Source: Podospora anserina (Eukaryota). From it: DNA of 64,000 bases. The stretch covers positions 1,798,001 to 1,862,000 of the forward strand of contig CM030332.1 in assembly GCA_017654855.1 (NCBI GenBank). Direction: 5' to 3'. Below the pieces are notes generated by a model. That model was not told where the DNA came from. It searched no databases and saw only the letters and a program-made list of their open reading frames with translations. Position 1 is the first letter of the stretch. Each line of letters opens with the position of its first letter. This document shows, piece after piece, positions 1-64,000 of the stretch. The position numbers and the translations under genes are program-made.

Positions 1-1621
1 GGGCGATACGGCGTTTTTGGAGAAGGACTTCCCAACGGCGGTGTTCTGGTAGGTGTTTTTCTGGGATCGAGAAGAAGCAGAAGGGAAAGCTGACGAGAGG
101 AACAGCTACACCGAAGCTCTGGATTGTGCCGAGGATGAAGGATTCAAGCCATCAATCTACACCAAGCGCGCCGGGACAAGTCTAATTCTCGGCCGCTATG
201 ATTCCGCGAAGGAGGATGCTCTCGCCTCTCGAACGGGTACCACCACGGACTGGAAAGCATACTACACTGCTGGGAGAGCATGCTATGGGCTTTGCAACTA
301 CTCGGAATCGAAGGAATATCTTTCCAAGGCTCTCGAGCTCAACCCAACCAACCCAGCCATCAAGAAGGAGTACGAGCGGTGTCTCGCCAGGCTGCACGAG
401 GAGGAGACTGGCGACTACGACTTTGAAGCCATCTACAAGTCCCTCAGCCCAAAGAACGTTCACCTGGACTTGGGGTCTTTCACCCGCAACACAGAGGTAA
501 AGGCAAGCCCGCTCCACGGAAGAGGATTGTTCGCCACCAAGGATCTCGCACCCGGGGATCTTGTCTTTGCAGAAAAGGCCACCCTGATGCCCAACCAGTA
601 CGAGCCGATGAGGGCGTCGGCTGCGCTGTATGCTTTGACCGTCCGTCAACTGCTAGACAACCCATCACTGTGCAAGTCAGTACTCCAGCTCTACCCCGGC
701 GAGATGACCTACGAGCGAAACCCGCTCGAAGGCACCCTCGTAGATGGTGTTCCAGTCCTAGACGTCTTCGTCATCGAAGGCCTCCGCAACAAGAACTGCT
801 TCTCCGTGCCCCTGTCAACACTCGAAGACACCAGGCCAACCGCCCAAGAAGGTCGCCAAGCGAAAGGTCTCTGGGTCCACGCCAGCAACCTCAACCACGC
901 CTGCGTCCCCAACACCCTCCGATCGTTCCTCGGCGACATGCTGATCTCCCGTGCGACTCGACACATCAAGGCAGGCGAGGAAATCTTCCAGCAGTATGTC
1001 CCCGTCAAATCCCTCCCTGATGTCCGCAACGGGGTGTACAAAGACGGATGGGGTTTCGAGTGCTCGTGCACCCTGTGCGTCGCCGAGCTCAAGCAATCGT
1101 CGGAGGCTAGTCGAGAGAAGAGGAAGGATTTGCTCGCGCAGGTGGAGAAGATCTTGAACAAGAAGACGCCGAGGGCAAAGACGATTATTCCCGACGCGAC
1201 GATTCGATCGGTGGATAAGCTGATGAAGCAGTTGGAGGAGGCGCACGAGCCAGAGATTTACGGGCGATTGCCGAGACTGACGTTGATTTACGGGAGCAAT
1301 TGGTTGGTTGGGGCGTATAGGGGGAAGAAGAACTACTCCAAGACGATTAGATATGCGGTGAAGGTGCTGAGGAACTTTGGGTTTGAGATGCCGCAGGGGG
1401 CGGAGAGCCAGGACAAGGTGTGGGACCCGAGGCAGATGTTCTTTTCGGAGGAGTGGCATTCGTTGATGACGATTCATGTGGTGGTTGCCTTGAGGAGGTT
1501 GGCGGAGGCGTACAATGGGTTGGGGAAGAAGGAGATGGCTGAGAGGAGTGTGGAGGCGGCCGAGTTTGGCTATATGCTCGTTACTGGGTTCAAAAATGAC
1601 CTGAGCAATTTGGATAGGTAG
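1..1621 (+). CDS. TPR + SET domain (SMYD-like) lysine methyltransferase; 5' end lies outside the window
   Basis: Splicing GTAGGT(49)..AACAG(105) gives the TPR start GDTAFLEKDFPTAVFCYTEAL. Further TPRs (KAYYTAGRACYGL..ALELNPTN) follow, then SET motifs GRGLFATKDL, NHACVPN, IKAGEEIFQQY and post-SET WGFECSCTLC. Confidence 0.9.
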
Positions 1622-3654
1622 GGGTACTCTTTCTTGACTGCCCAGAAAGAATTTATCACAAGGGAGGGGGAGGACCTGAAAGGGAGACCGCATCGGGATG
1701 GGGGCTTGCCAGGGAACAGTGCAGAGCTTTGAAGGAAAAGGGAAGCAACGCATGTAAAGTAGACACTGGGCAATGGCACCAATTTCTTGTTCTTGTCTGC
1801 CTGGCCTTCCAAGGCTTCCTACGGGCCCGCAGGATGACAGACCACCTATCTCCTCAGGGCAAGGACAGTAGGTTTTCTGGCTCTGATAGGTGGGTGGAAG
1901 TGGATAGACAAGGGGTGGCATTCGGGACCTGCGGGTACACGGAGGATACTCCTCGCCATGCTCCGGCTTGGAGACTGGTGGGAGCCTTCCCAACGTGCCT
2001 AGAGCCGCTGGATCAAAAGACCAAACGCAGGCCCTTTTTGTTGCTTTCCCTTCTCCAGCTCTATTTCCTGTCCACTATTAACCCCTCCTAAAAGTCCACG
2101 CCAGATTTCTAGTCACAGCTCTGATGTCTTTCTGCCGCCGCCATGTTTATAACCCGGGCCCTTTATTCAACGTGTAAACTCAACTACCGGCCGTCTACCC
2201 ACGCATCAGATCTTTAGGCCAAACACGGTGCAGATGGACAACAGGGGCCCCAAGGTGTGTATTTGTCCTGTCACCTCTGCGTACGATGAGGTGCTTGTTC
2301 TACTCCTCGGGGTTCTAGTCCTTTCGTTGGAACATTTCCCAAATGCTCACTGTAGCAACGTCAGCAATGCTAACGCAATTGATTGACACCAGCTCCTCTA
2401 TCCAGTTTGGATCCAAGCACAACCCACAATCGGGAGACCAACCCACCGGAGCTCAAATCCAGCATTTGATCAAGACCAGATCGCCAGCAACCGGCTCACC
2501 CAGAGTACTTCCATCCTCTTCGACCAGCCACTAGCACGAGACAGCGATTGAGAGCTCCTGGTAGCAACACCATCTAGCCGTACTGGGATACTATCGGTCC
2601 CACCTTGGCGACCCGGTATTGGGGTACAGTGCTACCCTGATGATATTTTTTTGTGGCGTACTCGTCTTTCGAGGCCATCGCAAATGTGCTGGTGAAGCAG
2701 ATGCGTCCCTTATTCTTGCGCGTTTTTCCCATGGTAGGGGTGCTGGAGTTGTGGGGGGTAATGATGACTGGGACGCATGGTGTCGTGCCTTGGTGGTGAT
2801 GATGGTCTTGTTGTTGTTGCTGCTGTTGTTGTTGGAGTGTTGTTGTCGGTGGTGTAGGATGATGCACTGGGACGACATCGTGCCCTGCGCGTTTGTATTG
2901 TTCATGTCTTTTCTTTCTTTTTGGTTCTATTCTTTCATGTATTATCTATTTTCTTGGGTTCATTCTTTTTATGCATTATTCTTTTATTCCTTTCTTACTG
3001 TTATTTTTTCTTCACTTTTCTTAACATCTTTGAAGGGGTGTCTTATGGGAGGGTGAAAGGCGGGGATGGCCCCTCGGGGAGACCCATTCCAGGCGCTCTT
3101 CAGATGTTTCAACATCATTACCATGTATTTTATCCTGTATCGTTTTTAGGTACCCTTCAAAGGGGTTGAACAGTGTAGGTTACTTGATGCAGTTCTCTTT
3201 GAAAACATGGTTCCGCTTCGAATGTTGCTTCGTGATACCGGTAGGATTTCCAGATTTCAGTTCCTCGTTCCAAAATCCCGTGTACAAAGCAATTCTTGTG
3301 ACATTTCAGTTTTCAGTATACCGACATGTGTTGCGGGTCAAGGGATTAACTTCAAGGCTTCATAGGATACTTGATGATCAATGCCATGTATTTACACTTT
3401 TGTCTGTGAGAAAGCCCGAAGACGGAGGAGTAGATGACTGGCAGCCGCTGGCTCAAGCAAATCTAGATTGGTATCTTTGGGATGCACATGTCCCTCCGCT
3501 CTTCAGTCGAAACAATAGAATCAACACACAAAACGGCTGCCGTTGGTGAATGAAGCAGCCTCGCAACCTTCTCCCGTGATTGGGGCAGACTTTAGAAAAC
3601 CACGAGATCGGCCGGGCGGGAACTGTGTGGAACAGGTCAGCCCAAGGCAGCAGC

Positions 3655-4150
3655 GCCGAGGTGGCTTTACCTCAGCACGAGACGACATCAAGAAATGTTG
3701 AGGTAGGTACGTCTCCCTCCGCCTGATACGATATTGGGGGATCTCCAGGGGGCTCTGCCTCAGCACGAGACGACATGGAGAGCTGTTCGGGTTGCTCTGC
3801 CTGTGGATGGTAGGCCGGGCGTGCAAGAACCTGAGATGGAAAGGGCAGGAACGGTATGGCACAGGTGCGGACCGCTTGGTCCAAGCCAATGGTCTCCTGG
3901 CCCGAAGTGGTGAGGAAGCTCCGCCTCGGGATGAGACGATGCGGAGAGAGGTTGAGGTGGCTCTTCCTTAGCATGGGATGACATGGAGAGGTTGAGGTGG
4001 TTCTGCCTCGGGGTGATACGACATCAAGGGATGTTAGGGTGGTTCTGCCTTGGCATGACACGACATCAAAGAGAGATTGAGGTCGCTGTGCCTCAGCTTG
4101 ATACGACATGGAGAGGAGTTCAGGATTGCTCTCCTGGATGTGTCCCATTA
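3655..4150 (-). repeat. Degenerate ~39-42 bp tandem repeat encoding ~14-aa units (MSxHAEAEPPQPL) in a frameshifted relic ORF
   Basis: Recurring ctcagcacgagacgacat / gaggttgaggtggttctgcctc units. Minus-strand translations MSSRAEAEPP, MSSHAKEEPPQPL, MSYHPEAEPPQPL and MSYQAEAQRPQSL fall in different frames. Confidence 0.65.
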
Positions 4151-6728
4151 TTCTATGGCAGTTACGGCCAGAGCCAGAGGCGAGGATGAGGAGGTCCTTC
4201 CTATGTTTCTCCAGACCACAGGGGTACTGGTGAACGAGCGGTGTTCTTGCCTGGGAATGGAGACTTGCTTGGGCCAATGGAAAGGCGCTGCGGAACCTGG
4301 ACCGGAGCCACATGCTGGGTCAACTTGTGGTGGCGTTGTTGGGCAATAACTCTGAAGTACGGGGGCACAGTGTGGGAACAAAATGAATTACTCGTGGATG
4401 TTTTCCTCGGTTGGAAATCATTGTGTGCACATGAAAGGAGCATCTTTGAAATGTCTTGATGGAACTGATCCTATTGATGATTTCATGGCTGCCAACCTAG
4501 TGAGGTGAGCGAGCCAGGGGGCAAAGAAAGCCCAAATCGGCAGCCATGAAAGTGTGCCCAGGGCTGCCTGTTGGACGGCGGGATCCAGGTATCAACCTAG
4601 TTCCAGCAGTTCCCACTGCCTCGATTAAGTTCGGCGTTTGCCAGCTTCCTGCCCTTTCATGGAAAACTGACCGTGATACCATTCCACGACAAGGGGGTCC
4701 TTGGATTCCGTCCCCGGCCGCTTGCCATCAGTAGATCAAAGGAAAGAAAGGAGCTGAGCTCAGCTGCCTGAGCTCTTTGTTTCCTTCCGCTACTGCCGTT
4801 GAAATATCTCCTGTCCCCGGTCCCCGTGTCTTGTGGAGACCCTTCCGTAATTCCCTCGTCTCTCTTGCCCTAAAGCAAGGTGATAGAACCAAAAGGAGCT
4901 TGATCGATCGAAAGAACTCACTGTTCCAGTAATTACTTCCTGAATATGTGTCTCCCAGGGATTGTTCTGTCATTGAGGGATGTGTGCCTTCCAGCTTTTA
5001 TGACGCTAGACCTGTTTACCAAGGATGGAATGGCGTTTTGTGGCCATCCTGTGGATGGGACGGCTCACCAGCCTTGCATGGGGAGGTGTACCCGTTCTTT
5101 CCTTTCCGCCTATTTACCTATAGTCATTGGTTGTAGGCCGGTGGATAGGGGCGAAGACAGGTCTCGATTTAGCTGCCGGAGGGTTCCTCCTATGGCAGGC
5201 GCCGTGCTTTGGTTCGGTGAATCTTTGAGCCTACTGTCTCTCGTTCAACTTTCTGCTTCTCCCTCTTCCTTTTTCTTCTCCTTCTTCTCCTCCGTCTTCC
5301 TTGGGGTCATTCGGCCCGGCACGGGCACTGATCTCATCGAGAGATCAATCCGTCGTCTCCTCATTCCATTGCCTGGGGCGCAGACCTCCCGCCATTCCAC
5401 AACCACGTCTTATTCCATCAGATTCTGCGGGAGGCTGCGCCCCCAGGCGACTCTTCACAGATCTTGCGGGAAACTTACCACTGCATTTATATCGGCATTT
5501 TAATCGGTACGTGCCAATTCCTTTGGTTCACTCTCAACTCCTGCTTTTGTTCGGGCTGCTGATATTGAGACGTCACAGATATTCTTATCTCGATTGTATT
5601 TCGACTAGGTACATCATTCCTTCGACATACCCTTCTTGTGCTTTCAACATGTCTAACATTCATCTGTGTCAGATATCCATCTTATCCATCGCATCAGTAA
5701 CATTATCAACATTCTTATTCATCATTTTGCTGAGGAAGAGCCTTTGTTATGTCGCTTCCTGCAACATCGATCGCTGACATTGTTGGTAGGCATTTTTTGG
5801 CCAAGGGGCATGCAGCCCTATCGTATTGGGCTCCGCGGAGGTGGTCACATTTTGGCGATCAATGAAGGGGTCACACACCTATTTTCCATCAAACCACCGA
5901 CGTTGCTTTCCAGTAGACTGCCATCTTCATCATGTTACGGGAGTCTTGCAACTCTATCAGGCTGTCGGGCACTGGACTTTGCCGCTCTATGACATCCTCT
6001 TGAGCACTCGGCTTTCAACTAAGCCGACAACAATCGAGGGAAAGAACTTGAGGACATCTTGGCTTTCTGGGAACGATCACAACCGAGTCTCTTGAGCAGC
6101 GCTTGAGCACGAGATTCATTCGACAAGGTGGCAAGGTCTGGTTTCTTCCTTGGTACGGAGAGCTTTCGAGCATCGTTGAGAAGGAGGTAGGCGAGCATTG
6201 CCATGCACTTAGTTGCTGTCATGGCAATTTTCTCAGCATTTTGGTCCAGTCAATCGAGGCCACCCAAACAATGGTCAAGTTACCTACATTATCACTACTG
6301 GGGAGTTGGCTGCGTTCCCCTTCAAAATTCTTCGCTCTGGACATCATCCGCATGTGTCTGGTCGTGTGCGTGATCGATCTGCAAGACGAATTGGTTGACA
6401 AGCGATGCCCGGAGCGGACTGAAGGAGGGCTCAAACTCCATTAAGCTGGATTGGATCTGGGATTACAACCTGCCCTTACTGGCATAGAGCTTGGGACTTT
6501 TTCATCCAAGCTTGTGGGCTTTGAGATCCCAATGGCCTTTGGACCCGCCTGCAATTGGTGGACGACGACATCATTGAATTGAATTCTGCCACTTGCTCCT
6601 GCCGCTTTCTGGGAGCGTTACTGTTTTTTCCGCCAGAGTAAGGTAGCCTGGTGTTATTCACTTTGCGCGATCCTCTTCACGCAAATCTTTTCTCAACAAC
6701 AACCATCAAGCAGCGACGATCCAACACG

Positions 6729-7632
6729 ATGACCACCGACAACAGCGCCACCGTGCCGGCCTACCTGTCATACCTACGCCATCAGCCGTACTTGCCGCCC
6801 GCTCCACCGATCGACGAGAAAGTCGTGCCGGCTTACTGGGCGCATCAGTGCGCAGTCAGCGGCAAAGAAGAGTGGTGAGTCGCTCGCAACCTTCTCGCTG
6901 CCGCGACCAAAAGCCCACGCTCTACCTTGGAACATTTCTCTCGCCATGTCTACCAGAGGCTTATGAAGCTTCCATCGGCAACTCACATTACCCGGATGGA
7001 GTTACCTTGCTGACAAGTGTGTTTTGGCCAGGGACTTTTGGCACGGTGATCCGCACACCTGCAAACATGGGTGCGGCTACAAGACGAACCCCACCACGAT
7101 TCTGCGCAACAGAGACGGACAGCAGCTGGAGACCATTGAGGGCGAGAATTTGCTGGAGGATCGTTTCGTGGATTGGTGGGCGATCTGTTGCCGTTGCCAG
7201 CGGTGGCAGCAGAATGTATTGCCTGCGCATCCTCTTCATGGACGAATTCAAAAGGTCAATGGAGAAAACTGTTGCGATCACTGTCGCAACTTGACGACGA
7301 GCACCAGCGACTGCACAAGCTGTCTTGCAATCACCAAGTACCGCGAAGTCACGCGTACGTTGAGCGGGGTGGATATCCCTGGTGCCGCTCGAAGCCGGCA
7401 TCACCAGATCATAATCACGAGGCGCCAGCAATCCCGCCCGAGGTTCAATTTTGGGGGCGAATTGTCCGCCAGTTCGACGATTGGAGATGAAGAGAATAAG
7501 AATCAGAAGGGGGATCTGGAGGATATTGAGAAAACGAAGGAATGCCGAAACGATGAGGAGGAGAATGGGAAGAAGGAGCAGGGCAAGGAACGCAAGGGGG
7601 ATGATGAGAAGGTGTCACAAGCGTCTGGTTGA
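6729..7632 (+). CDS. Uncharacterised Cys-rich double zinc-ribbon-like protein (~248 aa, 1 intron), paralog A
   Basis: ATG 6729. Intron GTGAGT(6875)..GCTGAC..CAG(7031) joins KEEW|DFWHG in frame. Motifs HQC..CKHGC, CCRC, CCDHC, CTSC, then a charged tail. Clear similarity to the gene at 36798-37461. Confidence 0.8.
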
Positions 7633-8683
7633 GGGTCTTTGATAATGGGCAGGGCCATTGTGTGGCACTTGTTTGCCGAATCAGAGGAGGGAATTATGAT
7701 AGGGCCTTTTTCACTCAACTAAGGTGGTCCAAGTCATCACAACTGTCCTCTTCAGAACAGTTGATCGTCGGAACCAACAAGCAGAGGAGGACTGTCAGGC
7801 ATTGCATGGAGTTTTTGGCGTCACAAATAATCCGGATACCGAGAAGGGGATCGGGAATTTCGCATTAGATTCCTGAAATTTTCTCAATGAATCAGTCAAC
7901 TCTGCTTTTGAGGTAGATATGTTGCGTGCATACCTCATCTTGAATCGCTTACTCTGCGTTCATGTTGTTATGTCATCGAACCGCCCCCGTCGTTGCCCGT
8001 CGACAGGTTTGGACTCTGGAAGTAATGAAGTCAATTTTATGGGGAGGGGGAAATATCTTGCAGATGCATTTGAACTGTTGGTTGCACTGTGGACCGTTAA
8101 AACCCAATTGAAGTTGCTGGCGGTACTCCGACGCTAACTGTCGAGAACCACATGTTTCAGCAGACATCTGTACTATTTCATCAAGCCTTGAAGAATTGGG
8201 AATCCTCAAAAAACTGGGATTGGGCCATATAAAGTGTTAACTCCGTCCGAGTTCACCGCGATTGCCGACCATGACCTGGATCGCACTCGCCGGCACCTTC
8301 GGACTTCTCCAGTTCCCGTCGAACATCCGGAACCCGTTGTTTCGCTTTGCACATCGATACCAAGGGTCTTTTAATGGGTCTTCCGCGGAGCTGACACGGA
8401 AGTGACTTTGGTGGCGCATCGCCGACCGCACGCCTCCCTCGCTCTCCCATTCTGATGGTCGTTAAACTGACATCATTGCGAGAGGAAACATGGGTCACAT
8501 CAAGACGGCGAAAACCATGACAACTTTAGTTACATTGTCACAAGGAACTGAAAAGGAGACGCTATCGAGGGGGCACACTGCCACAAAAGTTATAATGAGC
8601 GTCTCGCCGAACTCCCCGATAGTCTTGTGTTTTTCCCGCATCTTCACCGGTGACCGGGCTCAACTTCCTTCGCCAGCCTTACC

Positions 8684-10285
8684 ATGAAGCTCACCTCGGG
8701 TTTGGCGCTTGTTGCCGCAACCTTCCGGCTTGCCTTGGCCTCTGAGCCAACCTTTGAGACTCTTGTTTCCAGGGAGATCAACCTTCTCCAGCGGACCGAG
8801 TACGACATCTGCCAGGCAGACTGCAATCTAGCCGGAGTTTCATTCCCTGACAAGAACACTCTTCAGCTACCACTTGAGGACTACTACTCTGAGAGATGTC
8901 CTGAGATTTTCCTTGGCAATTACGACAATCCCAAGGGGAAATCGACAGTCTGTCTTGATTTTGCTGGACCATATCTGACCTTCACCTTCAACCCATTTCC
9001 CGGCCACACCACCACATCTGCCCAGGTCACCTGGGGACTCAAGGGCAACCCTCTCTACCCAGCTGGATACAAACCACCACCACCCACAAGAGCTGTTCAG
9101 TGTACACCAGGGCAGGATGGCACTTTCCTGTGCAAGGTTCCTTTCAACGAGATTATTAATGCTTCCAGCCATGCCGAGATCAAACACCTTCTTGAGGGCA
9201 TGTGCCCCAACGGCGACGAAGCGGGCCTCACCCTCTATCTCCAATTCGCCGGAAGCGTTATTGTACCTGATTCACACGAACCGATTCATTTCCAACAACA
9301 GTTCCCCTGCAAGCCCGGCGGTCGTAACAAACACGGCATATGCACCTCCTACGACTGTGACTACGACTATTTCGAGATCACCTACCGTTGCAGCAAGTGC
9401 CTAGTTGCCCCTTGCCATGCAACATGCGATACGACACCTGCTTACGGCTATCAGAGCCCTCGAAACTCCCATGATCTCAACACACAGAAGGGCACAGATT
9501 GCAAGAGCAGCTGGGGTTGGTATGAGACGCCCAGTATTCACGACCTCAGAAGGGGCATACACGGCCATCTCTACATCCAAGAAAAGGGCAAGTACTACGA
9601 GAGGATTGGCAGCTGGGCTGCTACCATCAACGCCCTGAAGAAGCTGGACGTCAAGCTCAAGATTACACCTGGCCTGAAGTACGTCATTGAAAAAGTCAAC
9701 ATCAACCTCTCCTGCCTCCCCATCACGACCTGCAAATCGGATTCTTTCACGTACACCAAGGATGTGCTCGGAGGCCTTCAAGAGTACGACACGGACGGCA
9801 TCCACTACCCTGCGTGCGGCCGGCGCTCTAGGGTTTACTTGATCGTTTCGGCGGATGTTGGGAATCCTGAGAATCAAGACGGTGTATGCGAGCGTCCACA
9901 TCATGATGAGCCTTCCCACAATGGAAAGCCACACGACGACAAGCCGTCGCACAGCGATAAGCCTGCTCATGACGGTCAGCCCCACGACGGGAAGCCACAT
10001 GATGGAGGGTCGCCCAATGATAAGCCTCACCACGACCAGCCCTCTCACCACGGGCAGCCCTCTCACCACGGCGGGCTCCCTCACCACGGCGGGCTCCCTC
10101 ACCACGGCGGGCTCCCTCACCACGGCGGGCTCCCTCACCACGGCGGGCTCCCTCACCACGGCGGGCTCCCTCACCATGGCGGGCTCCCTCACCATGGCGG
10201 GCTCACTCACCACGAAGGGCCCCCTCACCACCACAAACTCCATGATGGCACACCTTCTCACGACAAGAAGCGTTCCCGTGATTAA
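8684..10285 (+). CDS. Secreted Cys-rich protein with a His-rich tandem-repeat C-terminus
   Basis: 533-aa ORF with signal peptide MKLTSGLALVAATFRLALA, many Cys, a PAYGY..WGWY-type extracellular domain and a (HHGGLP)n tail. Confidence 0.85.
   Translation: MKLTSGLALVAATFRLALASEPTFETLVSREINLLQRTEYDICQADCNLAGVSFPDKNTLQLPLEDYYSERCPEIFLGNYDNPKGKSTVCLDFAGPYLTFTFNPFPGHTTTSAQVTWGLKGNPLYPAGYKPPPPTRAVQCTPGQDGTFLCKVPFNEIINASSHAEIKHLLEGMCPNGDEAGLTLYLQFAGSVIVPDSHEPIHFQQQFPCKPGGRNKHGICTSYDCDYDYFEITYRCSKCLVAPCHATCDTTPAYGYQSPRNSHDLNTQKGTDCKSSWGWYETPSIHDLRRGIHGHLYIQEKGKYYERIGSWAATINALKKLDVKLKITPGLKYVIEKVNINLSCLPITTCKSDSFTYTKDVLGGLQEYDTDGIHYPACGRRSRVYLIVSADVGNPENQDGVCERPHHDEPSHNGKPHDDKPSHSDKPAHDGQPHDGKPHDGGSPNDKPHHDQPSHHGQPSHHGGLPHHGGLPHHGGLPHHGGLPHHGGLPHHGGLPHHGGLPHHGGLTHHEGPPHHHKLHDGTPSHDKKRSRD
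10028..10225 (+). repeat. 18-bp coding minisatellite (caccacggcgggctccct): 7 HHGGLP + 1 HHGGLT, flanked by variant units
   Basis: Units start at 10064, 10082 ... 10190, preceded by HHDQPS/HHGQPS and followed by HHEGPP. Confidence 0.95.
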
Positions 10286-11384
10286 AAGCCTGCCTCCGAC
10301 AAGAAAGCCTTTTGATGGCGAACCTGCCAAGGATAAACATGGCGGAAATTTGGGAGTGGTATCTTCAACTCGGTGTTGACATGGAAGGATGTATTCTTGG
10401 GAGTGGCTTAAAAGTTGAGGTTTTGGAAAAGTGATATTCCTGGGTCTGGGTCAAAAGTTGAGGTTTTGGAAAAATGACATTTCGGTTTTCTTCTCCCGGC
10501 AGAGTCTCTTATACATATCTGTCTTTTTTCTTTCTTTCTCCTCTTGGCACTGAACTTGGACCAACGGTCATTGTACAAACGCCCGCTAGGGAGATTGGAC
10601 ATTTGTATTTACCTTCTCCTCCTTCGTTTTGATCTGGGCTGGTCGTGGTATATAGAAGTCGAAAGTAAATATCTTGTGAAAATTCCATTTTGGACGTCTC
10701 TGCTCTGGCATGGTGGGATGTGACCATATTGGAATGAGTCGAACTCTGGAATGTCTCGGTTAAGCTGGACAGCTTTGTGTGGTACGATTTCCATTGCTGT
10801 TCAACAGAACCAGAATAAGGCAGTCTTACAAAGGGCTGGTGCAAACACACTTGAAATGCTGTGCCGACTCAGGCAAGTCTTCTCCGTTCCTGCATCTGGG
10901 TGCATCTGGGATCACCGAGGATTTGTATTGTTCCCAATATGATCCAGTACCTTATCGTCAGTCATACGGAAAGCCAAAAACGGCCTTTTCATTGTGCCTG
11001 TGTAGGCAGCGACGGTCTGTCTTTAACTGGGGCCAGAAACAGCTCCTACGTTGGGGCATAGGAAATCGCTGCCTCTACTAAAGCCATTGATGGCTTTCAA
11101 TTTGAATACACAGCAAGAACCCACGCTTTCAAATGCTCACACCACTATTGGTTGAGCTCTCGAGCACGATCTTGAACTACAGGTGGACGGCATCTGCCTC
11201 CAAAACTGGCTGCTACCTACTACACACAGTCACTTTCGGCGCCTGAGCTCCTTGCACGGAAACCCAGAGCTTGGCTTTGCAAGGCTACATTGCAACCTGG
11301 CAAAGGTAGATGCAGCATCACAAGGATCATATCCAGCATCTTTGCTTTCTGTTTAGCCAGAAACGGCACCTCAGGATTCTATTC

Positions 11385-12125
11385 CTACGCCCCAGGTTTC
11401 TCAGCAAAATAAATCTGGGGAGCCGATTCTGCCTTGAGCCAAGACAGACAATCCGAGCTATTTTCCCCTGTGCTCCCCCTGAGTGACTCAGAGGAGTAAA
11501 GAGGACTGTGTGGCTCTACAATGGATGGCTTAAATGTGTTGTTTCTAGTGTTGCTGAACTGCTTACTGTAATCTCCCTTGCTGTGTGAGATGGCGCGACT
11601 TGCAAGACCAAGCTTCGGGCCGATCACCCAGATACGCTGATGAGCATCTCGTCTGCAAAAGCCAAGGTGCTTCATCAGCCGGGCGCAGATGGATCGTACG
11701 GGCGTCTCAACGAACTTGCCCACAAAGTGGTCGAGCGTCAAGTGATCTCCGATCTTACCCCGCGACATCTCCTGGCCCTGTGTTCGGGTGGCGTGCAGAC
11801 TCGGGAAGGCTTCTTGAACGGCCGGGTAGAGGGTGAATAAGCTGTCGAGGGTGCGGCGTTGTAGCGTGTCAAAGTCGTCCCAGTGTCGGAGATAGGTCGG
11901 GCAAAGCTTGCCATGCGGGGCCGAAGCAGGGCCGGCTGTAGTAAGCCTGGGATCCCGCTGTACTTCGAACGTGGTAAAGAGATGCTGGTGACAATATTCT
12001 AGGTACTCGACAAGTGTGGTGTTGCGGACCTCGCGTTGGGCCTCCTCTGCCCGGCGCTCAGCCACCTCTGCCCGACGCTTAGCATCATCAACTTCCTTTC
12101 GTAACTTCACAAGCTCTGCCTCCAT
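11385..12125 (-). pseudogene. Truncated Spok-family (spore killer-like) ORF: coiled coil + N-terminal conserved domain only
   Basis: A coiled coil is followed by RNTTLVEYLEYCHQHL, GKLCPTYLRHWDDF and DHFVGKFVETPVRSI. These match, from recall, the SPOK N-terminal pattern RKTTFLEYLHNCHRHL / GKYYPKRLRPWTNF / DRFEVDAVERPV. Similarity ends near aa 155; no nuclease or kinase domain is seen downstream. Confidence 0.75.
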
Positions 12126-12710
12126 CGATTTTGTAGGTCTTGTTGATGTTGATGAATGGCTGATGTGGTTTAAGGCTAGGGCGTTGCTTTGGTGAAATGA
12201 GCTTGGACACTCAAGTGGGGCTGGGTAAGTGCAAGAGTCGCGTAGTCACGTGCCTTCGATAGCGCGTGCCATGGTTGACAACACTTTGAGGCTGGAATTC
12301 AAGCACCCATGTGAGCACTGCAACTGCGGTGAGCTACTGTGCCAGAGTGCAATGCCGAGCATAATCAAGTCTGGACCGCCCTCAGATTTCTCAGCTCTGC
12401 GAAGCTCCTTATCTTTTGGCTCGGTGACCTACGATAAGATGCGAATCTGATTGGTCTCTCGCCAGCCAAGTTGCTGGGCCTTTCTTGGATCCTCCTGAAT
12501 ATCATCACCCACCAGCTTGGCGAGCTGGCAGTGGGACTTGGCGTACGTATGCCGTCTCGGCGCGTCTCACTGCCACGACTGACACGCTCATTCGTTACTT
12601 GATTATTATCATGGCGAACATGGCTTCTTTTCTTTCTCATTCCTCTCAGCTTCTCATCCTCTTCCTCGAGCCAATTCCACCACGAACCATACACAAATCA
12701 ACAAGCCTTG

Positions 12711-14900
12711 ATGGCTTCCAACGTCGCACCATGGGATGACGTCAAGTACTTGACGGATGACGAGATCAACTTTTTTCTCGACGACCTCGACCACAACAAT
12801 GACGGGTTAATTGACTACAGCGAAGTCGAGCAGAAGCTGGATAAGGTCCATGAGGAGATTGCTCCCAAGGCACTTCCACACCATCTTCACCATGACGGTC
12901 GAGAGGACTTGGACCGTCATGCATTCCTCCGCGCCATTATCAAGTCAGACAAAAACCGGATCCCGCGCGCCGAGTTCGCCGAAACGGTCAAGAGCTGGAA
13001 GATTCCCAGCATGAAACAGGACCAGGCGAATGACAGCGAGCAAAAGGACTACATGCGCAAGATGGGCATCTGGAGACGGATGAAGTCTTACTGGGCTGTT
13101 CACGGGCCAGAAATCGCCTTTATTGGGCTGGTAGTGGCTATGCAGCTTGCTTTTGGGGTTTGGCAGTTTGTCAAGTACCTCACTGGAGAGTACTACACAC
13201 GCGGTTTTGGTTGGGGCGTGGTGCTGGCCAAGACTTGCGCTGGTGCTCTTTATCCGACCTTCTTCTTTCTGATTCTCAGCATGTCGCGGTATTTCTCGAC
13301 ATTTCTTCGACGGTCGTACTACATCTCAAGGTTCATCAACTGGGATTTGTCCCAGGAGTTCCACATCAGGATTTCGTGTGTGGCTCTTGTGCTCGCAAGT
13401 CTTCATGCAATTGGACACCTGGGAGGCTCTTTTGTTTGGGGCAGCAGGAAGGAAAACGAAGATGCCGTGGCTATCTTGCTGGGACCAGATGCTGTGCCAC
13501 GGCCGTATATTAACTACGTTAAGTCCTTGCCTGGGTTCACTGGTCTTACTGCTTTGGGCTTGTTTTATCTTCTTTCACTGCTGAGTACTCCTCCAGTCAG
13601 AAAGTGGAACTATGAAGTCTTCCAAATGGGCCATCTTCTGATGTATCCCATTATTGGGTTATTGATGGCCCACGGCACCGCAGGGCTACTTCAGTGGCCC
13701 ATGTTTGGGTACTGGCTTGCCTTCCCCACGCTCTTGGTTCTTACAGAAAGAATTGTGCGGCTACTGGTTGGTTTTCACAAAATCAGCGCTGCTCTTCAGG
13801 TTCTAGACAGCGAAACCGTCGCGATCAGAGCCAAGATTCCAAGTGAAAGAATTTGGAAATACAATGCTGGACAGTATGTCTTCTTGCAGGTCCCGGCCCT
13901 GAGCTTCTTTCAGTGGCATCCTTTCACAGTATCCACATGTATCGGTAATGAAATGCAGCTTCATATCAAAACCGACGGGAACTGGACACGCAGACTCCGT
14001 GACCTGGCTGGAAAAGATGGCATAGCACAGATTCAGATTGGCATCAACGGCCCATTTGGGGCACCAGCACAGCGCTTTTACGACTTCAGCCACACCATTG
14101 TTGTTGGTGCCGGTATTGGTGTCACCCCCTTCAGCGGTATCCTTACGGACTTGCAAGAGAAAGACGACAAAGCTCACAATGGCCCGGGTCTGGATGCTCC
14201 AATCACTGCAGGTGGAAGATCAACATCCCATGGCTCCCACCTCATCGGCCCTGGGGAGGATGGCTTGCAGGATTCGTCTGTCAGGGACAGGGAGAAGGTC
14301 TCTACTGGAGCCCCTATAGAAGACGCCAACCACCGGGAGACGCTCACCAAGGGAGGCAACGAGACGGACAACCACCCATCAGACTATCGCCGCGTTGACT
14401 TTCATTGGAGTGTCAGAGACAAGAACAACCTCCTCTGGCTATCCGATCTCCTAAACCGGGTTTCTCGCTCCCAGCAATGGCACGCTCAGCACCATAAGGA
14501 GGAGCACGGCCCCCATCTCGACATTAGAATTCACACCCACGTCACTCAGAAAAGGAACAACATCGCCACGCATGTATACCGCTGGTTGCTGGAGATGCAT
14601 CGTACTCCTGAGCACCCAGCCAGCCCGTTGACCGGACTGCTGAACGCAACACACTTCGGCAGACCAGATTTTATCAGGATTCTGGATAGGCATTATGAGG
14701 AGATGAAGGGGTACAAGGCTGAACTCGTAAGGAAAGACAAGGAAAAGTGGGAGGACGAGGAGTTCAAGGTCGGGGTTTTCTTTTGTGGGACACCGATTGT
14801 TGGGGAGATCTTGGCTGATAGGTGTCGCTTGTTGAGTGCGAGGGGCAGGACGGATGGGAGTAAGATCGAATATCATTTTATGATGGAGGTGTTTAACTAG
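12711..14900 (+). CDS. nox3: EF-hand NADPH oxidase, NoxC/Nox3 class
   Basis: EF-hand DHNNDGLIDYSE, ferric-reductase TM region with heme His residues, FAD motif QWHPFTVS, NGPFGAP, NADPH motif GAGIGVTPF, VGVFFCG and terminal EVF. An upstream exon is possible. Confidence 0.9.
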   Translation: MASNVAPWDDVKYLTDDEINFFLDDLDHNNDGLIDYSEVEQKLDKVHEEIAPKALPHHLHHDGREDLDRHAFLRAIIKSDKNRIPRAEFAETVKSWKIPSMKQDQANDSEQKDYMRKMGIWRRMKSYWAVHGPEIAFIGLVVAMQLAFGVWQFVKYLTGEYYTRGFGWGVVLAKTCAGALYPTFFFLILSMSRYFSTFLRRSYYISRFINWDLSQEFHIRISCVALVLASLHAIGHLGGSFVWGSRKENEDAVAILLGPDAVPRPYINYVKSLPGFTGLTALGLFYLLSLLSTPPVRKWNYEVFQMGHLLMYPIIGLLMAHGTAGLLQWPMFGYWLAFPTLLVLTERIVRLLVGFHKISAALQVLDSETVAIRAKIPSERIWKYNAGQYVFLQVPALSFFQWHPFTVSTCIGNEMQLHIKTDGNWTRRLRDLAGKDGIAQIQIGINGPFGAPAQRFYDFSHTIVVGAGIGVTPFSGILTDLQEKDDKAHNGPGLDAPITAGGRSTSHGSHLIGPGEDGLQDSSVRDREKVSTGAPIEDANHRETLTKGGNETDNHPSDYRRVDFHWSVRDKNNLLWLSDLLNRVSRSQQWHAQHHKEEHGPHLDIRIHTHVTQKRNNIATHVYRWLLEMHRTPEHPASPLTGLLNATHFGRPDFIRILDRHYEEMKGYKAELVRKDKEKWEDEEFKVGVFFCGTPIVGEILADRCRLLSARGRTDGSKIEYHFMMEVFN

Positions 14901-15596
14901 GTAGTGTGCTGGAGGGAAACAGGAGCGTGGTCTCCGTACTCTGTGAGTAATGATGAACAGTATTTGTTTCTACAAAAGAACACCTGCCGGCGAACAAGGA
15001 AGTGTTTTTGGAACAATACAGACTTACTTTACATGCGGCTCTACACCCACACGTGAATGGACGGCCGACACCACCCGACAGATATCCTGGTTTTTCCGCT
15101 CCGCCTCATCTCAACTTCTTGATCTGGATATGGGGCTCCATTCCAACAAGCTGAAGCTGACGAACTATTAGATGACTGATGTCCCCACACATGCTGACAG
15201 ATGGCAGGGCAAGCTGGGGGCTTCATGCAGGAACGGTGTATTCAGCAGTACACATTGACCCCAACTTCCATGCAACTCTTACGCATATGTTGACATTGGC
15301 ATAAACGAATCTGTCGATATGATGACGTGCCAAGTTGGAAGCGATAGTCCCATTGTCAATAGTCTGTCCAACGTAATCCACGTTGATGAGTAAGATTATG
15401 CACTGTTTGGAGACATGAGGCTGGTGATTCCTGAGGCTAGATGCATGTGAAAAGAACGCACACTAGGAGACGGGGCTGGCTACATAATCGTGAAGTAAAG
15501 AACAGGTATAAAACGGAGGCTCATCATCCCCAAAGTCTTTGACATTCCCTCCTCATCATCCACCAGCGACATTCTCCCATCCAACACTCACCCACC

Positions 15597-16001
15597 ATGC
15601 ACTTCATCAAGCTTCTCACCGCAGCCACTGCCTTCGCAGTCGGCACCTCCGCCTGGAACATCCCACGACAGGCAAACGGCACAGTCACCGTCACTCAAAC
15701 CGTGACTTCCCTCCTTACCGCTCCTTGTGACCCTGCCACCACCGTCATCTCAACTCAACCACCCTTGTCTACCACCGCACTGCCTGTCACAAGCTGCACA
15801 CCATCACCTTCTCGTCCTTCACCTGTTCAGCCCGGGGCAGTATGCAACTGCTTTGCCTGGCATTATGTACGATCGGGTGACAACTGCTGGGAGTTGTCGC
15901 AGAGATATGGGATTACGGAAGCGCAGATTCAGGCCTGGAACACCGAGGTTGGACCGAGTTGTGAGATTTGGTTGGATTACTTTGTTTGCATTGGTGCTTG
16001 A
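15597..16001 (+). CDS. Small secreted LysM effector-like protein
   Basis: Signal peptide, T/P/S-rich linker and a Cys-flanked fungal LysM domain (CFAWHYVRSGDNCWELSQRYGITEAQIQAWNTEVGPSCEIWLDYFVCIG). Confidence 0.92.
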   Translation: MHFIKLLTAATAFAVGTSAWNIPRQANGTVTVTQTVTSLLTAPCDPATTVISTQPPLSTTALPVTSCTPSPSRPSPVQPGAVCNCFAWHYVRSGDNCWELSQRYGITEAQIQAWNTEVGPSCEIWLDYFVCIGA

Positions 16002-16403
16002 GCTGTCAACTAAGGGATTGTGGGGGGAGCAAGGAAGGCCTTGCGGGGGAGAAATGGTCGGATGAAATAGTGGATGAGATGATGGATGAGATGATGGATG
16101 AGATGAATGAACTAGGTAAAAGGACATAGCTTTTTCAGGTCACAAAAATATACATTGTGTTAGTCTTGAAGTCTTGAAGTGTAAAATGATAAAAAGTGTA
16201 TTAAATTCAAAGCACGCTAAGTATGCCTACCTGGTACCTGTTTTTGGCCTTTTCGTATTAGATGAAATCTTACACAAACGGTTAATTATCCTGAAAGCCA
16301 GCCCAATTAGTACCTATGAAGGGTAAGTGCTTTTTTTCTTTTTTCTTTTTCTTTTTTTTTTTTTTTTGAGATTTTAGGTGATGATGAGATGGCCATGACA
16401 CAG

Positions 16404-17474
16404 CTAGTACTGAGTAGCAGAAGAATCATATCTGATCCTCGCGACAATTTCATCCAGAAACCCCCACTCAATCCGATTATGAAGAATATGGTACCTCAAC
16501 AAAAAGTCAAGAATCACCAAGCCATTCTCCGGACTAAAGCTGTTAGCAAACAGCTCCCTCTCGAGCTCCTGGAAATTCAGCCAGATTAACTCGCTTACAT
16601 CGCACCCAAGCTCATAGACATGCCTGTGCTTGGGAAGGACCACATCAAAGATGTAGCGCCTCGAAAACTCGACAGTGCCCTCTCGGGCACTCCCGTATTC
16701 GGGGCCATGAATCTGAGTAGAGAAAATCTTACCCTGGGATGCGAAGAAGGTGTTGTCATCAAATAACCACCTGGAGATATCCTCACCTGCTAAACGCTTC
16801 AAAGCCGCCAGAGGCGAGGCATCAAGGGCGGAGACATTGGTAGTGAAGAAGGGAGCCAGCCTTGCGCCGCCACTTTTGGGACCACCAGGGACTCTACGAA
16901 CAAGGAGCTCATGATCGCCCTGTGGTGCCCGCCAGATGTTGAGGACAGCAAAGTGAGTGGGAATGCCGAGCACAGGGACCAGTGTACACGGGACCTTGAC
17001 CCCAGGGAGAATACCACAGGTGGAGGTGGGGATCGGAGCCTGAGTGTGCCCAGGAAAGACCATCGGTTGAAGGTTGCCAAACGGATTACCACTCAGGCGC
17101 CAAGCAGCGTCAAAGATGTCCCTGATGGCCTTATTCAGTGTTTCCGGGTTGGTGCAGTATTTGGATTTAAGCTGCATGTGGTTGTTGGGTTGGACTTCAA
17201 CGTTTTTGGCTTTGATGAAGTCGAAGAAGGAGGAAAGCCTCCGATCACCCTTGAAAATGCGGGCAGTTGATTCGAAAATCACGCCGCACTTTACAACAGT
17301 GTCGGTGTCCACAGGGTGGATTTGATTTCCTCGCTTGAGGAGAATGGTGAAGCGCCAGACGGGGAAGTCTTGACGGGGTTGCCAAACCCTGGTGCCATCT
17401 CCCTCCATGAAACCGTTGCCTTGCTTGAGGACGGCCAGGATGAGGCTGGTATCGGGCACAGGTGTGGAAGCCAT
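16404..17474 (-). CDS. Divergent YJR142W / thiamine-pyrophosphokinase-related Nudix-fold protein with a degenerate Nudix box
   Basis: VLGIPTHFAVLN, LLVRR, RYIFDVVLP and FSPENGLVILDFLLRYHIL parallel the family motifs FGVVTYGVH, IWVPRR, YVYDLELP and FKPNCALVxLDFxIRHGIL. ATG at 17474. Confidence 0.65.
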   Translation of the reverse strand: MASTPVPDTSLILAVLKQGNGFMEGDGTRVWQPRQDFPVWRFTILLKRGNQIHPVDTDTVVKCGVIFESTARIFKGDRRLSSFFDFIKAKNVEVQPNNHMQLKSKYCTNPETLNKAIRDIFDAAWRLSGNPFGNLQPMVFPGHTQAPIPTSTCGILPGVKVPCTLVPVLGIPTHFAVLNIWRAPQGDHELLVRRVPGGPKSGGARLAPFFTTNVSALDASPLAALKRLAGEDISRWLFDDNTFFASQGKIFSTQIHGPEYGSAREGTVEFSRRYIFDVVLPKHRHVYELGCDVSELIWLNFQELERELFANSFSPENGLVILDFLLRYHILHNRIEWGFLDEIVARIRYDSSATQY

Positions 17475-17988
17475 TTTTTGATGTGTTATCTTGACCAAGT
17501 AGAGGGTCTTGATGTGTTGCCAAAGTAATCCTTGCTTCGATGCAAAATGTTCACGTAAAATGAAGGCTGATGCCAGAAATAAAAGACGTTTTACTTCAGG
17601 TAACCTCGACGTGGTTAAATAGAATCTTCAGAGTCTAGAACGCAACAGAAATATTTTTTTTGTTCTGAGACATCTCTCCTGGTGGCCGAACAAAGCTTAA
17701 GGGGTGCAACAATAGTATTGTCGCACTGTGGCGAGAGCAAGCAAGTCAATGCCCTCCTTACACACGGGACACAGCAGAACATTCGGTGGCTCTTCTATGT
17801 CATGCACCGTGTTGCCAAATTCTGTCCTGTGCTTGTGGAACTGACCTGTGGTTCTGACTTTTATTCCGTCCACGTTCCTTTTGACGGTTTTCTTTTTGAT
17901 GCTGCTAAAACCTGGTTCATTCCTCACCGACACAATACACAGCTTGCCTTGCCTGAAATCGCCTGACAACTCACCCGTGGCAACCGCG

Positions 17989-20394
17989 ATGCAACTGAGA
18001 AGTGCAACAAGACGGCGACTTGCGGGGAAAATAGCCAAGGATAATGGGCACATCTCAGAGGACCATGAACGCCCAGGCCCAAGCACGGCGAGATTGTGCG
18101 AGCGCTGCAAGTCGATTCCATGGAGTAAAGTCTCAAAGTATGTTCTCGCCCAGAGATTGGCTGCGAGAGAGGTGGACAGATATCGGCTACACATGGGAGT
18201 GGGAAAATGTTTCTTGACCCTCAGATGAACGGCAGCATATGGAGCAATCCACATGCCAAGTGTGTCGCATATTGGCAACCATCATGCCAGAGTATGGTGG
18301 AAAAACCTACATTGTTGCCGTCACGTCTTACCAAGCCTTCAACACTGCTAGTTTCAACTTGGCGAATGCTTCATCGTTATGGTCCAAGGGCAATATTCTC
18401 ATCAGCGGCTTCGAAGAAGATCCTACCGGAGGGTGGGATGCACTGTTCGAACCAGATCCTCCCGCTTTCCAACGTCCCCTTGTCGAGGACAGAACGGAGA
18501 AGAAGGAGTTTGGCGCACGACGCATCCTACCAAATGTAGTTAGCTGGGACCTTGTTGCAACTTGGATGGGATATTGCCAGCAGAACCATGGCTTGAGATG
18601 TCGCCCCAACATGAGCAGCCAATTCCCGGGCTACGGATGATAGACTCCCGGGCACGATGCGTGGTCCCTGCACCTGACGGATGCAGTTATGCTGCGTAAA
18701 TATGTGAGTGCCGTTCCGACATTCTGATATCGCTTTGACTTATCGTCCTGCGTTCCTCAACCTGACGTCAAGAAGTGCATTGATCAGGAAAACCCACAGG
18801 AAAAGAATGAGCAGATCACCAAGATGGACGCCATATACACGTGTGCCGATCTCACCTTTATCTCTATCTCCGGAGAGAGCGCTGCCGAGGGACTTCCTGG
18901 CGTTGGCAGCAAAGCCCGCCAGCCCCAAAAGCGGGTGGTCATTGGTCACGTTGTTCTTACTCAGGTCTTGTCCCATCTTCTGCCACTCCTGGGAAAGTCG
19001 AAATGGGCTACAAGGGCCTGGACGTTTCAAGAAGGGTGCCCGTCTAAACGAAGACTGCTTTTCACCGACCAGCAAGTATTTTACGTGTGTAACAGCATGT
19101 ACTGTGCAAAGTCCGTGAGGCAACCACCCGAGAGCGCGGGCCTTGCCTCAATACTTGATTTTACCCATCCATTATCCTTTGTCAGCGAGCCCGTGAGAGG
19201 TGTTTTTGAATTCCCTGCACACCCAAGCCCACTTGACAAATATGGCCATGGGGCGAGGAGACTTACGTAAGACCTTGTTGTACTCCTGGGGGAATACAGC
19301 AAGCAACAACTCTCATTCGAGTCTGGTAGACTTAGCGCATGCATGGGAATCCTGGAAGCAAACCACGAAGCAGAATTCTCGCATCCCAAATCACGTTTGG
19401 GGTGTGCCTGTAGCTTGGGAAGCACATCCGTGGGTGTCGTACTTTGCAGACCCATCGGAGCAAGCGAAAAGCCCATGGAAAATAACCTTCTTCTGGATCT
19501 ACTGGCGCAAAGACAAACCCGGTCAACGAAACAAGCACTTCCCCACATGGTCATGGACAAGCCTATCCGGCCCAGTGACCATGAATCACCATCAACCAGC
19601 AACCCAGATGGGCACGTCATGTTGGCGTGAGACGGGCAATTTTCCGGACAGACCTGAAATTCAGTTTGCTCCATTGTGTGGTTATCCGGCCTTCTCTCCG
19701 GTGCCAAAGACTCCGGAGAGTTTGGAAAATTCTCCGTATCACAGGCTTTCGGAATGTACCAGATACATGCACGTCATGGCATAAACGATTGTGGCTCCGA
19801 TACAATACTATTACTGGAGCGAAGACACTCCGTGGCACGAGGTTGATTCCGGCTGAATAGTCAATCCCGACAACCCGATGTGGAGCAGTGCTCAACCCAA
19901 GTGGATAGGATTTAGGCTCTCGAGAAAACGTTCAAGACCAGTGAGGCCTGGGTGGTATGGGAGGCTCAGGATTTCCGATGATCTGGACAAAATAATCGAG
20001 ATACATCTGGACACTGACGACTCACCTCCCAAGGAGAGCCTGGCTATTTCCTTTGATCAGTTAAAACCACGAGGGTCACATTGTTTCTATGTCAATTATC
20101 CATCCTATGATCTTGATCCAACGATCAGTGTCTGATAAATACTCACGAGCGGTTCGGACTTATGGATATGCCTGGGATCAATAACTCTACGTTGGGAAAA
20201 GCACAGGAACGATGTCAATATTGTCCTCCTGTGCCCTTCACGACTTTACCAACCGCCCAAGGTCCAGATGTTTCGCGCATCCTTATCGCCTTGAGTCTGA
20301 CAATGCTGGATCTGCTGCTGAAGCAGTATTGATAGAGAACATCACGCCCTTGTGGCACAATCATCGGGAGCTGCGGTATCTGGTAGTGGGTTAA
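17989..20394 (+). pseudogene. HET-domain (heterokaryon incompatibility, PF06985-type) pseudogene
   Basis: LCERC, CQVC, WMGYCQQNH, LRMID, CIDQ..EQITKMDAIYTCA, GLPGV, WATRAWTFQEG..RRLLFT and FPTWSW are spread over several frames with stops. The LSYVWG..YLWVD core is missing. Confidence 0.85.
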
Positions 20395-22399
20395 TATTCA
20401 ACAAGGGTGAGTGTAGAGGGTGGCGTTGGCTCAGTTTTACGTAGTAGCACACACGTTCAGTTCTCTTTATCATTCCGCGACTGTCCCACCATAAGTACCC
20501 ATAAATACCCACTTTTCCCAAAGTCCATTGGCTAGCAATTCAATCATACCTGTCATCTCTGGCTTATATCTACTTCCACACATCCTCAATGTGTTTACTA
20601 CCAGTCTTTCACTCGTAATTCCTAGGGACTGACTTATGGTCTTCCTCTTTCATGCCTTACACCTCTAAACTCCTACTAAAATTTACCGGGCTACTGCCGT
20701 TCTTGTCGTTCAAATAATGACCTAACGTACACATGTGTCGTTTCATAATGTCAATGACAGAAGACAAAACCACAGGAAACCCCCAGGCACGCAAGATACG
20801 CTAAACAGTGGCCCTGCCCACTGTAAAAAGACTAAAAGGTGTGGTTTCATTCCCCTACAAAGCAATATTATCAGCAACTACAATTCCAGATCCACCCAAG
20901 CCTGTTCCACCAATCTTTACTCTGAAAATCCCATCGTCGAATTGACTGCTGCCAGCATATATTTGGCCAACAACCCGATTTTCAACCGTGACAACAGCCC
21001 CAATATAGCGACACTCAAGATGAGAGCCAACAACCAAAAGAGCAGACCCCGCTTGGTTACCCGACCTCTCTGACGGGTGCGTCAAAAGCAGGCATCTATC
21101 CCATTGCCGAAGAGCACTCTCAACTTTTACAGCAGCAGCGACATCGTTGCCCTGTGGGCTCAAGTTGCCTGGCCTTCTCTCTGTCTATTTTATGAAATTG
21201 CCACATTCCTTCAACTGCCCCATCCGCATCAATAGTCAGCGTTCCAGATGAGTGTGCAAGGTCGCTGGCAGTGTCGACTGGCATATCAAAAAGTGTCGCC
21301 GGACACCAAGACCACGGCCCACGGTCCCTCATGGTCAGCTTTCCATGAAACAAGCAGCTATATGGAATTTTTCCCAGATGAGAAAGTACCTGAGCGGCGA
21401 TGATGCTCTCGCCATCAGCCAGGTCACAGTCAGGTACCTGAGCTAGCAGCGCAGAGATAATGGTACGATCCCGCACCCAAGATGTACTGCGGGTTGACAA
21501 AGCAGTGAGCAAGTCACCAACATTATCGATGGGCCTTCGCAGCCGCCGGATCAATGTTGTGGCAAGCCAATGTGCAGGAGAAGACGTAGCTGGATTTTGA
21601 GCTAGGATTTCAGTGCCAAAATCTTTCATCAGTGGTTCAGAATCCCCAGCTGGGTCTTTGACAACACCAACACCCTCTTTGACATGAACAGCTCCAAGGC
21701 AGTCCAGCCGCGTGTGAACCAAGTTGAAAGGATCATGGCGATACAAGGGCTGCCGTCGTCGCTCCAGGGGAAGTTGACGAGGTCTGTATCGTGGATGATG
21801 GTGTATTCGGCGTTGGCGTAGTTTTCGTGCATATTGTTGAGAGCTAGCCGTCGAGCCTTGGTGGCGCTCTCGATGGCTGGCAATGCGACATGTGAAGGCA
21901 GGAGCTGGTGGTTCCTTCGACCGAATCCCCTGGGGCCAAGCCCAAGATGGGATTGGATCCTTGCCATCCAGTAGATGAGATTCGACACTTCAGCCAGATC
22001 GACCGGGTAAGCATCGTTATTCAGATAGGGAATGCGGTACTGTTCGTGATTCCCGGCCTGCACGCACATCTTGAGTGCCATACACAACCTTTCAACCGAG
22101 ATGTGGATCTGAGACCGTCGTTCGGTGTGGAGGAGGACGGTCTGGCAACTCATTCCTGTTTAGGCCCAGCGCCGGAAGGCTTTCCATCCACACCCGGGGG
22201 CAGCTCCTTCCATCTTTGACCGCAGCTGTTGGCATGTACGACTCTTGCAATGACGAAGCCCCGCCTGCAAGGCAGCCAGGGCGATCTGGGATAAGAAGTC
22301 CATCTTTGGCTCAGTTGCATCCTCATGCAGCTCTGCAGCCAAATCTTCGACTTCCAGGTCAAACTTTGACACTTCTGTGTGTTGGGGAGTGCGAGGCCT

Positions 22400-23539
22400 T
22401 GTAAGGCCCCCGGGGGTATATGGTGGAGGTCGAGTGCAAACCCTACTACAGAGTACTATAGTGGTATTACAGAGGGCTAGCGCTACATATACAGAAGGTC
22501 ACCTACTATTGCTCTGTCTTATAGTGCTGTAAGGCACTAGAGCCCACGCACACCCAAAGTTAAGCTACTGGTACCGTGTAGCAAAGGTTCCGCTGCGCCG
22601 TGAGCACTAAAGTGCTCTACCGTTATAGGGCCCTTAGGCTTGTATATGAACTCAACCTTTTAATAATACATAAATCCAATATTATTAAAAAAATATAAGT
22701 TAAGGTAGTAAATAAATTGATATATATTTCACATTAAATAAAGAAGAAATTAAGTTAATAAGTATAAATTTGGAGTTTTTGAAAATAATTTCGGAAACTT
22801 TTTTTATTTATTAATACTACCTAATAAATACAGTAAGTACATATTAAGTAATCTCTATATAGAATAAAAAATCGACAAATATCTAAATAACTTTTAACTA
22901 AAATATATAAATTTTAAATGATTCCTAAATAAAGTAAATATACTTTAAATAGCTCCTAAATAAAGCAAATAGACCCAAATATACCTTTAGTAAAGTGTCA
23001 CGGCTTGACACTTGGTGGGGCGCGGGGCGCACCACGGACCAATCAGAACAGGATCAATAGGATCGAGGATCGATCCAGGAGAGTCAACCCCAAAAGGGAC
23101 AGTATCGATAGGATCGATGGTCGAGTCTATCGATCCAGGACAGTGCCAGGCTTGGCACTAGGTCTATATATACGGAGGAACTGGCTGGTGTAGATAGATA
23201 GTTCCGCAGTATGCAATACAATTCACAATCGTGGTATCTTAAGCTATTGTGATTGAGACAAGCCATTTGTTGTACACTGTTTAGCTGTACCGAACCAGGA
23301 TTGTTCAGAAGTGCCTTCAACCAGTGTCCCTTTCAGAGGTTCTGGATAAGGGTTCGTCACATAAAGTAAGTAAACTCAAACTAAATTTTGAGCTAAGTAA
23401 GTACACTTTAAATAAACGATAAGGTAGGTAAGTAAACGGGAACTGAAGATGGGCCGGTCCTAAGCTCCGATTAATTTTATTTGTATAAAGCGGCGAGGAG
23501 TTACGTAGCGAATTAAGACTAGATTCCGGTATTGTCATA
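22400..23539. mobile_element. Old RIP-mutated solo-LTR-type insertion with an AT-rich core and a nested younger solo LTR; TSD GGCCT
   Basis: Starts TGTAAGG and ends GTCATA (ACA->ATA, RIP-type). GGCCT at 22395-22399 and 23540-23544. Strongly TpA/AT-rich at about 22660-22995. Confidence 0.75.
22996..23361. mobile_element. Solo LTR (366 bp), TSD TAAAG
   Basis: TGTCACG...CGTCACA termini, TAAAG on both sides (22991-22995, 23362-23366), internal TATATATA, and normal GC content unlike its AT-rich host. Confidence 0.9.
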
Positions 23540-24441
23540 GGCCTAACGGCAGACGATCGTAATGCGACTGTGAGCGCAATTACCAAACAACACTCTTATA
23601 GGGGGGTGCCGATATCTTCTGACAGATCTCCCCCTGTTTTATTCGCCCCAGGTTGGCTGCTGTCATAGCACTCGTCTGCGTCTATCTCATCTTTTTTGAA
23701 CGTGCTTTCCTCCAACTTTGATATCCAAAGTTGGTTGGTGTGTTGATCGGTGCTGTTCTTCGGGTGGGCCATTTTGATCTCCTGTGAAAAGACTCTGTTC
23801 AGCATGGTGGCTTTCCGAGGAGCTTGGAATGGATGTGGGTTGACTTCAAGATCCATATCTGTGGAAAAAGTACCTCTATATGCATGGTCAAGTATTTACC
23901 GTGAGCAATTGTCGAGGTCTCCAATCCCACAACCCAGCTTTGGTCGTTCTCATGAAACAACATGGTTATCTGCTTTCACCTTGAAGCGGATCACAAGTCT
24001 TTCGCGGAGATGAATAGGGGATCATCGCTCTGTTTGGGGTTAAGGTTTCCTTCGGTGATATCAGGGGTCGATTCTTTGACAATGTCACGGGAGCAAGAAA
24101 CGCCGCCAAAAAAGGTATGTATGGTTACTCTTCCGTCTATCAAAAAATGGAAAGATTCCTATTGGTTCTTCTCGTTAAAGCTACCACTATATATGAGCTT
24201 GGCATAAAATCGCAGGGAACAGAGAGGGTGAGAATTTAGGCAAATATCACGATCACCATTGATCACGTTCCATCACCCAGATTGGCGAGAGTTGAAACGA
24301 GGAAGACACGGTAATCTTTTCAATATGCAGTGTTGTTTAACTTGATTCAATGAGATGAACTCCTACTTTATTTTCGCATCTCAAGTTCACTTCACATGTG
24401 CTTTTGTTCTCATCCAGATTGCCAAAACCTTGTAAGTGACC

Positions 24442-25832
24442 ATGTATCAACTCCGACCTCTTCTCCTATTCTCTCTTGGTTTCCTTGTGACAGCCGTACG
24501 GGGAGACAATTCAGCGGATTCCAAGAATGCGATTCCAGACGTCAACTTTGACCTAGAGGGGGAACACGCTGGTGAACTCCCTTCACCATGGGAAGGCCCC
24601 TCTCACTGTGTCTCTGGGGACCATTGCCTCTACTTCAACCCAGAAGGCAACGATCACAACGGCCAGGTCCTCATCACAACGTCAAATTATGCCTACTTCA
24701 CAGCAACGTTCCCCAAGATCACTTCCGAAACCCAAATCTCACCTGATTCCTTCCACCTGGCTCCCATCCCAGGAAAAGGGAATGGATTCGTGGCAGGCCG
24801 GTTGATCAAAAAGGGCGAGGTGATCATGCAACGGCAGCCCTCTTTCTTGGTGCATGCCGACGCGCATATCGACATGAAGCCCGAGGTGCAGGAGAAGATC
24901 TACCAGATTGCACTGTCAAAGCTGTCCAAGGACGCCCAGGAAAAGTTCTTGTCGCAGTTCGGCGATGGTGTCAGGGCCAAGATCGATAAGAACAGCTTCC
25001 GGATCGTGATTGATCCATCCGGTGATAAGGAGAGCGGGCACTTGGGTGTGTTTGTGGATGTTAGTGGGTTCAACCATGATTGCAGGCCAAAGTAAGTGTT
25101 GCTGGTTGACTTCAACCATGGATGGAGAATGCTAACAAAAGTTGAAGCGTTCATTACCGCATCACCAACACCACTCACACCACCGTTGCCGTTCGGGACA
25201 TCCACCCTGGAGACGAGCTGACTATCAGCTACATTTACGGCATCGCTCGCAGGTCCACCCGCCAAAAGGAGCTGCAAGACTGGGGCTTCGAGTGCACTTG
25301 CTCTCAATGCACCCTCAACAGCCTTGAAACCGCCGCCTCCGACGCCAGAGTCAAGGAGATCAAACGTCTTGAGGAGGAAATTGAGGACAAGATGTCCAGA
25401 AGAGGGGAAGATATCAAGCCTGAGATGGGAGGAAAGTTGGTGGACATGTATCTTGAGGAAAAGCTCTTTGCCTATCTGGCACCGACATACGTGAGAGCTG
25501 CGCTGATTTACAGCATGTTTGGGAACGAGGCGAAAGCGAAGGAATATGCCGAGGAAGCTGTAGATGCATTGACAAGAGAGTATGGAACCCATGCAAAGGA
25601 TATCCAGAGCATGCGGGAACTTGCAGCCGACGTCAAGGGGCATTGGAGTTGGGGGATCAAGGTTGTGAGTGAGGAGAAGGAACAAAAGACGTGGAAGTTG
25701 GGGCAAGGGAAGGGAAAGAAGAATGAGACGGGTGAAGCCGGCGCCAAGAAGGAGAGAAAGATTAGAGAGAAGATCGGGAAGAAGGCTGGAAAGACAGTTA
25801 AGGAGGCAAAGGCGAAGAAGGATGAACTGTAA
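24442..25832 (+). CDS. SET-domain protein with N-terminal signal peptide and C-terminal KDEL
   Basis: Signal peptide MYQLRPLLLFSLGFLVTAVRG; GKGNGFVA. Intron 25092-25147 gives NHDCRPN..RDIHPGDELTISY..WGFECTCSQC. Ends AKAKKDEL*. Confidence 0.88.
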
Positions 25833-25920
25833 AGGGCGGCGGACACAGACCTGAGACAGCAGAAAATAATTTTGTTGAACAAATCGTAACGCTTCATGGT
25901 GGTTTGTTCTACAAAGGTTT

Positions 25921-26107
25921 TGTTGGGCTGGTGACCTAGGAAAGTCACTGGCTGCGAAAATGAGGCCAAAATTGGCCAGAAAAAAATAGTAAACAAATTG
26001 GTATTACAGTAGTTGGTTGTTGGTTAAAAAGTAAACAGTAAGAAAATCCAGCCCCAAGAGCAAACCGGTGTGGGTCTGGGAAAACCTGGGCCCTTTGGTG
26101 CCCCACA
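25921..26107 (-). repeat. 3' LTR of the copia element
   Basis: TGTTGGGCTG...CCCCACA on the + strand; matches 31661-31847. Confidence 0.95.
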
Positions 26108-26262
26108 CCCCCCCACAGACAGCACACCGCCGTCCAAAATGAAGCCATCGCCAATATCCTCCGAAGCCCAATATACGCCCAGATTCTTCCACTTCCTTTG
26201 ACTCCTTTGCCCAATGCCCTAGTGGCCTTTTTCCCATACAAATACACGTTCTCCTGCATATT

Positions 26263-29200
26263 TCAAACCGGAAAATCTCGCATTCCCAACAGCTGCACAA
26301 ACTTTGCGTGCTTCTCCCTTTGTAGTGCCTTTGTGAATCCATCCGCCGGCATCTCCAACCCAGAGATGTGTTGAATACCAAATCTTCCTTCCTTCACTTG
26401 TTCACCCACCCACTTGTACCGTATATCGATACACCGGGTCCTGGCGATATTCTGAGGGTTCAGAACTGTGATTTCGGCGTTCTTACTATCGGTGTACAGC
26501 ATGTATGGCCTTGGCTGTGGCACACCACAGTCTTCCAATATCTTTGACACCCACTGCAGTGAATACCCTGTAGGCGTCAGGTTGGCAAACTCTGCCTCCG
26601 TCGTACTCAGGGCGACGAAGGTCTGCTTCTTACTCTTCCACAATACTGGCCCACCAGCCACGAAGACGACGTGGCCGCCAGTGGAATATCTCCAAGGTAA
26701 GACATCCGCGTGTGAGGCATCTGCGAATCCCACAAGCTTCATATCTTCTGCCGAGAACTCGGAGCCTCCCAGCACAATACACAGCTTCCTGGTGGCAGCC
26801 AGGTACCGGAAAAGGTGCTTCATCAACTCCAAGTGACGTGGTGAGGGCCCAGAATTGCCCCCGCAAAGGCGGTTAACGGTGAAAGTAATGTCGGGCCGAG
26901 TGCCGGTAGACAGCCAGTTCAACGCACCGGTCTTCCGAATATACTCCTTCACTTCCGCGGTCATTTTCTCCCACGTAAAAGGGAGCTCCAGCTTGGCTGG
27001 CCACGGCGTAGCCACGCCGGCCATGTCTTTATAGCCGAACTTCTCGAGTAAGGCGTCGATATAGGCCACCTGGGACAGGTAGACCTGCCTCTTCCCGCGG
27101 TTCCTCACGATATCAAAACCCAAGAACCTCTTCGGCTCGCCTAGTTTCTTGATGCCATACTTGCTCTCCAGCCCGGTAGCGATATCTTCAATGATTTTCG
27201 TCGTAGGCGCTGATATAAGTAGGTCATCCACGTACAGGACTACCAGGGCACCTGTCTCTTTGTGACGGAACAGGCAGAGGTCTGATGAGAGGGTATCGAA
27301 GCCCAGTTCAACCATCACAGGTTTCACTGTCTCGTACCAGTAGATAGGTGACTTCCTCAGGCCGTATAATGCCCTTTTGAGCCGGCACACCTTGCCCAGT
27401 GGCTTGCCCAAGCTATCTGGTGGTCGTACGTAGTACTGTGCGGTGTCAGGGATTTTGGCGTTGAGAAATGCCATCTTGAAGTCGTATTGAAGGCACTCCC
27501 AGTCATTCACGGCTGTAATAGCCCAAAAGCATTTGACTGCCACGCTACTCACAACGGCGGCGTAGACGTCCTGTGTGGCCCAGGAGTCCCTGTCAAAGTT
27601 GCCACACACCACCCACCTCGCCCTGGCCTTCACCTCACCAGTTTGAGGGTCCATCTTCTCATCGTATACCCATTTGCTCGGTAAGACGTTGTAGCCTTTC
27701 GGCGTATCCACCAGCTCGTAGACGTCCTTTTCCAACAGGCCGGCGTCCTGCTCCTTCATGGCAGGCAGCCAATACTTGTGGTAGTTCTCGAGCTTCCTCG
27801 CTTGCCGGTAGTTCCTGGGTATATGGGACTTGTTGATGGTTTGCAGAAGGTGGTCGATTTTGACCGTGGATAGGGCGTAGGCCACTACCTCACGTAGTCG
27901 TGGGTTGTCGAGATGTACTGTGAAAAAACCTTGGTAAGGGTGTTTACCCTGCTGTAGCTTCTTGTAGAAGCCTGGTCCCTGATTTTTTGTTGTTGCTCTG
28001 CGAGGCCGCTCCTGAGCCGGCGGAGAAGCCACCGCTTCCTCCATATGGCCTGTATCAGGCTCGAAATCGTCGTCAGAGTCTTCGACCAGGCTTTCCGTGC
28101 CTGAATCCAGTAGCCTGCCATCGGCCTGGTCATCACCAGGCCCCCCCATAGCCTCACCCTCCTCCCCCCATCAGCCTCGCAGGGGAGGTGAGCTCTCTCA
28201 TGGCAGGAGAGTCAGTGGTATAGGGCGCTTGGTCATGGTTTGGTGGGATAGGTGCCTCGGACCGTATATCCTCCACCTCTTCGGCGTCGAAAAAAGTCTT
28301 CCACGTCTGAGGCCTCAGGTAGTGGAGGTAGTGTTGGTGACGGCGTAGCTTTCGGAGTAGGTAGAATGGTCTGCCCAGGGTCCTTGGCCTTCCCTGTTTC
28401 AACTGTTGGAGCACTCTGCTGTGGATCGGGCTCCAGTATGGTGGTAGGTTTGTCATCGAAGGTGACCTTCCTCCCCAAGGATACCGTTCTGTTGGTGACG
28501 GCATCTTCTTCTTCGGCTATAGTACTATCAGTAAAGACTGCCTCGTACTCAATATCCTTATACTCATCGTCGTCAGGCCTGTAAGAATCGCCTTCGTTGA
28601 ACTTCACGGCGTTGACCTTCACGACTTTGTTAGTGACTGGGTTCCAGACCCAGTATATTTTGCCGTGTATATCTGCGTAGCCGATAAGCTTTCCTTTCTC
28701 CGCCCTGGCGGTGAACTTATCCGAATTGGCCCGGTAGGCCGGCTTGACGTAGTAATACGCGTCGCAAAAGTACGAGCGTAGGTGCCGAATATACGGCTTC
28801 CGCTCGCCCTCGGGCATGTTGAGCCTTGTGGTATACTTCTCGTGAGCACTGATATCTCCCTCGTTGACCCTCGAGGGCAGTAGGTTACCCACGTAAACCA
28901 CAGACTGCATGACAAATGGGAACAGCTTCTCTGGCACCTTGTAGGCCAGCATGATAGCCCTGGTGCGGTTAAGCGTAGTCCTCGCGGCCCTCTCCACCTT
29001 TCCATTCATCCACGGTGAGTGAGGCACGGTCTTGAGGATGGTGATGCCCTCCTGGTCGGCCCAGGCGGCCATGCGGCTGTCGTCAAAGGTCCCAGAGCCC
29101 TGGGCAAATTCCGTACCGCCGTCAAGGCCGATGATGCTGATCTTATGCCCGGTTTGGCGCGCGATCTTCGTCTCGAAATCCTTGACCTTATCGAATACCT

Positions 29201-30016
29201 GCTTTTTCTCCACTGTGAAGTTAATCCACTTGTAGCCACTCCACATATCTACGTATTGGATAGAGTACTTGTAACCCAGATATCCAGGGTTCTTGTGGGT
29301 GACGACGTCGATACGGATGAAGTCGAACGGGTTGTTGGTCTGCGAAGGGGTCGATGAGCCTAGTTGATCTGTTATCTTTGCCATCACGCAGGGCTCGCAG
29401 AAAAAGTCATTGCCGACGAGCTTAATACCCGCCTGCGTACAAGCCTTGTAAATATCGTCCTTGTTGGCGTGCATTAGGCGGCGATGCATTACCCGGTAGT
29501 TGATAGATGCCATCACGGCCTTGATGGGAGTCTTCGCCAGGGATACTTTGCTGAAATCGGCGCCGGGCGTCGTATTTATCTGGTATATGTTGTTATTCCT
29601 GGTCAACTCACACACCACCTGCTTAGTACCTCTAAGGACCAGGTTGTGGCTCTCCTGGTCCCAGAAGATACCTTTATCGAGTAGCTTGCCCGCCGATATC
29701 AGATTGACGGGCGCCTGTGGGTGGTATACCGCTTCCTTGAGCTCCAGGGTAACAGCCTGGCCACTTGAAAGGGTAGATTGCAGCGCTGCGGCACCCTGGT
29801 AGCTGCACTTTGTGATATCTCCTGACGACGAAAGGAACCTCTTTTCCTTCCCTCAGGTAGTAAGTGGAGCTCGGTGAACCACTTCAGTTTATTGAATACG
29901 AAATCCGCGCATCCGGAGTCGTAGTACACGTGGTCTTTGAATGCCTCGACGGCCTGTTGGACTTCAGGGGCATCTACTGAGGAGAGTGCTGCCTCTGGGG
30001 GCCGAGACGAAAATCC
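26263..30016 (-). CDS. pol: Copia pol (protease, integrase, RT, RNase H), broken by single-base indels in homopolymers
   Basis: PR YYDSGC; GAG-pre-integrase HRRLMH..CEPC; INT D..LDGGTEF..NGKVER; RT KARWVV, LYGLRKSP, YVDD; RNase H ADASHA..TEAEF..ADGFTKAL. Confidence 0.9.
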
Positions 30017-31107
30017 GATTGGTCATCGTCATGGTAGGTGGGGAGCGATATATTGGCGAAGTTGTTGGACAGCATCAGGGTACTGTGGGCAGGTCGGTCC
30101 CTCGAAGACCCAGTATTGGTGACGCCACCAGTATGGCCTTGAAGAGTCCCTGTTGACGAGCCAGTACTCTGCCGCCTCTCTTGCCTATCCGCTTGTGCCT
30201 TTTCCCCTGTGCTCCCAATCCTTGGAGCCTTGTCAGGGTCACACCACCAACAGGCCTTGCCCTTCGGGTGGTGACGACCACAGCCCATGCAGTGCTGGTT
30301 GCCTTTCCTTAAGCCCTTGGTGCATTGGTCGCACTTCTTCGTCGAGGTTGATGATGTGGCAGGTGAGGGTGTAGTCGCGGCCGGGGCCTTGGTGGTCTCG
30401 ATGGTGATTTTGGAGTGAGCCGGCGTGGTCTCCTCCGTAACGGCCTTGGCGCTATACTCCTGGCAAAGAAGCGACCAGGTCATGGTGCCGTCTTCCATCT
30501 TCCTTGCTAGCCGGTCGTACAAATCGGGGTACGCGGTCTTGATGCCGTTCAGGGCAGCCCAGAGGTGAGCCACGTGGCCGATCTTGATTTCCATCGTATC
30601 AAGACGACGGCGAAGGACCTCGAGCCGGCTGAAGTAGGCTTGGAATGAGGCGAAGTTGGCACGCTTGAGAGTGAAATACTCCTCCAAAAGTATACCAGCG
30701 ATGTTAAAAGTGCCGCGCTGTAGGGCTTGGATAATCTTCTGGTATAGACCATAGGCACCAATGCCGTCGGCCTTCCAACCCAGGTTGAGAATTCGTTGTC
30801 GGATCTCGGGCTTCTTGACGGAAGCCATTATCAGGTTCTGGATGTCCAGGTTGTTAGTACGCCATTGGTCGAAGGCAGGTGTCCCTTCTTCCGCTGGTGG
30901 CTGTATATTAGCCTTGATGTAGTCCTCTAAGCCATGGTACATAAGGGACTGGGTTAACTGAAATTCCCAGCCGGAAAGATCGGTCTCTGAGTTCAGAGCC
31001 GGCAAGGCTTGAAAGGTTCGTTGCCTAACCGTAGCGACGGTGTTGGCATTCCCCATAGCTTTCACAAGCTCTAAGAGCTGGGCCATGGTGACGTTAGTGC
31101 CAGCCAT
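29974..31107 (-). CDS. gag: Copia gag with zinc-knuckle-like C-terminus
   Basis: ATG 31107, helical capsid-like region, CDQC..HCMGCGRHH..CWWC; lies just downstream of the 5' LTR/PBS leader. Confidence 0.85.
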   Translation of the reverse strand: MAGTNVTMAQLLELVKAMGNANTVATVRQRTFQALPALNSETDLSGWEFQLTQSLMYHGLEDYIKANIQPPAEEGTPAFDQWRTNNLDIQNLIMASVKKPEIRQRILNLGWKADGIGAYGLYQKIIQALQRGTFNIAGILLEEYFTLKRANFASFQAYFSRLEVLRRRLDTMEIKIGHVAHLWAALNGIKTAYPDLYDRLARKMEDGTMTWSLLCQEYSAKAVTEETTPAHSKITIETTKAPAATTPSPATSSTSTKKCDQCTKGLRKGNQHCMGCGRHHPKGKACWWCDPDKAPRIGSTGEKAQADRQERRQSTGSSTGTLQGHTGGVTNTGSSRDRPAHSTLMLSNNFANISLPTYHDDDQSDFRLGPQRQHSPQ

Positions 31108-31660
31108 CTTGAAAGAAAAACTGGTCAAAGAGAAGTCGTAAGAAAGACGCTGTGAGAAAGACGTCGAAAGAAAGACTCAAAGAAAGGCGCCACCTGACTT
31201 TGTGGCCGCCAACAGTGGGTTGAATTGACTTGGGCAGAGGGCGAGATGCTTGCTCCGCTATCGGTCTCCTGATAAGGCAGGACAGAGTTCTCGACTGCTG
31301 CCGGAAAACAGTAATTTCCCAGCCAAAAGGTCGCAAAAATGGCAGAACCAAGGAAACTTGGCCAGGAGAAGGTTGGCGCCGTAAACCACACTCTTATCGG
31401 TGAGGGGTGGTCGGTCGCTTCAACTCTTCGTCAAGATGAGGGTCAGGGTTAAAACCAGGCTTCCGTTGATTGGGAAGTTGGTTAACTCTCTCAACGCCTC
31501 CAAAATCGCCGTCGAAAGGTCCAATTGCGTGATATTGGCCTGACAAGGGTCGAAAAGTCGTAAGGTCCGGTGTGGTATTCGGCCTTGCGAGGTCGGGTTG
31601 TCGACGAGGGCGTCGACTTCGGTTTGCTTGGTGATTTAAGCGTCAAAAGAGCTCATAACC

Positions 31661-31847
31661 TGTTGGGCTGGTGACCTAGGAAAGTCACTGGCTGCGAAAA
31701 TGAGGCCAAAATTGGCCAGAAAAAAATAGTAAACAAATTGGTATTACAGTAGTTGGTTGTTGGTTAAAAAGTAAACAGTAAGAAAATCCAGCCCCAAGAG
31801 CAAACCGGTGTGGGTCTGGGAAAACCTGGGCCCTTTGGTGCCCCACA
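31661..31847 (-). repeat. 5' LTR of the copia element
   Basis: Same sequence as 25921-26107, followed on the minus strand by GGTTATGAGCTC. Confidence 0.95.
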
Positions 31848-32319
31848 GGTTTTGACTTACATCGGGTTGCAGCGAGTGGTGTTTGGTGCCACTTGCAGTT
31901 GTTGAAAGTGGGCCGGTCCATTGCACTGCGCTTGCTCATTTGCATCATTTGGCGGTCAGCTTTCCCTCTCCAGCCCTTTTGAATTCCCCGTGAAACGTTT
32001 AATCTAATCTCTTATCAAACAATCCCCCGGTCACCTGCTTTCGGCGATTCCCCAGCTTCCCTGCGCGTCATCTGGTCATCCCGCCATCCCATCTCAACTT
32101 TCATCGAGGGGGTTGACCCAGCCAGACTGACCGAAAGGTACCGCAGCGCAGGTAAGTACTGTTCCCCAATATGCTGAGAGCAACATTTTTCCAAAATCCT
32201 AGAAGTTGTAGGGATATCCTGGAACAGGATTCTACACACCACCCGACCGAACAGCCACAGGCCTTTCGCACATCACCCATCACACAACCTGACCTACCAT
32301 ATCTACCCATCATCACAAG

Positions 32320-33294
32320 ATGAGTAGTCGCGCTTGTATCAGCTGCAGCCGCAGTCTGCCCAGGTCGTCCTACACCGCCAACCAGTATTCAAGGGGTGAG
32401 GGCGATTCGTGTTGTGCTGCTTGTGTCCACAGCCACCGAAACGATACACCGACCGCCATCCAAAGTGACAGCGGCCGTTACAACAGGGCTAACGAGGCGA
32501 AGTTCACCCAAAATTCCATGGCTAACCCCTTTGTGCAAGGCGCCTTCCGCTGGGTCGCCAAAGGAGCATATGTGGACGGTGGGCGCCAAGGTCAGGCTTG
32601 TGTTTGCAAGTGGTTCAAGGCCGGCGGAACTATGGACAGCGATTATTTCACTCTCGACATCAAGTCCGTGGACAAGGCGCTGGAGATCATCAATCACTTC
32701 AATCAGCTGAACATACTGAACAAGACTGTGAAGGTAAACGTACCGGAGGTTTGGGTCTGGGGGGGGAATAACAGCCGTGCGGGCCAGAAAAGCCTCGTTG
32801 AACCATTCATTCAGAATTACAAGAAGTTCAATAGCAACTCAGGTTGGACTGATGAGTCCAAACCATGGGCGTTGGCAATGCAGGCGTTGAGCCATTTCAG
32901 CTACCACATTTCAGGGGGAAACTTTGTTCTCTGTGATCTCCAAGGAGGCATCTACCAAAACGAAGTTGTCTTGACCGATCCCGTCATTCTATCCCCAACT
33001 CAACAGTACGGTGTCACAGATCTCGGCCCCAATGGCATCAGTTCCTTTTTCAGCCAGCACGTTTGCAATGAGCACTGTCGCCCTACTCGGACTGCCCCAC
33101 ACAACCCGGTTCGGCACTTAATCCGGTCCTGGTACTTCGATGATGGCGCGCCGTGTCCCGACGGCTGGTTCAAAACCCACCAACACACGGTACTTTCTCT
33201 AGATTTGAAGAAGCACGCCGCCATGCAGGACGAGCCATGGCAACACGTTTGGCCCCTTATTGCGAGAACGAAAGCTACAGGAATTAGGAAATGA
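32320..33294 (+). CDS. Alpha-kinase (eEF2K/MHCK family) with an N-terminal C2C2 zinc motif; true stop probably at 33202
   Basis: PFVQGAFRWVAKG, VCKWFK, LVEPFI..KFNSNSGW, QALSHFSYH, LCDLQG, LTDP, TDLGPNGISSFF..HVCNEHC. Two homopolymer deletions near 33118-33128 shift the tail from FNPVPGTSMM. Confidence 0.9.
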   Translation: MSSRACISCSRSLPRSSYTANQYSRGEGDSCCAACVHSHRNDTPTAIQSDSGRYNRANEAKFTQNSMANPFVQGAFRWVAKGAYVDGGRQGQACVCKWFKAGGTMDSDYFTLDIKSVDKALEIINHFNQLNILNKTVKVNVPEVWVWGGNNSRAGQKSLVEPFIQNYKKFNSNSGWTDESKPWALAMQALSHFSYHISGGNFVLCDLQGGIYQNEVVLTDPVILSPTQQYGVTDLGPNGISSFFSQHVCNEHCRPTRTAPHNPVRHLIRSWYFDDGAPCPDGWFKTHQHTVLSLDLKKHAAMQDEPWQHVWPLIARTKATGIRK

Positions 33295-33469
33295 GAACGG
33301 GAATAGACCGGCAATGTAGGAAACAGGTAGCGCAATGAAGAAATTATCAGGTGGACTGTCAGGACATTATGACAAAATGGCAGCTCTTTTGGATTTCCCT
33401 CCCATATAACAAAAAACGAATCTTCGTGAGGAGTGAGCTCGCATCATCTCTATCTTTGGTATGTGCTGA

Positions 33470-34153
33470 TGGAGGCCACAAACGGTACAAAAAAGGTGCT
33501 GTGGATGAAAGTTACAATTGACATCTCGACATCAAAGCCGTGAACAAAGCCCTCGAGATCGTCTAGCTCTTCAACGAGTTCAAGGTTATCAACTTTGGAG
33601 TCAAACTGAACATACCTGGCGTATGGACGGCCAATGAGGCTTCTAGTCCAGAGTGGCGAGGCCAGACAGTCCTTGTCGAGCCATTCATTGAGAATCACCA
33701 AATGTTCAACAGCAATCTTGGGTGGGTAACCGATGATCGTAGGCCTTGGCCTCTCGCCATGCAAGCTCTGAGCCACTTTCGCTATCATATCACCGGCGGG
33801 CAGTACGTGCTTTGCGACCTTCAGGGCGGTGTTTATTCGCACGAGGTTATCCTGACGGATCCGGCTATTCCCTCGCACAAGAAGGAGTTTGGCATGACTG
33901 ATTTGGGGTCTGATGGGATAAGCAACTTTTTCAGGAAGCACGTCTGCAACGGGTTTTGTCGGCGTGATTGGCCCGGCCAGCGGAACCAATGCGGTACTTT
34001 GATCCAGTTCCCGGATCGACGAAGATGAGGCTCAGGGCTACGGACAAAACGGCTTATTCTCTTCCTGCACCGTCGTATTGGCCTTGGCTTCATGGTCCAG
34101 TGTCTGTTTTACCGAGGAGAGAAACCGTGGGGGAACAGGTGATGTCGTCATGA
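33470..34153 (+). pseudogene. Tandem alpha-kinase paralog, 5'-truncated pseudogene
   Basis: LDIKAVNKALEIV*, LVEPFI..FNSNLGW, QALSHF, LCDLQGG, LTDP, TDLG, HVCNGFC, YFDPVPG. In-frame stops near 33518 and 33564 plus a frameshift. Confidence 0.85.
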
Positions 34154-47350: not shown

Positions 47351-48714
47351 TTAGAACTTGTCCCAGTTCTTGTCAAACACCTTCAGCGTAGCCTCAGCAA
47401 CCTTGTCACCGAGCTTCAAACCCTCCGTGCCAGCAAACTTGAAGTGAATCTATCACCAAAAGGTCAGTCAGCCACATCCATCAAAACACAATCCTGGTTC
47501 CGGGAAACTTACACCACCAAACTGCCTGCTGATACTGTTCTCCTCATTCGCAAACTGCACACTCGTGTACCGCCTTGTAATCACACCCCTATTATCCAGA
47601 GTAACATTGCTACTCCACGTGGCATCGATCCTGTCCCCCTTATTCCACGCCTTGATCACATGCGCCGCGGCGCTCCCAAAAGTAGAGTGGGTAGATACAT
47701 AGTCCGGGTGGGAAGGAGTAGGTCTCAAGAGGGGAACCCAGTTGGTATCAGTCTCGTTCCTCCCCGACTTGAGCCAAACATCAGGGTAGTGAACGGCCGT
47801 GACCGGACGCCAGCCTTGGTAGGCGTACTTGACGTCCCAGGAGGCGAAGCCGGCGTTGGCGATGGCGTAGTTGAGCTGGGCGTAGAACTTGGCCGACTCG
47901 AGGGGTTTCTTGTCGAGCTTGGAGCCGACGATGGCGCCGGCGAAGCGGTTCCAGCCCGTGACGGAGGACTCGCGCCAGAAGTAGGCCGTGTCGGTATCGT
48001 AGGCGGAGCGGTTGGCGGAATTGACAGCGCCGACGGACTTGACGAACAAAAAGTCGGCTTCGTACTCGGCCGAGTTGGTCTTGGGAGGGGGAGGGGAGCG
48101 GAAGCGGGTGATGTCGCCCAGGGCGGCAAATGGGCGGGTGAAGCGGGTTTGGGGGGTGTCTGGGAGGGGAGCGCCGCCGGGGGTGGGCTGGTAGACTCCG
48201 GGCTGCTTCGGGCCGAAGGTGAAGTCGACAAAGTTGACGAGATTGTCGTCGGCGCGAGCCTTTGCTACCTTGGCGGCGGCAGCTTGGCCGATCTTAGCGG
48301 CTTGCTTGCCCTTGCTGGAGTTGGGGTCGAGACCGATGATGGGGATGACGGCGCGGAGAGCGGCGTCAACGGGGGCGTACTGGCGGGAGCCATGGTAGAC
48401 CCAGAGGATGGCGTCGTGAGCGGCGTGGGAGATGGCGAGCTGTTGGAACTCGAGACTCTCACGCTTGGAGTTCACGGCTGCTTCGTAGACGGCACCCTGG
48501 ACGACGGCTGTGTACCAACCGGAGGGAGGGGAAGAAAGACCACCGGTGGCATTAACTACCACGGCGGACTGGTCAACCCTAGAAGAGATGTCAGACTGTA
48601 ATCAACTACCATCCCAGAGGGTGAGATATCGTACCAGTAGTAGACAATATCCGTCGGAAAAGCCGCATTGACAACACCCACGACCGCGGCAACGGTCCCG
48701 AGGGAGAGCTTCAT
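47351..48714 (-). CDS. Secreted PAP2-superfamily acid phosphatase / vanadium-dependent haloperoxidase
   Basis: Signal peptide; KYAYQGWRP, PTPSHPDYVSTH and SRQFGG|IHF motifs. Introns 48579-48634 and 47450-47512. Confidence 0.88.
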
Positions 48715-50827
48715 GTTGTATCAAGGCGTCAACTGACAGCTACAAGATACTGGTGGATTGATGAACACAGATGAAGGATGGTGGCCAGAATGCAGGAACC
48801 CGCGATGCACTGCCTTACCTGGAACTCGACTGTTGATCCAGATGAGGGATGCTTATGGACCCGGATGATAGCCTGCATTTATACAGGCCGTCTGCAACCA
48901 GGAATCATCGTGTTATTGTTGACATCTAAGTCACCATCGTGGCCGTGGCATGGTTGGGTGTTGCTGCGGAGTGACGAATGGCGTCAGCTGCAACTCTGAT
49001 TACTCGAAAATCAATACTTTCGGGATCGAGGACGAACGTGCTTGCTGGGTGGTCGGTATTTGTCTTGTTTCCTGCCATATTGGGCGTCCTTGGCAGTGCA
49101 ACTGTGCCTGCGCCTGCATCGTGTTTGGTGGTTGTCCATTCATACAGGCTGTTTGCCGTTGCGGTCGGCGAGCCGGAGTGCACCCCGCGGTATGGCGACA
49201 TCTGCGGCGTTTATTTGTGCTGATTTATAAGGTAGATCATAATACAACAACACCGCGCAGGGGATATCATCGTGAATCTCAACAATCATGCTGGTCTGTC
49301 GCCATCTGCCCAGACATGTTGTTGATGGGAGACCCCCACGATATGTTGATCTCAGAGAACGCTTCTGAGGGTTGGCATCGCGTGCGCAAGTACGCTTTGC
49401 TTTTGTAAAATGAACGAGGATGCAACTCGGTGTGATTATTCACCATGTCGCCATGGCTCGGTCTAGATCGTGGGGGGGTGCTGTTGATCGATCAAATGAG
49501 ATCTGGGGTCCTTGCTGATTGGCTGCTGATTCCGTCATCCACTCAGTATCGTGGACCGTGTTTCAAATACTAGGAAGGCATCAATGTTTGTATCAACACT
49601 TGAGGTTGAAGGTGCCTGTTGGGTTCTTACGTGAATATTGATGTCTACCCCATATTCCATGCAAAAAGGTGCTTGATTCCACGGTGCCGTGGGATAAGCT
49701 ACCTTTTCCTGTGTCTGCATCGTAGCAGGAACGCATCTCCCAACAATTTATGGACTCGTCTCAGAGCGCTTACGCTGTCATGATTGTAAGAATATTGAAT
49801 TTCACTTTGGTGATTCACAAACCTCCACGTGGATGAGGGGGTCAGGCCGCGCCTTCCACACTACCTGCCTTCCATACCTACCAGCGACCTGAGACCAGTC
49901 CCGTATCTTTCGCCTTGATGGTTTCAAGTGATGATCTTTTTTTTCATGCTTTGTGTATATATTCCATGTGCTATTCCCTGACCTGGCGCTTCCATGAGCT
50001 TACGATACAATTTGACCACCTTATTTCTGGATCCCGGTAGTTGCCTTCAACTGGGCTGTCACCTTCTTCCCCGCTCCCAGTACCGTCCGACCCAGACTCG
50101 CCAACCAAGAGCCACACGGGACAATCAGTCAACTTACCTTGGTCTCCTGGTACCTTTACCATGGATAGAGTTCCGAGTCAAGGAAGAATGCAACTGCCGC
50201 GGCACGAGAATATCAAACAGGTCGAGCTCCTCTCTTGTAGATTGTCACTAGAGGACCAAGCGCCAAGATGGGCGTATTGGAGCAGAGATATAAGGGTATT
50301 CAGATTGCTTCAATAAGACTGCAGCAAGCTCTTAGCTGCTCACAACTGACAGCTTTAGCCGGGCCAACCAGGATTGCCGTCTGCTTCATTTGACCCCGAC
50401 CAAATCCTGGATCGGCGACATGTGGGAACCATGTGGTGCTCTCCGCATCTGCAAGGCGTAAGTATGAGCGGGCTGGAAGGCAAATACCGTGCAGATAAAT
50501 GAGGTAGAGAACTGTAGATGGTATGTAAATTGATTGGTTTGCTTATTGTGGCCTGACTGACAGGTGGGCTAGACAGCTCAAGGGTCCTGGCATTTAGCCT
50601 CATACTATCGACAATGGCCGTATCAGAGGCACTTTTCATATGCATTTCTAACTTATCCATCGTCTTCATCCATAGCGTTACACTGCTCCCCACAATGATC
50701 CCTTTCATTCGGTACTTGAATATTCTCCGTCAAAGGCCTTTGACAGGGTGATAAAGCCCACAGCACCTGTCATGTCACAGAGAGCTTTCTGGTGTTGATT
50801 TGGCCTCCAACCACGTCAGCCTTCACT

Positions 50828-52672
50828 ATGAAGATACCCACGAATACAGTGCTCCCATTTGCAGCATGGGCTGCACCGAGAGCATCAATCAAGGGCGTGC
50901 CGGACGTTCTGACCAAGTCTGCCCAAGACGTCATCCAGGCCGCTGGCGCCAGCGCATCTTGCGAGTGGTTCACCCAACCGATAGATCACAGCAACCCTGA
51001 GCTTGGAACATGGCAGCAATTATATTGCGTAAACCCTGCCAAATGGGGAGGCCCCGGGTCGCCTGTGGTTCTCATGACCCCTGGCGAGACCCCAATCTGG
51101 GGGTCCATCACGCCTAGCCGAGGTTACAGCTTTCTGGATAACACAACGATGACCGGATTATACGCACAGGCCATTGGGGCGGCAACCGTTGTGATCGAGC
51201 GTAAGATTCTGATCTGACAATGTCTCTTCTGCCTTCGCTAACGTACTATGTCCCCCAGACCGATACTTTGGCGGATCTTCGCCATACGATGGCTTCGATG
51301 CCGAGACTCTACAGTATCTCACAATGGACCAAGCAGCCATGGACATGGTCAACTTTGCCCAGAATGTTGTCTTCCCTTTCGAAGACGGCAAAACAAGTGT
51401 GGCTACCAAGGTGCCGTGGGTTTGGTTTGGGACATCCTACGCGGCAACGCTGGGCAGCTGGATTGAACACACCTATCCTGGCGTGTTTTACGCGTTCCAT
51501 CTTAGCAGCGCTATCGTGCAAGCAAACACCGAGAACTGGTACTACTACGACACTATCCGAAAAGGAATCGATTCTTACAGGGGAGACACACGCTGCACTG
51601 TTGCGTTGAATGAGGTTTCAGAATATGTCGACAAGTACTTGCTGGCTTCGAACCGGAACGAGACGGAAGTGCAGGCGCTCAAGCTATTGTTCGGTGCGTC
51701 ATTCCCGATTGAGGATGACGACTTTGCCTAGTATGCCACATCTCTTCCTTCTTGGGTGTCCTTGCTGACCATTTGCAGTGCTATTGCGACGCCGTTCCGC
51801 TACTGGCAAGAAACCAACGGTTACCGCGATATCTTGGAGATGTGCGATGCTATCGTCGGCTCAAATGAGTCGGAAGAAAACGACGTTCTGGGAACTGTTC
51901 CTGGCTCTGTCGGGAACTACGCTGCATACTTTAGGATGAATTTCAGACAGTCAAGTAACGAACCCGCACATCCCCCTTGAAGGGAGGACTGCTAACACTG
52001 CCACAGCTTGCGAGTATCTCAACACCTGGGGACAGGAGGATCCCCTCTGGTGCCTCAACACACATTACGAGTGGAATCCCTATTTCATTGCGAGAACCCT
52101 CGGGAACCCTTGGCGCACCTGGTACTGGTTCTTGTGCAATGAGCCGATTGCATCCTGGGCCACAGGTGCACCAAAGGAGTCGCTCTCGATGGTGTCACGA
52201 AAAATTGATGCTCAGTACTGGCAAAGACAGTGCGAGCTTCACTTCCCGGCTACACATGGCGAGAAGTATGGCAGCGCCAAGGGCAAGACACCTACCACTC
52301 TGAACGAAGAGACTGGTGGCTGGCTGCGGAACTCGACGCGTGTGATCTGGACGAGCGGGTGCGTGATTGTCCTTCTTCTTTGTCAGCTTAACGGTACTGA
52401 ATACTGACACCAAATCTAGTGAATTTGACCCCTGGAGAGGAACGAGCATGTCCAGCGAAATCCGAACAGGCGGTGTGCTGCAGTCCACCGACAGCGTTTC
52501 GGTCTTCCTCATCAAGAACGCTGTGCACGGCGATGACGCATTCACCACTCGTGCGCTTGGGAACCTCAACATTAAGCCTAACCCAGAGGTTGTGAAGGTG
52601 CAGGAGCAGTCTGTTTTGATTGTGAAGAAGTGGGTGGCTGAGTATTATGCGAAGCAGAGCAGCCAGAAATAG
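50828..52672 (+). CDS. Serine peptidase family S28 (about 4 introns)
   Basis: FTQPIDH..TWQQLY, PVVLMTPGE, E|RYFGGSSP, LTMDQA, PWVWFGTSYAA, WYWFLCNE, EFDPWR, HGDD. Confidence 0.88.
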
Positions 52673-53081
52673 GGGGTAGCCGTCTCTGTTTTTGATTCGA
52701 GCAGCAAGTAGTTGTTGAATTGTGAATCAGTGTCCCGTTCATCTTAAAGTACCATATCGATAAAGAGCTTGGGCATGAAGATCTCCACAACTGCTTTGCC
52801 TCACTTTTGCAAGATTCACAACTTCAAGCTGTGTTTACCAGAGATCCAAACCTCACTGAATGGGATGAGGACTGGCACTGGGAGTGGTCACTGGCTCCAC
52901 GGCTGTTCACCCTTAAGTATCTTTCGGGCAGTTTGGGTCCACAACGGCAGTAGGGGCCTATATGGAGCGCCTTCCACAGTGCTGAGAAGACATCCCACCA
53001 ATGACAGTGACTTATTGGGATGAGATTGCCAACACTGAACAGTGTCTCTTACCCTACGGCGGCAAAGAGACCACCCCGTCC

Positions 53082-54578
53082 TCATTCCATCACCAACACA
53101 TTCCTAAACCTCGGCTTCCCCCCCTTCATCCCCTCAAACGCCTCATTCACCCTATCCAACCCAAACCTTTCGACGAAACACCTCACCCCATTCCTCTTCG
53201 CAAACGACACCGCCTCCTCCCCATCCACCGCCGTCCCCGTCGACCACCCACTAACCGAGACCGCCTTCGTCACCATCAAAAAAGTATCAAACTCCACCCC
53301 CCCAACCGGCGCTAAAACCACCATCCTCCCAAAATTCGCCAAACCCCCCAGCAACCCCCCAATAGCCTTCGCACTAGGCGCCGTACTAACAATCACCTTC
53401 GCCCCTCCCATCTCCTGCAACCTCTCCACCGGATCCTCAACCAGCGAATCGATATACCCATCCGCCCCCAACTCCCCCATCACCAACTCCTTCTTGTCAC
53501 TCCCCGTCGAGACTCCGATAGTCTTGTACCCCATAGCCTTGGAGTACTGCACCGCCAGATGGCCCAACCCTCCGACGCCCTGGACGGCAACGACGGCTTC
53601 CTCCCCGGGGATGATCCCGCTGTGGCGGAGGGCGTTGAACACGGTCGTGCCGGCGCAGAGGAAAGGAGCCGTGGAGGCGGGGTCGGCGTCGAGGGGGATG
53701 CGCGAGACGGCTTCGTGGCGGAGGAGACAGTATTCCGCGTAACCGCCGTTCATGGAGACGCCGTTGATGGCTTCGTTGGCGCAGTACTGGTGGGCGCCTT
53801 TGACGCAGGAGGGGCAGGTGCCGTCGTGGCCTGGGGGCGGGGGTGGGGGGGTGTCAATGAAGGAGGCAAGATAGGGAAAAGGGGGTGATGGAGAAGGGAA
53901 AAGGGGGTGATGGAGAGGGGCGAGAAGGGTGAAATGGGGTAATGTGCTAAAGTGGGAATGTGACAAATGTGCAAAAGGGCAGGATAACAACCTCCACAAT
54001 GGGAAAAGTAAATTTGGCAGGAACAAAGAAAGGGAAGGAGCGTCAACCAAAGACCGTAAGGGAAAGAGCAATCAACGAGAGGAAAGAACGACGCAACAAA
54101 ATACCACAACAGAAAAATACTTACCACCATGCCATCCGCCCCCGACCCTCTCCCCAAGACTAAACCCCTTCACCCCTTCCCCCAGCGCAGCAACCTCCCC
54201 GATGATCTCGTGTCCCAAAATCCTTGGAAACGACGTCGGGATTATCCCCGCCGCGACGAAGGCATCAGTGTGGCAGATCCCACATGCCAGCACCTTCACT
54301 AGAATCTGGCCTGGAGCAGGGGGGATTAAGGGCAAGGACTGCAGCTCCAGAGGCTGGTTCAGTCCCGTGAGCACAGCTGCCCGGAATGTTTTAGGGAGGT
54401 TACCGATTGCGGACATGGTGGATAGTGTTGATAAATCCCGTCGGGTTGGCGAGTGATATGGAAACGATGCTTGGAAGTCCGAGATGCAATTGAGAGGTTT
54501 GCGGACGTGCACCGGATGGAGGCGGAGACAGGAGGAGATGAAGGTGCGGGCATGGGGGCTTTTGTAAAGGGTGGCCAT
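53082..54578 (-). CDS. Zinc-dependent alcohol dehydrogenase (MDR); start at 54578 or 54416
   Basis: CGICHTD, GHE, WHGG|HDGTCPSC..C, LCAGTT, GVGGLG. 294-bp intron 53831-54124. Confidence 0.92.
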
Positions 54579-55190
54579 TGCGAGCGAGTTTCTGGTGTTT
54601 GTCGTCGGATAGGGTCTATCTTGTAGATTAGGTGCTTACTCAGTTTGTCGCACTTGATCCGCGGACTTCGGCTTGGTTGCTGGATGGAGGCGAAAAGTTG
54701 GAGGGACATATTGGACGTTGCGGGCTGGTAATCGTCAGGCTGATGTCATGGCATTGGGTGTTCAGTAAACATCTTCCTAGTATTTCCTAAACCGCAGTTT
54801 TCGGTACACCTTTTTTATTTCATTACAACCTACTAATCTCCAGATCTTAGCAAGATATTTGATGTCTGTTGTTCCCTAGTAGTACGGTGAGGAGAGTATA
54901 GTAGGCTGAGGTGGCGGACAATCGGATCGTCATGGGGAAAGCTGATAGCCCAAGTGGGAGGAACAATGACAAGCTCTCGTGCTGTTAAAAAGAGCTCTTG
55001 GAACACTGAAGATGCCAGCGGTAGATAGGTAGTCATTACTGCAGGTGCTGACTGTAATCTACGGAAAGAAACCATGTTTAGTGATCGTCCCGCCGGAGGA
55101 ACCCTAACCCTGGTCCTTTTGCGTCCAAGCCACTCAGGGGTAATTCAGGGGTTACACCAGGTGGATCCACCTCTTAGCGAGGACAAAGGT

Positions 55191-57589
55191 TTACCCATCT
55201 TGATCATACACATTCCGAATGAACCCATCCGCCTCCTTAATAATATGGACGCTTTGATCCACGCTGGGTGAACTTGGTCCCCCAGCAACTTCCTGCCAAC
55301 CCTCCAACAACTGGGTGAGGTGATGTCCTGCAGCCAAGACTTCTGGTCCGATGAGGTTGCGTAACGATGGCACTTGACATGCGGCAAGAAGGACAAGCAT
55401 TGCCCCGGCCATTCTAGTGGTGTATTAGCTGGAGCATACTTACTAGCGGTTGTGACTTACGACAGAGAACAAATCCAGGTGTCTACGAGGATTGTTTGGG
55501 AAAAACCTCGCAGATTGAGGATGTGAAGGAGGCAGGCGTCGAGACAGGACTTGCAATTGCCGAGGATGCCCTGGTTCGGTGATACAGAAGGACTGGTGTT
55601 CCCGATTCGGTCATGGATATTAGTGAGGGGCTGCCCGCTGAGCATCCCCATCAGGTACCTATCACAAAGTGAGAGACGTCCAGACGAGACAAAAGCGGCG
55701 TAACTTACGGTCGATATATCACACTTCGGCAAGTCAGGTATCTCTGCCTCAGAAACCTCCCATGTTCAGTCATTTCGCCAGACGGCTTCCGCTGTCGCCT
55801 AGAGTCGATTTCCGGCACCTCAAACGTAAAAGCGCTAGGAAGAACGTCTCTCCACTCCTCCAACTGGTGGTCCAGTTCCGCAACCACGCTGGGAAATCGA
55901 TTGATGTCCATTCCCGCACCAGTATCCTTTGCGTATAAAAGCTGATGTACTCGATTCAGCAGCCGTCTCATCGAAATGCATGCCAGGAAGTACAAGGACG
56001 ACAGCTCCTCGTCCTTGGGTGACTCATGGGTGTGATACGTGCCCACCGGCAGTGAGACTGAAGACTCAATTCTGGCAATGCCCGATAGTGGTACGTGGGA
56101 CAGCTCAGCTAGATAATCCGATTCGAGAATGTAGCAAGCCCAAAAGATTCTTTTTGTTCTTTCCTCGTCTTCAGCACCGACGTTCCTTGGACTTGGCAGG
56201 TGTGTGTTCGATGACTGTATGTAAGGCGACGAGGTGGAGGGGACTGAATCTGCGTAGGACAACAGCAACATGCATTTTGACGATGCTGACGAGATGCACT
56301 GCCATGCTTGGAGAGGACGCCGGAGGAAAGCAAAGTAGATGCTGCCAAACCCAGGTCTTTAGTCAGCGCGAGATTGAAATGAGTGGAGGACACACTTACG
56401 CAGTGAAGAACAAACACTGAGCTGATGTTGAGCTTACATCAGTTTGAGCCACATAAAGCATTTTCAGTGCTTTTTCAAAGAAGAGGTCGCCCCTAGAGCG
56501 AGCAGAAGCCTTTTCTTCTTTCTCTTTCGAATCCGGTGACCGTGGACTGTTCACCAGTCTCGAGGTGACCTTGCTCGCATAGCCCAATGCTAACGTCAAC
56601 AATGCTAGGCAAGTCTCTGGCGTGTCCTCCTCTTCATGGCAACCACCCAGCATTGTCTGCTTCGTTTTTGCCAGTTGATGCAGTGACATTGTTGGGTACC
56701 AAAAGTTGAAGTTTTGGGAAAAGGCATCCAGGATTGCATCTATTTCCTCTTCTGGGAGATTGCACGATGCATCGTCAGACCACTGGCTTTTGACTTTCAG
56801 CGGGTGGCGCGACCTTTCCAACTCGAAGATTGGTATGTAATGCTGTCGAAGACTGGGAAACGCATCAAAGTGTGGCCAGTGCAACACGGACTCAGTCGTC
56901 GATGTGTGCCAGGATTCGAGCACTGCATTTTCGAGTTCGTTGGGGGTAGGAGTTGTCGGACTCACCCCATACTGGCCAATACTTCTAGTACGTTGACGAC
57001 TGAGTGTTTGGTGATGTGTATGCAGGTCACTCAGAGGACTGCTGGAGAAGCTTGTGGTTCGTGTTGATGCCGTTTGGGTTGAGCTTGTCATTGACTGCAG
57101 CGACATCTGGAACATGTCAGACAAATGGACTCGAGTCTGCCCATCCGAGACTCGAGTAGACCTACGAGATTGGCGTTCATTTTATGCAGGAAGGTTTCCA
57201 AACGTAACACTCCATCCAATATCAAGTCGCTCTTCCCTCTCCTTGATTCACACTGTCAGCTTTTCCAACATCTAGTATTCTGCTGTGCAAAAAGTGCTAC
57301 TGACGAATTGGCCTCGGAGCCATATGTGCAGTCATTTTCGGTCGAAGCACATGCCACGCAAGGATCTTTCCCATCACATCTGAATTTCGTAACCTGTGAG
57401 CAACTGTCTCTACTCTGGGTTTGGAACCCACACACCGGGGATCTCACCTGATTTTTCGTGCTCGGCACAGGTCACACTTCCACTTCATCAGCCCAGGCTG
57501 GCGGAGTAAGCAAGACAGTTAACACTCACCGCATGGGATGTACGAAGCCTCTTCCTCGCAGGTTCCCCTGCGTGGACGTAGTCGATCAT
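55191..57589 (-). CDS. Zn(II)2Cys6 transcription factor (multi-exon)
   Basis: Spliced RKRLRTSHA|CDLCRARKIR|CDGKDPCVACASTENDCTY; middle homology region RIFWACYILES, YFLACISMRRLLNR, ELDHQLEEWR. Confidence 0.9.
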
Positions 57590-58023
57590 GATTGCAGAGG
57601 ACTCATGCACCCCGAAGCGGACCAAGAGGTATCCCAGCACTTAGTAACGTTGGAGAAAACTGGGTCTTGGACTGGAAACTGGGGAGACATGGGCCCTTAA
57701 GCTTATTTTGCATGTGCTGCGGAGAAAGCGGGGATAGCAAGGGTAAATCGAGAATCGCTTGTTATCCTGGGTGGTATTGAAGAAATATTCCGAAAACCTT
57801 AAGCGCACCCTGATCACCTCGGGGGATTTTGGTCCGTTCCCGAGTTGACAACCAGTCGGCACAATCACATTCCCTCCCCTACAGGTATACATTATGTTAG
57901 TATCAAAACCTCTCCTATAGGCTTTTTTGTGCAACTCCTCTGTCAGATTATGGTTCAAGAACTAGGTACCTAGGTACATACTCATTCAATACCAGCAGCT
58001 CGGCTCCTACATGTTTCACAATC

Positions 58024-59695
58024 CTAAGGTTCATGATCAAGTTCCGATGCTGGGTTTGCGCCGACCGTGTTGAGAACAGTTTGGGCACTTCTCTTCTCCA
58101 AACTCTTCTTGACCGGGTTAGGGGCAGAAAACACCTCTTCCAATTCCTCCAATGTTCTGTCTTTGGTCTCTGGAAACAGGAAGTAGATGAATGCTGCCTC
58201 AAAAAGATCCCAGAACACAAAAACCAAGTAGAAGTAATAACCAATCTTCTCAAAGGCAGGGCCAGAAGCGTACTGCAAAATCGTTGATGCAGCAGCCGAG
58301 GAGAAATTCCCAACGGCGGTTCCTTTGGCTCGTGTCGATGTAGGAAGGCACTCTGAAATGTACATGCTTTGAAGGGGTGTCCAACCAAATGAGAAGACAA
58401 TTCCGAATATGAAGATGAAGGCGATGGTGGTGTTGGCAGCTGCTACTTGGGTCGGATCATCAGTAGCCATTTTGCTGGTGCCTGTGATGATGGCAAAGCA
58501 AACAGAAGCAAACACAATCGTGTAGAGCAGCAGCGCTCGCCGGCCAATGACGTCTGACATGCGAGCGCCAAGAACAGCTCCGAAGAGCGACAGCACGGGG
58601 TTGATACCGTTGAGCGCCAGCACTCGCTGCTCTTGCACAATACCTGCGGACTCCAGCATTGTGACCATGTAATAAGACGACAACGAATTGCCGCTGATCT
58701 GGCCAAAGATGCCCATCCCGAGAACGCAAATCAGACGCCGTCGTGCGGAATGAGTGTTCCACAATTCATGATAATCGTACCACTTCTTATCGGACGCCTC
58801 GGAGGAAATTTGGTTCATCATCTCCTTGATTTGTAACTGGACAATGGGGTGATCGGTCCGCCCTTCTCCATGGTAAACGGCCAAGACGTGGAGTGCATCC
58901 TCGTGTCTGTCTTGGGCCACCAGCCATCTTGGACTTTCTGGCAACCAGAATACACCCAGACAGACTAAACCAGAAGTCACCATCTGGCACCAAATCGGAA
59001 TGCGCCAAGCATCGAGCGTGCCAATGTAGGAGCAACCGTAGACTGTCCATGAGGCGATGATACTCCCAATGTACCACGTGCAGTTGTAGAGGCCCGTAAG
59101 AGTACCTCTCCACTTCGGATGAGCCATTTCAGACACGTAGCACGGTGCTGAAACACAGCAAAAGCTCACCCCGAATCCGAGAACGAAGCGTCCAGCGAGG
59201 AATTGACCGGGAGTTGTACTCGGTGCTTGGACACAAGTACCAATGATGATGATTATAGCCCCTGTGAACATGCCCCAGCGGCGCCCAAACCAATCGTTGA
59301 CGGGACCAGTGAAGAAGACTGCTGCGACGGAGCCGATGTTGTACATGGCGAAGACCAGGCCGGTACTCGATCCTGCTGTTTTCCTGGTGATTCAAAGTCA
59401 GTACGGTGGTGCGAGTGTCACATACAGTCCAACTGAATGTATCTTACATGTTGAAGTACTGTTGATACGACTTCATCCCGTTCAGCCCGCCCATCAGGCT
59501 CCCATCGTAGCCATTGAGACATCCGCAGAGGTAGGCTATTGCAAGTACAAGGTACAGACGTGCCATCTTTGCCGACCAAGGGGAGTATTTGGTGTCGTCG
59601 ACATCGTGGGCGAGCCGCACGGCAACGTCGGTGTCGCGGAACTTGTCATCGTGATGGTCGGCGAAAGACGCCGCCTTCTCTGTGCTCGCCGCCAT
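58024..59695 (-). CDS. MFS sugar porter, lactose/cellodextrin permease clade
   Basis: [48 protein letters not shown]. Intron 59384-59447. Confidence 0.93.
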
Positions 59696-59881
59696 ATTGT
59701 CGGCAAACTCTAATGGATTTCTTCAAGGTTAGCAATGGGAAAGGCCAAATCTTCTAGGAGAACGACGGTGGTCAGTGAAAGAAGAACTTCCACTCTTCGG
59801 GATGTGCATTGCTTTTGTGAAGCGTTTACTTCATTGTGGTATCATTGATGTGGTATCAAACCACTGCTACCTAGGTAGCTT

Positions 59882-60566
59882 CCCCGCACAGGACATCTCA
59901 TTATGGTCTTGATGCCGGAAGATCTGAAGCTTTAATGGGCCGGATATTGCCTTGCATGATTTCATGGTGGCATTGTTCGTTGAATGCCGGCGCTTGATGT
60001 ATCAGTGTAACTTAAAATTTGGTCCACCTATCCCCCGCCTATTCCACCCCCACTGAGCAGGTGCGTTGCCGTTCGGCTCCGATATCCCCGATCGATGTAA
60101 TTGGATGGGTGAATTCGTTGTTGAGATCAACCCCGCCATCTCCAACATTGAGCTCTCACCACCACCATACCTGTCCTGATCTTTGGAGGGGCTGTTTTGT
60201 TTCCTTGTATACATTCTTGCTAACCAAAATCTCCAAAGAAAACGTCTGTTCTATGTCCCTGTCTAAGGCAAGAAAGATCATCAAAGGTTGCTTGATCAAA
60301 ATAAGGCCCTTCGTGTCCTGGTATTGGCAGGGACCAAGCAAAGGCTTTCCTAAATCTACCAGACCTCTTCAATGCTTGGTCAAAATGATGTTTTACGGGG
60401 CAGCTGCATGTTGAAGCTGATTGGAGGGATATCTGTGGACAACAACAATGGGACACTGAAGATCCCCCGCATATGTTCGTCGCGCGGCACGATTTCAACC
60501 CCAATAGACCCCTCACCACCACCATTGCAACCCGTCTTCCCAAACACTTCGAGGATCTAGCTGGAG
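59882..60566. promoter_or_regulatory. Divergent promoter with clustered CreA/CRE-1-type SYGGRG sites
   Basis: CCCCGC at 59882, 60033, 60131 and 60465; CCCCAC at 60048; CTGGAG at 60561, all between the permease and beta-galactosidase starts. Confidence 0.4.
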
Positions 60567-60645
60567 GGGGTCTAGAAAAATGTCCCAGCTTCCAACAAGG
60601 GCGGCTCCTTTCCAGCTTGGAAACACGGGCCCCCAAGCAGCAAAC

Positions 60646-64000
<3,355 letters not shown>

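What the first reader, a model, noticed from the sequence alone, without database searches (positions are those of the whole stretch)
11385..12125. Truncated homolog of Spok meiotic-drive genes beside Nox3
The first ~155 aa have the SPOK N-terminal architecture: a heptad-like coiled coil (AKRRAEVAERRAEEAQ), then TTxxEYLxxCHxHL, GKxxPxxLRxWxxF and VExPV. Known SPOKs continue into a PD-(D/E)XK nuclease (killing) and a Cys-cluster/kinase region (resistance); neither is seen here, and the ORF runs into unrelated sequence. The start and N-terminal domains carry no stops. This may be a dead driver relic or, speculatively, a domesticated N-terminal fragment able to interact with full-length SPOK-like proteins. 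It appears clearly diverged from Spok1-4 as I recall them.
Basis: partly seen in the sequence, partly recalled or inferred. Interest (0 to 1): 0.75.

Follow-up and report, generated by a model that had tools for sequence, protein, structure and literature searches.

The report
Decaying Spok-like gene remnant beside PaNox3
This is the leftover front end of a spore-killer (Spok) family gene in Podospora, already listed in 2014 as the Spok-like gene Pa_1_5015; it has lost its killing and resistance parts and is breaking down differently in sister species, so it is an ordinary dying gene.

Summary
On the minus strand, 12125..11385 is an open 246-codon frame. Its first 153 residues are a complete Spok-family N-terminus: a coiled coil plus the Pfam SPOK2_N domain. 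They are 66% identical to the start of a 761-aa Triangularia verruculosa protein and score E 2.4e-40 against a profile of 97 distant family members. The nuclease, Cys-cluster and kinase regions are absent from all 64 kb.

The locus is not new. Sibling-species orthologues carry locus tags _105015 next to PaNox3 (_105020). That makes it Pa_1_5015, which Grognet et al. 2014 listed among three extra "Spok-like genes" of P. anserina.

The evidence favours decay over domestication:
- One related allele has two frameshifts inside the N-terminal domain.
- Another allele still keeps about 117 residues of the nuclease region that this window has deleted.
- Annotated sibling proteins end at 143 or 152 residues, and two carry C45W and F50C at near-invariant sites.
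- Protein identity among siblings is 92-95%, against about 99% for PaNox3.

The ORF lies in contigs of four runs guessed to be RNA, probably from the promoter region shared with PaNox3. Interest is low.

The parts
11385..12125 (-). Open reading frame of 246 codons plus stop; orthologue of Pa_1_5015, a Spok-like gene remnant
   Evidence: ORF and translation; the exact protein is in public collections, and its 90% cluster holds the QC76x_105015 proteins of three sibling Podospora species.
12027..12125 (-). N-terminal coiled coil (aa 1-33), much shorter than in relatives
   Evidence: single helix over residues 2-33 with pLDDT 95-98; relatives carry 28 or more extra repeat residues here. A variable-length repeat is typical of Spok genes (Vogan 2019, passages read).
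11667..12026 (-). Globular part of the SPOK2_N domain ('domain 1' of SPOK proteins, function unknown), aa 34-153
   Evidence: PF27653 is precomputed on the allele that differs by 1 aa. PF27653 = SPOK2_N, structural TM 0.83-0.89; profile E 2.4e-40; 19 of 20 near-invariant columns kept, and the exception (H128) is shared with the full-length close relatives; mean pLDDT 90.5.
11655..11666 (-). Deletion scar, four codons (LGFC). It replaces about 139 residues that a related allele (P0006) still has, including the start of the PD-(D/E)XK nuclease region
   Evidence: P0006 residues 35-151 align to P0002 182-298 and include the D...ExK motif.
11388..11654 (-). Tail of 89 codons with no similarity to Spok proteins, followed by the stop at 11385-11387. 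The same tail follows the older truncation point in P0006/P0259
   Evidence: no homology to full-length relatives; 84/89 identical plus one indel against P0006; no Pfam family.
11602..11647 (+). 46-nt piece resembling one unit of an NLR-type TPR repeat, antisense to the ORF tail; probably filler DNA from the rearrangement that truncated the gene
   Evidence: 31-63-nt contigs at depth 8-1088 (most at 500 or more) with 1-2 mismatches in all four runs. Their loose ends diverge on both sides and, read in frame with the window, continue a TPR-like motif; plus-strand frame reads ...KLRADHPDTLMS.... The TPR assignment is recalled; Pfam does not detect it at this length.
12126..12710 (.). Divergent intergenic region shared with PaNox3; probable bidirectional promoter
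   Evidence: contigs over the relic end at 12175 (two runs) or 12301 (one run). PaNox3 contigs start at 12333/12338 (three runs). One run has a single contig bridging both genes.
12711..14900 (+). PaNox3 (EF-hand NADPH oxidase), the neighbouring gene
   Evidence: Ferric_reduct, FAD_binding_8, NAD_binding_6 and a weak EF-hand; the exact 729-aa protein clusters with proteins named PaNox3 and with QC76x_105020.

Best explanation
The ORF is a pseudogene remnant of a Spok-family (meiotic-driver toxin/antidote, IPR052396) gene. It is the locus known in Podospora anserina as Pa_1_5015. An ancestral full-length gene of about 760 aa resembled the one still intact in Triangularia verruculosa and Cercophora sp. 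It was first cut inside its nuclease domain at about residue 298, just before the QxxxY motif, and joined to unrelated DNA that includes a scrap of an NLR-type TPR repeat. That single event removed both the killing and the resistance machinery. [quoted passage not shown] This window's lineage lost a further ~405 nt in frame, leaving only the coiled coil and SPOK2_N domain fused to a 93-residue junk tail. Other lineages acquired frameshifts, earlier ends or replacements of invariant residues. It appears to be transcribed without splicing, most simply because it sits head-to-head with PaNox3 and shares its promoter region. Shown: homology, absence of the other domains, the allele differences, and the contig cover. 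Inferred: the order of events, the promoter explanation, and the lack of function.
For: Family identity:
- aa 1-153 are 66% identical to the N-terminus of a 761-aa protein with a Kdo/protein-kinase C-terminus.
- PF27653 (SPOK2_N) is precomputed on the allele that differs by 1 aa.
- An independent family profile scores E 2.4e-40.
- Family alignments show the PD...ExK, QxxxY, Cys-cluster and HxD...N / DFE kinase motifs in the full-length relatives.

Loss of domains:
- tblastn finds nothing beyond 11667 in the 64 kb.

Known locus:
- Sibling orthologues are tagged _105015, PaNox3 is _105020, and the next gene is 355/356 identical to PODANS_1_5023.
- Grognet 2014 (PMC4022471, passages read) names Pa_1_5015 as Spok-like and says such genes are often pseudogenes through truncation.

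Decay:
- P0007 follows this ORF in frame 0 (95/104), then frame 2 (18/19), then frame 1 (24/27), which means two frameshifts. Its 7225-nt contig has the same length as the contig holding a PaNox3 that is 99.5% identical to the window's.
- P0006/P0259 keep 117 more Spok residues and then the same tail.
- Sibling proteins end at 143 or 152 aa, and two carry C45W and F50C.
- Relic identity is 92.1-95.1% against 98.9-99.5% for PaNox3.
- The Spok-derived part (126/138 identical) is no better conserved than the junk tail (84/89).
- In the 46 codons that P0007 reads out of frame, the visible changes are 1 synonymous and 3 non-synonymous in frame 0.
Against: - In this species the frame is open from M1 to the stop. 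The exact protein was seen on 10 contigs and a variant differing by 1 aa on 3 more.
- 19 of 20 near-invariant domain-1 positions are kept, and the fragment is predicted to fold confidently (pLDDT 90.5).
- It lies in contigs at depth 10-32 in 4 of 4 runs guessed to be RNA, from 4 studies. PaNox3 contigs are at depth 19-37.
- Four annotated members of the complex keep at least 143 codons open.
- Two other neighbours of unknown function also diverge quickly: 89-96% and 94-97% identity to the rows that are not near-identical. The fast rate is therefore not unique to this locus.
- No true dN/dS could be computed because I had no DNA for the other alleles.
- The Atlas holds clusters of short SPOK2_N-only proteins (232 aa with 93 members; 346 aa with 61 members). 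These could be real short forms rather than fragments.
Confidence: 0.85

Rival explanations
1. Domesticated N-terminal fragment. The coiled coil plus SPOK2_N module is kept in P. anserina as an expressed small protein. It could pair through its coiled coil with full-length SPOK-like proteins and modulate drive.
For: The ORF is open and near-identical on 13 contigs. It is present in contigs of four runs guessed to be RNA. Conserved residues are retained and the fold prediction is confident. The second deletion kept the reading frame. Short SPOK2_N-only clusters exist in the Atlas. Vogan 2019 predicts that the N-terminal coiled coil forms a parallel dimer (passage read).
Against: One allele in the complex has two frameshifts. 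Two sibling species carry C45W and F50C, and gene models end at three different places. Protein divergence is 5-8% against 0.5-1.1% for PaNox3. The Spok part is no better conserved than the junk tail. The coiled coil is much shorter than in relatives. Grognet 2014 report that none of six in-frame truncated Spok1 alleles kept killing or resistance (passages read).
Confidence: 0.08
2. The gene is really full length. The missing nuclease and kinase parts would be joined by an unrecognised intron or lie just outside the compared region.
For: The Fusarium Spok paper warns that Spok gene models are often mis-annotated (PMC12693581, passages read). A 465-aa C-terminal family fragment (P0008) exists in some public assembly.
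Against: tblastn finds no further piece in the 11 kb downstream or the 52 kb upstream. The contigs over the ORF show no joints. P0008 resembles the Cercophora protein and has no known link to this genome. Sibling annotations are also short.
Confidence: 0.02
3. The transcript, not the protein, is what matters: a non-coding RNA or a by-product of promoter use that influences PaNox3 expression.
For: The relic and PaNox3 are arranged head to head. Contigs over the two genes end 32-160 nt apart, and in one run a single contig bridges them.
Against: There is no evidence of conservation beyond neutral, no structure test was done, and contigs cannot show strand or level.
Confidence: 0.05

Closest known systems
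Pa_1_5015 of Podospora anserina (Grognet et al. 2014, PLoS Genet, PMC4022471)
   Same: It is this locus. The orthologues' locus tags (_105015), the adjacent PaNox3 (_105020) and PODANS_1_5023 match. The paper lists it among three additional Spok-like genes, present at the same locus in strains S and T, with transposable elements nearby. A copia-type element lies at 26263-31176.
   Different: The passages I read give only the name. They do not describe the anatomy reported here: which domains survive, the two-step truncation, the TPR-like scrap, or the differing decay in sibling species. I could not see the paper's figure 6 or its supplements, which may mark it as a pseudogene.
Spok-psi-1, the pseudogenised Spok of P. 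anserina (Vogan et al. 2019, eLife, PMC6660238)
   Same: It is a dead Spok-family copy in the same species.
   Different: Spok-psi-1 lacks the 5' end and carries stop codons and a transposon insertion (passage read). The present remnant is the mirror image: only the 5' end survives and its frame is still open. It also belongs to a more distant lineage of the family.
Full-length relatives QBC40DRAFT_291318 (Triangularia verruculosa, 761 aa) and OQA88_12596 (Cercophora sp. LCS_1, 768 aa)
   Same: They are 78% and 72% identical over aa 1-153 and share the domain-1 motifs.
   Different: They keep the nuclease, Cys-cluster and kinase regions and a longer coiled-coil repeat. Whether they drive is unknown, and I could not check synteny.
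Active Spok1-4 meiotic drivers
   Same: The N-terminal architecture is the same: a variable coiled coil followed by domain 1 of unknown function (Vogan 2019, passages read; Pfam SPOK2_N).
   Different: Killing needs the PD-(D/E)XK domain (K240). Resistance needs the Cys cluster and the kinase (D667) (same paper). All three are absent here. Direct identity to Spok1-4 was not measured.

Membership tests
Spok / SPOK-like family (IPR052396; Pfam SPOK2_N plus nuclease plus kinase) | N-terminal coiled coil made of a variable-length repeat | tested here: met
   Helix over residues 2-33 at pLDDT 95-98. Alignments show length variation of this segment across the family.
Spok / SPOK-like family (IPR052396; Pfam SPOK2_N plus nuclease plus kinase) | Domain 1 (SPOK2_N, PF27653) | tested here: met
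   PF27653 is precomputed on the allele that differs by 1 aa. The Atlas names PF27653 as SPOK2_N, with TM 0.83-0.89. My own profile of 97 members scores E 2.4e-40. The local Pfam copy lacks this model.
Spok / SPOK-like family (IPR052396; Pfam SPOK2_N plus nuclease plus kinase) | PD-(D/E)XK nuclease domain with the catalytic lysine and QxxxY motif (killing) | tested here: not met
   Absent from the ORF and from the whole window. A related allele (P0006) keeps the D...ExK part but not QxxxY.
Spok / SPOK-like family (IPR052396; Pfam SPOK2_N plus nuclease plus kinase) | Cys cluster C-x3-C-x13-C-x5-H upstream of the kinase (resistance) | tested here: not met
   Present in P0002, P0003 and the family consensus. 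Absent here.
Spok / SPOK-like family (IPR052396; Pfam SPOK2_N plus nuclease plus kinase) | C-terminal kinase-like domain with a catalytic aspartate (resistance) | tested here: not met
   Relatives hit Kdo, Pkinase and APH, and the family profile hits solved kinases at E 4e-7. The ORF has no Pfam hit beyond a chance coiled-coil match, and there is no tblastn match in the window.
Spok / SPOK-like family (IPR052396; Pfam SPOK2_N plus nuclease plus kinase) | Spore killing and resistance in crosses | not testable with these tools
   This needs genetics.

The most novel reading that the evidence does not exclude
In P. anserina itself, the open, apparently transcribed 246-aa product (coiled coil plus an intact SPOK2_N domain) is made. 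It would interact with SPOK-family proteins or their targets and act as a natural modifier of spore killing. That would be the first clue to the function of SPOK domain 1, which is still unknown and matched no solved fold here.
Probability: 0.06. Interest if true: 0.7.

Novelty: already known. Interest (0 to 1): 0.15.

Why it matters
It matters little on its own. Grognet et al. 2014 already stated that Spok-like genes are common and often pseudogenised in Pezizomycotina, and they named this very locus.

The modest added value is an anatomy of how such a toxin/antidote gene dies:
- The first cut fell inside the nuclease domain, so killing and resistance were lost together. This fits the published finding that a Spok3 allele lacking only the kinase end is toxic (Vogan 2019). 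Truncations that spare the nuclease should be selected against.
- The stump then decayed along different paths in species that are about 99% identical in the neighbouring PaNox3 protein.

The locus could serve as a near-neutral comparison sequence in Spok evolution studies. It is also a ready-made natural "domain 1 only" allele for anyone who wants to test what that domain does.

Tried and rejected
- **Whole-genome search:** no genome is held for this window. Other Spok copies or the lost C-terminal part elsewhere in the genome could not be sought.
- **Local Pfam on the ORF:** only a chance PUMA_CC match (E 0.4), because the local copy lacks PF27653.
- **Pfam on other pieces:** no family for the tail, the plus-strand frame across it, the downstream ORFs or P0006. 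The TPR reading of 11602-11647 therefore rests on the loose ends and a recalled motif.
- **Fold search for domain 1:** Foldseek against the PDB gave no match with E <= 0.001 (best 4.1). VIA-align 2 against 48,161 chains gave a best Z of 4.1. No fold could be named; this does not show that the fold is new.
- **Earlier notes of this scan:** nothing by place, sequence or words.
- **Sequencing runs:** no listed holder is on record as RNA. Six holders were only guessed to be RNA, and four of them were laid. The stretch 10674-11108 had no cover in any of the four.
- **Literature:** Pa_1_5015, Pa_7_3950, Pa_4_4000 and PaNox3 were found only in Grognet 2014. Specific Fusarium locus tags from my hit list gave no paper. 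Urquhart & Gardiner 2022 has no passage on the N-terminal domain.
- **True dN/dS:** not possible without DNA of the other alleles. Protein-level and out-of-frame proxies were used instead.
- **RIP indices:** uninformative on 459 bp (TpA/ApT 0.94, GC 0.586).
- **Complex prediction:** not used, because the report does not claim binding.
- **Starship captain or other mobile context:** Pfam on 20 large ORFs found only a copia-type retroelement. This check is not exhaustive.

Full report
**1. What is there**

On the minus strand, an ATG at 12125 opens a frame that runs to a stop at 11387..11385, giving 246 aa. The gene to the right on the plus strand (12711..14900) is an EF-hand NADPH oxidase. Its exact 729-aa protein clusters with proteins named PaNox3.

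**2. Family identity**

- A search for longer relatives found three proteins of 761-770 aa. The best is a hypothetical protein of Triangularia verruculosa (P0002). It matches aa 1-153 at 66% identity, E 1e-79, with a 28-residue gap in the coiled coil.
- These relatives end in a Kdo/protein-kinase-like domain.
- P0002 has 108 word-search relatives and 2366 representatives at E <= 0.001 in the exhaustive search, 668 of them at <= 1e-30. They are spread over Sordariomycetes, Eurotiomycetes and other groups. Many are Fusarium proteins, and one is named 'Meiotic driver SPOK2-like'.
- Family alignments show the features that Vogan et al. 2019 describe for SPOK3 (PMC6660238, passages read). These are a variable coiled coil, domain 1, a PD...ExK nuclease motif with QxxxY, the C-x3-C-x13-C-x5-H cluster, and a kinase catalytic loop with a DFE motif. 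The family profile hits solved kinases at E 4e-7.
- The precomputed Pfam hit on the allele that differs by 1 aa is PF27653. The Atlas names this family SPOK2_N and aligns aa 1-153 to SPOK2_N clusters at TM 0.83-0.89.
- My own profile used 97 members and left out this fragment and its two close relatives. It scores E 2.4e-40 over aa 7-153, and the best of 200 shuffles reached 7.0 bits.

The N-terminal identity is secure.

**3. What is missing**

tblastn of three full-length relatives against the 64 kb matches only 12125..11667 or 12101..11676. Residues 154-246 resemble nothing in the family and no Pfam family. The nuclease (killing), Cys-cluster and kinase (resistance) regions are gone.

**4. 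It is a known locus**

- The 90% cluster of the protein holds QC764_105015 (P. pseudoanserina), QC762_105015 (P. pseudocomata) and QC763_105015 (P. pseudopauciseta).
- PaNox3 orthologues are tagged _105020. The next gene (16407..17474, minus strand) is 355/356 identical to PODANS_1_5023 of P. anserina S mat+, whose siblings are tagged _105023.
- The tags therefore mirror the Pa_1_xxxx numbering, and this ORF is Pa_1_5015. That equivalence is my inference from those rows.
- Grognet et al. [quoted passage not shown] All have transposable elements nearby and sit at the same locus in strains S and T. The paper adds that Spok-like genes are often pseudogenes through mutation or truncation.
- A copia-type retroelement lies at 26263-31176.
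- A search for the three gene names found no other paper. I could not see that paper's figure 6 or its supplements.

**5. Decay in related alleles**

(a) P0006 and P0259 (264 aa, unnamed assemblies) start at the equivalent of M120.
- They continue past ...ARLMKH for 117 residues that are 82% identical to P0002 148-298 and include the D...ExK motif.
- They then diverge and join the same tail as the window, which is 84/89 identical plus one indel.
- So the first truncation, at about residue 298 and before QxxxY, is shared.
- The window later lost about 139 residues, replaced by four (LGFC), in frame.

(b) P0007 (150 aa) follows the window's frame 0 (95/104 identical), then frame 2 (18/19), then frame 1 (24/27). 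That means two frameshifts inside domain 1. Its contig is 7225 nt long, the same length as the contig carrying a PaNox3 that is 99.5% identical to the window's. This allele therefore lies within the species complex and, I infer, next to Nox3.

(c) The annotated sibling proteins stop at 152, 152 and 143 aa. Two of them carry C45W and F50C, at positions that are at least 90% conserved in the family.

(d) Identity to the window protein is 92.1-95.1% for the relic, against 98.9-99.5% for PaNox3 within the complex. Two other neighbours of unknown function are also fast: 89-96% and 94-97% identity to the rows that are not near-identical. The rate is high but not unique to this locus.

(e) The Spok-derived part is 126/138 identical between alleles (95/104 plus 31/34). 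It is no better conserved than the junk tail at 84/89.

(f) In the 46 codons that P0007 reads out of frame, the four visible base changes are 1 synonymous and 3 non-synonymous in frame 0. This is about the neutral expectation, but the sample is tiny.

**6. Evidence for function**

- The ORF is open in this species. The exact protein is on 10 contigs, and a C147F variant is on 3 more.
- 19 of 20 near-invariant domain-1 positions are kept, and the exception (H128) is shared with the full-length close relatives.
- AlphaFold2 models aa 1-153 at mean pLDDT 90.5, as a long helix plus a helical bundle.
- Four of four runs guessed to be RNA, from four studies, carry contigs over the ORF: 11369-12301, 11395-12175, 11488-12175, and one from 11523 that bridges into PaNox3. 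Their depths are 10-32, against 19-37 for the PaNox3 contigs. No joints were seen, and none of the four covers 10674-11108.
- Contigs cannot give strand or level, and the RNA label is a guess.
- The head-to-head arrangement with PaNox3, with contig ends 32-160 nt apart, makes promoter sharing the simplest explanation. That is an inference.

**7. The tail**

- At 11602-11647, short contigs with 1-2 mismatches pile up in all four runs, at depths of 8-1088 and mostly 500 or more. Their flanks diverge from the window.
- The plus-strand frame there reads like part of an NLR-type TPR unit, and the loose ends continue that frame. I recognise the motif from memory only; Pfam does not detect it at 24 aa.
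- P. anserina NB-ARC NLRs carry TPR repeats, and some NLRs have near-identical repeats (PMC13449251, passages read).
- I infer that a scrap of such a repeat was captured, in antisense, when the gene was broken.

**8. Domain 1**

Domain 1 matched no solved structure. The best Foldseek E was 4.1, and the best VIA-align Z was 4.1 over 48,161 chains. This agrees with Vogan 2019, who found no functional assignment for it. It does not show that the fold is new.

**9. Verdict**

- The 'dead relic' reading is well supported (0.85).
- The 'domesticated fragment' reading is not supported, though it is not excluded for P. anserina itself (about 0.06-0.08).
- The locus was already named as Spok-like in 2014.

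The first cut lying inside the nuclease domain makes biological sense. Spok3(1-490), which keeps the nuclease but lacks the kinase, is toxic (Vogan 2019). A survivable truncation therefore has to disable killing as well. This last point is my inference.

Noticed in passing
window 11602-11647 (+): A 46-nt stretch is nearly identical (1-2 mismatches) to something very abundant in four runs guessed to be RNA (contig depths mostly 500-1000). It reads like one unit of an NLR-type TPR repeat and sits antisense inside the relic's tail.
   Followed up: partly
window 26263-31176 (-): Three long ORFs of a copia-type LTR retroelement (RVT_2 at E 4e-47; retroviral SH3-like domain). The frames look largely open.
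   Followed up: no
window 8684-10282 (+): A 533-aa protein with what looks by eye like a signal-peptide start (MKLTSGLALVAATFRLALA; not tested) and a His/Gly/Pro-rich C-terminus, including eight tandem HHGGLP units. It has no Pfam family, and this exact sequence is not in the protein collection although its neighbours are, which suggests repeat-number variation between strains.
   Followed up: no
window 32320-33291 (+): An alpha-kinase family ORF (E 5e-54). Its 90% cluster holds only unnamed assembly fragments of 66-324 aa and no annotated protein, so it may be unannotated, split by introns or decaying.
   Followed up: no
window 22001-24000: The lowest G+C in the window (0.434 against about 0.51-0.55 elsewhere). 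It lies next to the retroelement and may be RIP-mutated repeat remains.
   Followed up: no
window 43339-46659 (+): An NRPS-like carboxylic acid reductase architecture (AMP-binding, PP-binding, NAD_binding_4) spread over two adjacent frames, with a GST upstream (41674-42423).
   Followed up: no
window 16407-17474 (-), Pa_1_5023: This neighbour of unknown function is only 94-96% identical among most species of the complex and 89.4% for one 292-aa model. Named rows call it Nudix-hydrolase-domain or HNH-nuclease-domain containing. Some assemblies have 395-396-aa versions, so it is fast-evolving or variably annotated.
   Followed up: no
protein P0008 (unnamed assembly, 2375-nt contig): A 465-aa C-terminal Spok-family fragment (Cys cluster plus kinase). 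It is 75% identical to P0002 307-759 and starts almost exactly where the P0006 allele loses homology. Its origin and any link to this locus are unknown.
   Followed up: partly
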